This document shows, one piece after another, positions 1 to 64,000 of a stretch of 64,000 nucleotides of DNA. The notes under the pieces are model-generated. The model saw only the letters and a list, made by a program, of their open reading frames with translations, was not told the DNA's origin and searched no databases. Both the position numbers and the translations under genes were made by a program. The DNA is taken from sequence record MF459647.1. The stretch is one strand, 5' to 3'. Within the stretch, counting starts at the first letter, position 1. The number at the start of each line of letters is the position of its first letter.

Positions 1-1
1 G

Positions 2-310
2 GTGTATGTGGGTGAATACCGCATCGACACCACTGACCGCGGTAAGTTGATGTTAATGATGGCGGCAAGCCGTGCAGAGTCTCTGCCGGAAGGCACGTTG
101 GTGTCGTGGAAAGTCTCCAATGATTCCTACACCTCGTTCACCCCTGCTCAAATCATTGCATTAAAGAACGAAGTGTGTGACTACATCGGTCAGTGTTTTG
201 AATACGAACGTTTGTTAGCGGACCGCATTATCCGCCAGGATTTTGATGTTGCTGAAATCACCGTTGGGTGGCCAAGTAACGTCATTACTCTGCCTGGGGT
301 AGCGGCGTAA
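2..310 (+). CDS. 5'-truncated tail-fibre-associated protein (DUF4376-like)
   Basis: ORF runs off the window edge. The pattern IDT...WK..ND.Y..FT..QI.AL...V..YI.QCF..E..L resembles DUF4376 proteins, and it sits just upstream of a tail fibre gene. Confidence 0.5.
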   Translation: MYVGEYRIDTTDRGKLMLMMAASRAESLPEGTLVSWKVSNDSYTSFTPAQIIALKNEVCDYIGQCFEYERLLADRIIRQDFDVAEITVGWPSNVITLPGVAA

Positions 311-365
311 TTTGTTGTCCGGTTCTGTTGGGGGAGCCGGACAATTTCTCTTTATTGGTGATGGC

Positions 366-2825
366 ATGAAACCGATCAATGAATTGGATGTATTTGTACC
401 AGAGGTTCCTCTCTTAGAAGAATCGGATTTGGTAAAGGGCGGGGAACAAGGCCCGAGTAATGCTCAAGCACTGGCATTGGCGAGCCGTACCCATTTTCTC
501 AATGAGCGTCGTAAAGAACTCGAAACCGAACTCGACCGCATTGATACCGCACTCAGTGGTTTAGATGCCGATAAAGTCGGGGCTGATGCTAAAGGCACAG
601 CAACCGGTTTGATTGATGCTCACGTAAAAGACGCAGACCCACACATTCAGTATTTAACCGATGCTCGTGGTAAACTGTTGTTTGTGGATAAAACCACCGC
701 CAACAAACCGAACGGGTATCTGCAGTTAGATGCCAACGGGAAACTGCCGGCCGGCGTTGTAACCAGCTTATCGGCACGTTACGTTATTGTGGCTGATGAA
801 ACCGAACGACTGAAGTTAACAATCACGAACGACCTTACCATTGCAGCGCAGCAATCTGACGATACCCTGTACTACTTAAATGCCGGGACTGATCCTTCTG
901 TCAAAGGCAATTGGATTAAAGGTCAATCGGCTACGGTATCGGGCGTCGTATCTTTCTTTGGTCGTACCGGGGTAATTACTGCTGAAAGCGGTGACTATAC
1001 GGCTGACCAGATTAATGAAACGTTAACGCGGTTATTTGTTTCCCCTCAAGAGAAACAGACCTGGAACCAGAAACAGGATAAGCTGGTTTCCGGTACCAAC
1101 ATTAAAACCTTTAAAGGACAGTCTTTGGTTGGGGCGGGCGACCTTTCATTCAACTATGCTGACTTTGGTGCAGCAGCTGAAATACACAAGCATGTGGCTT
1201 CGGATATCACTGACTTTAATGATAAGGTAGACGGGCGTGCTTCTTCTTTATTAAAGGCAGGCCAAAACATACAGCTCGTGGTTGATCCTACAACCAAAGC
1301 CGTTACCATTAATGCGGCACCACCTAATGCGGCTTCATTGTTTGCTTCGGTTGACCGAATGGGTTCGGCTGCAAACCAGATGCACGTGATAAACTTCAAC
1401 CAGGATATAACGTACAACCTGGAAGCGTATGCTTTGAAGTTAGAGAAGGGGTCGACTAACCAGGTGTATACCTTGGAAACGTTTGATCCAACTTCTGCAC
1501 CGTTCTTTAACTCTACCCAATATCTGACCTTTAACGGTGTTTTGGGTGTGGCGTATAACTGGACACCGACGCTGCGTCAAAACAAAACGCGTTATGAAAT
1601 GGAATTCGATCCGAACGTTAATGCTTTATCACTGTTCTCTACAGCCGGTAAAAACATTATCCCGGTGATGGCAGGCAATGGTGGGATTAACGGTTATGTG
1701 CCGTTTGCATCTTCGGAGTACAGTGCGGACTATACAGCATATCGTGCGTTCTCCAACCTCCAGGCTGCTAATGGTGCATCAGACTGTTGGGCATCAGGTA
1801 AAGGCCAAGTTCCGTCTGCTGCTAACCCACAATGGATAGGTATCTCTTTGCCTGCGGGCGTTAAGATAACAGCGTACAGTTTTGTGAACCGTAGTGCAGG
1901 TGCGGTATCCACACCGTCTAAATATAAACTCCAGGGCAGTAACGATAAAACCACCTGGGATGACATTGAAGCGGTACGCTCTAACACTAACGATGCAGCG
2001 GCGTTTGAGTTCTTCCATTCAGCGAGACCTACCAAAGCCTATCAGCATTATCGTCTCTACATTACTGAACGTTATCCTAACAATCCCGACTATGACTTTG
2101 TCGTGGTTTGGCGTTTACGGTTGTATGTAGAGAAACCGGTGGTGTTCCAGGGTGAGACCAGTGATGCTTTATACACACTGGACAGTAATAACGTATTGGT
2201 TCCGTTAACTGACATCTCTGACGCGGGTATTGAAGCACAGGGTATTTCGGTGGCTAAAAATATTCCACCGGCAAACCTGTTGGCTTATCCGTTGAAAAAG
2301 ATTGTGGGACTGGAACCCTCTACCCTGAACGTCAAGCTTGTCCCGATGGAACAGATCGCCATCATGAAAGACCCGTTGGTGACGAAGCCGTTTAGTAAAA
2401 TAAACGCCATGAACTACACCGCGGTCCTGTTGGAAAAGACCCGGTACGCTATCTCCCCTGACGGTGTTACCTTCTATACTTACAACGGCGGTACGTGGAC
2501 GTCATTAGGGGCGTTGAAGAACGACCTGGCGTCAGCGAAGAAATTGGCGGCTCAAGGTATGATGAACGGCTTGGCAACAGGGACTATCATGACCTTGTAC
2601 ACCCAGCTGGGGATTAGATTCACGGCGTTCAGTTTGGCCTACGGGATTTTCCCAACGGTAGCCAACGAAGTTATCTCGGTCGACCAAACGTTGTTGAGTG
2701 TGGATTTCGCGGATACGTGGAAGAAACAAACACCGGCTGAGGTAGAGATTCGTTACAGCTCCGGGAATATCTCCTTTAAAACGGTGGCAGCGGGAGACTA
2801 CAAGCTAGTTTACCAAGTCGCCTAA
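366..2825 (+). CDS. Tail fibre / receptor-binding protein with F5/8 type C (discoidin-like) domain
   Basis: Start moved from TTG 312 to in-frame ATG 366 (GGTG upstream). N-terminus LLEESDLVKGGEQGPSNAQALALASRT and DPHIQYL are typical of phage tail-fibre N-termini. The C-half has ASSEYS...W...WIGISLP...Y...KYKLQGSNDKTTWDDI...YQHYRLYIT (discoidin-like). Confidence 0.75.
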   Translation: MKPINELDVFVPEVPLLEESDLVKGGEQGPSNAQALALASRTHFLNERRKELETELDRIDTALSGLDADKVGADAKGTATGLIDAHVKDADPHIQYLTDARGKLLFVDKTTANKPNGYLQLDANGKLPAGVVTSLSARYVIVADETERLKLTITNDLTIAAQQSDDTLYYLNAGTDPSVKGNWIKGQSATVSGVVSFFGRTGVITAESGDYTADQINETLTRLFVSPQEKQTWNQKQDKLVSGTNIKTFKGQSLVGAGDLSFNYADFGAAAEIHKHVASDITDFNDKVDGRASSLLKAGQNIQLVVDPTTKAVTINAAPPNAASLFASVDRMGSAANQMHVINFNQDITYNLEAYALKLEKGSTNQVYTLETFDPTSAPFFNSTQYLTFNGVLGVAYNWTPTLRQNKTRYEMEFDPNVNALSLFSTAGKNIIPVMAGNGGINGYVPFASSEYSADYTAYRAFSNLQAANGASDCWASGKGQVPSAANPQWIGISLPAGVKITAYSFVNRSAGAVSTPSKYKLQGSNDKTTWDDIEAVRSNTNDAAAFEFFHSARPTKAYQHYRLYITERYPNNPDYDFVVVWRLRLYVEKPVVFQGETSDALYTLDSNNVLVPLTDISDAGIEAQGISVAKNIPPANLLAYPLKKIVGLEPSTLNVKLVPMEQIAIMKDPLVTKPFSKINAMNYTAVLLEKTRYAISPDGVTFYTYNGGTWTSLGALKNDLASAKKLAAQGMMNGLATGTIMTLYTQLGIRFTAFSLAYGIFPTVANEVISVDQTLLSVDFADTWKKQTPAEVEIRYSSGNISFKTVAAGDYKLVYQVA

Positions 2826-2847
2826 TTTTATGGTAGGTTCAATATTG

Positions 2848-2885
2848 CTCAGCCTCCCTTTCGGAGGCTGAGTACTTTCTATTTT
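2848..2885 (+). terminator. Rho-independent terminator
   Basis: CTCAGCCTCC-ctttc-GGAGGCTGAG 10-bp stem followed by a T-rich tract, right after the tail fibre stop codon. Confidence 0.8.
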
Positions 2886-2900
2886 TACAAGGCGATTCGT

Positions 2901-3770
2901 ATGGGCTTAAATCTTCGTTTTATGCCTTACACTGATGGGGATTCTGACGGGGTGGATATTTACCGAGCCACATCCAAGACCGGTGAGCGTCAGCTCATGA
3001 AGAGTCTGGCCGCTGGGATTCATGAGTTTAGCGACCACAGTGTGGAAGCCAATAAAGTGTATTGGTACTGGATACTGAACAAATCTGCTGCCAACGGAGA
3101 CCGACTCAGCCAACCCATGAGTGCACCAACGTTCATTGATTTGGGCCCCGGTCCGAAGAAACTGCTACGTGGGGATTGGGACTTCGGTTACCTGGGGTAT
3201 GTCCCGGTTGCGGATATGTTCACCTATGCTCAAGCACAGAGCGCGGCAGCCATTCAAGCAGCACCGGATGGCGGCACACTGAACGGATTCCATAAGTGTG
3301 TAGTACGGGGACGGATTATTTACTTTGGGGATGTCATTTATTCCCGCACGGTGAACCGGACCACGGTAGGGAATGCCCTGTTAGCGCAGGACAGCAATCC
3401 GTTAACCACAGCACCTCGTCTGGCGGTAAATGATTATGAGTACATCGTACGGTGCCCTTACTCTTCTACTTTATCTACTACTGCGGTTGTGGGTACGGGT
3501 GACGGGTTGGATGGCACCATCAAACTCAGTGAAGTCGGCATGCTGGCGTCGCTTATTCTGGATGCAGATACTGCTGGTAAGCTTAGTGGGAATAAGCTGA
3601 GTGATCTCGCTAATAATGGGATATCAACCTTTTATTTCTCTAATACGTACGCTGCTAACAATGTTGTGAACGTGTTCAGTCTGGTTGCTGATGCGTCTAT
3701 CGGACCTGCCAGTGACATGACAGGGAACCGTCCATTCTGGCCTGTCTTCGAGTTAGTGCTACACGAATAA
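2901..3770 (+). CDS. Tail/baseplate paralogue, short type A (FN3-like N-domain plus conserved core)
   Basis: DLGPGPKKLLRGDWDFGYLGYV linker, KCVVRGRIIYF, LSEVGML and C-terminal FWPVFEL are shared with the other array members. Confidence 0.65.
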   Translation: MGLNLRFMPYTDGDSDGVDIYRATSKTGERQLMKSLAAGIHEFSDHSVEANKVYWYWILNKSAANGDRLSQPMSAPTFIDLGPGPKKLLRGDWDFGYLGYVPVADMFTYAQAQSAAAIQAAPDGGTLNGFHKCVVRGRIIYFGDVIYSRTVNRTTVGNALLAQDSNPLTTAPRLAVNDYEYIVRCPYSSTLSTTAVVGTGDGLDGTIKLSEVGMLASLILDADTAGKLSGNKLSDLANNGISTFYFSNTYAANNVVNVFSLVADASIGPASDMTGNRPFWPVFELVLHE

Positions 3771-3796
3771 GGCTGTTAAACATACAGGTGGATTAA

Positions 3797-5548
3797 ATGA
3801 GTTTACCGAGTCGGCAACTCTTTTTAGACCGTTTTATGGAAGTAAACCGTATACGGTATAAAAACGATCCTGAAGTTTTGGACCGGTTGAACAAGCTCAC
3901 TGTAAAAGACATTGTCTTTGAGGGGCTGACCGAAGACCCAAACCGACCTGGGGGGATGATTTCCAACTTCTCGGTACCTGCCAAAGCCATTGAAGCCTAT
4001 GCGCAACGATGGATTCCGGTAGACATCAAGAGCAAACACATCATCAATCCAGCAAACGTTACCAATGTCCCGACATTGAATGACGTCATTGCTGCGCAAG
4101 CCCGCGGGTTGTTTACCTATCAGGATAATGGGTCAACCAAACTAGCGATCGTTATGGCCTTCCGTCAAGATATCCCTGTGGAGAACTTGGCGAAAGAAGT
4201 TACCAAAACCTTAAACCGCACAACCAGTTACGTCATTAAAGACGGTGACCTGCAAATAAACTTCAACGACTCCACGGATGATTATAGATTATTTGATGTT
4301 CGTAATGAGACCATCAGCGGTGAAGTAGCAGTGATTCGTCTCCCCAGTAACCTGTTAAAAGGAACCTGGTGGTTAGGCTATCTGGGTGAGTGGACACCTG
4401 ATGAAGTTATCCGTCCCAGTATTCTGGCCGAAATGGTTGGGGTGCCGAATGGGATTAACCCAGACGTGGAATGGTTAAAGTTCTCAGTAGAGGGCCGCAT
4501 CATTTATGTTGCCAAACGACCCATTAGCAAAATGGTCAGTTATGGTAGCCTGTCGGGGTTAAACCTGGTAGACGGTAACCGTATTGTTGATATCGATCAT
4601 GAACAGTACAAGATTCGACTGTTAACCGCAGAAGACTCTGACACGTCCGACTGGAACCGGGTGATGTACCGTGTTTCTGAAGATGACCCCACAGGAACTT
4701 TCTGGGAAGAGTTCACCGACCAAGAGTTAGGTATCAATAACTCTGATAACGGTGGGATTACCCTGTCTCGTTCTGAAAGTGGTGGGTCGGTCTACGGTCG
4801 TGGTCGTTACAGCATCACGTCTCTGCAATCTGTTATTAAAACCGCTTCTTCTCCGGCAACGGGCTGGCGTCCTGTTCTGGAACTTATCGGTGTTGACAAT
4901 ATTGAATACGCACCGACAGCACACTTAACCGGCGTGATTCCTGTTGAACCTGAGATGTCAGGCGGAGCATCGGGTGACTTTGTTTATGCCGTAGGTCCTG
5001 TGGCTTCACGCATGACGGAACACACCGACTTTAACGGTTACCGTTATGATGATGTCGTCTTTGCGGTGCAGGGTGTCGAGGTCTATCAGAACCAGTTAGT
5101 GCCGGCAACGGAAATTGTTGACTACAGCTACGTCGCGGTCTTCAACGTTATGTCGGTAGAGGTTAAACCTGACACGGTCGTGAAACCCACGGAAATTACA
5201 GGGTCGAGAATTCAGGACGTTGTAATTGTACCAAATACCGTTAAGTCAACGGTTGACCCTGACTGGCTGGAGTCTGACAATAACACCGCCGTGTCGAACG
5301 GAATCATTTCAGCCGTTGCAAAACGCGGTGTTATCACTTTGTTACCAACTTCGGGTTACGCTAATACCGCTGACTCAAACAGCGTGGTTGGGGCCGTAAC
5401 GAAGAAAGGTAGCTATGTCATTGCCGCTGATTTTGTAATTGAAGAGATTACGTTTAACGGCATCGACAACTGGATTCCAGAAACAGACTACGGCGATCTG
5501 TTTGAAGAAGAAGTGTATAATCCTGACACGACATTTATGTCTTTCTAA
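3797..5548 (+). CDS. Tail/baseplate paralogue, long type B1
   Basis: N-module RQLFLDRF..VNR.RY; core GYLGEW...WLKF...YKIRLL...SDWNRVMY...GWRPVLEL; C-terminal IPETDYGDL. Confidence 0.65.
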   Translation: MSLPSRQLFLDRFMEVNRIRYKNDPEVLDRLNKLTVKDIVFEGLTEDPNRPGGMISNFSVPAKAIEAYAQRWIPVDIKSKHIINPANVTNVPTLNDVIAAQARGLFTYQDNGSTKLAIVMAFRQDIPVENLAKEVTKTLNRTTSYVIKDGDLQINFNDSTDDYRLFDVRNETISGEVAVIRLPSNLLKGTWWLGYLGEWTPDEVIRPSILAEMVGVPNGINPDVEWLKFSVEGRIIYVAKRPISKMVSYGSLSGLNLVDGNRIVDIDHEQYKIRLLTAEDSDTSDWNRVMYRVSEDDPTGTFWEEFTDQELGINNSDNGGITLSRSESGGSVYGRGRYSITSLQSVIKTASSPATGWRPVLELIGVDNIEYAPTAHLTGVIPVEPEMSGGASGDFVYAVGPVASRMTEHTDFNGYRYDDVVFAVQGVEVYQNQLVPATEIVDYSYVAVFNVMSVEVKPDTVVKPTEITGSRIQDVVIVPNTVKSTVDPDWLESDNNTAVSNGIISAVAKRGVITLLPTSGYANTADSNSVVGAVTKKGSYVIAADFVIEEITFNGIDNWIPETDYGDLFEEEVYNPDTTFMSF

Positions 5549-5561
5549 AAGAGAGTAAATC

Positions 5562-6458
5562 ATGGGCATTCGTCTCGAAATTACTAACAAAAACACCGTA
5601 CCGGTAACGATTAACGTTTACCGTGGTGATCAAGAACTGGACCGTGCTAATCTCCCGCCGGCAATTGGTCAGATTGCCAACACCACCGATAACCCGGCTA
5701 TCTTTAATGATAACACGGTGGTGCAAGGCAAAACGTATTTCTACGTGTTTGAAACCGTGGGACCGAAAGATCGTGCCTACACCCGTAACTTCAAAATCCA
5801 GGCGCTGGAAACCCGCGGTCCGGGTGATAACGATCTCAAAATCGGCAACCGCAACCTGGGGTATTACGGCAACCTGTCAGCCGGTGCGATTACTGATGCC
5901 GCGTCTCTGTGCTCTGCGATCGGTTTGACCGGCCACACCGTTAACTCCTTTGCGACCTGGTACAAATTTGCGCGTAAAGGCAAAGTGCTGTTTGTGCCGA
6001 ACGCACACATTGCTCGCGGTGGGATGTCGTTCAACAAACTGAAGACGCTCGGTCTGGTGGACGGCAAAACCATCACCATCGGTGCCTTTAAATATAAAGT
6101 GCGTCTGATGAGCGGTTGGGATGACAGCAAAGCGCTGGATGCGAACATGGTGGTAGGTACTAACTACAGCATGGAAGATTACCTGGACAACTCTTGCGAA
6201 TTCAACGACCTGGTATATCCGCTGGTGAAGTGGACACCTAACGGTCAGCATTTGCCAGGTCTGTTCCAGCAGACAGTTACGGCGGTAACGTCTAACACGC
6301 TGCCGCTGTGCAAGGATAACGACGGTACAAAATTTGTGCGCCGCACTATGGCGGCTGATACCCGTGCCGCTGTTTCCACCATTGCTATCGATAATACACC
6401 AGACGCTGTAAACGCTTCTTACAGCCTGCTGCCGGTTCTGGAACTCATCGAGGGGTAA
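5562..6458 (+). CDS. Tail/baseplate paralogue, type C1
   Basis: Near-collinear with 10058-10948 (VQGKTYFY, ETRGPG, KFARKGKV, CEFNDLVYPL, PVLELIEG). Confidence 0.65.
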   Translation: MGIRLEITNKNTVPVTINVYRGDQELDRANLPPAIGQIANTTDNPAIFNDNTVVQGKTYFYVFETVGPKDRAYTRNFKIQALETRGPGDNDLKIGNRNLGYYGNLSAGAITDAASLCSAIGLTGHTVNSFATWYKFARKGKVLFVPNAHIARGGMSFNKLKTLGLVDGKTITIGAFKYKVRLMSGWDDSKALDANMVVGTNYSMEDYLDNSCEFNDLVYPLVKWTPNGQHLPGLFQQTVTAVTSNTLPLCKDNDGTKFVRRTMAADTRAAVSTIAIDNTPDAVNASYSLLPVLELIEG

Positions 6459-6462
6459 TCTC

Positions 6463-7395
6463 ATGTCATTAGTGGTGCAATGGGAAGATATCCCAGATGC
6501 CGCTGGTTACGAAATCTATCGGTCTAAGACGAAGTTCTCTTTGAGCACGTTGCCGACCGATAAGGTTAGTGTGCCGGCTGGTGCAACGGAATACGAATAC
6601 ACCGACGTGGATCGCCAAACCGTTTACTGGTTTGCTATTCGTACCCTCGACGCTAACGGAGCAGGAACCTTTGGTCAAGTCTTCCCGTTAGGTTATTTCC
6701 CGGACACCGGTCCTGGTCCTTCTACATTGTTACGTGGGGACTGGGCGTTTGGTTTCTTTGGGGAAGTTAGCCCGAGTCTGGTAGGGACATCGGACGAAGT
6801 GTATGCTCAACTGACGCAGACAACGGCGGATAACCCCATCAAGCCTACGGTAAAAGATTTTGTTTACCTGAAATGCATTGTGAACGGGAAGATTGTCTTT
6901 ATTCCTTCGTCTCCGTTTGCAACCTATGCGGTGATGGGAACGACGGCGCATTACATCTCAATAGGTGCAACGGGCGATGCTGGGTTAGATGACAACACCG
7001 CACCGGTTATCAAACTCAAGGGACGGGATTACCGTCACCGCTTACCAAGAGCAAGCAACAGCAAATCCACAGCGGGAACTGTTAATCTGGATGTGGTATC
7101 AGACGATGTGTTAATGTCTGAGGTCGGTATGTTAGCGGCGCTCCTGTTATCGACCGCTGAAACAGACGTGTCGAAGAACCCAGACAACCGTAATGCCGCA
7201 CCGTTGCATTATCGTCTCGGTGACTATACCGATCTTGCCAACGTCATTACGCTTCATCGTTTCGCTAACTACGGTGGCGACAACAACTCGCTGTACAGTT
7301 ACGTTGTTACGCCAAGCACGGGCGCTATTGCAAACAAGGTCTGGTATTACACCGACCCGAAAGCCTACCTGCCGGTATTAGAACTGCTCTTCTAA
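6463..7395 (+). CDS. Tail/baseplate paralogue, type D1
   Basis: FPDTGPGPSTLLRGDWAFGFFGEV, KCIVNGKIVFIP, YRHRLP, LPVLELLF; collinear with 10951-11916. Confidence 0.65.
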   Translation: MSLVVQWEDIPDAAGYEIYRSKTKFSLSTLPTDKVSVPAGATEYEYTDVDRQTVYWFAIRTLDANGAGTFGQVFPLGYFPDTGPGPSTLLRGDWAFGFFGEVSPSLVGTSDEVYAQLTQTTADNPIKPTVKDFVYLKCIVNGKIVFIPSSPFATYAVMGTTAHYISIGATGDAGLDDNTAPVIKLKGRDYRHRLPRASNSKSTAGTVNLDVVSDDVLMSEVGMLAALLLSTAETDVSKNPDNRNAAPLHYRLGDYTDLANVITLHRFANYGGDNNSLYSYVVTPSTGAIANKVWYYTDPKAYLPVLELLF

Positions 7396-7405
7396 GGAGA
7401 ACATA

Positions 7406-8266
7406 ATGGGTGTGAAGATTCAGTGGATTGACCCCAATATCGATCCATTAGATACAGTAGAAATCTGGCGTTCTCCCACAAAAGCCGGTGCGCCGGTTAA
7501 GATTGGGAGTGTGGCTGGCGACGTGCGTGAGTATCAGGACGATACAGCTGAACGAAACAAAGTTAGTTGGTACACACTGACTTCAGTGCGTGGTCAAGGC
7601 AAAGCCATCAGTACACCGTTTCCGGTAGGTAACTATCCTGATACGGGTCCAGGCCCTAAAACCATCATGCGTGGTACGTGGGAGTTTGGTGTGTTCGGTG
7701 AAGTGGATGCTAACCTGCTTCCGGGTTTCAGTGAAATCCAGGAGAAGGTGGGTATCGCTCCGAACAATTCCGTGGTCCGATTCTACAAATGGATTGTTAA
7801 CGGCCGCATCATCTTTATTCCATGGGGACCGTACAGCAGTGCGTTTGGTACTACTATCACTGCTGCCGGTATCATGGTGCCTCAGGGTAAAACGAATGAG
7901 GCGGGTTTGGTGATTGATCGTGAGGGGTACGGCTACAACATTCGTCCTCCTTACGCGACCAACAACTTCACCAGTGAACTAACGACCATTGCTGACGGTG
8001 GGGATGAAACCCTGAAGCTTTCAGAGTTGGCTGCAATTATGACCAGTCTGGTTGGGATGGACACGAAGTTAATGTACGGTGACATGAAGTGGGGTGATAT
8101 TTCTCCTGCTGCAGCGGGCGGTAACTATTACCTGACCAACACCTACATTAACGCCAACAACTCCACCCTGGTAGCAAACATCGCAGCGTCACCGGCGTTA
8201 GTGAGATCAGGTAGTACATCTTCTGCTCGTGGCTTGTGGCCCGTGTACGAACTGCTGTTAACATAA
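7406..8266 (+). CDS. Tail/baseplate paralogue, short type A
   Basis: YPDTGPGPKTIMRGTWEFGVFGEV, KWIVNGRIIFIP, LWPVYELL. Confidence 0.65.
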   Translation: MGVKIQWIDPNIDPLDTVEIWRSPTKAGAPVKIGSVAGDVREYQDDTAERNKVSWYTLTSVRGQGKAISTPFPVGNYPDTGPGPKTIMRGTWEFGVFGEVDANLLPGFSEIQEKVGIAPNNSVVRFYKWIVNGRIIFIPWGPYSSAFGTTITAAGIMVPQGKTNEAGLVIDREGYGYNIRPPYATNNFTSELTTIADGGDETLKLSELAAIMTSLVGMDTKLMYGDMKWGDISPAAAGGNYYLTNTYINANNSTLVANIAASPALVRSGSTSSARGLWPVYELLLT

Positions 8267-8270
8267 TGGG

Positions 8271-8301
8271 GACACCTCCTCCCTTCACTGGGAGGAGGGT
8301 C
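8271..8301 (+). terminator. Hairpin, probable terminator between cassettes
   Basis: CCTCCTCCC-ttcact-GGGAGGAGG stem right after the 8266 stop codon; the U-tract is weak. Confidence 0.55.
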
Positions 8302-8377
8302 TTATATAACTGATGGCAAAATGTTATGTTCCTGATTTCTTTATCCCTTATTATCCGTAAACGGAGAGGTACATGAC

Positions 8378-10042
8378 GTGAGTATAAACAGGCGTCAGCT
8401 CTTCCTGGACAGGTTCCTTGCCTATAACAGGTCGCGCTATAAAGATAACCCTGACGCACTCAAACGACTGGACAGACTCACCTTCGAGGACATGGTTTTC
8501 GATGGCATTGCTATTGATACCAGCAAAGCCGGTGAGCTTCGTCGTCGCGTCGCTAACTTCCATGCCGATGCGCAAATGATGGAAGGTGTTGATCAACGCT
8601 GGACGTGCACCAGTCTGTTGCATCGCAAAGTCATCCCCACTGAAAACTATATCAACAGCACGCCGTTTGCCTCTCTGGAAGATTTTAAGAAAGTTAACCT
8701 GCAAGGTGTGTATCAGTATTTAGATGACGGTGTTCCGGTATTGGGTGTGGTACTTGCTACCGACTCGTCTAAAACCGAAGACGTTACCCCGGAGTTGATT
8801 ACACTCCTGAACACGGTATCTCGTTACCAACTGTTAACCACCGAGCTGTCAATTGAAGCTGCTGACCGTGACCACTTCCCAATGCACTTCACCTACATGG
8901 GTGATACCATTGTGGGTCGCATTACTGTCATCCGTCAAGCTGCAGACCGACCTGCGGTAGGTAACGAAATTCTTGGTTATTACGGTGAGTTCCCGTCCGA
9001 CTACTTAATCTCCAGCGGTGTATTGGCTGAGATGTTAGGGTTGGCTGGTGATAAACTGATTACCGGTGCAGAGACAGTGCCGTGGTTGAAGTTTGCTTAC
9101 TTCGGTAAACTCCTGCATGTGTCAAAGCGTCCTATCAGTAAAAACATGACGTGGACGGCGCTGAACGACATGGGGTTAGTTGACGGCTCCCGTATTATTC
9201 AGTTAGGTAATAAGCGTTATCGGGTACGTTTATTACACGGAGCAGCAAATGACTTCGGTAATGAATGGAACGACCTCATCTATCGCGTTCATTATCAAGA
9301 TCCAACTAATACGTTCTGGGAGCGATTCACAGACGAAGAGATGGGGCTTGGTTGGGATGCAGTTACCAACAAATGGTATCGTGATGGGTCCATTGCCTTT
9401 ACCCAGGATGCAGTCGATGCTACTACGGTGGTAACACGTGGTGGCGGGCAGGATGGTGCGTCACTGACCGTGACCGGTACCGTAGCGAAAACCACGACCA
9501 GCAAGTATTACGGTTGGCGACCGGTGTTGGAATACATTGGAACAAGCGGAATAGATACACCGTACATTGCGGATATCAGTTCTCCACTGTCGTTGGATTT
9601 CTCATCTGAAATCAACACCGACTTTACTGGGGTCTTGCGTCCGTTTGGGTTTGACGTGGAAATGGTGCCGGATGCGAAGATTGTACCTAGCGCTGTTAAC
9701 AACGTTACCCTGTTTGCGGTGAAGTTGGATTCTGCTTCGCTGGTAGGTAGTGCAGAAGCTCCGGTTGTCACCAAAATCGAAAACAACTCGGTGAAATTCC
9801 CACGTGATGTCAGACTGGATAAAATGGTCCCGTTAACGTGTGACATCTATTCACTGGAAGAGCCGGACGATACAGTTAGACTGGCTACGGTCGACATGGG
9901 TGACATCACTCCACGTCAAATTCGACCAACCATTCCATTAGCGGCACAGGACCTCGGTGACATTGCAACCAAACAAGTCAACCCAGATGCTGATGGGAAA
10001 TACAACGGTCTGTTTACCCATAACGGCACGCTACATTATTAA
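8378..10042 (+). CDS. Tail/baseplate paralogue, long type B2
   Basis: GTG start with GGAGAGG RBS; RQLFLDRFLAYNRSRY N-module; core GYYGEF...WLKF...YRVRLL...NEWNDLIY...GWRPVLEY. Confidence 0.65.
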   Translation: MSINRRQLFLDRFLAYNRSRYKDNPDALKRLDRLTFEDMVFDGIAIDTSKAGELRRRVANFHADAQMMEGVDQRWTCTSLLHRKVIPTENYINSTPFASLEDFKKVNLQGVYQYLDDGVPVLGVVLATDSSKTEDVTPELITLLNTVSRYQLLTTELSIEAADRDHFPMHFTYMGDTIVGRITVIRQAADRPAVGNEILGYYGEFPSDYLISSGVLAEMLGLAGDKLITGAETVPWLKFAYFGKLLHVSKRPISKNMTWTALNDMGLVDGSRIIQLGNKRYRVRLLHGAANDFGNEWNDLIYRVHYQDPTNTFWERFTDEEMGLGWDAVTNKWYRDGSIAFTQDAVDATTVVTRGGGQDGASLTVTGTVAKTTTSKYYGWRPVLEYIGTSGIDTPYIADISSPLSLDFSSEINTDFTGVLRPFGFDVEMVPDAKIVPSAVNNVTLFAVKLDSASLVGSAEAPVVTKIENNSVKFPRDVRLDKMVPLTCDIYSLEEPDDTVRLATVDMGDITPRQIRPTIPLAAQDLGDIATKQVNPDADGKYNGLFTHNGTLHY

Positions 10043-10057
10043 TTCATAGGAACAGTC

Positions 10058-10948
10058 ATGGCTATTCTGATTAAATTCAACAACCCCAATGCTGATGACA
10101 TTACCCTGAATGTCTATCGAGCAGATGCTGAAATGGACCGCAGCAAACTTCCGGCTCCGCTGGCTACCTTAACCGGTCGCCCAACTGAGTTCCTGGACAA
10201 AACTGCTGTGCAGGGCAAAACCTACTTCTATATCTTCGAAGCTATCGGTAACAACGACCGTGACATCTCTCGCAACATTAAACTGATTGCAGCAGAAACA
10301 CGCGGTCCAGGCAACAACATTCTGAAAGAAGGCACTCGTGAGCTAGGCCACTATGACGTGATGCCGGCGTCTGACCTGCTGGATTACCAACAGCTGTTTG
10401 CTAAGATGGGTAACCCTGCTGGCTTTACAGCGAGTAACTTCACGAACTGGGTTAAGTTTGCACGCAAAGGGAAAGTCTTCTTTGTGCCTTCATCACCTAT
10501 TGGGGTAGCTATGCCTCAGGCAATGAAAGATGCCGGCTTTATGGGTGACGGTAAGATTATTGAACAGAACGGGTTCAAATACCGTGTTCGTTTAGCACGC
10601 GGTTGCAGTGAAACCGATGCCGAAGCGACGACGTTCCTGGCGGATAAAGTCGCGTTGACTAACTACGACATGGATACATTTGATATCAGTTGTGAATTCA
10701 ACGATCTGGTGTACCCGCTGTTAAACGTTACGCCGTTAAAACAACGGTTGTCAAATAAACTCAATGGCAGCATCAAAACGATAACAGGTAGTCGCTTTGT
10801 TCCTGTAAAGGAAGCATTGGCTGATTCGTCTCCGGTGTCCCGTACCTATTACGACGCAACCGATCGTACCCAGGCGACGTGTCTTCGTGCTATTGCTCTT
10901 AACGTGGCTTGTGCGTTCTGGCCGGTATTAGAACTGATTGAGGGCTAA
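10058..10948 (+). CDS. Tail/baseplate paralogue, type C2
   Basis: Closest relative of 5562-6458 (same motifs, same PVLELIEG end). Confidence 0.65.
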   Translation: MAILIKFNNPNADDITLNVYRADAEMDRSKLPAPLATLTGRPTEFLDKTAVQGKTYFYIFEAIGNNDRDISRNIKLIAAETRGPGNNILKEGTRELGHYDVMPASDLLDYQQLFAKMGNPAGFTASNFTNWVKFARKGKVFFVPSSPIGVAMPQAMKDAGFMGDGKIIEQNGFKYRVRLARGCSETDAEATTFLADKVALTNYDMDTFDISCEFNDLVYPLLNVTPLKQRLSNKLNGSIKTITGSRFVPVKEALADSSPVSRTYYDATDRTQATCLRAIALNVACAFWPVLELIEG

Positions 10949-10950
10949 TT

Positions 10951-11916
10951 ATGGCAGTCATTATTAGTTGGAAGCCCATAGCCAACGCCGACAAGATTCG
11001 CGTGTATCAATCAACTACTCCGTTCACGTTTGCAGACATTGCCGGGAACCCCGCTATTACCATGGTAGAAGTGCCCGGGACTGATGTTAGCAAAGCTGTG
11101 ACCATCCCACGTAATAACGTGCACTGGTTCGCGTTGTCAGCGGTTGATGCAGACGGTCTGGAGTTGTTCTGTGAAGTGTTCCCAATGGGTAACTTCCCTA
11201 ACACCGGACCTGGGCCGGATACCATTCTTCGTGGTAACTGGGATTTCGGTTTGTTTGGTGAGCTTTCTACCGAACAGCTGTTTACTAATGCTGAACTAGG
11301 TGCAGGAATTGTTGCAGCAGGTGCGACCGTTGATAACGTTACCAGCGGCAACCGTATCACCAAGTGGTTTAAGTGTATCGTTAACGGGAAGATTCTGTTT
11401 ATCCCAAATAACTACGTTTATCTCATGCCTGAAGGTGGCGATAAACCGACCCTGTTAGCCCAGCGTAAGTTGAGCATGACCGCCGGGTTTCCGGGTGCAG
11501 CTGTTCTAAGCAAGAACGGCAATGATTTCATGTATCGTTTACCGTCCTATACCCGAAGTGTGCCTGCTGGGCAAATCACGCAGCCAGCCTCTGACGATAT
11601 CTTGAGTTCTGAAGCCGGGATGATTGCGGCATTAGAAACAGGGGCATTGAAAATTGGGCGAAACAGCGTGGGGGTTGGGCGCACTCCGTATAACGTGTGG
11701 GATAACCTCGGTGATATGGTCTTGGGTTCAACTGGTAACACCCCGCTGGCAACGGCGAACTATTATTCAGTAAGTTCGAACATGCAATGGGGTGTGCACT
11801 GCATGATTCCTCGTGATGGGTCGTACATGACCTACGGGATTCAGCAGTGGTTCCAGAACAGTAGCGTCTCCTACGGTAACTTCTACGTCATGCCGATTCT
11901 TGAATTGGTCTTCTAA
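10951..11916 (+). CDS. Tail/baseplate paralogue, type D2
   Basis: FPNTGPGPDTILRGNWDFGLFGEL, KCIVNGKILFIP, FMYRLP, MPILELVF. Confidence 0.65.
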   Translation: MAVIISWKPIANADKIRVYQSTTPFTFADIAGNPAITMVEVPGTDVSKAVTIPRNNVHWFALSAVDADGLELFCEVFPMGNFPNTGPGPDTILRGNWDFGLFGELSTEQLFTNAELGAGIVAAGATVDNVTSGNRITKWFKCIVNGKILFIPNNYVYLMPEGGDKPTLLAQRKLSMTAGFPGAAVLSKNGNDFMYRLPSYTRSVPAGQITQPASDDILSSEAGMIAALETGALKIGRNSVGVGRTPYNVWDNLGDMVLGSTGNTPLATANYYSVSSNMQWGVHCMIPRDGSYMTYGIQQWFQNSSVSYGNFYVMPILELVF

Positions 11917-11925
11917 GGATATCCA

Positions 11926-12780
11926 ATGAGCATTACTATTAACTTTCGTAACCGCAACATTGATGCCCTGGATGAGATTCGTATTTACCGTACGGAGAAC
12001 CGGGGTGTTGCACCAACCCTGATTGCGACCATTACCAACGACAAGGTCTTTTACAAGGACACAACAGCCCAGTACAACCAACTGTACTTCTATCAGACCG
12101 GTGCGGTGTATCAAGGTATCGAAAACCGCAGCGAACTGTTCCCGGCTATTGCGTTCCGTAATAATGACAACGGTCCGGGTCCACAAAAGCTCATTCGCGG
12201 TAACTTTGAGTTTGGGCTGTTTGGTCCGGTGGACATGAATGACCTGCCGTCGTTTGATGCAGTGTCGGTATCAGCAGGTGTTACCCGTAACGTTACGGGT
12301 AACCCAACGGTGGCGCTGAAGTGGTGTATTAATGGCAAAATCATTTACACCTTTAATGCTGCGTTCCACACAGGCATCTCCAAAGACAACCTGAAGAAGC
12401 TGTTCATTGCTGCAAACAAAGAGTCGGACTTCTTCAGTATCGACTTAGCGGGGAAAACCTTTAAAGTACGTCCGCCGTTTGCCACTACACTGCGTGGGGC
12501 CATCGTAGGGACCGGGGAAACCTATCCCCTGACGTGGTCAACGGATGTTCAGCAAAGTGAAGCAGGCGCGATTATGCGCAGCTATCTGGGGTCTGCTGTT
12601 ATCAAGGCCGGCGATCGGATGTATGACCTGGCTCCGTTACCGGCGGGTGGCTTCTGGACTAACACCTACTATGACCTGAACACATACTACATGTTCTATC
12701 TGGACGGCAACACAAGCGCCTATCGTGCATCCTCTGGAACGGGTCCTTTCTATCCGGTGTATGAACTGATGCTTGATTAA
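11926..12780 (+). CDS. Tail/baseplate paralogue, short type A
   Basis: GPGPQKLIRGNFEFGLFGPV, KWCINGKIIY, FYPVYELM. Confidence 0.65.
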   Translation: MSITINFRNRNIDALDEIRIYRTENRGVAPTLIATITNDKVFYKDTTAQYNQLYFYQTGAVYQGIENRSELFPAIAFRNNDNGPGPQKLIRGNFEFGLFGPVDMNDLPSFDAVSVSAGVTRNVTGNPTVALKWCINGKIIYTFNAAFHTGISKDNLKKLFIAANKESDFFSIDLAGKTFKVRPPFATTLRGAIVGTGETYPLTWSTDVQQSEAGAIMRSYLGSAVIKAGDRMYDLAPLPAGGFWTNTYYDLNTYYMFYLDGNTSAYRASSGTGPFYPVYELMLD

Positions 12781-12795
12781 TAAACTGGAGACTTA

Positions 12796-13380
12796 ATGAA
12801 AATTCCAAACATGCAGTTGTTTTTGGACAGGTTCATTAGCGTTAACAGAGTCAGGTATCGGCAACAGCCGAGCGTTTTGGCTATCCTCGACACATTGACA
12901 TTAAAGAACGTTATCTTCTCGAAGGTGCGTTCTGATATTGATGCGTTCGGGGAACTGGTGCGTACAGTGGACATGTACGTGCCAAAAGTCATGAAGGCCA
13001 TGGACCAAAGTTGGTTACCTGCCTACTACACCACTCCGCGTATCACCAACATGGTGACTACTGATGTGCAGGATGAAAACGATCTCATCACGCTCGAGGT
13101 ACCGGGGTTCTACTTTTACAAGGACCGTTACAGTAAAGTGCAGGGATGCGTGGTGGTGCCTGCCCAGATTAATTCGGAAGACATTGCGGATTACGTCAAG
13201 GACATGGTAAAGAATGCAAATGCTTACCAAATCAATGACGACCAAATCTCGGTAGCCGGTAACTTCTCTGAGGTTATTGTAGACACCCCCGCCATCTACC
13301 AACGACTCAAGCTTGTCCTTTCTCTGCGTGATTTCTCATTTAATATCCCCGACACGGACTACGGGGATTTGGGGGTCTGA
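12796..13380 (+). CDS. Type-B N-module protein lacking the core domain (B3)
   Basis: QLFLDRFISVNRVRY N-module and C-terminal IPDTDYGDL, with no GWRPVLE core. Confidence 0.6.
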   Translation: MKIPNMQLFLDRFISVNRVRYRQQPSVLAILDTLTLKNVIFSKVRSDIDAFGELVRTVDMYVPKVMKAMDQSWLPAYYTTPRITNMVTTDVQDENDLITLEVPGFYFYKDRYSKVQGCVVVPAQINSEDIADYVKDMVKNANAYQINDDQISVAGNFSEVIVDTPAIYQRLKLVLSLRDFSFNIPDTDYGDLGV

Positions 13381-13420
13381 ATTTTATGGACCGATTATTA
13401 TAACACCGAGGTAATTTATT

Positions 13421-14056
13421 ATGGGAATGCTTGACCAACGTCAGCTATTTCTGGATAAGTTCGTTGCGTATAACAAACAACGTTATGCCTCCGAACCTAA
13501 CAAAGTTGCGGCGTTCGATAACTTATCGTTGAGCGACGTCCAGTTCGGTACCATCACCAAGACGGAAGATAACGGCGTTTACAAACGCTCTTACGACCAC
13601 GTTAACTCAACTACTCGTAACTTCACGTCTGACCCGCAGCGTTTCAATGCAGCTAACCTGGCCAGCCAGTGGGTAACCACAGCCAGCCAGATGGCGGACA
13701 TTGCCGATGTGCGTGCTGCACCGCCGGGCATCTATTTCTACCTGGATGCGCTGAACAACAATGCTCGTACCCTGTGCGTGGTATATCCGTACGACTTCGA
13801 TACCAGTGACGATGTCGCGTTCAAAGATCAAATCTTCACCATGATCAACGGCGCGTGTAAATACGCACTGGATAAATCGGTCTTCGATATCCTGCCGTGG
13901 ACTCAGTCTGACCCGACGGACAAAATGACTTACGTTCAAGACGAAGTCATCGCGGGTTGGGTACTGACCATTAAAGGTACTCAGGATACGCTGGTCATTC
14001 CGGATACCGACTACGGCGATCTGATTAACGAACAAAACGGTGGCGTTGCGCCGTAA
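13421..14056 (+). CDS. Type-B N-module protein lacking the core domain (B4)
   Basis: RQLFLDKFVAYNKQRY N-module and C-terminal IPDTDYGDL. Confidence 0.6.
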   Translation: MGMLDQRQLFLDKFVAYNKQRYASEPNKVAAFDNLSLSDVQFGTITKTEDNGVYKRSYDHVNSTTRNFTSDPQRFNAANLASQWVTTASQMADIADVRAAPPGIYFYLDALNNNARTLCVVYPYDFDTSDDVAFKDQIFTMINGACKYALDKSVFDILPWTQSDPTDKMTYVQDEVIAGWVLTIKGTQDTLVIPDTDYGDLINEQNGGVAP

Positions 14057-14075
14057 TAACGTTTGTTACTGACTA

Positions 14076-14110
14076 GGTTAACCCCGCGATGGGGTTAACC
14101 TTTTCTCTTT
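14076..14110 (+). terminator. Rho-independent terminator
   Basis: GGTTAACCCC-gcgat-GGGGTTAACC followed by TTTTCTCTTT. Confidence 0.8.
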
Positions 14111-14129
14111 TCTGTTAAGGACATTTGAT

Positions 14130-15005
14130 ATGGACGCAAACCTGCAACTCTTCCTTGACAAGTTCATTGAGGTGAATAAGCAGAAGTATGCTGATGAACC
14201 TGAAGTGCTTGCTCTTCTGGAAGGATTGACACTGGCGGATGTTGTTTTCGACAGCATCGAAATCGATGAGAGTTTAGGCGAAGGCGGTCGTATTGCCAGC
14301 TTCCATTCTCCTTCCCGTAAATTCAATGCCCCGCAACAACAGTGGCTTTGTTCAACTCTCCAGGGTAAGAACGTCGTTACCTTTACTGATGCAAAAGTGT
14401 TTGATGACAAAGCATCGGTAAAAGCACTGACGGCACCAGGCGTCTACCTGCACAAAGCAGGCGACGCCACAGCGGTATCGGTATTGACAGCTGAAGACGT
14501 TGCCGATGTTGACACTGCAACGCAAAACATCATTGCTGCTTTGACCGGCGCGGCGAATTATGAACTGAAGGTTGAAGACCTGCTGATTCCAACCTTTACC
14601 CTCGGAACAGATTTCGAAGGTCTGGTCAGTTCACACTGCATCGAAGACACGTTCAACGTGTACTTTATCCCGAAAGCGACAGCTCCGTCTGAACCGGGTG
14701 ACGGTGGTGAAACTGATCCAGGTACTGGCGGCGGTGAAACCGGTGGTGAAGGTGAAGGTGGCGAACCTGAAGTGGATCCTAACGAACCGGTAATCACGCC
14801 GGAAATGGAAGCCGAAGATAAAGCCCTGGCCGACCCAACTGCCGGTGGTATTTATTCTGACGTAGGTGACAAAGGGTTTGGTGTATTAACTGTACCGCGT
14901 GAAATCTCTGAAGAGACAGCCAACATCGCTACCATCACTGGTATGACGTTTGGTCTGGTAGGCGCTGGTTCTCTGCAGGTGGAGACTTTAAATGAAAACG
15001 CGTAA
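14130..15005 (+). CDS. Type-B N-module protein with Gly/Glu-rich linker (B5)
   Basis: QLFLDKFIEVNKQKY N-module; low-complexity GDGGETDPGTGGGETGGEGEGGEPE stretch. Confidence 0.6.
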   Translation: MDANLQLFLDKFIEVNKQKYADEPEVLALLEGLTLADVVFDSIEIDESLGEGGRIASFHSPSRKFNAPQQQWLCSTLQGKNVVTFTDAKVFDDKASVKALTAPGVYLHKAGDATAVSVLTAEDVADVDTATQNIIAALTGAANYELKVEDLLIPTFTLGTDFEGLVSSHCIEDTFNVYFIPKATAPSEPGDGGETDPGTGGGETGGEGEGGEPEVDPNEPVITPEMEAEDKALADPTAGGIYSDVGDKGFGVLTVPREISEETANIATITGMTFGLVGAGSLQVETLNENA

Positions 15006-16341
15006 GCATATTAACGAAATCTTCCTGGAAGCTTTAGCGGAGTGGTTGCGTAAACAAGATCGTGAAGCTGACGCGAAAATCATTGACGGTATCGATCCTA
15101 CTACCTTTGTCCGCAGTGGTTATAAGTCCAACAACATCTACGGCAGCAGCGGTAACCCGAACAAAGGTAACGGTGGCAAAGTCACCATTAACCAGCTGGG
15201 TTATACTGCACAGGTAACCAAACGTACCGGCGAAGTCATGAACGGTCGTGTGCTGTCGCTGGCTGATTTCGTTGCGCAGATTCCACCGGAAATCCGTCCT
15301 AAGTTTATCGGTGATTTGGGTTCAAGCTCCAGCACCGTTTGGGATCCGACTTCGGTAGGTTTGGACATGGGTCGTCCGGGCTGTCGTTGCTTTGGTCAGA
15401 TGGGTGCCAACGGTCATGCATTTATCGTGGTGGTAGGTTCCGATGAAGACAGCACCGATCCAGCCGTGATTGAAAAGTACCTGCCGTTTACGTTCGGGTT
15501 CACTAAATCCGACATCTTTGCAGGCAGTGCGTACGGCGCGGAAACCTATTTCCGTAACTCCAACAACCTGTTTAACTGCACCTTCAGCGCGCTGGTATGG
15601 AAATCCACTTCACCGGCTCCTGAGCAGAAACCGGTTAACCAGGACCTGCCGATTCTGACGTACTCTACTCCGACCAACAAAGCACCGAGCGCACGTTATC
15701 GTAAAGTGCCGGCGTTGAACCTAACGGTTGACTGGGAAGTGCTGCGTGGTAAGTACACGTCGAAAGTTCACTATAACCAGCTGTGGATTGACGTGGTAGA
15801 AGCTGCGCTGCGTAAAGCCGGTGATAACTACAACGCCGATCTGATTAAACGTATTAATCCGGAAACCTTTGTTCCATTCCAGATTAAGAACGACACAACG
15901 AACAAGAAGTACACCTACCTCGGCGCGCAGTGCAGTACGTCGAAGCTGTATTTCGAAAGCATCACTTTCAACATCTATCAGGCCGCTGCGGATTCTACCC
16001 GCATGTTCCTGTCAGACTTTGGTTGGGTGTATGCGCCGGAAGCGGGTATCTCTTGGAAACTTGTGGCGGACCAGGCAACGGCTACCGCCTACACCGGTAC
16101 GGACATTATTGCGGAGAATCAGTTCCATTACTTCTACCGCCATATTGCCAAAGGCACGAAGCTTACCAAGCAAATGCTGTTGGATTCGTTCCCGTTCCAT
16201 GCAGACGGTGTAGACTATCTTTACCAGACGTTTACGGATACCTTGACCAAAGCTTCCGCTAACTTCTATAACGAACTGCAGGAGAACATGTGGACCGGTT
16301 CTTCTACCATTAGCGTTAACGTTGTCGCTGATTTAGTGTAA
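14992..16341 (+). CDS. Hypothetical (probably virion) protein with an internal duplication
   Basis: Overlaps the previous stop codon; two copies of N..(F/W)....LRK....A..I..I(D/N)P.TFV. Confidence 0.55.
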   Translation: MKTRKHINEIFLEALAEWLRKQDREADAKIIDGIDPTTFVRSGYKSNNIYGSSGNPNKGNGGKVTINQLGYTAQVTKRTGEVMNGRVLSLADFVAQIPPEIRPKFIGDLGSSSSTVWDPTSVGLDMGRPGCRCFGQMGANGHAFIVVVGSDEDSTDPAVIEKYLPFTFGFTKSDIFAGSAYGAETYFRNSNNLFNCTFSALVWKSTSPAPEQKPVNQDLPILTYSTPTNKAPSARYRKVPALNLTVDWEVLRGKYTSKVHYNQLWIDVVEAALRKAGDNYNADLIKRINPETFVPFQIKNDTTNKKYTYLGAQCSTSKLYFESITFNIYQAAADSTRMFLSDFGWVYAPEAGISWKLVADQATATAYTGTDIIAENQFHYFYRHIAKGTKLTKQMLLDSFPFHADGVDYLYQTFTDTLTKASANFYNELQENMWTGSSTISVNVVADLV

Positions 16342-16347
16342 CCCCCT

Positions 16348-16396
16348 ATCACTCCTACCTCCGAAAGGGGGTGGGGGTGGTATAACAATAATTTTT
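16348..16396 (+). terminator. Terminator hairpin with GAAA loop
   Basis: ATCACTCCTACCTCC-gaaa-GGGGGTGGGGGTGGT gives a 15-bp stem only with four G-U pairs, which indicates an RNA-level structure on the + strand. Confidence 0.7.
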
Positions 16397-16417
16397 CAGA
16401 TCTACATTATTAATATG
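16391..16417 (+). promoter_or_regulatory. phiKZ-type early (virion RNAP) promoter motif
   Basis: ATTTTTCAGATCTACATTATTAATATG aligns without gaps to the copies at 30322, 53384 and 54038. phiKZ early promoters have a TATTAC-like core. Confidence 0.6.
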
Positions 16418-16464
16418 TAAGTTTAGCTGATATCTTTTTATGAGGTGTAAATGAGGTAACCATT

Positions 16465-17073
16465 ATGCCGCAAGTTGAATTTTTATACCGGGGAATTGTA
16501 AAGCTAAAAGGCAATACACTGCACTGGGATAATGACCAGAACAGCATTTCTCCTAAACGAACCCCCAACACTATACCGGTGCGAGTTACGTTAGAGCACC
16601 CGCCTAATTACGTATCTGTTACGCGATTAGGACGAGACTGTGTGGGAATCCAAATTAGCGACGGTACACAAACCGTTATTACCTTTATCAAAGAAGGGGT
16701 AAAATCTCGCTGCACGATTAACCGCGGCATCCGTGACCCGCTTGAGGGGTGGAGAGAATTTCAAGTGGTGTTGCTGTCTGAACATTGTAAGGCCATAAAC
16801 AAACTCTATAAGCCCATGAGCGGCTTTCTTAGTTTATTGATGTCTCAGTCACCTGAATTAAGAAAGTCCTTTAGAAGCTGGTTTAAGAGCGGAAATGAGG
16901 TATTTATCTTTGACTGCGAATTTTCTACACACCGTGACAAAGTTTATCACTTTCACGTTCTAATAGAGAACGAACGACACCCGGCTTTAATTGGGTTGCC
17001 GCTTCGTAGACTCTTTAAAAAGATTAAATCTATAAAAGATAAAGGGTTAACACATGAACCGTTGCACAGTTAA
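16465..17073 (+). CDS. Hypothetical protein, probably early
   Basis: 202-aa ORF with GAGG RBS downstream of the early-promoter motif; no recognisable motif. Confidence 0.6.
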   Translation: MPQVEFLYRGIVKLKGNTLHWDNDQNSISPKRTPNTIPVRVTLEHPPNYVSVTRLGRDCVGIQISDGTQTVITFIKEGVKSRCTINRGIRDPLEGWREFQVVLLSEHCKAINKLYKPMSGFLSLLMSQSPELRKSFRSWFKSGNEVFIFDCEFSTHRDKVYHFHVLIENERHPALIGLPLRRLFKKIKSIKDKGLTHEPLHS

Positions 17074-17635
17074 TCACATTGTACTTCGTCCAGTTTCAGT
17101 ACGTTCCATCACGCCTGTCTGTGGGGTTAGGACAGGGACCTTACGGTTTGAAATCAACAGCCAACAAGAGAGCGACGACAAACTCACATTTAGCTTTGAT
17201 GAAGATGTTATCGGTGTTGAGCTTTTCACCTTTAAGAACACCGGTATGATTGTTATCTTTCGTAAAGAGACTATCGCCTGTTATTTATGCCACACGGACC
17301 ATGTCACCATGAAACCGGTGGGAAAGCTGGAAACCTTTCCAGTGTTAGAACCCTATGACACACCCCGAGAAGTATACAGCTGGTTGGTTGGCAACATCTT
17401 AACCGACACTGAGAAGAAACTGTGGTTCTTTCATCAAGGCAGTGGTATCCGTAGTAAGTTAGGTACCATGCTGAACTTCATGATGATCAATGGTGACATC
17501 AAGCCTTTCACCGGCCCTTTTGGTGACAACACCCTGAGCTTTAAAGATCGGTTTGTACAAATTTCTAAACCGGACGGCCAAACGATTTATCAGTCCCGTG
17601 TGTCGTGTCTGCAAAAGACACTGTTGAAAAACTAA
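17054..17635 (+). CDS. Hypothetical protein, probably early
   Basis: 193-aa ORF overlapping the previous gene; ends before a palindromic hairpin. Confidence 0.6.
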   Translation: MNRCTVNHIVLRPVSVRSITPVCGVRTGTLRFEINSQQESDDKLTFSFDEDVIGVELFTFKNTGMIVIFRKETIACYLCHTDHVTMKPVGKLETFPVLEPYDTPREVYSWLVGNILTDTEKKLWFFHQGSGIRSKLGTMLNFMMINGDIKPFTGPFGDNTLSFKDRFVQISKPDGQTIYQSRVSCLQKTLLKN

Positions 17636-17650
17636 TTGTCACGAGACAAC

Positions 17651-17676
17651 CCCTACCCGTCCTAGGACGGGTAGGG
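17651..17676. terminator. Perfect 26-bp palindrome at a convergent junction (bidirectional terminator)
   Basis: CCCTACCCGTCCTAGGACGGGTAGGG between stop codons at 17635 and 17687. Confidence 0.75.
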
Positions 17677-17686
17677 TAGTTGTGAT

Positions 17687-19735
17687 TTATTTAAATAATG
17701 TTAATACGCTATTAGACGAGCTCAGCGCCACACAGGGAGCTTCTTCACTGATGTCGAGGATTTCATTGCCTGAAACATCACCCAGCGAGATATGGCCTTC
17801 CTGCTTGCTTAAAAGCTGGTTAACCTGCTCACGGCTCCATTCCAGAATATCAATCGACCGGGACGTAATGTTCGGGTCCCTGCCGGTATCCAAATCCACC
17901 ATCCAGAAGAAACAGTTAGAGTCTTGACCTTGACGCCAGGTACGAGCTACCGCCTGTGTCAGTTCGTAATCACGGAACGGGGCATTCATGAAGATGGTTT
18001 GGTTTGCCATCAACATTGGGTAGCCTTCTTTCAGTGAATCAAACGACGCAATACAGACTTCAATGCTGGGGTCTTCTTCGAACTGCTTAATCAGAGTGTC
18101 ACGGTTCTTGTTGTTCTCGCCGTGAATGGTCACTGACTTAATGCCCTGGGTTTCCAGATACCGTTCGGTTTCTTTTACCACGTCAACATAACTGGTGAAG
18201 ATAATGGTCTTCTTCTCCACGTTACGAATCAGCTCGGGCAATCCGGCATGAGCAATGGTATCCCGAATGGCATTCATACGGGCTTTACCCAGGACGTTGC
18301 CTAAGGCTTCGCCTTGCAGTTTCAGGTTAAGGTATTTCACTGCCGACTTAATGCTGCGGAAGTCATGCAGGTCTTTGCCCTTAAGCTGTGCTTCAACCTT
18401 CTCTTCTACCCGCTTACAGAATTTGTTGTCTTCAACATCTTCTTTGTTCCAGGTAGTGAACCCTTCCCGACGGAACCGGTTAACAATCTGACGGTACTCT
18501 TTGAGTTCATTCTCAGCCCGCTCATTTCCTTTGATGGTGCTGTGGTAGTTCTCCAAGGTTTCTTGGAAGAACGCAATGTACTCAGGCATCATATTGTTGT
18601 AGAACCGTACCCGGTCAATGATGTACAACTGCATCTCATGACGGATGGCGTTCAGGGTATAACGGTCCGACCCTGGGAACGACACCTTAATAGGTTCTAC
18701 CGGTGGTGCTTCGGCCATGTTGTTCAATGACGAGATGGTGAACTTCGACCGACCAATACGGTGGTTGAGCAGCTCGTTAAGTTTATCTCGACTCCGTCCA
18801 TAGGCTTCGAGGAACTTATCACGCACACGTCCTTTGAAGTACGGGTCAATCAAACAGAACACGGTGTAAGCTTCACGACCCAGTGCTTTCAACGGTGTAC
18901 CGGACATGGGCAGTGCATGCGCAAAGATATCTTCATCGTGCATCTCAATCAGGCGTTGGGTACGACCGGTTTTGAATTCGTTGAAGTTATGGCACTCGTC
19001 CACAATCAGCTTGAGTTTACCACGGCATTTACGCTGTACGGCTTTCAGCTGCTTGATTACGCTGTTGTAGTTGTTCCCAAAGGCGTAGTCGTAGTGAATG
19101 ATGTAGAAGTCCGCATCATCCGGCATCGGTGCACCACTGATTGACGTCCAGTACTTGGGCGTTTCTTTAAACACCTGGTGCAGGTGCTTAACCCACACCG
19201 AGTCCACAATACTTAACGGACAGAGTACCACGGTGGGGTTCTTATCAATGCAGCGACTCCAGATTAAGCTCAAGAAGGTTTTCCCTGACCCTGCCTTGGC
19301 GTCCAACAGCAAACCGGTTAAATGGTAGCTCTGGGTAATCACCGGGTACTGAGTCAGGAACAGGCGCTGAGGGTCGTAGGGTTTAAACGTAAACTCCTTT
19401 TCAACCTTCTTGATATCAAACGGTTTACCGTGCGGGTTAAAGGTTCCCTCTAACCAGGTTTCCGTTTCAATCTTTTCTTTTAGTTGCGATAACCGTTTGC
19501 GGTTACTGCGAATATTTCTTAACTGGAGTAGCTTACTTATGCAGAAATGTAATTCTACTAAGAAGAAAGTGTTGGTACGAATCGTATCCCACTTCTCTCT
19601 CACGAACATGTAGTTACCGATTGTCGACGTTCCATACAGCTTCTGTAGGTCTTTCTCAAAACTGTGGAATGACAAGCCGGTAATATGTACGCTTTGTCCT
19701 TCTATCGCAATATTCGGCTCAAGTGAAAAGTACAT
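17687..19735 (-). CDS. Superfamily 2 (SNF2/DEAD-like) helicase
   Basis: Walker A DAKAGSGKT, Walker B LIVDECH, motif III MSGTP, C-terminal SLKEGYPM...QAVARTWRQGQ. Start moved to ATG 19735 (AAGGGA RBS). Confidence 0.9.
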   Translation of the reverse strand: MYFSLEPNIAIEGQSVHITGLSFHSFEKDLQKLYGTSTIGNYMFVREKWDTIRTNTFFLVELHFCISKLLQLRNIRSNRKRLSQLKEKIETETWLEGTFNPHGKPFDIKKVEKEFTFKPYDPQRLFLTQYPVITQSYHLTGLLLDAKAGSGKTFLSLIWSRCIDKNPTVVLCPLSIVDSVWVKHLHQVFKETPKYWTSISGAPMPDDADFYIIHYDYAFGNNYNSVIKQLKAVQRKCRGKLKLIVDECHNFNEFKTGRTQRLIEMHDEDIFAHALPMSGTPLKALGREAYTVFCLIDPYFKGRVRDKFLEAYGRSRDKLNELLNHRIGRSKFTISSLNNMAEAPPVEPIKVSFPGSDRYTLNAIRHEMQLYIIDRVRFYNNMMPEYIAFFQETLENYHSTIKGNERAENELKEYRQIVNRFRREGFTTWNKEDVEDNKFCKRVEEKVEAQLKGKDLHDFRSIKSAVKYLNLKLQGEALGNVLGKARMNAIRDTIAHAGLPELIRNVEKKTIIFTSYVDVVKETERYLETQGIKSVTIHGENNKNRDTLIKQFEEDPSIEVCIASFDSLKEGYPMLMANQTIFMNAPFRDYELTQAVARTWRQGQDSNCFFWMVDLDTGRDPNITSRSIDILEWSREQVNQLLSKQEGHISLGDVSGNEILDISEEAPCVALSSSNSVLTLFK

Positions 19736-19763
19736 AAGAGTCCCTTTGAAAACGGAGTAATAA

Positions 19764-20966
19764 ATGTCTGTTGCTAATTTCTTAATCAACAATCCCACCG
19801 AACTGGCATTGCTGAAAAAATTCTTTGCACGCCGCTGGCCTAATAAAGGGGAGCCGGTTAAGGTCTATGTTTATCCGAGCTTTAAACGCCCGGTAGACAT
19901 GAAGGTTGTCCGTTATGTGCTGGCTGACGACACTGCTATCTCATACAATCTTCCGGCGGGTCTGTACGAAATCTTCAAGAACAAAATCCGCGAAGAGCGC
20001 TGGGATTGGATGATTCGTCCGAACGATATCAAAGAGCTGCAGAACTTCACCGTGGGTCGTGAAGAGCGATACCAGTCTTTCTACAACGCTAACCTCATCA
20101 ACCACTATCTGATGAACGTTAACCTGGCTCCGTACACGTTGCCAGAAGCGGCGTTTGTCGCAGAGTCTAAATTAGCGGCAGCGTTTGAGGGGCTGAACAG
20201 CGGTGACATTCATCACATCGATCTGCGCTTTAAGAAAGTGGCGAACATCACCACCGACGTTATCCGTCAAATCCGTGCTAACCTGGCGCTGATCAGCAAC
20301 GACCTGAACACGGTCAAAGACCACGACCTGTACTTTGGTTTCTTTATTAACAAAGACACCTTTGAGCTGGCCCCATCCCTGAGCCGTATCGAACCGATGC
20401 TGCCGGAAGGCGGCACGTTTGTTCTGGAACAGCAACCGCTGAATCCGGCAGACTTTGCTTACCTCGGCGCGCTGGGTCAAACCGGTATCAGCACCATCAT
20501 CAATGCGGTAGACCGTCTGAACCAGGCCATTAAAGGTTTCCTGGTTGAAGCCGATCGTCACCCCATGCTGCTGGAGCATGCGGAAGACCTCATCACCCAA
20601 ACCTTCGTGATGCTGACGCAGGCAGGTCATATGGTCTACACCTTTACCTATGAAGGCGGTAAAGAGAAGATCGATAACCTGGCCAACGATATCCTGGGAC
20701 GTCTTGCTGAGCTGCCGGGTGTGGTCGGTCTGGACATCAACAGCTGGCGTGTGTGGGATTACACCAACATCAACGAACCGGTACGTTTAACCGAGCCGGA
20801 TTTCGAAGGTGAAATCTTTAACCGTTATACTGACAGCTTCGTCACTGCGCTGTATAACTACCTCATCACGCTGCAGACGCCTCTCCTGCGTCCGTACTCT
20901 CGTCGTGAAGCGGTAGCCCCAGAGAAAGTTGGCGAACACGCCGTAGGCAGTATCCGTATGGGCTAA
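19764..20966 (+). CDS. Conserved jumbo-phage hypothetical protein
   Basis: 400-aa ORF with GGAG RBS and strong codon bias; no motif recognised. Confidence 0.6.
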   Translation: MSVANFLINNPTELALLKKFFARRWPNKGEPVKVYVYPSFKRPVDMKVVRYVLADDTAISYNLPAGLYEIFKNKIREERWDWMIRPNDIKELQNFTVGREERYQSFYNANLINHYLMNVNLAPYTLPEAAFVAESKLAAAFEGLNSGDIHHIDLRFKKVANITTDVIRQIRANLALISNDLNTVKDHDLYFGFFINKDTFELAPSLSRIEPMLPEGGTFVLEQQPLNPADFAYLGALGQTGISTIINAVDRLNQAIKGFLVEADRHPMLLEHAEDLITQTFVMLTQAGHMVYTFTYEGGKEKIDNLANDILGRLAELPGVVGLDINSWRVWDYTNINEPVRLTEPDFEGEIFNRYTDSFVTALYNYLITLQTPLLRPYSRREAVAPEKVGEHAVGSIRMG

Positions 20967-20977
20967 GCCCGTGTTAC

Positions 20978-21009
20978 TATTCCTCCTACCCACATGGGTA
21001 GGAGGAATA
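20978..21009. terminator. Hairpin at a convergent junction
   Basis: TATTCCTCCTACCC-acat-GGGTAGGAGGAATA perfect 14-bp stem. Confidence 0.75.
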
Positions 21010-21018
21010 TACTTACTT

Positions 21019-21654
21019 TTATTTTTGCGCTGTTAAGGCGGCTTCCAGTTCCAGGATTTGCTGTTGCAACGCTGACACCGTGGTTTCCAGTTCACGTACT
21101 CTGGCTACGTTATTGGTGTTGTCTTTGATTTTGTTCTTGCGAGCATTCTCAAACACATCAGCCTGGGTCTTGCTAACGTACCCAGTAGTGGGAATTACCC
21201 CCAAACGAATCTGGCTGGTAATCCCGACAGCATTTTCCACGTAGTCCCGGATATCATCCTGAGCTTGCGTCAATACGTCTTTCAAACCAGGCGGACACGG
21301 ACCCAGGTCAACAATCAGTGCCATGCGTTCATACCGCACACCGTCCACCATGGGGAACGACTTAAAGTACGAGCTGACCACGTAGACTGTTTGAGCATTG
21401 CGACTGGTTAAGGCCACAATAACAGCATTCATCCCAATGGCACGGTCGAGCACGGTTTGGTAATCCGCTTCGGCTACGCCAATCGGTTTGAACACCAACT
21501 CATACAGGTTCAGCTTCATGGCCTGCATTTCCGGAATGGTACGCACGGCTTCCACGGTGTAATACTTCGTGGGGTCTACCACTTTGTCAAACGGGTTGAT
21601 GGCTTCAAAGCTACCCGCTGAGTAAATGGCAGGAATCAGGTTTTGTTCGCTCAC
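21019..21654 (-). CDS. Putative virion structural protein
   Basis: GTG start with AAGGAG RBS; C-terminal coiled coil; structural role inferred from context only. Confidence 0.5.
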   Translation of the reverse strand: MSEQNLIPAIYSAGSFEAINPFDKVVDPTKYYTVEAVRTIPEMQAMKLNLYELVFKPIGVAEADYQTVLDRAIGMNAVIVALTSRNAQTVYVVSSYFKSFPMVDGVRYERMALIVDLGPCPPGLKDVLTQAQDDIRDYVENAVGITSQIRLGVIPTTGYVSKTQADVFENARKNKIKDNTNNVARVRELETTVSALQQQILELEAALTAQK

Positions 21655-21660
21655 CGTTTA

Positions 21661-22998
21661 TTACTCCTTGATGCGACCGTCTTGCAGCATCTGCCAACGG
21701 GTCAGGACTACGAAGCGCACTTTACCGACACGGCGTGATACCCACAGCTTGTTAAAGCGAGTAACGCGAGTAATGCCTGCCGGAGTTAAGTTGTTCGGGG
21801 TAGTAGTTTCCGCTGCAGAAATCAGGTTTTCCATTTCCTTGATGAAGGTCATGGTGGCACCTGACATGATGTCAAAGTCCGGGTCGTCTGACGGAATCAA
21901 CTGATAATCCGGGTAGAGCTGCGACAATTTGGTATTCTCTGGGCGGTTGTTCAGCTTGCCTACGAAGGCACACTGGAACGACTTGTAGAGGAACGCCACT
22001 GATTGCAGGGATTTTATGACATGATCTGCAGACATATTGGGGGTCAGATAAAAATCCACATGATCACGGACAGTTTCGTAATCTACAATTGGAGACAGTG
22101 TGGATGTACCGTTCACCTTATTCTTCACGCCCAGACGGTCGTAATAAGGAATGACGTAGAACTCCGTGGGGTTAAAGAGATCAGGAATCTTCTCTTCCCA
22201 CTCTTCCCGAGTATATTGACTATTCTCGAGAATCTCGTCTTGAATCTGCTGGTACAACTGATCGTCAGCGTCATCGCCGTTCCCGTTTACCAATGTCCGC
22301 CACCACCCCGTGTTGTAGTTAGGGGTGTTGATCAGGTCAACGATAGAAAACCCGTCCACTCGACGATAACTCGCAGGATGCTGCTCGTTGTTGGTCAGTT
22401 TGTCAATGCGGTCTTCCACGACGTTTGGAGTTTCTTTTTCCAGACGCTCAGCAATCTGCCGATAGTTCATGGTCATCAGCGTATCCATTTCCTCAATGGG
22501 AAGCGGGTGACACACCGTGAAACTAACGCGCGGGTATTGCTTCAGGAAATACTCGTTGGCGAACCACAGATAAAAACTTTGATCTTCACCATTCACTTTA
22601 TGATTCCCGCGAATAAAACTGGGGAAGAAGATGGTGCTGTTTGTCACCATGTCCCCGACTTCGAGGATTTCGATGTTGTTGGTGAACTGCTGTTTAAGTT
22701 GATTTAAACAGTTAACACTGCTGGCGGTTAAATTACCCTTGTTGGCTTGATCGTAGAGCCAGTTCGCAATGGTGATTTGTTTCTCCGCCAAGTCTTGTGG
22801 CATGACAATTGGGGAATTGTCTTTTTCAGCCAAGAAGTTGTACAAAATGGTTTCGCTACTTCCCGTAATTGAAAACACCCCAGGGTCTTTTGTATACGTC
22901 CGGGCTTTGGTGGAAAGCTCTCCCATCGGAGAGGTCACAAGATTGCTATTGTTGTGGAGCTTTGCGATACTCCCGAAAGATAAATAAGAGGTGCTCAT
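21661..22998 (-). CDS. Putative virion structural protein
   Basis: 445-aa ORF, co-oriented with and 6 bp from the previous gene; function inferred from context only. Confidence 0.5.
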   Translation of the reverse strand: MSTSYLSFGSIAKLHNNSNLVTSPMGELSTKARTYTKDPGVFSITGSSETILYNFLAEKDNSPIVMPQDLAEKQITIANWLYDQANKGNLTASSVNCLNQLKQQFTNNIEILEVGDMVTNSTIFFPSFIRGNHKVNGEDQSFYLWFANEYFLKQYPRVSFTVCHPLPIEEMDTLMTMNYRQIAERLEKETPNVVEDRIDKLTNNEQHPASYRRVDGFSIVDLINTPNYNTGWWRTLVNGNGDDADDQLYQQIQDEILENSQYTREEWEEKIPDLFNPTEFYVIPYYDRLGVKNKVNGTSTLSPIVDYETVRDHVDFYLTPNMSADHVIKSLQSVAFLYKSFQCAFVGKLNNRPENTKLSQLYPDYQLIPSDDPDFDIMSGATMTFIKEMENLISAAETTTPNNLTPAGITRVTRFNKLWVSRRVGKVRFVVLTRWQMLQDGRIKE

Positions 22999-23025
22999 GG
23001 CATTTTCCCTTTAAGGACGTAGAAT

Positions 23026-23517
23026 ATGTTTAAAATCATCGAGGAGTTGATGAATAGGTTCATAGAATTTATTTTGCAGTACGTCAAAGGCGAATCTGCA
23101 GAAGAGCGACTTACGTCAGCACTACGAACCTCTATTTATACAACGACCGCTTTATTTTGGTTGCTTGTTAGTTTGCTGGTAAGCAGTGTACTAATGAAAA
23201 TAGAAATCGCGAACCTGCAAGCGGGGATTCAGCGAATTAATGTCCTTTTTGATTCATCTGCGCAGAACAGCCCATTTTCTGAATTCATCAAGCTTAATAA
23301 TTCACTGGTTCAACGCCTTGAACTTTCCACACAAGAGAAAGAATTCTTGATTCGTGAGAACGTGAAATTAACCAACATTAACGAAGGATTACACACAGAC
23401 GTACAGCATTATCAAGACGAAAATAAAACACTCACCATAGAGCTTGGGATTTGCCGGGAGGGAGACCGACTCGACCCTGCCGAACATCGCTATTCCAAAC
23501 GCTCTAAAAATCACTGA
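23026..23517 (+). CDS. Single-pass membrane protein with coiled coil
   Basis: Hydrophobic ALFWLLVSLLVSSVLM segment followed by a heptad-rich C-terminus. Confidence 0.6.
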   Translation: MFKIIEELMNRFIEFILQYVKGESAEERLTSALRTSIYTTTALFWLLVSLLVSSVLMKIEIANLQAGIQRINVLFDSSAQNSPFSEFIKLNNSLVQRLELSTQEKEFLIRENVKLTNINEGLHTDVQHYQDENKTLTIELGICREGDRLDPAEHRYSKRSKNH

Positions 23518-23524
23518 GTAAAAA

Positions 23525-23554
23525 AATACCCTATTGTCTATTCAATAGGGTATT
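23525..23554 (-). terminator. Hairpin with an upstream A-tract (minus-strand terminator geometry)
   Basis: AATACCCTATTG-tctatt-CAATAGGGTATT preceded by AAAAAAA on the + strand. Confidence 0.55.
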
Positions 23555-23576
23555 ACCATAATAAAGGATCTGTTAA

Positions 23577-25085
23577 ATGAAAAATGACGCTGTCGCACAA
23601 CCGACGCTCAACATGGTAATCTATCTGACGCTTAAAGAATGTCAGATCAAGAAAAACACCCTTTACCCACTGGGTGGCCATGGTTATACGTACGACGTTG
23701 CGGTAGAGGGAAGGCGTAAGCTGCAGAAAGATGCACCGACCACTGCGGGGTATTACACGGGGAATCCGCAACGCCCTGGTAATGTAGTGGATATTGCCGA
23801 CATTGTGAGTTTAACGGTTCCCAACTCATCCGGTAAATCGGAAGCATTGCTGAAAGCGATGATTGAGTTGTTGACGTATTTCGGAGCACATCCTGAATAC
23901 AAGAACCTGTGTGTGGTTACCCTTCACAAGGAAATTGCACAGCTGACAACGTATCGTGACAAAGTAAAAGACGCAGGGTACAAGGTCGGTCGACTTGAAC
24001 TGACCCCTGAAGAAATTACGTTGTTCGAGCAATATTCTGCTTTACTGAAAGAGTGGGAAGCAAACGACCACAAAATCATTTTCGATTTGGACGCGTCGGT
24101 TGAAGGCGGGCGTGGTAATAAAGCAGCAGACCAGCAACAGGGGTTAGCTGAAGTTATCACGGTATGGAGCACGGAAAACCATCCTACCCTTAACTTAACC
24201 GGTCGTAAAGAATACGAAAACCCGGAAAGTGATTTCAACAAACTTGTGAGCGCGACCCGCTGGTATTTCACCACCGGCGAAGACACCGATTTTTACGAAC
24301 CCTACGGTGACTATCGTGCTTACAACTTTGGTAAGGTTGAGCCGGATAAAAAGTATTACGGTAAACTGACGCCTGATGTGACCTACAGCAAGCTTTACAC
24401 CAAGACTCCTATTCAGTTGTTGGATAAACTCTTTGAGTTCACGAATAAAACCGTGAGTAACCCAGATGGCTTAATGTCAGCCGGGAACTTAACCAACATC
24501 AAGAGCAAGGACCTGGTGCGTCTGATTGACACCTACCCAGCGGTTAAGGATAAGGACAACCTTATCATGCCGTACACGGTGGGTGGTCAGGAAGAGCCGC
24601 TGTTGGTTGAGTTGATTAACCCGCCGATGCTGTCGTACCGGATTAAAGAATCCTTCTACAACATCGATGTGATTTTCAATGCCTTCCGCAATCGGGATAG
24701 CAACAACGAGTTTAAGAACTCGAAGTTCTATGACATCACCGATGAGATTTATGCGCAGGAAGTCAACAAGAAGGGCGACACGAAGTTAAAGATCGCTCCG
24801 ACGTTTGGCATGAACACAGCGGTTATCAAAGTCAAAGTCAATCACCGGAATGCAGTAAAACCGGTTCAGTTGATTCTCGGTGTCGGGTATGACTTGCCAG
24901 AACGTAATGCGTTCAACGCGGTCACAGACCCGAATGTAAAAGTGTGGTGTGCCGTGGATGCACAAAACGAAAAAGGATTGCGCTACTGCACGATTACAGA
25001 AACCGACGACTTCATCTACATTCACACCAGTGGGATTGCAAACCTGCGGGTACTGAGTTTGGATGAGTTAGGGCGGAAAGCATAA
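23577..25085 (+). CDS. RNase H-like protein of the phiKZ gp155 type, active site apparently degenerate
   Basis: GHGYTY, PTTAGY and GNKAAD match the layout I recall for this family, and it lies near uvsX as in phiKZ. The YTDG aspartate is absent. Confidence 0.55.
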   Translation: MKNDAVAQPTLNMVIYLTLKECQIKKNTLYPLGGHGYTYDVAVEGRRKLQKDAPTTAGYYTGNPQRPGNVVDIADIVSLTVPNSSGKSEALLKAMIELLTYFGAHPEYKNLCVVTLHKEIAQLTTYRDKVKDAGYKVGRLELTPEEITLFEQYSALLKEWEANDHKIIFDLDASVEGGRGNKAADQQQGLAEVITVWSTENHPTLNLTGRKEYENPESDFNKLVSATRWYFTTGEDTDFYEPYGDYRAYNFGKVEPDKKYYGKLTPDVTYSKLYTKTPIQLLDKLFEFTNKTVSNPDGLMSAGNLTNIKSKDLVRLIDTYPAVKDKDNLIMPYTVGGQEEPLLVELINPPMLSYRIKESFYNIDVIFNAFRNRDSNNEFKNSKFYDITDEIYAQEVNKKGDTKLKIAPTFGMNTAVIKVKVNHRNAVKPVQLILGVGYDLPERNAFNAVTDPNVKVWCAVDAQNEKGLRYCTITETDDFIYIHTSGIANLRVLSLDELGRKA

Positions 25086-25089
25086 TACT

Positions 25090-25119
25090 AGGGTTAGGAG
25101 GTGTCACCCTCCTAACCTT
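25090..25119. terminator. Hairpin at a convergent junction
   Basis: AGGGTTAGGAGG-tgtcac-CCTCCTAACCTT. Confidence 0.7.
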
Positions 25120-25137
25120 GTTATGCCGCTATGCCGC

Positions 25138-25938
25138 TTATTTCATTTTTCGGAACTCTTCCAACTGACGCTGGAAAACGGCAGTCAGTTCGTTCAGCAG
25201 ACCGGTCACTACACCTGCCACGTTAACCAGGCCGACGTAGTTATTGATAATCAGCTGGATGTCCACCAACGCTTCTTTAGACAGCAGAATGTCGTTAGCT
25301 TCAATCTTGGTGACCAGCAGAGACCCGATGTCGTAAACCGCCGTGATGTCACGGGTCAGGATTTCGATGTCGCGTGCCTTGATGGCTTTGATGGCCTGAT
25401 TATATTGGTTCATCAACATAAACGCATCGTTGAACTGCAGGTACACCTGGTCCAGCGGGAACTTCGCTTTGTTGTTGCTGTCGAGTTCTTTAATGAAGAC
25501 CTCGGTTTGCTCCAGGCACTGATCAAAGTCGCTTACGGACCAGCTAAAGGATTTGTCCATGCGGCCTTTCTTAACGATGCTTTTCATCCAATCATATAAC
25601 CGAGTCGTTTCCGTTTTCAGGTTATTGAGGATAAAGATACCGTTAATCAGGTGACGGGTGTAGGTTTCCATTTCACCCATGGCACCTGAGAAGTATTCAG
25701 GTACAGTGATCTCTTGACCGGCATTGCGAACGAACAGGACGTCTTTGTCAACGAGGTAACGCTGCGTGGAGCGATAGTCGACTTCATGCAGACTGCCTTT
25801 CAGCGCAGCCAGCTTACGGTCAACTGAGCGATTAAACTCGTTGAAGAATAAACTCATGCTCTCTCGTAAGCCAAGGCTTTCGATGCCGGAAATAGCGAGG
25901 AGCTGAGGTTGTTTAACTTCGTTAATCATATCAAACAT
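25138..25938 (-). CDS. Conserved hypothetical helical protein
   Basis: Start moved to ATG 25938 (GAGG RBS); transcribed divergently from uvsX. Confidence 0.6.
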   Translation of the reverse strand: MFDMINEVKQPQLLAISGIESLGLRESMSLFFNEFNRSVDRKLAALKGSLHEVDYRSTQRYLVDKDVLFVRNAGQEITVPEYFSGAMGEMETYTRHLINGIFILNNLKTETTRLYDWMKSIVKKGRMDKSFSWSVSDFDQCLEQTEVFIKELDSNNKAKFPLDQVYLQFNDAFMLMNQYNQAIKAIKARDIEILTRDITAVYDIGSLLVTKIEANDILLSKEALVDIQLIINNYVGLVNVAGVVTGLLNELTAVFQRQLEEFRKMK

Positions 25939-26046
25939 TACTGACCTCTTTATATGTATAGTTAAAAACCCCTTCTTCACCAAACCGGAAAATTGGAAGA
26001 GGGTATATCAACCGTAGTTCATAAAATCAAACGGAGCAGAGAGAAT

Positions 26047-27474
26047 ATGAGTTCTCCTTTTAGTTTTGTCGCCGGTATTAAGTCATCTAATATCGTCAAT
26101 GCCTGCTTTAACTTCTCGCCGATTTTCGACATGATTAACGGTGAGTATGTATTGGGCACTGACGGGGTGACTTATCTCAACGGTGGGATTTGCGCAAACA
26201 ATGCGATTACTGGTGGTAACAACACACAGAAAACCGGTATGACCGTATTGGCAATGGCCCGCCTGCTGGTGCGTATCCCGACCTCCGTGGTTGTGTTCTT
26301 TGATATCGAGGCCACGTTCAGCGTGCTGCGTCTGGCGAAGATGGTGGACCAGGAGATTGGCGAGCAGGGTTACTTCTTCCGTCAAGTTCTCAACAAACGC
26401 TTCTTCTACTTCTCGCGTAACGACGGCCATGATGGTAGCTTTGTTCACAACTGGTTCAAAGATACTTATCAGCAGATTAAGAAAGACATCAAAGAGAAGA
26501 AAGATGTCTACATTACGCTGCCGTATCCGGATAACGACGGTAACGCGATGAAAGTCATTACGCCGGTGATGCCGGTTGTTGACTCCATCTCTGAAATGCA
26601 TTTCAGTAAAACCTCTGCGCACTTCCAGGAAGGCGACGTCGACGAAGGCGGTGAAAAGAAAACCCGTGACATGGTCATCGGTAACCAACGCCGTATCGTA
26701 TACGAAGACTGCGACGTGTTAGGGGGTGAAGTGGGCTTCCTGCAAATCTGGACAGCTCAGGTAACTGACATCATTAACATGACCGGTAAGCCGCTGGAAA
26801 AAGAGTCGGTGTTTATTCGTCAGGGTAAGAAGCTCAAAGGGCCAAAATCTCTGATGCGTATTCCACAGACCGGCTACGAAATCATTCGTGGTTCCGCGCT
26901 GAAATCTGGTCAGGAGTGGTTGTATCCCGACCCGTACGGGAAAGACATCTTTATCGACCGTGATGCAAAAGAGAACCCCGATTTGCTGATCTACTCCATC
27001 TCTCCATACCGTAACAAGTCTGGTGGGTCCGGCGGTAGCTTCTTCTTTATCGGTTCTCAGGCGTTGGGCATTCAGGAAGGTCTGTCCATGTATCACACCA
27101 TCAAGACGGCCAACAAATGGGGTCTCGAAGGCAGTGACATTTCGCATGCTTGTGTGCTCTACCCAGAGTGCAAGGTAGGTCGTACCACCATCCGTAAGAA
27201 ATTGCTGGACGACAAAAAGCTCTACCGCGCATTAACGATCTGTTACCAGATGTGGTTCATGCAAACGTTTAACCTGGCGCTCGATGCGAAGTATCGTATG
27301 ACGCCGGAAGAGCTGTTTGAGAAAATCAAAGCTCAGGGCTATGACTGGGACGACATGTTAAACACCGTCGACTACATTCATTTTAATCCGGACATTAAGC
27401 AGCCCACCCTTTCAACAATGGAATTGTTAAAGATCGCTATCGGGGAACGTAAACCCCATTGGCATAAGCAATAA
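26047..27474 (+). CDS. uvsX: RecA/UvsX-like recombinase
   Basis: Variant Walker A GGNNTQKT, FFDIEAT, Walker B PVVDSISE and WTAQV are characteristic of the phiKZ-type RecA family. Start moved to ATG 26047 (GGAG RBS). Confidence 0.75.
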   Translation: MSSPFSFVAGIKSSNIVNACFNFSPIFDMINGEYVLGTDGVTYLNGGICANNAITGGNNTQKTGMTVLAMARLLVRIPTSVVVFFDIEATFSVLRLAKMVDQEIGEQGYFFRQVLNKRFFYFSRNDGHDGSFVHNWFKDTYQQIKKDIKEKKDVYITLPYPDNDGNAMKVITPVMPVVDSISEMHFSKTSAHFQEGDVDEGGEKKTRDMVIGNQRRIVYEDCDVLGGEVGFLQIWTAQVTDIINMTGKPLEKESVFIRQGKKLKGPKSLMRIPQTGYEIIRGSALKSGQEWLYPDPYGKDIFIDRDAKENPDLLIYSISPYRNKSGGSGGSFFFIGSQALGIQEGLSMYHTIKTANKWGLEGSDISHACVLYPECKVGRTTIRKKLLDDKKLYRALTICYQMWFMQTFNLALDAKYRMTPEELFEKIKAQGYDWDDMLNTVDYIHFNPDIKQPTLSTMELLKIAIGERKPHWHKQ

Positions 27475-27538
27475 CCTTTAGGACGAGGGGGAGATATTAT
27501 AAACTCCCTCCGTCTTTCTTCGCTCTCAGGTGTGAACC

Positions 27539-27913
27539 ATGGTTTTACCAACAACTCTTCCGACCTCACTTTTGGTCATCGCAGACAGCAACTTCGTTAA
27601 CATTTGCCAAAACCCCGACGAGTATTTTGAAAAACTGAAATCCGTTGTGGGTAAACATGCTGAGAACGGCGTGGTGCTTTATACCGTTCCTGGCAAATAC
27701 GGGATTAACAGCCTCGACAAAGAAATCGAAGCTATCCCGGTTGTGGACCGTAACAAAACTGTCTTTATGCAGACGCTGGAAAACAGTGCATCGATGTACG
27801 ACGAGTTGCTGATCGTCAGCATCGCAGAAGAAGACAACTTTATCAATGGCGCGATTGAAGTGATGACCAACCTCAATAAGTCCATCACCCACTATCGTTA
27901 TAACCGCAAATAA
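27539..27913 (+). CDS. Hypothetical protein
   Basis: 124-aa ORF in an operon with the RNAP beta C fragment. Confidence 0.6.
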   Translation: MVLPTTLPTSLLVIADSNFVNICQNPDEYFEKLKSVVGKHAENGVVLYTVPGKYGINSLDKEIEAIPVVDRNKTVFMQTLENSASMYDELLIVSIAEEDNFINGAIEVMTNLNKSITHYRYNRK

Positions 27914-27928
27914 GCGTAGGGGGTTATT

Positions 27929-28609
27929 ATGCCAGGGAACCGTAAAGCCTTTGAAACATTTGTTTTTGAGTTCATGGGCTCACTCACTAAAGGCGGTGGT
28001 AACCGAAAGATTTACGAACGCCTTTTTAGCCAGATGAACGACAAACAGATGGACATGTTTGTGGATAAACTGGAACAGGGTATGCCGTTAAGTGTTTGGG
28101 CGAGCAACTTCGAAAAAGCAGAGATGTTTAATTACGAAGGGTTGCTCAAGATCTGCGACAAATACGGCTTGCCAATGGAACAGCAGTTGGTGGTGTATGA
28201 CCAGGACACTGGGATTAAATCACTGACACCGATTAAGTACGTGGTCGGAACCGCTGAAATCCGTAAACAGCGTCAGATGCAGGTGAAAAAGTTTGGTGTC
28301 TCGAAAGACGACTCCAAAGTAGAAGACTTGACCGGGCAGGTGATGGGGGAAAGCCGTGCTGCAGGTTTGAGTATTCCGGAAGTTCAGGTATTGGATAACC
28401 TGGGACTCCCGACGTTGGCCAACGAACTGTATAACGTCAAGGGTGGGGACCTGGACGCGCTGAAGGTATTCCGTAACGAACTGATTACCACGGGTAAAGC
28501 CACCACCAATGCGGCACTTAAACAGGGAACCGGTGCCAAGGTGTTGAAGACGGCGCACTTTATCTTACTGGGTCGCCATATCCAATCCAATATTCATGAG
28601 AGGGACTAA
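27929..28609 (+). CDS. Virion RNA polymerase beta subunit, C-terminal fragment (phiKZ gp149 / SPN3US gp218-like)
   Basis: IRKQRQMQVKK...DLTGQVMGESRAAGLSIPEVQVL...ELYNVKGGD corresponds to the RpoB C-terminal (TQQP/GEME) region. Confidence 0.8.
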   Translation: MPGNRKAFETFVFEFMGSLTKGGGNRKIYERLFSQMNDKQMDMFVDKLEQGMPLSVWASNFEKAEMFNYEGLLKICDKYGLPMEQQLVVYDQDTGIKSLTPIKYVVGTAEIRKQRQMQVKKFGVSKDDSKVEDLTGQVMGESRAAGLSIPEVQVLDNLGLPTLANELYNVKGGDLDALKVFRNELITTGKATTNAALKQGTGAKVLKTAHFILLGRHIQSNIHERD

Positions 28610-29028
28610 TGAAGTCTTTACAAACCCTACGGGATATTGTCATCGATAACTTCGAACGCAGCTTGGCAATTCCGCAGTTAGCCAACATGCACAACATCAT
28701 GATGCTATCGATGTTAAAACAACCCATCCTCAGTTTTGAAGAAGGGTACAAGTCTTTCTGCTCGCAGATTGCAGAGAGCGCCGACGCCTACGATGCCTGG
28801 ATGGTTACCATCTATGACATCAGCGCCGCCTTGGGTGATTTCAAGATGGTGATTGAGGAGTTGAATACTTATAATAACAACTTCAAAACCAGCTTGAACG
28901 CCGGGTCTCAAATCAGCTATGAGTTTTCTGATAAAGACCTGCCGTTTGTTATCGCCTTCGCCTACCGCATCACGTTACCAATGTTAACGGCAGCTGCACC
29001 GGCACCTGAAAAAGGTAATGCCGCATGA
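28609..29028 (+). CDS. Hypothetical protein
   Basis: TAATG-coupled to the beta C gene. Confidence 0.6.
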   Translation: MKSLQTLRDIVIDNFERSLAIPQLANMHNIMMLSMLKQPILSFEEGYKSFCSQIAESADAYDAWMVTIYDISAALGDFKMVIEELNTYNNNFKTSLNAGSQISYEFSDKDLPFVIAFAYRITLPMLTAAAPAPEKGNAA

Positions 29029-29768
29029 GTGGGTTAAATCGAGTTTTAAAAATCTACACCGAGCTGGACGCGCTGTTTGATTATCGACGTGGATTGGTAC
29101 AGCATCTGTTAACCAGTCACAAGTCGTACCCGTCAGACGCTGTGCGTAAAGCCGACGGTGATAAACAGTGGGAGCTTTACCTGGAAGGGCGTTATCGGAA
29201 ACGTCGTTTAGACAACTTCGATATCCCTGAGCTGAAGCTGTCCACTGCCGACTACCAGGCGTTGTACAAAGAGCGTCGCTTGGAACACTTCCTGATGTAC
29301 TATCCCAGTGTATTAGAGAAGCACATGTTCAAGATGGTAATGGATATGGAAATGCTCGATACCATGACACCCAGCATCAAGGGTGCAACATTGTACGTGA
29401 ATACCTTTCCTTATCAGCTCGACACTGAATTGAATGCGCTACTGCTGGACACCGTGAACCGTCGGTTTGGGGGACGCTATGACGTCCAACTGGTACACGC
29501 TGATCCCCGAAGCTTTACTGCCCATACCTTTGGTCAGTATGACTACGTGTTCAAGTACGACATCCTGCTGGGGGATTACGAGTGGTTCGTGAAGAGCCTA
29601 CTGGAAACCCAGATTCCCGCTACCACGTTCTTTGTGCCTTCCCTGTTCCTTGCTGAGAATGACATGATTGTCGGCGGACCGGAAGACATGATTTATGCGC
29701 TGGCGGCGACGCTTTCACCGGCTATTAAGCTGGTGCCGTGTAATGCTGTGATTTACGATTACGCGTGA
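29025..29768 (+). CDS. Hypothetical protein, possibly a degenerate HAD fold
   Basis: ATGA overlap with the previous gene; N-terminal KIYTELDALFD resembles HAD motif I. Confidence 0.5.
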   Translation: MSGLNRVLKIYTELDALFDYRRGLVQHLLTSHKSYPSDAVRKADGDKQWELYLEGRYRKRRLDNFDIPELKLSTADYQALYKERRLEHFLMYYPSVLEKHMFKMVMDMEMLDTMTPSIKGATLYVNTFPYQLDTELNALLLDTVNRRFGGRYDVQLVHADPRSFTAHTFGQYDYVFKYDILLGDYEWFVKSLLETQIPATTFFVPSLFLAENDMIVGGPEDMIYALAATLSPAIKLVPCNAVIYDYA

Positions 29769-29778
29769 GCATAAACAC

Positions 29779-29812
29779 TATAACCTGCCTGGGATGTCCC
29801 AGGCAGGTTATA
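29779..29812. terminator. Hairpin at a convergent junction
   Basis: TATAACCTGCCTGGG-atgt-CCCAGGCAGGTTATA perfect 15-bp stem. Confidence 0.75.
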
Positions 29813-29822
29813 ATTATGTGTG

Positions 29823-30320
29823 TTACATCGGGTTACCTTCCAGGTCAACAAGCTGGTTACCCATTTCCAGTTCCTCAGTATTAATCGGTTTAATACCCTC
29901 TCGAATCGAGAGCAAGGATTGTGACGGGTCCAACATAAACGAATCCATGGTAAAGGTCGGGATATTGATTTCGCCGTTGGAGATTTTCTTCATGGCGTCC
30001 AACATCTGGTTGAAGCTGACCTTGTTGTCTTCGTTCTCTTTCTTCTTCAGGCGCTCTTTGCGGTCGTCACGTACGGCTTTCTCTAACTGAGCCACCAACG
30101 TGGTTACAGCCTCCAACATTTTGGGGTTGTTCGGCTTCTTAACAAACTGCAGCGTTGCGTAGTTGAGGATCATGGACCGGTGTTGTTGAAGGGCGTCTAC
30201 CAGAAACGTTTGGTCTACGTCTTCGTCATTACGGGCCAGCTGTTGTTGGATATTGAGTAGGACTTTGGTGACCTCCTCAGTGTCGACCTTGTTGTCGACA
30301 GCGTTATCTTCATAGTCCAT
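29823..30320 (-). CDS. Hypothetical protein; candidate small terminase subunit
   Basis: 165 aa, helical; PKMLEAVTTLVAQL resembles T4 gp16 [14 protein letters not shown] as recalled (see findings). Confidence 0.4.
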   Translation of the reverse strand: MDYEDNAVDNKVDTEEVTKVLLNIQQQLARNDEDVDQTFLVDALQQHRSMILNYATLQFVKKPNNPKMLEAVTTLVAQLEKAVRDDRKERLKKKENEDNKVSFNQMLDAMKKISNGEINIPTFTMDSFMLDPSQSLLSIREGIKPINTEELEMGNQLVDLEGNPM

Positions 30321-30321
30321 A

Positions 30322-30348
30322 ATTTTTTAAACCTATATTACTAAGGTG
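30322..30348 (+). promoter_or_regulatory. phiKZ-type early promoter motif
   Basis: ATTTTTTAAACCTATATTACTAAGGTG contains an exact TATTAC core. Confidence 0.65.
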
Positions 30349-30379
30349 CAATGGTAAACTTTATTGAAGGGTTCTACCC

Positions 30380-30958
30380 ATGAAAATACTAAAAAAGCTG
30401 GTGCATGTCTTACCATGGGGGTTTTTACAGAAACGCCTGTATAAGAAAATGTTGGTGGAATTAGAACAGATCGACCAGCGCTTCCTTTCTCCTCGTAAAC
30501 GCTACGTTGACGTTCTCCGTGACCTATACGATTGCGTGAATGGCGTGGATATCCCGCTGATAGAGGACTTTAAACGTTTTAAACAGCAAACCGTATCAAT
30601 AAACTTTAAAAGCTCTCAGAGCGCTTCTGAGTTAGTTCTAGAGTTGTTAGAAGAAAAGCGTCCCAACTGGGAGCCGTTCTTTGAACAACTCACACCGGAC
30701 AGAGAAGAACGGTTGATTGATTGGTACAGTAATCAAAGCAGTGTTAATGCCTTTATGTTGGGTGGCTTAACAGTAATTTCTTACTATTCCAATTATATTA
30801 CCTATAAGGACGTTCGCCTCTCAACACCGGATGTTGACATAGAAGCACCTTTCTTACCTGAGTTGGTAAGTTTTTTCGAAAGTAAGCACTTTAAGTTGTT
30901 GGTATCAGATCTCATTACTGTGTACTGGTTAGCACTGGACAGTAATGTAAGCAGATAG
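30380..30958 (+). CDS. Hypothetical protein, probably early
   Basis: AT-rich ORF directly downstream of the early-promoter motif. Confidence 0.6.
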   Translation: MKILKKLVHVLPWGFLQKRLYKKMLVELEQIDQRFLSPRKRYVDVLRDLYDCVNGVDIPLIEDFKRFKQQTVSINFKSSQSASELVLELLEEKRPNWEPFFEQLTPDREERLIDWYSNQSSVNAFMLGGLTVISYYSNYITYKDVRLSTPDVDIEAPFLPELVSFFESKHFKLLVSDLITVYWLALDSNVSR

Positions 30959-30966
30959 GAGTTTTT

Positions 30967-31404
30967 ATGACTTCACCCTTAAGAAGGAAATCTCAGGCTC
31001 AGGGCATGAGCGGAATCTCGGCCAAGTACGTTGAGGACAATCAATTACGCGATACTCCGGCGCGCTTGTTCCGAAAGATTCTGAATGCTATGGGCATGAA
31101 TCCACCAATGTGGTCGAAGCTGTTACGAGAGTACTTAGGTTGGGTGGTAACCACGAAAGACCGTGAGAAAGCCAAGAATGAACGTATCCATCAGACGGGA
31201 AATATTAAAAGCAGTTATTTCCAAAGCCCGACGCTTACGTTCAACAAACTCCTGGCCGGCCTTTCTATCTTACAGATGAAAGAATGTGAGATTATCATTC
31301 GGGTTAAGGACAAAGAAGGTCAGATTATTGAAGTGAGTGAGACGCTCCGCGTTATGGGCCCGCCTACTAAAAGACCTGACGACAAAACTTCTTCGGAACA
31401 GTAA
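30967..31404 (+). CDS. Hypothetical basic protein
   Basis: GGAG RBS; 145 aa, helical and basic. Confidence 0.6.
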   Translation: MTSPLRRKSQAQGMSGISAKYVEDNQLRDTPARLFRKILNAMGMNPPMWSKLLREYLGWVVTTKDREKAKNERIHQTGNIKSSYFQSPTLTFNKLLAGLSILQMKECEIIIRVKDKEGQIIEVSETLRVMGPPTKRPDDKTSSEQ

Positions 31405-31414
31405 CCACCTAATT

Positions 31415-31442
31415 GCTGTGACTTCCTTCGGGGAGTCACAGC
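31415..31442 (+). terminator. Terminator with UUCG tetraloop
   Basis: GCTGTGACTTCC-ttcg-GGGAGTCACAGC followed by T-rich sequence. Confidence 0.75.
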
Positions 31443-31476
31443 GCATTGTTTCCTTCTTTTTATTTTTGGGGTCTTT

Positions 31477-32586
31477 ATGAGCTCACTCTTTGATAACCTG
31501 GATTTAGGCAGCAGCTTAGATACGTTCAAGAAGAACACCAGTAATGCCATGAACACCGTGAAGTCGAGTATTCTGACCCCGGTAAACGCAGTCACTGAAA
31601 AGGTCAACGACGGCATTGCGTTGATTAAAAGCACAGACAGTAAACTGCAGTCGGTGATTTCAGAATACCGTTCAGCCGCAGTAGAACAGTTAGACGGTAT
31701 TATCGGTGCACTGTCAGGCGGGATGTTAAACACCTCTGACCTCACCAAGATGGTAAAGATTGGTCCGGACGGTGTTACGTTCAGTCCTGATGATTTGGTA
31801 CGGGATGTTGGTAACAAAATTGGACTGGACATCGGCGGTGACGGCAACGGCTTTATGCGTCAGATTGCAGGTGGTATCAACAGCCAGTTCAACTCTATTA
31901 CCAGCGGGTATTTTGGGGACCTGGTCAGTACCGACGGCAAGACATTTAAAATCAGCAAGAACTGGCGTGGGCAAGGTGGCGCTGCCATGCTGGATATGCT
32001 GCGTCGTTACGGTGGGGTGGATGATCTGATTGACGTTAGCGTCACCAACAGCTTCTACAATACCCTGTTGTACAACTCTGCTCAGTTCGGGATGTCCGAC
32101 AGCTATGCATCTATCATTGCCAAGTATCAGTTTAAGAAAGATGCTCAGGCCGCGTTACTGGAAGCCATTCAGTATATGTTGGCCAACGGCGACGTAGATT
32201 CGTTGCAGAAGGTGTTGGAGATTATGGACAAGGACGGGGTAATGAGTGTGAATGCCAAATACCCGGAATTTGTTGAGAACCTGCTCAGCAAGTTTACCTT
32301 TGCCGCTAACACTTATCCTGAAGAGTATCCGGCGATTCGTGAAAAGCTGATTAACGTTCTGAATAAATTCGCGGGTCCGTCATGGTATCTGCGGGTAACC
32401 CAATTTGGGTCAGCGTACAACTTGGCCTTGACGTCACAAATCAGTGCCGATGTGGTAACCCTGTTCATGGAAGACAATGAGTACGCACCTCTGCTGTATA
32501 CCAGCGGCATGTTCCAGGACGACAACGCCATTACGGTTCTGAAGAATCAATTCCCTTCAGCACCTATTATGTCTGCGAACCTATAA
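31477..32586 (+). CDS. Putative tail/baseplate protein (position of SPN3US gp237)
   Basis: 369-aa ORF convergent with the gene downstream of the tape-measure-like gene; assignment by synteny only. Confidence 0.45.
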   Translation: MSSLFDNLDLGSSLDTFKKNTSNAMNTVKSSILTPVNAVTEKVNDGIALIKSTDSKLQSVISEYRSAAVEQLDGIIGALSGGMLNTSDLTKMVKIGPDGVTFSPDDLVRDVGNKIGLDIGGDGNGFMRQIAGGINSQFNSITSGYFGDLVSTDGKTFKISKNWRGQGGAAMLDMLRRYGGVDDLIDVSVTNSFYNTLLYNSAQFGMSDSYASIIAKYQFKKDAQAALLEAIQYMLANGDVDSLQKVLEIMDKDGVMSVNAKYPEFVENLLSKFTFAANTYPEEYPAIREKLINVLNKFAGPSWYLRVTQFGSAYNLALTSQISADVVTLFMEDNEYAPLLYTSGMFQDDNAITVLKNQFPSAPIMSANL

Positions 32587-32588
32587 GT

Positions 32589-32620
32589 CTACTCCTACTC
32601 CCGTTGGGGAGTAGGAGTAG
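32589..32620. terminator. Hairpin at a convergent junction
   Basis: CTACTCCTACTCCC-gttg-GGGAGTAGGAGTAG perfect 14-bp stem. Confidence 0.75.
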
Positions 32621-32632
32621 TAACCTTATTTT

Positions 32633-34777
32633 TTATCGTGCGATTGGTTTAATAAAGATACGCGCCACGTCACTGATTAATGAGTCGGTGACTTTCGATG
32701 CAATGTTGGATGCACGGAAAGACTGTTTCATGTCCAGTGATGCCGTGGTAAGCATACGGTTCAAACGGCTGTACTTCAATACCGTGTCCAGGTAATCCAT
32801 CCCGGTTAAACGTGCCAGGTAGTTGTTGTACCCTGTATCGTCGCTCATCATACGTTTGACAGCAGCGGCTGGGTTCGTCATATCCAACAACGTCATACCA
32901 CGTTTAATGGGTACCGTTACCATTGGGTCCAGGTCAACGAGGTCCAATTCAATACGTAGGTTCAGTGGCTTACGGTCACGCGTCCAACCACGGTCACCTT
33001 CCCCTAACGTAAAGCGAGCACTTTCAATCATCCCGGTACGGATAAAGGTTTTGCTCTTAGAGAACGCCCTTATCATAAACGGGGAGGTGTAGGCTGAACC
33101 ACCTGCCGAGAACCCTGCCACTAACGGTAACACCAACGCCATCAGAATCCAGATTTTGGTAATCTGTTCATACGGATGAGCATAATTACAGCGAGAGGTA
33201 ATGACAAAGGTTTCACGGTGCAGGTTAACGCTGCTGCTTTCCCAGTGGTCCGGTACTTTGATGTAGGCATTGTTTGCCAAGGCTAAAGGAATGTTCCCCA
33301 ATACCGTACCGGCTAATGCACCTTGACCAAAATCTGTTACACGTTGAATTACGGAGTCAATAATCCCAATCCCGGTTTGACCGCCAGCCAAGTCAAATTT
33401 AAAATCGTTGGTCGCTTTTACCATAGAGTTAAACTTGTCAGCTAATGGGGACTTGGTCATGGAACTGCTGAAGGTATCGGTTACCGCACCGCCTGCTTCG
33501 ACACGGAACGTTACCGCATCCAAACCACCGTACAGGGCTGTTTGAATAAGGTCACCGATATTGCCTAACCAGGAACGGTTATCGACGTCATCCCGGTAAT
33601 ACCCATCCGTACCTGCTGCGGCTTGTTCCGATGCACTCGGTGACGCCGGTTGGGGCTTAATTCCGTTCTCGTTGGGGTTAGCACCATAGCTCTGATTAGA
33701 AATCTTGTTAATCATTGCTTGCAACGATGTGGTCTGACCGTCTTCGGTACCGGTAGTGGTTGCCCCGATACTGGAGTTGTTCGGGTCTTCTGCGGCTTTG
33801 GCGTTTAAGTAAGAACTTTCAGTTTCGGTAAACGAGCCTTCGTTCTCACGGTATTTCCCCACCGTGTTCATTTCCCGTTCAACGTATTCACTGCTGGGGT
33901 TACCGGAAATCACCGTGCCGTTGAACTGGGTTTCTTCAACCAGCTTTTTCAACCGTTCGTGTTTCTCATCGGCTGTTCGGATAGTTTCATTATCAACCTC
34001 CGCCAGCTTGTTAATGAGGTAACGGTATTTACGGGTACCACGCATCACCAGACGCATAAGGTCAATGGTACCGTCATCGTTAATACAGTCCGGGAACAAC
34101 TTGTCCAGGCCCTGGATAACGTTGCTGTTATCGTAGTCGGGTTTCAGCCCATGAAGTGGGTCAGTCTGTTCCAGGTTGTTTTTCGGCAATACTGGGTTAA
34201 TGTAACCCAGCTTCACCATGAAGTCGTTGAGCACACCGTTGGCTGCCATGATGTAAGAACCCATCGCAGGCTTAACGGTATAGAACGAGTTCTTCGGGGC
34301 TTCAGACAGGAACTGCAAGAACTGCATGGAGATGCTGAAGACCTGCATTGGCCAGAAGGCAATAGAACCAGCTGCCTGACCAATATAGAAAGCAGCGCTC
34401 GGCATACGGCCTTTGTTGGCCATGATGGCTGCTTCGGGGTCGAACATGTTGGTTAAGAAACTCAACAGCCCAGCAAATTGGGGAACACCTGCTACCAGCG
34501 TTAATGTAGTGGCATTGTCATCGTACATCTCTTTGTACATGGTACCCATGCCACCTTCACGGGTCTTTAAGAAACGACCGTAACGTGGGTCCGTTGCAGG
34601 ACTGAATTGGGGCAGGGGGTTTAAATGTCGGTTGTCACCGATAGCGCTGGAAAATACGTTGAAGTATTTGTCCCAATCGAGTTTTTCCAACAGTTCACTC
34701 GGGGGTGCGCCATGGCACATCATTCGAAAAGATTTAGAGATAATGTCTTTATCTCGCGCACTCACCTGGTTCGCCAT
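32633..34777 (-). CDS. Putative tail/baseplate hub protein (position of phiKZ gp182 / SPN3US gp238)
   Basis: 714-aa ORF immediately downstream of the giant tail protein; beta-rich C-half (YIKVPDHWESS...IESARFTLG). Confidence 0.55.
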   Translation of the reverse strand: MANQVSARDKDIISKSFRMMCHGAPPSELLEKLDWDKYFNVFSSAIGDNRHLNPLPQFSPATDPRYGRFLKTREGGMGTMYKEMYDDNATTLTLVAGVPQFAGLLSFLTNMFDPEAAIMANKGRMPSAAFYIGQAAGSIAFWPMQVFSISMQFLQFLSEAPKNSFYTVKPAMGSYIMAANGVLNDFMVKLGYINPVLPKNNLEQTDPLHGLKPDYDNSNVIQGLDKLFPDCINDDGTIDLMRLVMRGTRKYRYLINKLAEVDNETIRTADEKHERLKKLVEETQFNGTVISGNPSSEYVEREMNTVGKYRENEGSFTETESSYLNAKAAEDPNNSSIGATTTGTEDGQTTSLQAMINKISNQSYGANPNENGIKPQPASPSASEQAAAGTDGYYRDDVDNRSWLGNIGDLIQTALYGGLDAVTFRVEAGGAVTDTFSSSMTKSPLADKFNSMVKATNDFKFDLAGGQTGIGIIDSVIQRVTDFGQGALAGTVLGNIPLALANNAYIKVPDHWESSSVNLHRETFVITSRCNYAHPYEQITKIWILMALVLPLVAGFSAGGSAYTSPFMIRAFSKSKTFIRTGMIESARFTLGEGDRGWTRDRKPLNLRIELDLVDLDPMVTVPIKRGMTLLDMTNPAAAVKRMMSDDTGYNNYLARLTGMDYLDTVLKYSRLNRMLTTASLDMKQSFRASNIASKVTDSLISDVARIFIKPIAR

Positions 34778-34800
34778 CTTTATCCTCGGCTAAAAGAAAA

Positions 34801-34818
34801 GGGGGAGTTTCCTCCCCC
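34801..34818 (-). terminator. Rho-independent terminator, minus strand
   Basis: On the minus strand GGGGGAG-gaaa-CTCCCCC followed by TTTTCTTTT. Confidence 0.7.
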
Positions 34819-34823
34819 GGTTG

Positions 34824-37800
34824 TTATACCTTGACACTCTCAGGACGAGAAGCCATGTTCTTGTTGAGCTCAGTCAACTGCTGAACCATTTGCTGCATTA
34901 ACTGAATCTGAGCCTGGTCACCCGATGCCAAGACTTTCGCCAGGGTATCAGAGAGTGCACTTAGGTCCAGTGTAGGTGCAGGCGCTGGAGCAGATTGTGG
35001 AGCGGCAGCCGGAGCTGCTGGCGCAGGAGCCATTGGAGGTGTCGCCGGCGTAGGCTGCGGAGCAGCGGCAGTCGGGTTAACACCCATTGGACCAGTCGGT
35101 GCAGGTGAAGCCGCTTCAGCTCCTCCGTCACCCGCTGGAACACCGTACGGTGAAGGCGGTGCATTACGCGGCACTTCACTCGGTGCTTCTGGCATCCCTG
35201 GTGTCCGTTCCAGATTTACCCCTGCTTTACCCAGGAACTTCGCAGCTGACTCTTCAGAGCGCAGGTCAACGTGGATGTGACCACCCGTGGTATTGGCTGT
35301 GGTGACCTGATACTCGTTAAGAATATAGTAGTCGCCTTTACCCATACCCGCCGACGCCATGATTTGTTGCACCGCAGCAATGGCTTGAGAAGCACCTGCT
35401 GCCCCGTTAGTACAGGTAAAGTCCAAGGCCAAGCCACGTTTGTGCAACGAGTTACCTGGTTTAGACTGGTGATACGCATCATTCAACGCTGTGAAACGAT
35501 TGAAGTTCGGAACCTTAGCCTGAATCAATTCGGCCAGACGTTTTAAGCCCGGATGAATCGGTCCACCTGCTACGGTTTCCTGAGACTTAATCTTGAGTCC
35601 ACCGAAATCACTGACGCGACTTCCAGTAGCTTCACCCAACGTACCCATGGTGTTGTTGAAACCATCACCGGCGTTGTTGTAGGTCATTCCCGTTGGTGGT
35701 GGCGGGGCAACGTTTGTCATGGTTGGGTATGGAGTTCCGCCCATGCTTGGTGCACCACCTGGACTACCTCCTGCTCCTGGCGCAGCCGGCGTACCGGTAG
35801 GCAGAGCAGGCGGTGTATTGCCTTGTGCTGGGTTTGGTGTAGCGCCGGCTTCTGTTGGACCTTCTTCAGGTTTCAACTCACCCCCGGCCAGTTTCGCTAA
35901 GTAATCCTTGTACATCGCAAAACGTTTATCCATTCCCGGCAGATCGTTACCACCGTTAAGACCCAATGCAGCGTAACCAAAGTTACCGTTCTGGGTAATG
36001 GACTGCAATTGCTTAGAGTTCTTAAAGAAGTTCACCGCAATCTTCGCCATGGTCACAGGGTCAGTTGATGCGAGTTTCGGGTTGTTCTCCAAATCCACAC
36101 CAATCTCTTGCCCAATCTTCCGGTAGTTTGCACGACCTGTTAACTGGACAAACCCACGACCACGGTACAGCCATCCGTCACCCGGCGCGATGTTACCAAT
36201 CGATGCACCTTTACCGCCACCGTAGACCGTGTTGGCAATTGCCACCGGACCTGCCTGAATTAACTGACGGGCCTGTTCTACCGTTTTGATTTCCCGGAAC
36301 AATTTAACCATCTGTTCAGGGTTGGTGTATTTCATGTTTTCTGTGGTACGCTGGAAGTTACCTGACTCGTAAGCGCACAGCGCCAACATTTCAGCAATGG
36401 CACGTGGGTCTTTGAAACCTTGTGCAATCATCTCTTTAATGATGAGCTGTTCGGCAGCTTTACGCGGTACGGTAACCCCGGTATCATCCCCTGGGTTCTG
36501 TTGCACCCCAGCCAAGTTCACCGACGCCGTATTGGAGTTGCCTTCAATCGGATTGTACTGGTAGAAGTCAGCCGTGTTGTACAGAGAATGCCCGCCGGCA
36601 CTGAACCCACTCGATTCGCTATTACTGCCGCCACCTCGAGCTTGGTCAGCACGGTTATTGGCTGGACCGGTAGCCGGATTGTACTTCGTCTCCTGTCCGC
36701 CAGTTTTGTGCACCTCGTTGGTTTCCACCATCCGTTTAGCACTGGTCTTAGCTGCTTCCTTCATCGGGTCTGCTAGCTTCGCCTGGTTAGACAGGTTAGC
36801 CATCATCTTGAGGGTTTCATCAACCTTCATTGTCCGAGGGGAACTCAGGGTGTAGTGGAACGGCGACGTTTTGATATCCCAGATGCTGTAAACTTTATCC
36901 TCGATTCGCACCGTGGTGTTTACTAACTCCTGAGCAATCTCATACTTCGCGGTAGCCGTTAAGGTCCGCCACACATCCTTCGGTAAACCACGACGGTACT
37001 TCTGCAGGGTTCTGACGTAGGTCATCATTACCGGCAGGAAGCGGTCACGGAACCACAGCGCCCAGTCCTTCGACTTATCCTTATCGATACGGAAGGCATC
37101 TTTAAACGCGGCGTAAGCATCACCGGTTTTCCCAACAAAACGTACATCCCCGCCAACGAGCTGAATCTGTCCTTCCATGTAGCGTTCTAACTTAAGGACC
37201 GCTTGAACACGCCATGGGGTATTGAACTCGTTACCGTATGCGGCTAAACGTAAAGCCGTCAACAGGTCCATGGTGCCTTTTTCTGGCAACAGGTCGGAGA
37301 TGTTGGCTTCCGCTGCAATGCTTCCCGGTTTGTACGCTTTGTTTAACTCCTCGATTTCCTTGTCGATTTGTTTAATACGCGCTTCAGCCTGTCGTGCACC
37401 AGCGTAGTCTGTGCTTCCCCCAAACAGACCAAACATGCTTGGGTTCTTGGCTTTCTCCTCCAGGGCCTTCTTCTCTTCCTCGAGTCCTTTCTTGGTAGCT
37501 GCTCCCACAGTGCCCAGCGTTTTGATGGTTCCGCCGTTCTTGTTCGGGTTCCCGTATTCCTTGTTCAGGTCTTTCAGGTAATCGCTGACACGCGCCATGG
37601 TTTCCTGTTGCGGCAGGATAGCGGTATCTTTATCGATGGATGCCTGAATGCTGTACGGGTTCGGCATTAAGCTAATCAACGCATCGTGTGCTTTGTTAGC
37701 AATCTGCGAAACCTTCAGCGTTTCATCTTTATCGTACTCTTCCAGCGTTTTGAATTTCACGCTGTCAAGACACGCCATGTACGTTAAGTACACTGGTTTG

Positions 37801-40800
37801 AAACGACCATTGAACCAAGTAAAGAAATCACCGATCTCTTTCTTGTCATCCGGGTTTTTCAGGTAAGGGGCAAAGAGTTGCTCAATCGGAACTTCCTTGG
37901 CAAAGCTTGCACGACCGCCTGAGATAACCACAAACTCTGACAGCTTGCTTTCGGTTTCCAGTACTTTGGTCGCCAGGTCACCGTCAACATCAGAAAGACC
38001 GTACTGAGTCAGACGTAATTTCATCTGTACTGGTTTACGGGTCATCCATTTGTACAGACCGTAACCTGCTAACCCTACACCCACAACACCCAGGGTAATC
38101 GGGTTAAACAGTAACGGCGCTGCTGCTGCAGCTAAGCCACCCATCGAGGCATTGAAGCCCAGGGCCCCTGCCGCGGCTACAGCCATCTGTGCACCACCGT
38201 AGACGGTTGCGGCAGTACTGACGCCGTTCAACACTTTCTCAGCAGCACCACCCTCTTCTACCAGACCAGAACTTGCTAAGGCATCTGAAGCATAACCTAC
38301 TGCTGCACCTACCCCCACACTCTTAACACCACGGAAGAGGCGTTTACCCCAGCTCATGCGTGGACGTGGTCTTGGTCCATTACGACGACGACGGCGACGT
38401 CTTCCACGGCGGTCACGGCGGTTGTCTTCACCCTCGTCGTCTCCACCACCTCGCATATCGTTGAAGATATCACTTAACGAATCTCCGTCCCCACCCCATT
38501 TCCCGGCAATCCATTTCACCAACGCCCCAATCCCGGTCGCTACTGTAGTAATCCCACTGGCAATTTTGGGTAATAACCCAACACCGACCTGTGCGAACTT
38601 AAACAGTGTCCCGAAACCGTTGACGATGGTTTTACCGAAGATCTTCTCAGCAATGAATTTTCCAGAAGTCAATAACCCGCCACCCAACATGCTCAACAAA
38701 CCCCAGATGCCTTTCTTCTTCGGTTTGTCTTCTTTGTCGTTTCCGCCATTCATGTTTTCTGCGATAGAGATGATAGAGTCCTTGACTTTCTCTTCTTTCT
38801 TCGCACGGGCTTTGGCTTTCTTATCTTCCAGTGAGTTTGCACGCGTTTTATCGTCAGCGTCTGCCGGGCTGAATCCTTTCGCGGCTTTGGCTGCAATGTT
38901 GCTGATACTGGCTTCATCTAACGGGTAATTGAAGTGTTTACACAGTAATGCGTAGATACGGTCAATGGATGTGATAATGGGAGTATAGTCTGCTTTCACC
39001 AATTCCTTGGTTTTGTCATAAGCATTGCGACCACCTTTAGTAAGGCTGTCTTTAGCACGCCCCAGGAAGCTCAGGCCGAGTTTACCAGCCGCACCGGTAT
39101 ATTCGCCTAGCTTATTAATAGAGACGCCCATAGACGTTTTCAGGCCACGCTCGTACTCTTCCTGAGTAATGAGACATTCGCCTTCTCGGTCGTATACCGG
39201 ACCGTCAATTTCATTCCACCCTTTCAGCACCACCGCGTTGCCGTCTTTGTCCTTCTTGACGTACTGACCGGTCTTAAACTTCTTGCCGATCAACACCGGT
39301 GATTTCTCGCCTTCTTTATACACATCCATCTGGTTAAAGCGGGTCGCAATCTTGTTACCAATTGCAGACGCACGACCAAACGGATCGATAAACTTAAACG
39401 CTGTCACTAACGCATTGCGGATTTTGTCCATGCCTTTTAACAGCACAGCCTTGTTCTCCGCGGTGAACAGTTTCTTAGCCAGCTTAGACCCAGCAATGTA
39501 AACACCGGTTGCTACGTCTTTTACTGTACCCACGATTTGGCTCCAGGATTTGATTAAGAATCCTTTTGCGGCATCGTAGTAGTCCCCGTTCTTCAGTTTG
39601 CGGGCTTCCAGAATCGGATCGGTTGACCCTTCTTCATAGAGGTCCTCGTCATCACTGACGTCCTGTGCTTTAGCGGTTTGACGGAGTTTACTGTAAGCGG
39701 TTGCTGCTAGTCCTCCTACGCCAATCAGTGCTGCCATTTTCGGATCATGGAAGGCAAGCCCTGCCAATGACCCCAGCATCCCACCCAGTAACAACGGTTC
39801 GTTTCTCATTAAGAGTTCGGTGCCTTTGTTAAACAGGTTGCGAGGACTGATAGCTTTAATGCGGTCGAGAATGCTGCGCTTCTGTTGATCCACTGCTTTG
39901 TCTTCGGCTTCCGCTTTTGCTGGGTCACGAGGAATGCCCGGTGCTTTGGCCAACAGTTTCTCTAACAGTTCGTTGCGGGAGGTCGCCATGCCGATGAGAC
40001 TGTCCAGTTTCTCATTGGTTTGACTCATGGGTCCCAGCAAGGGGTTAAAATCAACGTTAAACGCACCCTGCAGCCCTTTCAGCTCAGTGCCGATGTTAGC
40101 CAAGGATTTCAGCGTCTCGGGTGAGAAGGCTGTCTGGAGTCCTTTAATCGACTCTTCTAATCCACTGGTGTCTAACTTGGCCTGGATGTTTTGTGTGATG
40201 GAAGTATCACCACCCAGGAACTGGCGGGTCTTGCTTTCAGGATCGGTAGACGGTGCGTCTTCTTCGAACTTGTGGTTTTTGTCTGCAATGATTTTCTGCA
40301 AACGTTCCCACCCGATACTGGTGTCAATTTCCTCTACGCCATTACGGGTTTTAATGATACCGGCTTCACGCAGGTGGTCGTAGTAACCGCTGTTACGTAA
40401 CAGGTCAATCTGCTCTTTGACGTTCGGGTTAAACTGAGCCAGATAGTTCGCTGAATCAGCCACATCGTTTGCCAGCTTACGTCCTTTCTTCGACGGCAGA
40501 TTGGTAATCAGCTTAGCGCGGTCCATGTCCGTGCCATTGAAGAACTTGTCCATGTGTTCATCAGTGATACCAAAGTTGGCTTTCATCAACTGACGGATCT
40601 CTTCAGCGGCTTTAGGGTCCACACCCTGCTGTTCCAGGTCGAGATAGTTGTACGGCGAGAACCCGAGGTTCTTGTCTGCATCCTGAGCCAACCGCATCGC
40701 GAAGATAGAGTTGGATTGCTCGCTCAGGATACCGTCTTTGTCAATGGTTTTCGCCAGGTTGTTGCTGGCGTCTGCCTGGTTAACAAGTTGACGGCGATTG

Positions 40801-42443
40801 TAGACTTGACCCAATACACCCTTCACGGCTTCACGGTGAGAGATGAAGCGACCCTTGACATAGTCGTAGGTTTGCGGCTTCAGGGAATCGTCACCGGTAC
40901 GCAGCTTCTCTAAAGACAGGTGAATCTGAGAGAACCACTGCGGAATGATTTCGTTCAGGGTGCGGTCAGAACGTACGGTCCAGGTGTAGGGGTTGATACC
41001 GTCTTTTAACGAACGACGAGCCAAGGTGTACTGTGTACCTCGGTTACCGTAAACGTTATCGAGCACGGAGCTCATTCCTTTATTACCTAACTTCTTCGCC
41101 TTCTGGGTCGCCCACCACAACGTCTTCGATTCAGGCTTTTCTCCCGGAGCCAGTGAGTTCACGTATTCTTCATACGTCTGGTCTTCGGAATAGTCTTCAC
41201 CTTGGTAATACTTCGCCAGGGTGTTAACGGTGCCTTCTGCGTTCGTGGCGTTGTAGGACAGGATACTGCCCCAGTCAGCCAACTTCGCATAACGACGACG
41301 AATCTCACGGGCCAGCTTCGGGTTCTTGGCCGCAGCCTTGCGAATCAGCTCACGCCCTTTCTTGGAACGCAGCAAGTCCGGAATCTTGTCAATGAGCGCA
41401 GACCCAACCATACGACCGGCCATATCGAACATGTCCATGTCCATGCCTTCGGTCATCTCGAGACCCATACGGGCGTCACCAAGAATTCCACCCCACTCAT
41501 CGACCATGTCCTTACGACGGTCGCGCCCAAAGGTTTCTTTCGCCCAATCCCGAATCCCACCGAACTTCCCACTTACCGTAGAGAACATGGAATCACGCAT
41601 GGTCTTACGAGCAGCTTGGTTCAATGACGTCTTTTCAAAGTCCGACATCTGAGCATACTTGGAAACGGTCTTCAACTCATTGATCATGCGATGATGAGAC
41701 GCTTCCATGAACTTGTAGTATTTCGCATTGGTGATGTGCATGCGGGCCAGAAGGTTAATCTTCATGGCGTCATTGCGTGCCTGTACCTTTTGCTGATAGC
41801 GCACCAACTGCTGGATGCCTAACTGAATACCACTTAACGCCTGGTTACTGATGCCCAGTGCACTGAGCGTACGACCCCCCACCTGAGACATGGATTTGGT
41901 CAGTGCGTCAGTCATCCCCACCATTAACCCATTACGACGTCCTTCTGCGGCCTGGTTGCTTTCCAGCAAACGCTTGACGTCATCATCTGACGCTTCGCCT
42001 ACAGACGGGTCGTTATTGGAGGTGGCAGAGGAACTCTTTTCCCAGCTGCTGAAATCGCGTTCGCTGAACGATTCAACGGTGTTGGCGATTTTATTAGGAG
42101 CGAATTTTCGAAGGCTAGCCACAGAGCGACCTGCAAGATATTGCAAATCTTTCACCGCGTCAGCACTGTCGTTCTTCATCTCCTCCAGGATAGTTCGACG
42201 GATAGTGTTAGCCTGATTCACCGTATTAAAGAAGTTGGTGTACGACTTCGGCAATACGGTACGTAACGTTTTTATTTTGGCGTCGGTGTCGCCGTAGGTG
42301 TTTTCTTTGATGCCTGACAGGAAACCACTAGCGAAGGAGTGCAATCTCCCTTTCTTGCTCGTGTTTCCGTCGAAGTCCATATCAAAGTCTAAATCACCAT
42401 CAAAAGGATCGTCACCCCAATCCATATCAAAATCGTCACTCAT
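34824..42443 (-). CDS. Tape-measure-like giant tail protein with GH19 lysozyme/chitinase-like and peptidase M15-like domains (phiKZ gp181 / SPN3US gp239 position)
   Basis: 2539 aa from ATG 42443 (GAGG RBS). GH19: ALCAYESG..TTEN...GDGWLYRGRGFVQLTGRANY (about 35900-36450). M15-like: SLHKRGLALDF...GHIHV (about 35250-35600). Confidence 0.85.
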   Translation of the reverse strand: MSDDFDMDWGDDPFDGDLDFDMDFDGNTSKKGRLHSFASGFLSGIKENTYGDTDAKIKTLRTVLPKSYTNFFNTVNQANTIRRTILEEMKNDSADAVKDLQYLAGRSVASLRKFAPNKIANTVESFSERDFSSWEKSSSATSNNDPSVGEASDDDVKRLLESNQAAEGRRNGLMVGMTDALTKSMSQVGGRTLSALGISNQALSGIQLGIQQLVRYQQKVQARNDAMKINLLARMHITNAKYYKFMEASHHRMINELKTVSKYAQMSDFEKTSLNQAARKTMRDSMFSTVSGKFGGIRDWAKETFGRDRRKDMVDEWGGILGDARMGLEMTEGMDMDMFDMAGRMVGSALIDKIPDLLRSKKGRELIRKAAAKNPKLAREIRRRYAKLADWGSILSYNATNAEGTVNTLAKYYQGEDYSEDQTYEEYVNSLAPGEKPESKTLWWATQKAKKLGNKGMSSVLDNVYGNRGTQYTLARRSLKDGINPYTWTVRSDRTLNEIIPQWFSQIHLSLEKLRTGDDSLKPQTYDYVKGRFISHREAVKGVLGQVYNRRQLVNQADASNNLAKTIDKDGILSEQSNSIFAMRLAQDADKNLGFSPYNYLDLEQQGVDPKAAEEIRQLMKANFGITDEHMDKFFNGTDMDRAKLITNLPSKKGRKLANDVADSANYLAQFNPNVKEQIDLLRNSGYYDHLREAGIIKTRNGVEEIDTSIGWERLQKIIADKNHKFEEDAPSTDPESKTRQFLGGDTSITQNIQAKLDTSGLEESIKGLQTAFSPETLKSLANIGTELKGLQGAFNVDFNPLLGPMSQTNEKLDSLIGMATSRNELLEKLLAKAPGIPRDPAKAEAEDKAVDQQKRSILDRIKAISPRNLFNKGTELLMRNEPLLLGGMLGSLAGLAFHDPKMAALIGVGGLAATAYSKLRQTAKAQDVSDDEDLYEEGSTDPILEARKLKNGDYYDAAKGFLIKSWSQIVGTVKDVATGVYIAGSKLAKKLFTAENKAVLLKGMDKIRNALVTAFKFIDPFGRASAIGNKIATRFNQMDVYKEGEKSPVLIGKKFKTGQYVKKDKDGNAVVLKGWNEIDGPVYDREGECLITQEEYERGLKTSMGVSINKLGEYTGAAGKLGLSFLGRAKDSLTKGGRNAYDKTKELVKADYTPIITSIDRIYALLCKHFNYPLDEASISNIAAKAAKGFSPADADDKTRANSLEDKKAKARAKKEEKVKDSIISIAENMNGGNDKEDKPKKKGIWGLLSMLGGGLLTSGKFIAEKIFGKTIVNGFGTLFKFAQVGVGLLPKIASGITTVATGIGALVKWIAGKWGGDGDSLSDIFNDMRGGGDDEGEDNRRDRRGRRRRRRRNGPRPRPRMSWGKRLFRGVKSVGVGAAVGYASDALASSGLVEEGGAAEKVLNGVSTAATVYGGAQMAVAAAGALGFNASMGGLAAAAAPLLFNPITLGVVGVGLAGYGLYKWMTRKPVQMKLRLTQYGLSDVDGDLATKVLETESKLSEFVVISGGRASFAKEVPIEQLFAPYLKNPDDKKEIGDFFTWFNGRFKPVYLTYMACLDSVKFKTLEEYDKDETLKVSQIANKAHDALISLMPNPYSIQASIDKDTAILPQQETMARVSDYLKDLNKEYGNPNKNGGTIKTLGTVGAATKKGLEEEKKALEEKAKNPSMFGLFGGSTDYAGARQAEARIKQIDKEIEELNKAYKPGSIAAEANISDLLPEKGTMDLLTALRLAAYGNEFNTPWRVQAVLKLERYMEGQIQLVGGDVRFVGKTGDAYAAFKDAFRIDKDKSKDWALWFRDRFLPVMMTYVRTLQKYRRGLPKDVWRTLTATAKYEIAQELVNTTVRIEDKVYSIWDIKTSPFHYTLSSPRTMKVDETLKMMANLSNQAKLADPMKEAAKTSAKRMVETNEVHKTGGQETKYNPATGPANNRADQARGGGSNSESSGFSAGGHSLYNTADFYQYNPIEGNSNTASVNLAGVQQNPGDDTGVTVPRKAAEQLIIKEMIAQGFKDPRAIAEMLALCAYESGNFQRTTENMKYTNPEQMVKLFREIKTVEQARQLIQAGPVAIANTVYGGGKGASIGNIAPGDGWLYRGRGFVQLTGRANYRKIGQEIGVDLENNPKLASTDPVTMAKIAVNFFKNSKQLQSITQNGNFGYAALGLNGGNDLPGMDKRFAMYKDYLAKLAGGELKPEEGPTEAGATPNPAQGNTPPALPTGTPAAPGAGGSPGGAPSMGGTPYPTMTNVAPPPPTGMTYNNAGDGFNNTMGTLGEATGSRVSDFGGLKIKSQETVAGGPIHPGLKRLAELIQAKVPNFNRFTALNDAYHQSKPGNSLHKRGLALDFTCTNGAAGASQAIAAVQQIMASAGMGKGDYYILNEYQVTTANTTGGHIHVDLRSEESAAKFLGKAGVNLERTPGMPEAPSEVPRNAPPSPYGVPAGDGGAEAASPAPTGPMGVNPTAAAPQPTPATPPMAPAPAAPAAAPQSAPAPAPTLDLSALSDTLAKVLASGDQAQIQLMQQMVQQLTELNKNMASRPESVKV

Positions 42444-42468
42444 TTTAATCCTCTTTTGGTAATGATTT

Positions 42469-44088
42469 ATGAAACCCACCAATCTAAAATTACTTGATCC
42501 CAAAAGCATTTTGCCGGGAGTAATAAAGCCTATTACCTCTACCGATGCTTTTGAAGGGATGACAAAAAACCTGAACGAAGAGGGTCTTTATTCGACCACT
42601 ATCTTCGGACGTGTCGGTACGGATGAGCGTGACAGTACTTTGGGACACATCCCTACCGGCCTGTCTATTTTCAACCCCACATACTTCAAAGCCTTGGTAC
42701 AGCTGAAATCTCTGTACCTCGGAATCATCAAAGGAACGGAATACGCCCTATGGGATAGTCAGGAGAAGGATTTCATAAAATCCAACATCCTCGAAGGCGA
42801 AACCGGTTATTCCTTTTTTATGCGCCATTTTGGGGAAATTGTTCCCAAGGAAACCGGGTCGTATAAACGTAAGCAGCGTATCAAAATGTTTGAAACGCAG
42901 AAGGCCGTTGCCTTAACGAATAAGGTGATTGTGATTCCGGCCGGCTTACGTGATATCCAGTTCCAACCCAATGGCCAGGTGCAGGAAGCAGAGCTTAACG
43001 AGTTCTACCGTAAGCTGATGTTTAAGACACGTGCCGTATCCGGGGTCACTGAGCGGGACGAAGATAACCCGTTGTATGACAGTGTGCGGTGGGGATTGCA
43101 GAACGCCTTTAACGACATTGACCAATACCTGTTTGAAATGTCAGAAGGTAAAGGGGGGTTGTTCCAGCACAAAATGGGGACCCGTGGTGTGGTTGGGGGA
43201 AGTCGTAACGTTATTACGGCACGTGTGGTTTCTCGTCCCCGTTTGTTTGAATACAACGGCGTACACCCCAACAGCACCGACATGGGTTTGTACCAATCCA
43301 TCATGAACAACCAGTATGTGTGTATCTACGCCATGCTGAACGGGTACCTGGATCAAATCTTTACCCGAGGGTCAACCACAGCCAAACTCACGAACCAGAA
43401 AACCCTGGAGATGGAGTACGTGGACCTGGAAGCGGAAACCATTGATAAATGGACAAGTTCCGAAGGGTTGATTAAACTGTTCAATGGATTTGCGAACACC
43501 CACCTGCGCCACAAACCGATTAAAATCAAAGGCTATTATCTCGGCCTGGTGTACGATGATGGCAAGGAAGTTAAAATCCTGTCAGACATTTCGGAACTGC
43601 CACCGGACCGCAATAAAAAGTTTGTCACCCCCTTAACGTATATCGAGCTGCTTTATATCAGCTGTCAACGTATTCTGTTGGACCAGTTAAACCAGCAGAC
43701 CCGTTACCCGATTACTGGCTTGGGTTCTATCTATCCGTCTGAGATTAACCTGCTGACCATTGCAGGGGCAACGTCTCGTCATTTCCTGGACGAATATTGG
43801 GAACCACAGGACATCTGTCATCGTTATCCACACAAGACCGAACACCCCAGCTACTTTGATGCCATGGCGGTGGACCCAAGCCGTGAGGCCGGGTTAGGGT
43901 CGGACCACGATGGGGATGCCTTGTCAGCGATTGCCGTCAACGGGGAAGACAGTAAGAAAGAGGCCCGGTCGTTATTAGGCAAACGTGAATACTACATCGG
44001 CGGTACAGGGGACTTCCTTTATGACCCTGTTAACGAACCGTTGCTGTTCATGTTTAAAGCCGCGACATCAGGATTGAATACCCAATGA
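42469..44088 (+). CDS. Virion RNA polymerase beta' catalytic fragment (phiKZ gp180 / SPN3US gp240-like)
   Basis: EGLYSTTIFG, IVIPAGLRDI, catalytic GSDHDGD (DxDGD). Confidence 0.9.
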   Translation: MKPTNLKLLDPKSILPGVIKPITSTDAFEGMTKNLNEEGLYSTTIFGRVGTDERDSTLGHIPTGLSIFNPTYFKALVQLKSLYLGIIKGTEYALWDSQEKDFIKSNILEGETGYSFFMRHFGEIVPKETGSYKRKQRIKMFETQKAVALTNKVIVIPAGLRDIQFQPNGQVQEAELNEFYRKLMFKTRAVSGVTERDEDNPLYDSVRWGLQNAFNDIDQYLFEMSEGKGGLFQHKMGTRGVVGGSRNVITARVVSRPRLFEYNGVHPNSTDMGLYQSIMNNQYVCIYAMLNGYLDQIFTRGSTTAKLTNQKTLEMEYVDLEAETIDKWTSSEGLIKLFNGFANTHLRHKPIKIKGYYLGLVYDDGKEVKILSDISELPPDRNKKFVTPLTYIELLYISCQRILLDQLNQQTRYPITGLGSIYPSEINLLTIAGATSRHFLDEYWEPQDICHRYPHKTEHPSYFDAMAVDPSREAGLGSDHDGDALSAIAVNGEDSKKEARSLLGKREYYIGGTGDFLYDPVNEPLLFMFKAATSGLNTQ

Positions 44089-47000
44089 AAACATTAGTGT
44101 ACAGTGAGTTCTTCCGTTCGTTTGTACTGCGTAAGAAAACCGAGTTAGTGCAACCTAACTTTCTGCCGATTAGCGAAATCTTTTTACCGAAGTTTAGTCT
44201 GATCCATTACCTGCCTAAACATGCACAGGAATATGGTCCGGCAGTCACTGAACCGTTCATCAGTAATTTCCCCAAAGATGTCTTTATTGATTTCGTGCTG
44301 GACTTTGATCCGGTATTAGGGAAAGGGCACAACGTGGCATTTGATAAACTCAAAGCCATTAAAGCCTACCGTAGCAGCCACTACACCTACAACTGGACCC
44401 GCAACATCAGTTCAATCTATGGTCGTGAAAACGTGTTGGTGGTTGAGAACTACGGCCTGATGGAAAAGAACTGGGCGTATCGTCCTAGTGTCTTTGCTCA
44501 ATACGAACAGTACTACAACCGGATGCGGGAAGTGCTGGTCAACGTTAATGCACAGAGCAAGCTGGCGAAACGTAAGCAGTTCCTGCGTATTGACCTGCCG
44601 TTGGTTATGCCGGAGTTCAAAGGACTTCAGGAAGACTACCGACATCATTTGAAAAGCTTTGAGAACGGGTTGCCTAATCCGACCCGTCAGAGCATTCGTT
44701 TAACCAAACGTGAAAACAGTTACTGGGTTCTGGATTGGTACGCGTTCCTGCTGGGCGATTACGAACACTCAATGTTCGGTCAACTCAGTGATGAGGCGTT
44801 GGACGACCTTCACTTAATCTTTACCTTTAACAGTAAATGTTTGGTGGTTAACCTTGGTTTGATTAAACAGTGGTTTGATGAAATCAAGAAGGATGCTCAA
44901 CGGTTAAACGCAACCAAACGTTTTTATCTGGCGCTGATTAACTTGACTCGCGGTGGCGTCTCTGAAAAAGAGATTGTCGAAGAAGAGGAAGAAAATGGAA
45001 CCGCTACTGCCGACGCCGGCAAAGCCAAAGCGCAAGCTCCTGTGGTTGAAGCAGAGGGAAGCGATGAAACGGGGGGAGATACCGGATCAGAAACCGAGGA
45101 CGTTTCTGGCACGTCTCAGTCTACCGGCTCTGCTGCTCCTGCTGGTGATATTCTTGACGTTTTCGGTAGCAATAAAGGTAGTAACCCAGGAAGTGATGAC
45201 GCCGCCGGAAATCCGGGAAGCGGAGCTGATGCTGAAAGTGATCCAGACGCCGGAGTTCAAGATGTAGCCGAAGACTGGACCGGGGATGTTGACGACCGTT
45301 TGTTAGAGGAAGAAACGTCACAAGACGAAGAAGTCCACTACGACAAGCGTGACGTGTTTGACAACCCGATGCAGGGCATTCAGATGGCACTGGAAGAGCG
45401 TGCCCGTGACGGTTCACTGAGCGTTGCTGAGCAAGAGTTCTTTGTGCGTAAAGGCAGCCGCTATCTGGAAATCGAAATGAACGACGGCAAGAACTTTGCT
45501 GAATTCATGGAGATTCAACCTGAAGAACTGAAAACGCTGAAAGCCGACGCCCAGGTGACCGGTGAGTTCACTACCGTGCTGGACGAAAGTATGCTGCAAA
45601 ACCGCGCGGCGGTACTGCGTAAAGATTACGTCAACAAAGGTCTGTTGATGAAAGACATTACGCGCTGTGTGCTGGGTATTCAAAACGCTGGGGTGTGCTT
45701 AACCGACTTCCGCCACGAACGTATTACCAACGTGGCCGGCAGCTACGATACCTTTACTCTGCAGATGCACCCTGTGGACGGCAGTCAGTCTACTCGCCAG
45801 ATTCGTATTCCGGCAGTGGACAAAGACGGCATGTTCATGGTAGATGAAGTGAAGTACCATCTTCAGCTGCAGCGTATGGAATTGCCGATTCGCAAAATCA
45901 ACGAACGTCAGGTCGCCTTAACCAGTTACTACGACAGCAAGTTGATGATCAGCCGTAACGATAAAGCCAACGACGATTATGCCCGCTGGTTAATCAAGCA
46001 GATTCAGGCACAGGCCACGGATAAGAAGATTGTTATTCGTAATGGTAACGTCTATGACAAAACCATGAAAACGCCGCGTCTGTACAGCATGATGGCCAAG
46101 AAGTTCCAGGACATCAGCATCAAAGACCCTGAGATGACCTTCGACTTCAACTTCCACAAACTGGTTGAAGCCCATCCTGAATTTAAAGACTACAACAAGC
46201 TCGATAAATTCCTGATTGGGGTAAAAGGCAAAGACCCTATCTGGGTTGACGACTACGGTAACGTGTACGTCGGTCAGAAAGAGCAGGGAACCTTTGAGTC
46301 GCTGTTGGGTATCAGTACCCGTAAAGCGCCGCTGGAACACTGTGTGGTTAACATCCGTGGCTATCAGTTCCCGATTGGTGTGGTGCTGTGTTACTACTTC
46401 GGTATTGACAAGCTGCTGAAAATCATCAAAGCACAAACCCGTACGGTGCCGATGGGCAACAAGCCTAACCTAACCGAAGACGAGTTTGCCATGGTGTTCA
46501 ACGATGAGTATCTCATTTTTAACCGCCGTGAACGTCTCACCACGTTAATCTTTGGTGGTATGGTTGGGTTAACGAACCTGAGCAACTTCAGCCGTGTGGA
46601 CCTGAACAACAAAGGTGTCTGGGTGCCGTTGATGGGAGACCCGAAAGTCAAACCGACGCACTTCAAAGAAATGAAGAACATCTTTGACCTGTTCATCGAC
46701 CCGATTACCAAAGACGAACTGAAGCGCATGGGGTACTCGGTCACGATTCACTACCTGCTGATTGATGCGGTTAAACTGTTGATGACAGATTACACCCGTC
46801 ATGAAGTTGAGCTGGAAGAACAGCGTGTGGTGGGGTATGAACGTTTCGCCGGTCAGATTTACGGCGAGCTGTGTCGTTCTATTCGTCAATACCGTAATAA
46901 AGGTGGCGATCGTAAACACACCGTGGACCTTAACCCGGAAGGTGTTATCCTCGGCATCATCACGGACACCTCTGTGAACTCCGTGGAAGAAGTCAGTCCG

Positions 47001-48401
47001 TTCCACCAATTGAAAGACCAGGAAGAGGTCACGTTTGGTGGTAACCGTGGTCGTAACGAAATCAGTATGGTGAAGCGTACCCGTAGTCAGCTGCACAGCT
47101 ACAAGGGGATTATCTCGGAATCCAACAAAGACTCCGGGAAAGTCGGCTTTATCAGTTACCTCACCAGTGACCCGTCTATTTCGGATTACCGAGGCAACAT
47201 TGATTTAAACGCCAAACCGTCTAACACCGGGTTGTTCTCTGTAATCGGTAACCTCCAGTACGGCGGCACCGTTGACAGTCCACAGCGTACCAGCTTCGCC
47301 AGTATCCAGGCAAGCCAGGCAGTCAGTGCTCAGAACTATACGCCGAACATTCTGCGTACTGGGTATGATAACGTCATGGCACACCGCACCACCGAACTGT
47401 ACAGCAAGATGGCTCAGCAGGACGGTAAGGTTACGGCAGTTAGCAAAGATGCGATTGTGGTGACCTACAAGGACGGCACAACGGATAACTATCCATTGGG
47501 TCTGGTGATTGGCACAGCGTCGGGTGAGTACCATCCACACCAACGTGTCACTGACTTAAAAGTAGGGGACACCTTCAAAGCCGGGGAAGCATTAGGCTGG
47601 GATGACCAGTGGTTCATTCGTGACCCATTCTGTCCTGGACAGTTAACGGTGAAAGTGGGACGCATGGTGCGTATCGCATTAGTAGAAGACCAGGGCGTGT
47701 ATGAAGACTCCTTGGAAATCGCGAATGAGTTTGCACAAGAGTGTGTCACACCGTATATCAAGTGTAAGTCTTTCCTGATTGGCGTTGAGCAAGCGTTAAC
47801 GATGCGGGCAAAGGTAGGTGACGAAGTTGACTACGACACGATTTTATGCGATGTCGAAGACGCGCACGTTGCCGATATTGTCGATATCCCATCTGACGCT
47901 GGCGGGATTATGAAGTTTGGTACACGACAGGTCAAGTCTCATCACCACGGTAAAGTGGTTGCCATTGAAGTGAAGTACAATGGGCAGTATGAAGAGATGA
48001 GTCCGTCGGTGCTGGAGTTCGTGACCAAGGCTGATAAAGAACGTGCTCGCTTGGCAAAAATTACCAATAGCGGTATCGTGAATGGAAACATTTCCTCGAA
48101 CCTGAACGTGAAGAAACAATCTATCATGCCAGGCAAGGTGAAAATCATGGTGTACATTGAAGCCCTCGACCCATCGGTCACCGCTGACAAATACGTTATC
48201 GGGAACCAGATGAAAGGTACCGTGGGTAACATCATGCACCGGAAACTGTTTACCCGTGACGGCCGTGAAATCCAGGTGAAGTTCAGTTTCAAATCGCTGT
48301 TCAACCGTATGGTGCTCAGTCTGCGTAACAAGCTCACTGTGAATGAACTGGTGATCCATGTAACCAAACAAGCCGTGGATATTTACCGAGGACGAGTGTA
48401 A
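44085..48401 (+). CDS. Virion RNA polymerase beta subunit, N-terminal/major fragment (phiKZ gp178 / SPN3US gp241-like)
   Basis: RpoB-like ISESNKDSGKVG, QASQAV, YEDSLEI, DKYVIGNQMKGTV, FNRMV; ATGA-coupled to beta'. Confidence 0.9.
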   Translation: MKTLVYSEFFRSFVLRKKTELVQPNFLPISEIFLPKFSLIHYLPKHAQEYGPAVTEPFISNFPKDVFIDFVLDFDPVLGKGHNVAFDKLKAIKAYRSSHYTYNWTRNISSIYGRENVLVVENYGLMEKNWAYRPSVFAQYEQYYNRMREVLVNVNAQSKLAKRKQFLRIDLPLVMPEFKGLQEDYRHHLKSFENGLPNPTRQSIRLTKRENSYWVLDWYAFLLGDYEHSMFGQLSDEALDDLHLIFTFNSKCLVVNLGLIKQWFDEIKKDAQRLNATKRFYLALINLTRGGVSEKEIVEEEEENGTATADAGKAKAQAPVVEAEGSDETGGDTGSETEDVSGTSQSTGSAAPAGDILDVFGSNKGSNPGSDDAAGNPGSGADAESDPDAGVQDVAEDWTGDVDDRLLEEETSQDEEVHYDKRDVFDNPMQGIQMALEERARDGSLSVAEQEFFVRKGSRYLEIEMNDGKNFAEFMEIQPEELKTLKADAQVTGEFTTVLDESMLQNRAAVLRKDYVNKGLLMKDITRCVLGIQNAGVCLTDFRHERITNVAGSYDTFTLQMHPVDGSQSTRQIRIPAVDKDGMFMVDEVKYHLQLQRMELPIRKINERQVALTSYYDSKLMISRNDKANDDYARWLIKQIQAQATDKKIVIRNGNVYDKTMKTPRLYSMMAKKFQDISIKDPEMTFDFNFHKLVEAHPEFKDYNKLDKFLIGVKGKDPIWVDDYGNVYVGQKEQGTFESLLGISTRKAPLEHCVVNIRGYQFPIGVVLCYYFGIDKLLKIIKAQTRTVPMGNKPNLTEDEFAMVFNDEYLIFNRRERLTTLIFGGMVGLTNLSNFSRVDLNNKGVWVPLMGDPKVKPTHFKEMKNIFDLFIDPITKDELKRMGYSVTIHYLLIDAVKLLMTDYTRHEVELEEQRVVGYERFAGQIYGELCRSIRQYRNKGGDRKHTVDLNPEGVILGIITDTSVNSVEEVSPFHQLKDQEEVTFGGNRGRNEISMVKRTRSQLHSYKGIISESNKDSGKVGFISYLTSDPSISDYRGNIDLNAKPSNTGLFSVIGNLQYGGTVDSPQRTSFASIQASQAVSAQNYTPNILRTGYDNVMAHRTTELYSKMAQQDGKVTAVSKDAIVVTYKDGTTDNYPLGLVIGTASGEYHPHQRVTDLKVGDTFKAGEALGWDDQWFIRDPFCPGQLTVKVGRMVRIALVEDQGVYEDSLEIANEFAQECVTPYIKCKSFLIGVEQALTMRAKVGDEVDYDTILCDVEDAHVADIVDIPSDAGGIMKFGTRQVKSHHHGKVVAIEVKYNGQYEEMSPSVLEFVTKADKERARLAKITNSGIVNGNISSNLNVKKQSIMPGKVKIMVYIEALDPSVTADKYVIGNQMKGTVGNIMHRKLFTRDGREIQVKFSFKSLFNRMVLSLRNKLTVNELVIHVTKQAVDIYRGRV

Positions 48402-49273
48402 TGACTTTTCGTGATATTAATGCCGTGAAGAATGTCCAGCTTCGTTTAGAAGAATGCGGACTGTACCCAAAGGCTATTGACGGGGTGTGGGGCGGTGGTT
48501 GTCGTGACGGTGCGATGACCCTGTTTAGCGACCACATGAAAGCGAACGGGATCAAGGAAGATCCCGGTTTCATCAAGATGGGAACGATTCCGGGCGATGT
48601 GATTAAAGAGCTGCAGCTGATTCTGGCGGACTTTAATCTGTACAGCGGCACTATCGATGGCCTGTGGGGTCGTGGTACCAGCACCGGGTTGGCGACAGTA
48701 GTAGAAGGGTATCGTTCTCGTCGTAACCTGCCGAAGTATAGTCGTGCCTGGAGCAAGCGCGTTCCTCCTCAGTTTATTCAGATGATTGAAGACTGGGTGA
48801 AAGCGCGCGGCCTCCCAGCCGAAGCCACGGATTGGCTAATGGCCTGCATGAACTTTGAAAGCGGCGGTACCTTTGATCCGAAGAAACAGAACAACGGTGG
48901 TTCAAACTACTTTGGTCTGATTCAGTTCGGTAAAGATGCGGCGGCTGATTTGGGGTATACCCTTCCGCAGGTGATTGCCATGGACCAGCTCACTCAGCTG
49001 AAACTGGTCTTTGCCTACTTTGATATGTGGGCGAAACGTGGTAAGCGTTACACGCAACTTGAAGATTTCTATCTCACCATTCTTTACCCGGCTGCCGTCG
49101 GCATGAAAGCGGACCAGGTGCTGTGGCGTAAAGACCTGAGCGGTAAGAACTTCTCGCAGAACAGTGGCTTTGACAAAAACAAAGATGACTGTATCACCAT
49201 TGGCGAAATCTGCACCACTATTTATTCGTCCTATTTCGATGGGATGTTAACCAAGAACCGAGGAATCCTCTGA
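48401..49273 (+). CDS. Modular peptidoglycan hydrolase (two PG-binding repeats plus lysozyme/transglycosylase-like domain)
   Basis: IDGVWGGG and IDGLWGRGT PG-binding repeats; WLMACMNFESGGTFDP...YFGLIQFG catalytic-type motif. Confidence 0.85.
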   Translation: MTFRDINAVKNVQLRLEECGLYPKAIDGVWGGGCRDGAMTLFSDHMKANGIKEDPGFIKMGTIPGDVIKELQLILADFNLYSGTIDGLWGRGTSTGLATVVEGYRSRRNLPKYSRAWSKRVPPQFIQMIEDWVKARGLPAEATDWLMACMNFESGGTFDPKKQNNGGSNYFGLIQFGKDAAADLGYTLPQVIAMDQLTQLKLVFAYFDMWAKRGKRYTQLEDFYLTILYPAAVGMKADQVLWRKDLSGKNFSQNSGFDKNKDDCITIGEICTTIYSSYFDGMLTKNRGIL

Positions 49274-49449
49274 TGGATAATAAACACGAAACGTTAGTCT
49301 CTAACGTTCTGGTGGTTGCGAACGTCACTGAAGTGGTTAAGCGCACCGTGCAGAAAGTGGGACTGGATTATCTTCCCCCGCTGGATGAAGCGATTGTGGA
49401 AGAGCAAATCAGCAAAGCGGTTGTTAGCTGCGTGAAGGGAGCTGAATAA
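49273..49449 (+). CDS. Small 58-aa protein absent from the ORF track
   Basis: ATG overlaps the upstream stop (TGATG) and its own stop overlaps the next ATG (TAATG); translates MDNKHETLVSNVLVV...VSCVKGAE. Confidence 0.7.
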   Translation: MDNKHETLVSNVLVVANVTEVVKRTVQKVGLDYLPPLDEAIVEEQISKAVVSCVKGAE

Positions 49450-50963
49450 TGATTACCAAAAACAGCGTTATTCTCGCTGAACCGATCGTCCTGGGTCTGG
49501 ACAAGCCGCTGGTAGAAAACTCCTCTGACATCGTAAAAGGTCTGATGGAGCTTTCCTACGGCGCGATGCCTTACGGTGAAACCTACCGTACGGAAATTGC
49601 TGAAGTAACCGCAGACAACGGCCACACCGATGTGGTAGAGCACGTGACCACCAAGCTGGCAGAAAGCATTCGCGAAGTGTTCTCGCAGATTTCTACCTAC
49701 GGCATCGGCTTTGCGCGTGTGCTGGCAAATGAACTGCGTAATGCACAGAGCGACGACCACATCATTGATGCGGCAACCTCAGGTCTGGCAATTCGTTTCG
49801 TTAACCTCGACAACGACTTCCTGGTCTCTACGCTGTATCCGGCTGGTCCGAAGAACGTGCAGTTCAATTACGACTCTATTGACCTGAGCGTGATTGATCG
49901 TCTGCAGTTCAACACCGACATGTGCGGTGAACTGGCCAAGAGCTACATTGATATCCAACACCCGGATATCGTTCGCGTCATGAAAGACGACGAGTGTGAT
50001 AGCGAAGAAGCGTTCTACAGCATCATGGACGTTGAGTGCCTGCGCTCGCTGTTCCATCATCAGAACGGTCGCTTTGACTTCACCACGGTGAAAACCTATC
50101 GTCTGGCGCTGCTGTTCAAGATGTACGTTATCCTGAGCAAAATGTACAGCTCTGATGATCCGATCAAATCGCTGGTTGGCGGTACGCTCACGGATTACCG
50201 TGAATACGTTAGCCTGCTGTGGAACGGTCTGTCTACCTACCTGGCTCGTATGAAAGGTATGGTGGGTGTGCTGCGTGGTCGTGGTATTGCTCTGCACCAG
50301 AACAAGCCGGTTCGTTTCAATACGGTTAAGCGTCACTTCGACCTGACCAACTCGACGTTTGAATTCCAGGAACTGCACGGTGACGTTACGGTGTTCTACA
50401 CCAAGCCTGCAGCTGATACCCTGGCAGCAAACAACTACTGCCTGCGTGACTGGGTTATTGGTCGTCTGCTGTGTGACCTGAAAGGCGAAGCACACGTTCC
50501 GGATGCCGCACTGCTGTCTGGTAACAAACTGACTGGCGTAATGAATGCCTTCATGGACTTCATTCGTAGCGGTTTGCTGGAACGTCGTCGCGAAGTAACC
50601 GAGTTCCTCTTCCAGCGCGCTGTTAACAACTTCGTTATGGGTAATGAAACCCTGCGTGAGTTTGTAGCGGCTATGGACGAAGAAGGTCTGAACGCCGAGA
50701 AGATTGTGCATCGCATGAACAGCGATTTCAAATGTGGTTATAACCTGGCGGTTTATCTTGACAACCATCCGGGCATGTCCACTGAAGACGCAGTTATCTC
50801 CAGCGGTGTGGTTCAACGCTTCCTGCGTGCCATTGATTGTTCTCTGGCCGCTAACATCATCGCCGAAACCGAGTATCACTCTGAACACGACGACGCGGTG
50901 GAAAAACGTAAACGTCTTCACGCTGCACTGATCAAAGTGCTGGTGAACAAACTCATGGGTTAA
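49449..50963 (+). CDS. Putative head/ejection protein (position of SPN3US gp243 / phiKZ gp177)
   Basis: 504 aa with strong codon bias, between beta and the beta' C candidate; assignment by synteny. Confidence 0.55.
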   Translation: MITKNSVILAEPIVLGLDKPLVENSSDIVKGLMELSYGAMPYGETYRTEIAEVTADNGHTDVVEHVTTKLAESIREVFSQISTYGIGFARVLANELRNAQSDDHIIDAATSGLAIRFVNLDNDFLVSTLYPAGPKNVQFNYDSIDLSVIDRLQFNTDMCGELAKSYIDIQHPDIVRVMKDDECDSEEAFYSIMDVECLRSLFHHQNGRFDFTTVKTYRLALLFKMYVILSKMYSSDDPIKSLVGGTLTDYREYVSLLWNGLSTYLARMKGMVGVLRGRGIALHQNKPVRFNTVKRHFDLTNSTFEFQELHGDVTVFYTKPAADTLAANNYCLRDWVIGRLLCDLKGEAHVPDAALLSGNKLTGVMNAFMDFIRSGLLERRREVTEFLFQRAVNNFVMGNETLREFVAAMDEEGLNAEKIVHRMNSDFKCGYNLAVYLDNHPGMSTEDAVISSGVVQRFLRAIDCSLAANIIAETEYHSEHDDAVEKRKRLHAALIKVLVNKLMG

Positions 50964-50967
50964 CATA

Positions 50968-51693
50968 ATGGACGTCACTAAACTTGCCTATAATCCTAAA
51001 CGGATTGAATCGTTGTACACCGTAATGGAAGATCGGTCAGTGGTGGCGAACCGTTCCTTTGAGGTGCACATTCCAAAACGGTTTACAGAAAACGGCATGG
51101 CCGAGGTTACCGACGTTGTGACCTCGGTTGTGGTATTGGGCTTGGTTATTCCAGGCGAGTGCTATGGTACACTGATTGCCTTGATGGCCTGTACCATGAT
51201 TCCTTCGGGGATGCGTGAGATTGGTATCGACGGCGAGAAGTATTTGATTCTCGAAATTGAGAAAGGGGATACGTTTATTGAGAACCTCTCAGTAACCAAA
51301 GACCCGGACATGCCGTATCACTACTTCATGGAGTTCAACGTCTATAGCCGCCTGCCGTGGTATGTGCAGCCCAAGATGTTAACGTCATTGTACGATAATG
51401 CCAAAATCGATTTGGGTAAGGCAGTGGGAAGTTCCCCTCAGGTTATGCGGGTGTTTAACGCTATGCAGTTCCGTGACCCGGATAACCTGGACATTCCCTA
51501 TCGTAACAGTAAAGCGATGTTGGACGGTCGTCCGCCAGTTATAGTGGGTCTGAATAACAGCAGTATGTTGATTGATGGTACATTCTCGAAACTTCTCGGT
51601 GGGTATCTGTCGGACAATATCTTGGCCGCCATTATTAACCCGGATAGCCGGACAACGGATTTCGAAAAAGTCATTAAAGGAATACCGGAATGA
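50968..51693 (+). CDS. Virion RNA polymerase beta' C-terminal fragment (SPN3US gp244 / phiKZ gp176-like)
   Basis: Directly upstream of the protease as in SPN3US and phiKZ. GTFSKLLGGYLSDNILAAIINPDSRTTDFEKVIKG resembles the RpoC C-terminal segment. Confidence 0.65.
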   Translation: MDVTKLAYNPKRIESLYTVMEDRSVVANRSFEVHIPKRFTENGMAEVTDVVTSVVVLGLVIPGECYGTLIALMACTMIPSGMREIGIDGEKYLILEIEKGDTFIENLSVTKDPDMPYHYFMEFNVYSRLPWYVQPKMLTSLYDNAKIDLGKAVGSSPQVMRVFNAMQFRDPDNLDIPYRNSKAMLDGRPPVIVGLNNSSMLIDGTFSKLLGGYLSDNILAAIINPDSRTTDFEKVIKGIPE

Positions 51694-52544
51694 GCCAAAC
51701 CGTCTCTTTCGGTAACGTGATTTTAGCACAGAGCGGTAAGAAAGGGATTTTGCGTCCTATCGACGACAGCGGGTACTACATGCTGAACGCCGGTGGATTC
51801 AACATCCCTAACCGCTCGGGCATCACTTACCGAGCCAACGATTACATCTACGAATGTATGGGGCCGGACTCTGACCTGAGCCGTCGCGTGAAGCGTGGTG
51901 AAGTGTACATGGAGCTCGACCATCCTCCGCAGTACTACCTGGAAAAAATCAACGGTCAAGTTGTGCGTACGCGTATCACTGACGTGTTTGAATGGATTCT
52001 GCGTCTGCGTACCATTTGCATGGACCGTGTCTGTGCACACATTCGCAAGATTCACTGGGATATCACGGGTGACCGTGGAGCACCGATTTACAACCGTGTC
52101 GAAACGACCCCGTTTGGACCGTTTAAAGAGATGTTCCAACAGAGCCTGGATACCCCGGACATCAATACCTCTATCAGTGTGCGTACCGTAACCAAACCGC
52201 AGAAGGTTGGCGACCGTACCCGTGAAGTGGATTATTTCACTGGCTACGACTATGTTCCGGAACCGGGCATGGACCGTGCTAACAAACACATGACCGCAGG
52301 ACTGGAAAACTATCTCCAGGATGGCGCGTTGGCGTTTGGTGAAGATAACGAACTCACCACTGACTTTGATGCGATGATCTACATGGTTGAAAGCACCATG
52401 TCGAACCCAACGGTCATGCAGCGTTTTGAAGGCACTGAATCTCTGAAAGAACTCGGCGACATGCTGGCGGTTCTGAAGAAGGCCGGTGCTGTTAGCCGCA
52501 AGATCAGCATGGTTAACCGTAGCTCGCTGTCACTGTTTGCTTAA
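51690..52544 (+). CDS. Prohead protease (phiKZ gp175 / SPN3US gp245-like)
   Basis: His motif YMELDHP, Ser motif TSISVR, VCAHI, and a possible self-cleavage site AGLE before the C-terminal extension. Confidence 0.85.
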   Translation: MSQTVSFGNVILAQSGKKGILRPIDDSGYYMLNAGGFNIPNRSGITYRANDYIYECMGPDSDLSRRVKRGEVYMELDHPPQYYLEKINGQVVRTRITDVFEWILRLRTICMDRVCAHIRKIHWDITGDRGAPIYNRVETTPFGPFKEMFQQSLDTPDINTSISVRTVTKPQKVGDRTREVDYFTGYDYVPEPGMDRANKHMTAGLENYLQDGALAFGEDNELTTDFDAMIYMVESTMSNPTVMQRFEGTESLKELGDMLAVLKKAGAVSRKISMVNRSSLSLFA

Positions 52545-52546
52545 CA

Positions 52547-52574
52547 ACTAACCCGGGGGCAACCTCGGGTTAGT
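52547..52574 (+). terminator. Terminator with GNRA loop
   Basis: ACTAACCCGGGG-gcaa-CCTCGGGTTAGT followed by ATTATTTT. Confidence 0.75.
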
Positions 52575-52637
52575 ATTATTTTACGTGTCTGTTTATTTTA
52601 CTGTCTAAACCACCTACATTTCTTTTAAGGAAGAATC

Positions 52638-53369
52638 ATGACCGAAAGCAAGAAACCGTTTTCACAAGACACCATGAAAGCACTGTCTGTGATTACTCGT
52701 TTTAACGACGTTATCGGCAACACCAATGTGCTGCGTAGTCTGTACCGTGAATCACAAAAAGAGTGGGCGAAATCGGTTAACGCAAACAACGGCGAACACC
52801 TGATCAAATCCATTCACACGGCCGGCTTTAAAACCGATGCTGTGCAGGCATACGTCAGTGTGCTGGCGAAAATCTTCCTGAGCAGCCAGGGTGCTAACCT
52901 GAGCGCCTGGTCTAAGAACAGCCTGGCTGAAGAACATGCACTGACTGCTGCGGTTATTAGCCGTATGGGCACCAAGCTCTATGACACCAACGATCAACTG
53001 TTCACCGACGTTGCCACTAAGGTGCTGGGCTTTGACCTGTATCTGGTTGAGTACGTACTGGCGTCTGAAGGCGGCGACAAAGCCGTTGACAAACTGGTGG
53101 CGTATGTGACCTCTCAGTTTGACGATCTGGTTGGGGCAGAAAACGCCGAGATCTATTTCGACGAGCTGATTGAGCACCTGAAACACATCGACCTGATTCA
53201 GGACCGCGACAACCTGTTTAGCACCGCGTTGCATCTGATTGTAGGTTACGGCGAAACCGACGGTTATGCAGCGTTGCTGAAAGCGGCACAGAACGTGCTG
53301 GGTTATGTCATCGGCGATCGTACCGGTGAGCAAGACAAAGTCTTTACCTTCCCGCCGGCGAAACTGTAA
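52638..53369 (+). CDS. Hypothetical helical protein
   Basis: 243 aa, AAGGAAG RBS, strong codon bias. Confidence 0.65.
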   Translation: MTESKKPFSQDTMKALSVITRFNDVIGNTNVLRSLYRESQKEWAKSVNANNGEHLIKSIHTAGFKTDAVQAYVSVLAKIFLSSQGANLSAWSKNSLAEEHALTAAVISRMGTKLYDTNDQLFTDVATKVLGFDLYLVEYVLASEGGDKAVDKLVAYVTSQFDDLVGAENAEIYFDELIEHLKHIDLIQDRDNLFSTALHLIVGYGETDGYAALLKAAQNVLGYVIGDRTGEQDKVFTFPPAKL

Positions 53370-53383
53370 CTGCTTCGCCTAAA

Positions 53384-53410
53384 ATATTTGAAGCCTGTAC
53401 TATTAGGGTG
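53384..53410 (+). promoter_or_regulatory. Divergent copy of the early-promoter motif
   Basis: ATATTTGAAGCCTGTACTATTAGGGTG aligns without gaps to the other three copies. Confidence 0.45.
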
Positions 53411-53412
53411 AC

Positions 53413-53474
53413 ACAGAAGCGGACATCAGTCCGGGGAGATGCGGACGCTACTCCTTTTGTTTGTCTGCTTCTGT
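53413..53474 (+). ncRNA. Structured leader or small RNA element
   Basis: ACAGAAGCGGACA (53413-53425) pairs with TGTCTGCTTCTGT (53462-53474) with one G-U, enclosing the inner hairpin GTCCG/CGGAC. Confidence 0.45.
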
Positions 53475-53512
53475 TTACTCATTTAACCATAAATACTTTT
53501 AAAGGATAGAAG

Positions 53513-53953
53513 ATGTCTCAGAATAAATCTTTCGCTGACAAAATGGCTGCTGGTGTAACTAACCTGGTTGAGAACGCACAGTGGGACAAAGCCACTAAAC
53601 ACGCAACCTTCAGCGCTGACAAAATCGAACTGCCTGAAGGCGTATCGGTTGAGTCCATCAATACCCACATCGATCTGTTCAATACCCTGACCGCGCAAAC
53701 CGAAGTGGCCACTGCCGAAATCGGTCGCGCACAACGCGCTGATGACGATACCCTGACCACCGTCGACGGCACGCTGCAGTTCGGTAACTTCGTTGTTAAC
53801 TCTCAGCATCACCTGTCTCAGAAAGCCGGCGACGATGTCATGTACGGTCTGTCCACCACAACCGTCGATTACATCCACTCTGCAGAGCAGACTGACTGGC
53901 TGGAAAAACAGCGCAGTGCCAACATCGAGCTGGCAACCTCTCTGTTCAAATAA
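53513..53953 (+). CDS. Hypothetical protein, probably abundant
   Basis: 146 aa, AAGGA RBS, very strong codon bias; flanked by its own promoter motif and terminator. Confidence 0.7.
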   Translation: MSQNKSFADKMAAGVTNLVENAQWDKATKHATFSADKIELPEGVSVESINTHIDLFNTLTAQTEVATAEIGRAQRADDDTLTTVDGTLQFGNFVVNSQHHLSQKAGDDVMYGLSTTTVDYIHSAEQTDWLEKQRSANIELATSLFK

Positions 53954-53974
53954 TCCGTCGCGCTCCGGCGCTGG

Positions 53975-54000
53975 CTCCTATCCCCAATTGGGGATAGGAG
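53975..54000 (+). terminator. Perfect 26-bp palindrome, terminator
   Basis: CTCCTATCCCCAATTGGGGATAGGAG followed by T-rich sequence. Confidence 0.75.
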
Positions 54001-54037
54001 TTTCCCTTGTCGTTCTTTTTTGTTTTTAATTTATATT

Positions 54038-54064
54038 AAATTTCAAATCTACATTACTAATGTG
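54038..54064 (+). promoter_or_regulatory. phiKZ-type early promoter motif
   Basis: AAATTTCAAATCTACATTACTAATGTG. Confidence 0.65.
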
Positions 54065-54113
54065 AATCTGTGACCAAAACAATTATACGTTGTAATTTTA
54101 TCGAGAGGAATCG

Positions 54114-54809
54114 ATGATGAAAGTTATGAAAACTTACCAGGCTATTAAGTTGGTTATCGGCGAGGTTCTCCCGGACAAACTTCTGCTGGCTTGTTTGAAC
54201 TCCATCATTCATAACGATGAGGCACACAACCTGGACCACATCCAAAAGGTTGTCACGTTAGGCAATGAATTAGCAGACCGTACGGAACTCAGCATGAAAC
54301 ATCGCCAGATGGTACTGGCCGGTTGTTTGATGCACGACCTCGGTTGTCGCTACCATCGCAAGACGCACCACCAAATCAGTTATGGGTTGGCGTTCGAATA
54401 CTTAGAGAAATTTGGTGACGGTATCTTCACTGAAGAAGAAATCCTTGTGATTGCAGAAAGCTGTTTGCAGCATCGCGCCAGTTGGACTGAAGACCGCAGT
54501 GGTCAGATTTGCGACTTGGTGGCGTTAGCAGACCGCGGTATCTGGAATAAGAAGGAGTACGTTACCCGCAGTGTACAGTTCCATCTCCACCGTATTGGGG
54601 AACTGGGTATCGACGCTGTGCGTAAGGAAGTGCAAATGCACATTCCTGATAAATTTGGAGAAGACGGCTATGCCTGGAAGAAATATCCACGCATTGGCTT
54701 TACGTTGTTTGAAAAGGAAATCGAAGACTTCAAACGGTTTGCTCTATCACCGGCTGAAATCGATAAGATGATTGATGTAGTATTGAACGAATTAAAGCTG
54801 TTTCGTTAA
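54114..54809 (+). CDS. HD-domain metal-dependent phosphohydrolase
   Basis: HNLDHIQKV...CLMHDLG...QHRAS...VALADR gives the H...HD...H...D arrangement. Confidence 0.85.
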   Translation: MMKVMKTYQAIKLVIGEVLPDKLLLACLNSIIHNDEAHNLDHIQKVVTLGNELADRTELSMKHRQMVLAGCLMHDLGCRYHRKTHHQISYGLAFEYLEKFGDGIFTEEEILVIAESCLQHRASWTEDRSGQICDLVALADRGIWNKKEYVTRSVQFHLHRIGELGIDAVRKEVQMHIPDKFGEDGYAWKKYPRIGFTLFEKEIEDFKRFALSPAEIDKMIDVVLNELKLFR

Positions 54810-54871
54810 CACAGTATCGGTCAGGGGGCGGAAGCTCTCTGGCTGACTCAACTAATTAGAAGGATACCCTT

Positions 54872-55357
54872 ATGTTTGATGCACACACTGTTGACACGAT
54901 TCTGAACGGATCCCTGCTCCTTATCTGGGCGATTGTCTTTGCGTTAGGCTTACAGACTTGGCGGAAGTACAACGAACCCACCTGCACTTTCTTCGTGATG
55001 CCGACCAAGTACACCATGAACTGGAAACAGGGTTGGCGTAAAGGTAGCATTTCGATTGTCCGCTGCTATGAATGCCATCAACCCAAATTGACACCGGGCT
55101 TCAACAGCTGGAACTTTGTGGTTCCTTTGGACATGCCGTATGAAGAGCTCGCGGAGTTTGTTCGTACCGCACCGGTAGCTGACTATTATGCCAAGAAAGA
55201 TTTAGACATATTGGAAGCGTTCCGTGACATGGTCTGTGACCCGGTCATGATTACCGAAGGCAACACCTACGGTGATGAAGCGCTCACCCAACTGCTGGAT
55301 CACGGCGTGGTACTCAAGCACTATGACAATCAGCTGGTTGTACCGTCACACGCATAA
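54872..55357 (+). CDS. Hypothetical protein with N-terminal membrane anchor
   Basis: LLLIWAIVFALGL followed by WRKY. Confidence 0.6.
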   Translation: MFDAHTVDTILNGSLLLIWAIVFALGLQTWRKYNEPTCTFFVMPTKYTMNWKQGWRKGSISIVRCYECHQPKLTPGFNSWNFVVPLDMPYEELAEFVRTAPVADYYAKKDLDILEAFRDMVCDPVMITEGNTYGDEALTQLLDHGVVLKHYDNQLVVPSHA

Positions 55358-55360
55358 AGT

Positions 55361-55391
55361 CTAACCCTACTCCTTAACGGAGTAGGGTTAG
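55361..55391. terminator. Hairpin at a convergent junction
   Basis: CTAACCCTACTCC-ttaac-GGAGTAGGGTTAG perfect 13-bp stem. Confidence 0.75.
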
Positions 55392-55414
55392 TAACTTACT
55401 TATTTTTTTTTTGT

Positions 55415-58400
55415 TTAAGCAACACGACGACGGAGTTGCAGAATACGACGGTTACGAGTCAGACGGGCTTCCTCAATAACGGTGTCGATAGTCAGCAGTT
55501 TCTTCGTCTCAATTGGCAGCATCTGACTGAGTCGACGTATCTGTGCTTCAATACGCAACGCCAGGATGTTGTCATTGGTGTTCATCAGTTCATCAGACAG
55601 TTTAGTGATTTGCTCACGAATCTGATTAATCTGCCCTTCCACAACTGGATCGTTAGCTGCACTGTTCTCAGCCTGATGGTTATTAAGCAGGTTACGGGAA
55701 TCCACTAAGCTAATGCCCATTGGAATGCCGTACAGTGGTTTACTCTGCCCACGCTTAATGAACCAGTAGGTCAGCAACCAAGCAACCACCAAGTCATCGT
55801 GACGGTTGTTGTCGTGGTCAATACGCCCACCTTTCACCTTCAGGTTAATGAGTTCATCACACAGCTTGTCGTAATTCAATCCAAAGCCGGTCATCCCCAC
55901 TGCTTCCTGGATATACCCGTAGAACTCCTCACGTGATTTGGCGTTGGTGTTAAACCCGAAGTGCTGCTTCAACCGCAGATAGAAATCTTTCGTACGGTAT
56001 TGTGCACCTACTCGTTTCACCTCCTGGAACTCTTTATCGAATTTCTCCGGATACTGATAAATCTGGTTAAAGATTTTCTTAAACGGATCCAATCCTTTTG
56101 CCGGAAGCGTAATCAACAGGTTATCAATCATGTGGTGCGCGTAGTTGCGTTCAATGATTAACAGGCTGTTAGGGATACACACCAGGATGTCCACGATAAT
56201 GGTCGCTACGTCGTCCAGGTACGCCAGAGGGTAACGACCTACCCCTATGACCTTGCCGCTGCGTAGAGAGCGTATGATGAGCGTACAGGCATCCTTGTTG
56301 ATAGCTGACGAGGTATCACAACCCACCAAGAAGTAATCGTTGTGTTCAGGCTTACAAATCTGCTGGAATTCTTCTTGTGAAATGAAGAAGTCAATGAACA
56401 GTCCTGAATCACGATACTCTTTGCTCCAGACCGTGTTGCGTTTTGCATTGTTAATCGCTTCACGCGTCAAGTCATCGAACAGGCGGTTCTCACCGTCTTC
56501 GGTCCACATCAACAACAAGTCAATCTTCGCCTTACTGAGCGAGAGGTTAAGCTTGTCGATGGTCTCTTTCACCCAACCTTTGTCTTTACCCAGTTGCAGG
56601 TAGTTGTACACCATGCTAACTGACGGCGACGTGGTGTCTTTCGGGCTGGCTTTAATGAGACGGTAGGCGAGATGACTTTCACTGTAGGAGTCAAAGAACT
56701 TCTCACGCCATTCGGTTGCACCCATGAGTTTGTCAAACATGAACTCACCGGACGGGTGCTGAACCGTGTTCGGCGTTGTGATGTAGTTGATGCAGTACGG
56801 CAACCCTGCAGCTCGCATGTTTTCCATCTCGGTCAATGCCGATGGCATACAGCCGTTGATGATGGCCTCAATGAAGGAGATGTATGACCCTTCATCGACG
56901 GTGGTCGAGCCTACGGTTAAACCACGACCCAAGTTCTCTGCGGCATCCTGCCCCTGTTGAGGAACGCTGATGGTCATGACGTTGGTGTCAGCCTCACCGA
57001 AGGAGCGGTAGGTCAAATAGGTACCCGCATCTTTATCGCGGTAGGTTGGGTTAACCAAGTACTTTGGAATACAGGTACGGATACGTTTAATCGCATCAAT
57101 AAACTGGGCCCGGTTATCGGACTTCAGGGTAATGACGTGACTCTTGTACCCGCGACCTACAATATAAGTAAGCCAAAAGTTGATAACCTGTACAGATACA
57201 GTATTGTGAGTAGGGATAAACTCATCAGTAATGTAAATCTGTTCCTCATTATCAACCTCGATGCATGACGCCTCGTCCGTGCCATGATAATCGATAGCTG
57301 TGAGGTAAAGTGCGTTATCAACATCAGGGAGATGAGGAACAGCACGGCGTTTAAAATAGTTAAGCTCATGAGGTAACGTGACCTTTAAGTATTTCTTATC
57401 TACCGCGGCCGTACCCCCTAAACTCCGGAACAGGTATTGTAGCGCATAACTGTAAACCGGGTCGGGAATCGGGCAGTAGATATGATGGTTGTCGACTTTC
57501 CCACGGCAGTCCATTACACCCTGAATCAAACTGAGTTTGTTGTCGATACTGTCTTCCAGGTAATCCAACGGAAGCGTTCTCGGTTTCTCATCAAACGGCT
57601 TGCCTTCAGCGTGAGCGATAACCCAAGTATGGGGTTTCACCTGTGTAAAGGTAAAGAACGCAGGAAGTTGCGTTTGGATTTCAGCAATGACGTCTTCAGG
57701 CAGCTTGGTGTAATACAGCTTACCGTTGAGACGGGTACCGGTTAACATCACCCCTTGAATGTACGGCGGGATAACGTGGGTTTTACTCGGCTGCTCTTCC
57801 GGTGTCGCTAACGGCATGCGAATAGGACGTTTATGGTAGTGCTTGTCTTTCAGCTTGTCGATTAACATCGCGGTGGTGTAATCCACTTCGAGTCCATCGT
57901 TAGCCCCACGTTCCTTATCGAATACTGTCCACAGGTGTTCGGCACCGCTGTGGGTTTCACGACCGTCGCTGAAGGTCATTTTGTAGATACGTTTACGACC
58001 CTGAGGATGTACCCCAATGACCGTTGAGACATTTCCGGTACGGTCAATGATTTGGTCACCGGTCCGGATATCACCGATACGCTTCCAACGTGTCCCGACG
58101 GTAGACGGTGTCCCAGCGGGATTCATGACACGCACTTTACTGTTGTTCGGCTGAAGCTTACCCTGCTGACGGGGCATGATCATGTACGTCGTGATGTGGT
58201 TCAGGTAGTTCCACATAAAGCTGACGTTACCGCGGTTCGCCTTGAACTTCATGTCCGGACGTAACCGACAAATCTCACGCAAGAAATACCAGAAGTTATT
58301 CTTGCACTCGTTCATGATCATCACCTTCTGGTCTTCCGTCAGGTTTTCATCATACGGGTCCACGCCAATTAACAGGGGGTTATTCAACTGCAGGATAAAC

Positions 58401-58714
58401 CCGTAGTTCTTTATTCCCTGCAGACGAAACAGTTCAGCGGTACGCAAGAAGCTTTCGTTGGTGGTTTGCAAATCGGGCTTGGCCCGATAACGGTAAAAAT
58501 CTTTTAGGAATCTTACAGTCTTGATACTGAACAAACTGTCTTCGTTAAAATGTGCTAACAGATTTTCATCGTCAGTGCGGTCAACATAATTTAACGGACG
58601 TTTTTCATCTTTGTTGATGTGGAACTTGGTACTGGAGTCATCCATCAGGTACTTGGGAAGTTCAGGAATGCCCAGAAACTGCTGGATACTTTTAGCGACT
58701 TGTAAATCGTCCAT
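55415..58714 (-). CDS. terL: Terminase large subunit precursor containing an intein
   Basis: Walker A PRQQGK|T is restored after removing the intein; Walker B TTVDE, ITTPN, nuclease motifs VGCDTS, IIERN and HDDLVVA. Confidence 0.92.
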   Translation of the reverse strand: MDDLQVAKSIQQFLGIPELPKYLMDDSSTKFHINKDEKRPLNYVDRTDDENLLAHFNEDSLFSIKTVRFLKDFYRYRAKPDLQTTNESFLRTAELFRLQGIKNYGFILQLNNPLLIGVDPYDENLTEDQKVMIMNECKNNFWYFLREICRLRPDMKFKANRGNVSFMWNYLNHITTYMIMPRQQGKLQPNNSKVRVMNPAGTPSTVGTRWKRIGDIRTGDQIIDRTGNVSTVIGVHPQGRKRIYKMTFSDGRETHSGAEHLWTVFDKERGANDGLEVDYTTAMLIDKLKDKHYHKRPIRMPLATPEEQPSKTHVIPPYIQGVMLTGTRLNGKLYYTKLPEDVIAEIQTQLPAFFTFTQVKPHTWVIAHAEGKPFDEKPRTLPLDYLEDSIDNKLSLIQGVMDCRGKVDNHHIYCPIPDPVYSYALQYLFRSLGGTAAVDKKYLKVTLPHELNYFKRRAVPHLPDVDNALYLTAIDYHGTDEASCIEVDNEEQIYITDEFIPTHNTVSVQVINFWLTYIVGRGYKSHVITLKSDNRAQFIDAIKRIRTCIPKYLVNPTYRDKDAGTYLTYRSFGEADTNVMTISVPQQGQDAAENLGRGLTVGSTTVDEGSYISFIEAIINGCMPSALTEMENMRAAGLPYCINYITTPNTVQHPSGEFMFDKLMGATEWREKFFDSYSESHLAYRLIKASPKDTTSPSVSMVYNYLQLGKDKGWVKETIDKLNLSLSKAKIDLLLMWTEDGENRLFDDLTREAINNAKRNTVWSKEYRDSGLFIDFFISQEEFQQICKPEHNDYFLVGCDTSSAINKDACTLIIRSLRSGKVIGVGRYPLAYLDDVATIIVDILVCIPNSLLIIERNYAHHMIDNLLITLPAKGLDPFKKIFNQIYQYPEKFDKEFQEVKRVGAQYRTKDFYLRLKQHFGFNTNAKSREEFYGYIQEAVGMTGFGLNYDKLCDELINLKVKGGRIDHDNNRHDDLVVAWLLTYWFIKRGQSKPLYGIPMGISLVDSRNLLNNHQAENSAANDPVVEGQINQIREQITKLSDELMNTNDNILALRIEAQIRRLSQMLPIETKKLLTIDTVIEEARLTRNRRILQLRRRVA
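57203..58156 (-). mobile_element. Class 3-type intein (318 aa) with degenerate LAGLIDADG domain
   Basis: Begins LQPNNSKV directly after GK; EHLW (block B), SCIEVD (block F), PTHN|T (block G and +1 Thr). Confidence 0.9.
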
Positions 58715-58733
58715 TGGTGTTCCTTAAGAAAAA

Positions 58734-58757
58734 GCTAACTGGGTTTCCCCAGTTAGC
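58734..58757 (-). terminator. Rho-independent terminator, minus strand
   Basis: On the minus strand GCTAACTGGG-gaaa-CCCAGTTAGC followed by TTTTTCTT. Confidence 0.7.
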
Positions 58758-58764
58758 CTAAGAG

Positions 58765-60480
58765 TTACGATGGTTTAGAAACAAACCCAGTCATCGCCAG
58801 CTGCAGTTCATTACCGGTCTGGTCAACGTTGACCCAGCAGATAAAGTACGTGTGGCCTTTGGCCAATTCGATAGCGATGGTGTTGTCTTTGTTCCAGTCG
58901 GCCAGCTGATAACGGAACCGTTGACCTTTCGCGTCCATGATATCAAACGCAGTCGGCGTAGGAGCCTTTTCTTCGGTCTTGTCGTTATAGCTTGGGTCGA
59001 TAGCCCAATAGAGTGCCGTGAGCCACTCTGCCTGCGTCTTAGCGCCGTTGGTGAGGTTGAAGGTAGTCTTCGTCCCGTTGTTCTTCACAACCGCCTCAAT
59101 ACCCGTGTAAGGCAGTTTCTGGAAGTTGTACTGAACGTCCCAACGTTTGCCTGGCCCATTGACATCTTTGTACAGGGTGATGTTCGTGAACTGACGGAAG
59201 ATAACGCTTTCGTAGCTCGTGGAAACATCGCGCAGGTTCAGGTTGAAAATCAACGCCTGCTCAACACCGTACGAGGCTGGTTTGAACGGTGGGGATTGGT
59301 CATTGAACGTTACCTTATCAGTAACATCAATCCGCACCTTACGATCAAGGTCATACAGGTAGTGTTTGAGCATCCAGCGAGACGTGGTGGTGTCCCATTC
59401 CGGATAGGTGTAGATCTTCGGCGTATAGGATCCTTGCACCGCCGTGGCCTGAATGGTGTACCGACGAGAGATGTGACGCGGAGCACCCGGTGAAGCCAGG
59501 TACGGCATTTCATCTTCCGACATTTGATACGTCAGTACCAGTTCGGCTTCCTGACCCGGATACATCGGACGGTAACGGTTGAGGCCCAACAGGCTGAACT
59601 TCGTGCCGTTAACAGATGCTTCTTCCATATCACCGTCAGAGTAGTGTACCCGTGCACGCCACTCAATGCCCACAATCGGCGTATTGATAGGAATCATCAA
59701 ACGCTCTGGATCGCTGGTATTGGTAAACCACGGCGACACCAGCTCAATACCGGTGATGGTACGCATGCCGATACGGTGGTCTTTCATGTACGCCGTTTGC
59801 TGAACCATTAAAGGCTGCACTGGCGGAATGAAGTTACCACCCTGGTCATAGAACACAGCCGTACAGCGTTTGCCGTCCGTCAGGGCTTCTGCGTTCATCG
59901 TTACCGAGAACTGACCGGTCGTCATGATGTTGACATTGGTACGGTCAACGATCTCTGCCAGTTCGCACGGAATCTCTTCGGTCAGTTTATTAGCTGACTT
60001 ATCATAGACCGCACTGATGACAGTTCCGGTAGGGCCGGTGTCGTTCCCCAGAAAGACGAGAGCGTATGCAGCGCCTGGACGCATAATAGTAGAATCAATG
60101 CGGGCAATATTAGGACGAACACTGTAGTCAATAGCCAGGAGAGCTTCACCTGCTAACGGACCTCCACGTTGACCGAAGATCCAATCTTGTTCCGTGGTGG
60201 ACGTGGTTTCGGCTTGCAGGTTCCAGACAGTCAGGTGGGTTTTGTAGCCAGCCTGAATGTCCACATGGTTTACGAAATAGATGCGACCGTTCGGAACATC
60301 AAACACCAGTTCGCCTTCATTTGGAACCACGTACTTTTCCAAATCACTGGCGGGATGCTTGTCCGGGTCGAAAATATTTTCGATGTAGTGAAACGATTTG
60401 CGCTCGGGGTTATTTGCCGCAGCAATGCTAACCCCAGGCACAGCCCGTGACACTGTTGTCGATGGACTGTTATCAAACAT
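58765..60480 (-). CDS. Virion structural protein (position of phiKZ gp26)
   Basis: 571 aa, beta-rich, upstream of terL as in phiKZ and SPN3US; assignment by synteny. Confidence 0.6.
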   Translation of the reverse strand: MFDNSPSTTVSRAVPGVSIAAANNPERKSFHYIENIFDPDKHPASDLEKYVVPNEGELVFDVPNGRIYFVNHVDIQAGYKTHLTVWNLQAETTSTTEQDWIFGQRGGPLAGEALLAIDYSVRPNIARIDSTIMRPGAAYALVFLGNDTGPTGTVISAVYDKSANKLTEEIPCELAEIVDRTNVNIMTTGQFSVTMNAEALTDGKRCTAVFYDQGGNFIPPVQPLMVQQTAYMKDHRIGMRTITGIELVSPWFTNTSDPERLMIPINTPIVGIEWRARVHYSDGDMEEASVNGTKFSLLGLNRYRPMYPGQEAELVLTYQMSEDEMPYLASPGAPRHISRRYTIQATAVQGSYTPKIYTYPEWDTTTSRWMLKHYLYDLDRKVRIDVTDKVTFNDQSPPFKPASYGVEQALIFNLNLRDVSTSYESVIFRQFTNITLYKDVNGPGKRWDVQYNFQKLPYTGIEAVVKNNGTKTTFNLTNGAKTQAEWLTALYWAIDPSYNDKTEEKAPTPTAFDIMDAKGQRFRYQLADWNKDNTIAIELAKGHTYFICWVNVDQTGNELQLAMTGFVSKPS

Positions 60481-60481
60481 G

Positions 60482-63070
60482 TCAACTTACCTCAAAGTGA
60501 CTTTCGATTTTACATGCTGATTTTAAGAACAGGTCATTGGCCTGACGGATAAACAGCAACTCTTTCGCTGTGACCGTCAAGGTGTCGACATTCGCATACG
60601 GCATGATAGCAAAGTAACGCTGATCAAACCCTAACGCAGCCGGGTCATACTTCAACCAGGATGTGAAAGGTGCGGCGAGTTCTTGAATCGTTTGGTTACT
60701 GAAGATTTTCCCGTCTTCCAGGTCCGGTAACACAATGACCTTGTTCAGCACGCCATTCACCAGCTGGTTCAGGAACGGACTAAACAGCCGGTACTTATCT
60801 TGTAAGTTGGCCATGACTTGAGGTTGTGGTTTCGGACAATACTTCGTGAGGTAATCCACGATGCGTTTATCCAGGTCACGCCCTTCGTCATACAGCGGAT
60901 GGTTGTTGTACTTCTCGGCAAACTTCACCGGCGTGTACGAGTGCTTCACCATGTAAGGACGACCGTTTAAGGAATCATCCAGGTTACTGGCAGGCAACAG
61001 CTCCGCTGACGGGACATCGCCCTGATGGAACAGACGACCGTAAATCACACAACGAGTAGTGCGGTCTTCACGAATGTTGTAACGCGGAATGTTTCCGATT
61101 ACCCCACCCTCAACAAACCCCAGCTCGGTTTCCGTTTTCGGCTTTTTCAAGTCGGCATGGAACCCATGAGCGCGCACCGTGATTTTCTGCGGTCCCTCAA
61201 CCAGGAACTCTTTATTGTGAATAAAGAAGTGTCCGTCATCAAAGAACCAGTCCACGTTATCAATCAGCGGACGGTTATTCAGCCACAGGTCTAACTGCGC
61301 CAAGACCACTTTCACCGGCAAACGCCCGTCATCGTAAATCTCAGTCAGGTCAAAACTCAGGCTGTGGTCCATGTGCTGCAGTTCAAACTCATACGCCAGG
61401 AACTGGTCACCGAACACAATCATAGCACGTTGGTTCACCACATCGAGTTTCTTGAACACCACGTAACCGTTCGAGACTTCATAGAGGTCTGTTCCTGTCA
61501 CGTCTTTCAGTTCACCGAAGAACTCGTTGTTGATGATGTTCCAGCGACCTACCAGTATACGGAACTCTACGTTCTCAATGAGCTGGGTGTCTCGGTTAGT
61601 GACCACGTAGTTTAGCGTACGGCCGCCCTGCCCCATGATGAACTCAACCAGTTTACAGGCTGGGTTAAGGGGAGAGAAAAGCTGGGTGTTGTAGAACTGA
61701 TTCCATTCCAACAGCACACCGTTTTCATCGTACTCATAGGCCACAAAGTCACCGGAGTAAGTTGGTGGCACCACAATACCGCGTCCACCTTCCTGATAGG
61801 CAACCTTCATCGGAGTATCCGACATGGCCCGCGTCATGGCATTATAACCCAATGCATCTCGACTCATGGCGGTAGTCAATTTATTAAACTGACTCTTCAC
61901 CAGTTGCTGTACCGGACCCGACTCCAGCTGTGCGGCTGTCCATTCAGGAATCAGTGCACGCACCCCGGTCATCGCTGCCAAGATACCAGCATCGTCTAAA
62001 CGGTAGAGATAACGAACACGCTGTGACTCAAATGGCCAGTCAAACTTCCAGGTGGTATCCCGCACGATTTCCAGAATAATGAAGTCTTCGATTTTCGCCA
62101 GGTCACCTAACGGAGCCATTTGCATTTTGATTTGGTCATCAGCAATGCTCAGGTCGTTGTGGGTTAATTGACGAACCGCGTTTTCATTATTACGGTGGAA
62201 GTAGATGCCGTACTTGTCAGGACGAACCACGTAGAAGTCGCTGTCATCGAAATACCGCATAATCCAGCTGTCGCTTTTCGGCGGGTGCAGAATCAGCTTG
62301 CGCTTCTGGTCGAGGGTAGAGTAGAAGTCTTTCAGATCACCGTAACGGTACTGCTTCACTTCTTTCACCGTTGGGTCATGCCATATTTCCACTTCATCAC
62401 CAATCGACAACGTAAGGGCATTCGGTGCAGCCATCACAAAGCGGCCGTTGTGGAATACCCCCGTGTAACCGGGCTTGGCTTTGAGCGCATTGTACCGAGC
62501 CTGAAAGACCTGCAATTCCGCAGTGTTCTCATAGGTCATGGTTTCATACGCAAACGGATTAGCCGTGGGTTCGGTAACCAGACTGAACTTGTCCACGATA
62601 ACCGTTGGGTTATAAGTACGGAAGGTGTACTTGTCGGTCATGGGAATCGGGAAGATCACTAACTTCTCCAACGCCATCAACACTAACCCGTCATAGGTTG
62701 CCAGCAGCCACGCTTTAGAACGCGGGAACTGACGCCCTACCTGGTTATAAATGTCCAGCTGAATGCCGTGCACCACAGCCACGTCATCCATACGCACCCA
62801 ACGGTCCAGTGGATTGCGGGTACGGAACTTTTCGCGGAAGCTCCAGAAGCCTGGATGCAAACCGCCGATCGTAAAGATATGGTAAAAGCGATTGGCTTTA
62901 GGCAGCGAACGCCACTTGCCCATGTAGTTAAAGTTTTTGATGTACCCTAACTCAGTGCTCAAGCGTTCCATGTTAACCTGGAACTGGTGGTCAATTTCCG
63001 GGTTACCCCATAAAGCCCGATCAGTATAGTGGACGAGCGGATTGTCGTCGGCTACTGTTCGAGTGGTCAT
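60482..63070 (-). CDS. Virion structural protein (position of phiKZ gp27)
   Basis: 862 aa in the terL-upstream operon; assignment by synteny. Confidence 0.6.
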   Translation of the reverse strand: MTTRTVADDNPLVHYTDRALWGNPEIDHQFQVNMERLSTELGYIKNFNYMGKWRSLPKANRFYHIFTIGGLHPGFWSFREKFRTRNPLDRWVRMDDVAVVHGIQLDIYNQVGRQFPRSKAWLLATYDGLVLMALEKLVIFPIPMTDKYTFRTYNPTVIVDKFSLVTEPTANPFAYETMTYENTAELQVFQARYNALKAKPGYTGVFHNGRFVMAAPNALTLSIGDEVEIWHDPTVKEVKQYRYGDLKDFYSTLDQKRKLILHPPKSDSWIMRYFDDSDFYVVRPDKYGIYFHRNNENAVRQLTHNDLSIADDQIKMQMAPLGDLAKIEDFIILEIVRDTTWKFDWPFESQRVRYLYRLDDAGILAAMTGVRALIPEWTAAQLESGPVQQLVKSQFNKLTTAMSRDALGYNAMTRAMSDTPMKVAYQEGGRGIVVPPTYSGDFVAYEYDENGVLLEWNQFYNTQLFSPLNPACKLVEFIMGQGGRTLNYVVTNRDTQLIENVEFRILVGRWNIINNEFFGELKDVTGTDLYEVSNGYVVFKKLDVVNQRAMIVFGDQFLAYEFELQHMDHSLSFDLTEIYDDGRLPVKVVLAQLDLWLNNRPLIDNVDWFFDDGHFFIHNKEFLVEGPQKITVRAHGFHADLKKPKTETELGFVEGGVIGNIPRYNIREDRTTRCVIYGRLFHQGDVPSAELLPASNLDDSLNGRPYMVKHSYTPVKFAEKYNNHPLYDEGRDLDKRIVDYLTKYCPKPQPQVMANLQDKYRLFSPFLNQLVNGVLNKVIVLPDLEDGKIFSNQTIQELAAPFTSWLKYDPAALGFDQRYFAIMPYANVDTLTVTAKELLFIRQANDLFLKSACKIESHFEVS

Positions 63071-63072
63071 GG

Positions 63073-63954
63073 CTACTTAACCTTTAAGTCATAGGTGTAG
63101 TCCACATTCTTCACGAATGCTTCCAGTACCCCTTTGTTGTACTTCGGATCCAGCTGGATACCCAGCGGGGTTTTCGCGTACAGCTTGTTCTGGATGGTAC
63201 CGTACACAATGGCTGTAAACAGACACGGTGCTTCCAAGCTGGCGTTGACCACGTGTTTACCCACTGCGCTGAAACTGATGCGCGCTGTTAACCCCAGGAA
63301 ATCTTTGAGATTCAATCCTTTGAGTTTATACAGAGCCGGCGTCTTGTTAATAACGTCGATCAGTTCTTTGATGTTGGCAATGTACGGCAGGTCATCAATC
63401 ACACCCTGGATGATATCCATGTCGGTACCGAAGACGGTACGCACCACATTACTGACCACAAACTTGTAGTCGTGGTTCGGGTTCTCCATCAGCCCCACGA
63501 AGTAGTAGGACAGGAGAATTTTGAGGTGCAGGTTTTCCATCACATCCAAACCGGCACGTAACCCAAACAGATTACCCAGTGCGCCAGCAAATGAACGCAC
63601 CGCCAGAATACGTCCGTTCTTTAATGGTGTGAAATTGTTGTGAGCACAATCGTGTTGCAAGAACGCCGCCAGACGAATGATCATCGCTTCCGGTGCATTA
63701 GTGAGCACGTTACTTTTATTACGGTAAGGGCGCTCATCGTAAACCGTAATGGTTTCACGACTGTGGGATAAGGTGGTGATAGGGAATGCAAAAACGGGGA
63801 TACCGTAGTTCTCAGCATGGGTCACTACGAACACCCCGGGCTTGGTTGTACGGGTCAAGGCATTCATCAATTCCAGGGTTTTGATGGTGCCCTCGATTTT
63901 ATCAATTACTTTAAATGGAGCCCCGGCGGTGGTCTCGTATGGATTGATGATCAT
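63073..63954 (-). CDS. Virion structural protein (position of phiKZ gp28)
   Basis: Start moved to ATG 63954 (GAGG RBS); assignment by synteny. Confidence 0.55.
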   Translation of the reverse strand: MIINPYETTAGAPFKVIDKIEGTIKTLELMNALTRTTKPGVFVVTHAENYGIPVFAFPITTLSHSRETITVYDERPYRNKSNVLTNAPEAMIIRLAAFLQHDCAHNNFTPLKNGRILAVRSFAGALGNLFGLRAGLDVMENLHLKILLSYYFVGLMENPNHDYKFVVSNVVRTVFGTDMDIIQGVIDDLPYIANIKELIDVINKTPALYKLKGLNLKDFLGLTARISFSAVGKHVVNASLEAPCLFTAIVYGTIQNKLYAKTPLGIQLDPKYNKGVLEAFVKNVDYTYDLKVK

Positions 63955-64000
63955 GGTAATCCTCAAAATAATATGTTATGTGATGTGGATAATCACAACT

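Follow-up and report, generated by a model that had tools for sequence, protein, structure and literature searches.

A P-loop ATPase cannot bind ATP when 318 residues separate the Lys of its Walker A motif from the Thr. The locus described here raises the question of what an insert of that size is doing at exactly this point in a phage terminase. The gene occupies positions 55415 to 58714 of the window, the 64,000-nucleotide stretch of the Erwinia phage vB_EamM_Joad record (MF459647.1) that we analyzed; like all features given below, it lies on the minus strand. It is a single open reading frame encoding a TerL precursor of 1099 aa, insert included, which matched phrog_2 (terminase large subunit) with an E value of 1e-49. 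Each flank also matched phrog_2 separately: the N-extein (aa 1 to 186; 58157 to 58714; E = 8e-42), which ends in PRQQGK, the first half of Walker A, and the C-extein (aa 505 to 1099 and the stop codon; 55415 to 57202; E = 4e-08), which starts with TVSVQV and could be aligned to insert-free homologues. Taking the insert out leaves 781 aa and restores PRQQGKTV, as found in those homologues, which together with the phrog_2 matches of both flanks identifies a terminase of the phiKZ/EL type. The translation is 100% identical to the Joad entry, PRQ.GK is kept in 107 of 107 aligned TerL homologues, and the RisingSun orthologue is labeled terminase large subunit in RefSeq. The GenBank records of Joad and EL, however, name the gene "putative ATP-dependent DNA helicase," and several RefSeq orthologues are called "DarB-like antirestriction," names that probably derive from the likeness of the insert to inteins in helicases. 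For annotation purposes, the gene is a terminase large subunit with an intein, rather than what these labels suggest. We found one terminase copy in the Joad record, and its exteins show complete purifying selection relative to those of RisingSun (dN = 0), so this gene is in use and must be spliced.

The insert itself (57203 to 58156; L1 to N318) is a stop-free translation reading LQPNNSKV...EHLW...SCIEVD...PTHN, in frame between the Walker A Lys and Thr. We aligned 107 homologues, comprising 99 intein-bearing cluster representatives and 8 intein-free alleles (P0092, P0100, P0101, and P0103 to P0107). The intein is present at the same point (GK/T) in the 99, and because the remaining 8 run PRQ.GK directly into T or S, followed by V, both ends of the insert can be placed with single-residue precision. 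Two other start points were rejected on this ground, one at Ser6 and one 10 residues later, as in the local alignment to 6bs8; LQPNNSKVRV fits block A, and the extra ~10 residues that follow it in Joad form a loop missing in shorter relatives. An earlier note made from the DNA sequence had described a 318-aa intein splitting the terminase Walker A motif and had called for a survey of terL alleles lacking it. The 8 homologues, colinear across GK/T, are alleles of that kind, and together with the reading frame, the matches to solved inteins, and the structural model, they confirm the description.

The pattern is not due to chance. By sequence, the insert matched the solved inteins gp41-1 (E = 1.8e-08) and Msm DnaBi1, a class 3 intein (6bs8; E = 3e-06), with the block B HxW, the block F Cys, and the block G THN aligned to theirs. 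An AlphaFold model (pLDDT 94.9, pTM 0.93) shows a Hint domain and a LAGLIDADG-type endonuclease domain; as a whole, it resembles the inteins PI-SceI and TliVMA, whereas class 3 DnaB inteins are matched by the Hint lobe. Foldseek assigned a probability of 1.0 to matches of the Hint fold with PI-SceI, TliVMA, DnaB, GyrA, and other inteins. The C-terminal end is that of an intein in its precursor, His-Asn followed by Thr at +1 (THN/T), and is invariant. Pfam returned nothing significant for the whole Joad protein or for the insert alone (the best match was Hom_end_hint, with E = 0.18), and recognition of the intein therefore needed PHROGs, PDB sequences, homologues, and fold; among the homologues, there were Pfam matches to Hint, Intein_splicing, and LAGLIDADG.

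We also considered removal at the nucleic acid level. A group I intron, or any removal of the insert from RNA or DNA, was rejected: an Rfam search of the region gave no RNA family match, the reading frame is continuous, and in close relatives, neither DNA contigs nor contigs from RNA libraries show a break or joint at either junction, which is evidence against excision from DNA or RNA. Some actinophage inteins hide an endonuclease gene on the other strand or in a different frame; for Joad, this was likewise rejected on length, the open reading frames that overlap the intein being only 70 to 87 aa long.

Class 3 inteins, a kind described in 2009, are defined by three traits: residue 1 is not a nucleophile, a Trp-Cys-Thr (WCT) triplet is present, and the C-extein begins with Thr or Ser (Tori et al. 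2010, PMC2807308). The Joad intein carries all of these sequence hallmarks, and in this respect the earlier note, which had recognized the triplet and the non-nucleophilic Leu1, was correct. The Hint N-lobe (intein residues 1 to 94; 57875 to 58156), delimited with the help of the model's secondary structure, begins with Leu1 (codon CTT, 58154 to 58156) rather than Cys, Ser, or Thr and contains block A (LQPNNSKVRV) and block B (GAEHLW). In the latter, His74 is at B10 and Trp76 (57929 to 57931) is at B12, two residues farther on (E-H74-L-W76); this Trp aligns with that of Msm DnaBi1. The Hint C-lobe (residues 280 to 318; 57203 to 57319) contains block F, SCIEVDNEEQIY, with Cys298 at F4 (S-C298-IEVD; codon TGC, 57263 to 57265), Asp302, and Tyr308, and block G, PTHN, with Thr316 at G5, His317, and Asn318. 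Cys298, the predicted first nucleophile, is aligned to Cys118, the catalytic residue in Msm DnaBi1. The first residue of the C-extein, Thr+1 (codon ACT, 57200 to 57202), is both the Walker A Thr and the predicted second nucleophile. H74, W76, C298, T316, H317, N318, and T+1 are invariant in the 99 cluster representatives, whose inteins are 25 to 71% identical to that of Joad.

Residue 1, on the other hand, varies freely. Across the 99 terminase inteins, it takes 11 different states (L 23, M 21, A 15, F 11, Y 8, G 7, P 5, E 4, D 2, Q 2, and C 1), and it is a non-nucleophile in 98. Leu is the commonest state, and Thr+1 is the norm for the class (PMC2807308), so the earlier note's view of Leu1 paired with Thr+1 as unusual does not stand; the Joad intein is a typical member of class 3, in which this combination is normal. 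Such drift is expected if, as the class 3 route predicts, residue 1 is not involved in the reaction.

Several known inteins are close parallels. The class 3 prototype, the MP-Be DnaB intein of mycobacteriophage Bethlehem (Tori et al. 2010, PMC2807308), has Pro1 where Joad has Leu1, both non-nucleophilic, and shares with Joad the Trp at B12 two residues past the block B His, a Cys at F4 that precedes Ile by 1 residue, Asp by 4, and an aromatic residue by 10, and the C-terminal Thr-His-Asn followed by Thr+1. Both are full-size inteins with a LAGLIDADG domain in a phage host gene, although the MP-Be host protein is a helicase and that of Joad is a terminase. The MP-Be endonuclease domain also appears functional (I224S was introduced there for splicing constructs), whereas that of Joad lacks both catalytic acids. 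Msm DnaBi1 and MchDnaB1 (PDB 6bs8, 6rix, and 6riy) occupy a P-loop site as in Joad, with an N-extein ending in GK and an aligned WCT, and are the best mini-intein structural matches to the Joad Hint lobe (TM-score by target, 0.77 to 0.80). They differ in being mini-inteins without an endonuclease domain, in DnaB on a bacterial chromosome, and in having Ala1 and Ser+1 rather than Leu1 and Thr+1.

Phage terminase large subunits and P-loop insertion were already listed in the paper that defined class 3 (PMC2807308), in keeping with the earlier note's remark that terminase P-loop inteins are known in other phages. Actinophage terminases often contain a class 3 intein with a LAGLIDADG domain (Kelley et al. 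2016, PMC5050341; Gosselin et al. 2025 preprint). The mycobacteriophage TerL1-a intein and other actinophage terminase inteins follow the invariant Lys of Walker A and precede its nucleophilic Thr, as in Joad (PMC5050341; Gosselin et al. 2025 preprint), and mycobacteriophage terminase inteins have been shown to splice (PMC5050341). Those terminases belong to Terminase_1 or _6, whereas that of Joad is of the phiKZ/EL type, with a 186-aa N-terminal extension; their inteins are sporadic and their endonucleases active, whereas the Joad/EL clade has a fixed intein with an endonuclease that is dead by prediction. Closer to Joad, the terminase of Pseudomonas phage EL (gp11, YP_418044) contains an orthologous intein, 36% identical, with the same site, WCT, and THN/T. 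The InBase intein registry listed a "PhiEL ORF11" intein. FishSpeaker, Klebsiella phage Miami, Vibrio phage Aphrodite1, and Aeromonas phage LAh10 also have the orthologous intein with the same site and residues. Residue 1 is Gln in EL and Met, Asn, Glu, or Asp among these four, compared with Leu in Joad.

Taken together, we consider it highly probable (roughly 0.88) that the insert in Joad TerL, at the classic P-loop site (GK/T), works as a class 3 intein. Sequence and model both point to splicing with Cys298 as the first nucleophile. By analogy with class 3 inteins whose mechanism has been studied (PMC2807308, PMC6195587), the 1099-aa precursor would be translated with 318 residues interrupting its ATP-binding loop; Cys298, aided by His74, Trp76, and Thr316, would attack the Lys(-1)-Leu1 bond to form a thioester branch, and the N-extein would transfer to the side chain of Thr+1. 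Cyclization of Asn318 would then release the intein, and an O-to-N shift would give PRQQGKTVSVQ, an intact Walker A motif in the 781-aa terminase. Because the intein splits this motif, active terminase requires splicing, and the view that packaging depends on splicing is upheld to that extent. As the TVSVQVINFWLTYIVGR stretch is preceded by Asn in the precursor, a tryptic N terminus there would be possible only after splicing.

Some observations weigh against this reading. The Hint N-lobe of Joad is nearest by sequence to gp41-1, which is a class 1 intein. Grafting WCT onto gp41-1 did not produce a working class 3 intein (PMC7664689), and WCT alone is thus no guarantee of the class 3 mechanism. 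Block B position 7 is Gly in Joad, compared with Ser in MP-Be DnaB and Asp in Msm DnaBi1.

Between the Hint lobes lies an endonuclease-like domain of the LAGLIDADG type (intein residues 95 to 279; 57320 to 57874). It has the LAGLIDADG fold with its pair of motif helices, matching the PI-SceI endonuclease domain, TliVMA, I-DmoI, and WhiA; its motifs align with canonical ones in relatives, and 15 homologues have Pfam LAGLIDADG_3 matches. An acid at position 8 of each LAGLIDADG motif is needed for metal binding and catalysis. Joad has lost both: motif 1 reads YIQGVMLTGT (residue 132) and motif 2 reads LIQGVMDCRG (residue 210), with Arg in place of Asp. Neither acid is kept in any of the 74 members of the Joad/EL clade, compared with at least one in 14 of 25 members of other clades. 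From these sequences, we predict that the domain is catalytically dead throughout the Joad/EL clade, and with both acids gone, the element has probably lost its homing mobility in the Joad lineage. The Miami intein keeps canonical GDG and DTDG endonuclease motifs and may, judging from these, still be mobile.

The distribution of the intein bears on the same question. All 74 cluster representatives of the Joad/EL clade carry it, the intein tree reproduces the extein clades, with these 74 forming one branch (support, 99), and pairwise identities of inteins and exteins are correlated (Spearman 0.85). The intein of this clade is inherited along with the terminase gene.

Retention of a dead domain across 74 members invites the idea that it, or the whole intein, has been co-opted. 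The intein would then be a permanent, domesticated part of the terminase, with the LAGLIDADG domain selected for a separate role, for instance if the precursor or the excised intein binds DNA, or with splicing acting as a timer or switch, gated by redox, metal, or temperature, that delays activation of the packaging motor. The domain is indeed under strong constraint: between Joad and RisingSun, its dN/dS is 0.021, with 23 synonymous and 2 nonsynonymous changes, and the 7 differences listed inside it for environmental relatives comprise 5 synonymous and 2 nonsynonymous ones. Arg or Lys, moreover, often stands in for the acid lost from motif 2. However, purifying selection is also expected where a misfolded insert blocks splicing of an essential protein, and the dead domain is most simply kept folded because the precursor must fold correctly to splice. 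Some lineages have also shortened or deleted the domain (P0085 has a 156-aa mini-intein, and the region of motif 1 is missing from P0015, P0045, P0055, and P0096), from which it follows that the domain is dispensable for splicing in these relatives. Conditional splicing does have a precedent in a class 3 intein (PMC6195587), but the redox switch known there depends on another Cys within the Hint fold (in Msm DnaBi1, Cys48), which makes the disulfide redox trap. The only Cys in the Joad Hint lobes is C298; the other two, C217 and C228, are unconserved residues of the endonuclease-like domain. A switch like that of Msm DnaBi1 was therefore rejected; the gating by redox or temperature raised in the earlier note is speculation without specific support. 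Overall, we regard co-option as unlikely.

We give little credence to a class 2-like route, in which Thr+1 itself would attack at the N-terminal junction, leaving the block F Cys only to support or coordinate the reaction. The Joad intein resembles class 2 in lacking an N-terminal nucleophile, but class 2 inteins by definition lack WCT, which covaries with loss of that nucleophile (PMC2807308); W, C, and T are invariant in the 99 homologues, and the C-lobe aligns with that of class 3 Msm DnaBi1. That the insert does not splice at all, leaving a terminase that is disabled or works with the insert in place, is scarcely credible for a phage that was isolated and propagated (PMC6034870) with one terminase locus found in its record, an intact reading frame, strictly conserved splicing residues and exteins, and 318 aa at a point where they are incompatible with ATP binding.

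In the papers covered, we found no account of this intein from Joad, RisingSun, EL, or any other phiKZ-like phage and no experiment on the protein or its orthologues, and the paper describing Joad (PMC6034870) makes no mention of an intein. What is new here is an always-present intein that tracks the terminase tree in the Joad/EL clade, with an endonuclease domain that is dead by prediction yet under strong purifying selection. None of these results alter current knowledge of how inteins work. The 11 first residues found at one site make up a natural class 3 series that could inform the design of splicing tools. Finally, one clade combines sporadic presence with intact endonuclease motifs, and another combines fixation, catalytic loss, and purifying selection on the dead domain, which provides material for testing the homing-cycle model.

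The TerL precursor gene (55415-58714, minus strand) is a single 1099-aa ORF that matches the terminase large subunit family phrog_2 in PHROGs (E = 1e-49), as do its 186-aa N-terminal and 595-aa C-terminal pieces separately. Nucleotides 55415-58714 are those of Erwinia phage vB_EamM_Joad (100% identity); its sister phage RisingSun matches them at 97%. Both are 235-kb jumbo myoviruses and distant phiKZ relatives (PMC6034870), and the RisingSun orthologue is called terminase large subunit in RefSeq. In GenBank, the gene is labeled "putative ATP-dependent DNA helicase" in Joad, RisingSun, and EL, several orthologues are "DarB-like antirestriction" in RefSeq, and others are "hypothetical protein." The helicase label probably stems from the likeness of the intein described here to inteins of DnaB and SNF2 helicases, and part of the value of the Joad intein lies in correcting the annotation of this gene.

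Minus-strand translation of 57203-58156 gives exactly the 318 residues recognized earlier, flanked by PRQQGK and TVSVQV. When ~5.8 billion proteins were searched, 107 were clear terminase homologues, and 99 of these carry an insert of 156 to 359 aa at the identical point. The other eight (cluster representatives P0092, P0100, P0101, and P0103-P0107; 707 to 787 aa) run from PRQ.GK straight into T/S-V, and the Joad boundaries are therefore residue-exact. These are intein-free alleles of the kind that the earlier note proposed to survey for. As stated there, removal of the insert restores a standard Walker A motif (GK-T).

Several independent lines of evidence identify the insert as an intein. 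Searched against PDB sequences with phmmer, it matched gp41-1 (E = 1.8e-08) and, at E = 3e-06 to 1e-04, the M. smegmatis and M. chimaera class 3 DnaB inteins, with EHLW aligned to the block B HxW, SCIEVD to the block F Cys, and PTHN to the C-terminal THN. Pfam matches among its homologues were Hom_end_hint, Intein_splicing, Hint, and LAGLIDADG_3. AlphaFold2, given the alignment of all 99 sequences and six flanking extein residues per side, produced a very confident model (pLDDT 94.9, pTM 0.93). By Foldseek, the whole model resembled PI-SceI and TliVMA, both inteins with an endonuclease domain (E about 1e-11), and the best mini-intein matches of the Hint lobe were class 3 DnaB inteins (TM-score by target, 0.77 to 0.80). 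The model also has, at high confidence, a loop extended by ~10 residues between the first two block A strands (58097-58126; intein residues about 11 to 20, MNPAGTPSTV), which is present in many family members and absent from shorter relatives. Removal of the insert at the RNA level is unlikely, as the insert region has no Rfam match and contigs of close relatives (one groundwater DNA and two food-fermentation RNA libraries) run unbroken across both junctions; RNA libraries may contain DNA, and such contigs prove presence, not absence.

Judged by sequence, the Joad intein is class 3 in every respect, as first proposed: it has Leu1, His74-Leu-Trp76, Cys298, Thr316-His317-Asn318, and Thr+1. Relative to Cys298, Ile lies at +1, Asp at +4, and Tyr at +10; the prototype, the mycobacteriophage Bethlehem DnaB intein, has Cys320, Ile321, Asp324, and Phe330 at equal intervals. 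The 99 inteins share just 25 to 71% identity with that of Joad, and the invariant columns (Joad numbering) are G41, D64, R66, H74, W76, G247, C298, T316, H317, N318, and T+1, which include the Trp-Cys-Thr triplet. Cys298 is predicted to be the obligate nucleophile.

The suggestion that Leu1 with Thr+1 is an unusual variant did not hold. Thr+1 is the norm among class 3 inteins (PMC2807308), and Leu is the commonest residue 1 in the terminase set (23 of 99), followed by Met (21), Ala (15), Phe (11), Tyr (8), Gly (7), Pro (5), Glu (4), Asp (2), Gln (2), and Cys (1). Named phages display Gln (EL), Met (FishSpeaker), Asn (Miami), Glu (Aphrodite1), and Asp (LAh10). Such free variation is expected of a residue outside the splicing chemistry. 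The single Cys1 intein, P0099, has a complete triplet and is comparable to the few Ser1 or Cys1 inteins with the triplet noted previously (PMC2807308).

Terminase P-loop inteins are, as stated earlier, known from other phages. Lys|Thr is the "classic" P-loop intein site, mycobacteriophage terminase inteins have been shown to splice (Kelley et al., PMC5050341), and actinophages hold 287 class 3 inteins, mostly in terminases and Cas4 exonucleases (2025 survey). Our literature search yielded no paper mentioning the terminase intein of Joad, RisingSun, EL, or other phiKZ-like phages. The InBase registry listed one in phage EL ORF11, presumably the orthologue (gp11) of the Joad intein. Element type, insertion site, and sequence signature are all already established, and the Joad intein is a new, or at least unannotated, example.

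Because the intein splits the P-loop, packaging must depend on splicing; this part of the earlier proposal is inferred from the biochemistry of P-loop ATPases. Gating by redox or temperature, also put forward there, is no more than an analogy. In the documented class 3 redox trap, that of the M. smegmatis mini-intein DnaBi1, the Cys involved is Cys48 of the Hint fold (PMC6195587), whereas catalytic Cys298 is the sole Cys of the Joad Hint lobes; Cys217 and Cys228 belong to the endonuclease-like domain and occur in the nearest relatives only. Temperature-dependent splicing was reported for prototype mutants, not as a natural switch (PMC2807308).

At least 80% of the precursor was covered by tblastn in 55 phage records, with hosts including Erwinia, Shewanella, Pseudomonas (EL group), Klebsiella, Stenotrophomonas, Vibrio, Photobacterium, and Aeromonas. 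In an extein-only tree, Joad falls within a well-supported clade whose 74 cluster representatives all bear the intein, as do all 18 members of a clade that includes named Aeromonas phage proteins. The intein tree gives the same clades (support of 99 for the 74-member clade), and intein and extein pairwise identities are correlated (Spearman 0.85), with the intein evolving faster (mean identity, 37% versus 62%). Inheritance has therefore been mainly vertical. The five close intein-free alleles (P0092, P0100, P0101, P0103, and P0104) are confined to one small mixed clade with the intein-bearing P0076, P0077, P0079, and P0081, whose inteins mostly retain canonical GDG and DTDG endonuclease motifs, as does that of Klebsiella phage Miami. 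This pattern is consistent with a homing cycle of gain and loss that continues in that clade, whereas in the Joad/EL clade the intein is fixed.

Relatives of the terminase gene that are ~97 to 98% identical over 56700-58700 occur in metagenomes and metatranscriptomes from groundwater, roots, food fermentations, and bioreactors, so Joad-like phages are not limited to orchard samples. Related inteins (about 28 to 31% identity to that of Joad) are found in other phiKZ-like phage genes, such as the SNF2-domain helicase PhiPA3 gp233. EL-group records have three to four matching places each, and thus several such inteins per genome; Joad has one.

LAGLIDADG enzymes hold their catalytic metals with two motif acids, such as Asp20 of I-CreI. 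Canonical motifs (...LLGDG... and ...LMDTDG...) are kept in 14 of 25 inteins of more distant clades, but in all 74 inteins of the Joad/EL clade position 8 is nonacidic in both motifs; those of Joad read YIQGVMLTGT and LIQGVMDCRG. With both acids lost, nuclease activity of the domain should be gone and the intein should no longer be capable of homing. Between Joad and RisingSun, the domain nonetheless has 23 synonymous and 2 nonsynonymous changes (dN/dS = 0.021), close to the value for the Hint N-lobe (0.032); at the amino acid level, the exteins are identical. Of 18 listed intein differences in environmental relatives, 15 are synonymous. Purifying selection thus still acts on the domain in the Joad lineage. 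Across the 74-member clade, pairwise identity averages 34% in the domain, compared with 49% and 59% in the two Hint lobes.

Joad-RisingSun dS is higher in the intein (0.21; 39 changes/212 synonymous sites) than in the C-extein (0.10; 36/392) or N-extein (0.17), and two metatranscriptome assemblies split into paired allelic contigs only within about 57581-58181, inside the intein. Both observations could mean that synonymous sites are more constrained in the exteins or that the intein has its own history of recombination.

It is conceivable, though improbable, that the endonuclease-like domain has a function of its own. Natural versions of the same intein exist that lack the motif 1 region (P0015, P0045, P0055, and P0096) or the entire domain (P0085, a 156-aa mini-intein). 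The simplest reading is selection on the fold itself, even without nuclease activity, since an essential protein would not be spliced if a 185-residue insert within it misfolded. The main interest of the Joad intein is an endonuclease domain that is fixed and predicted to be nuclease-dead, yet remains under selection.
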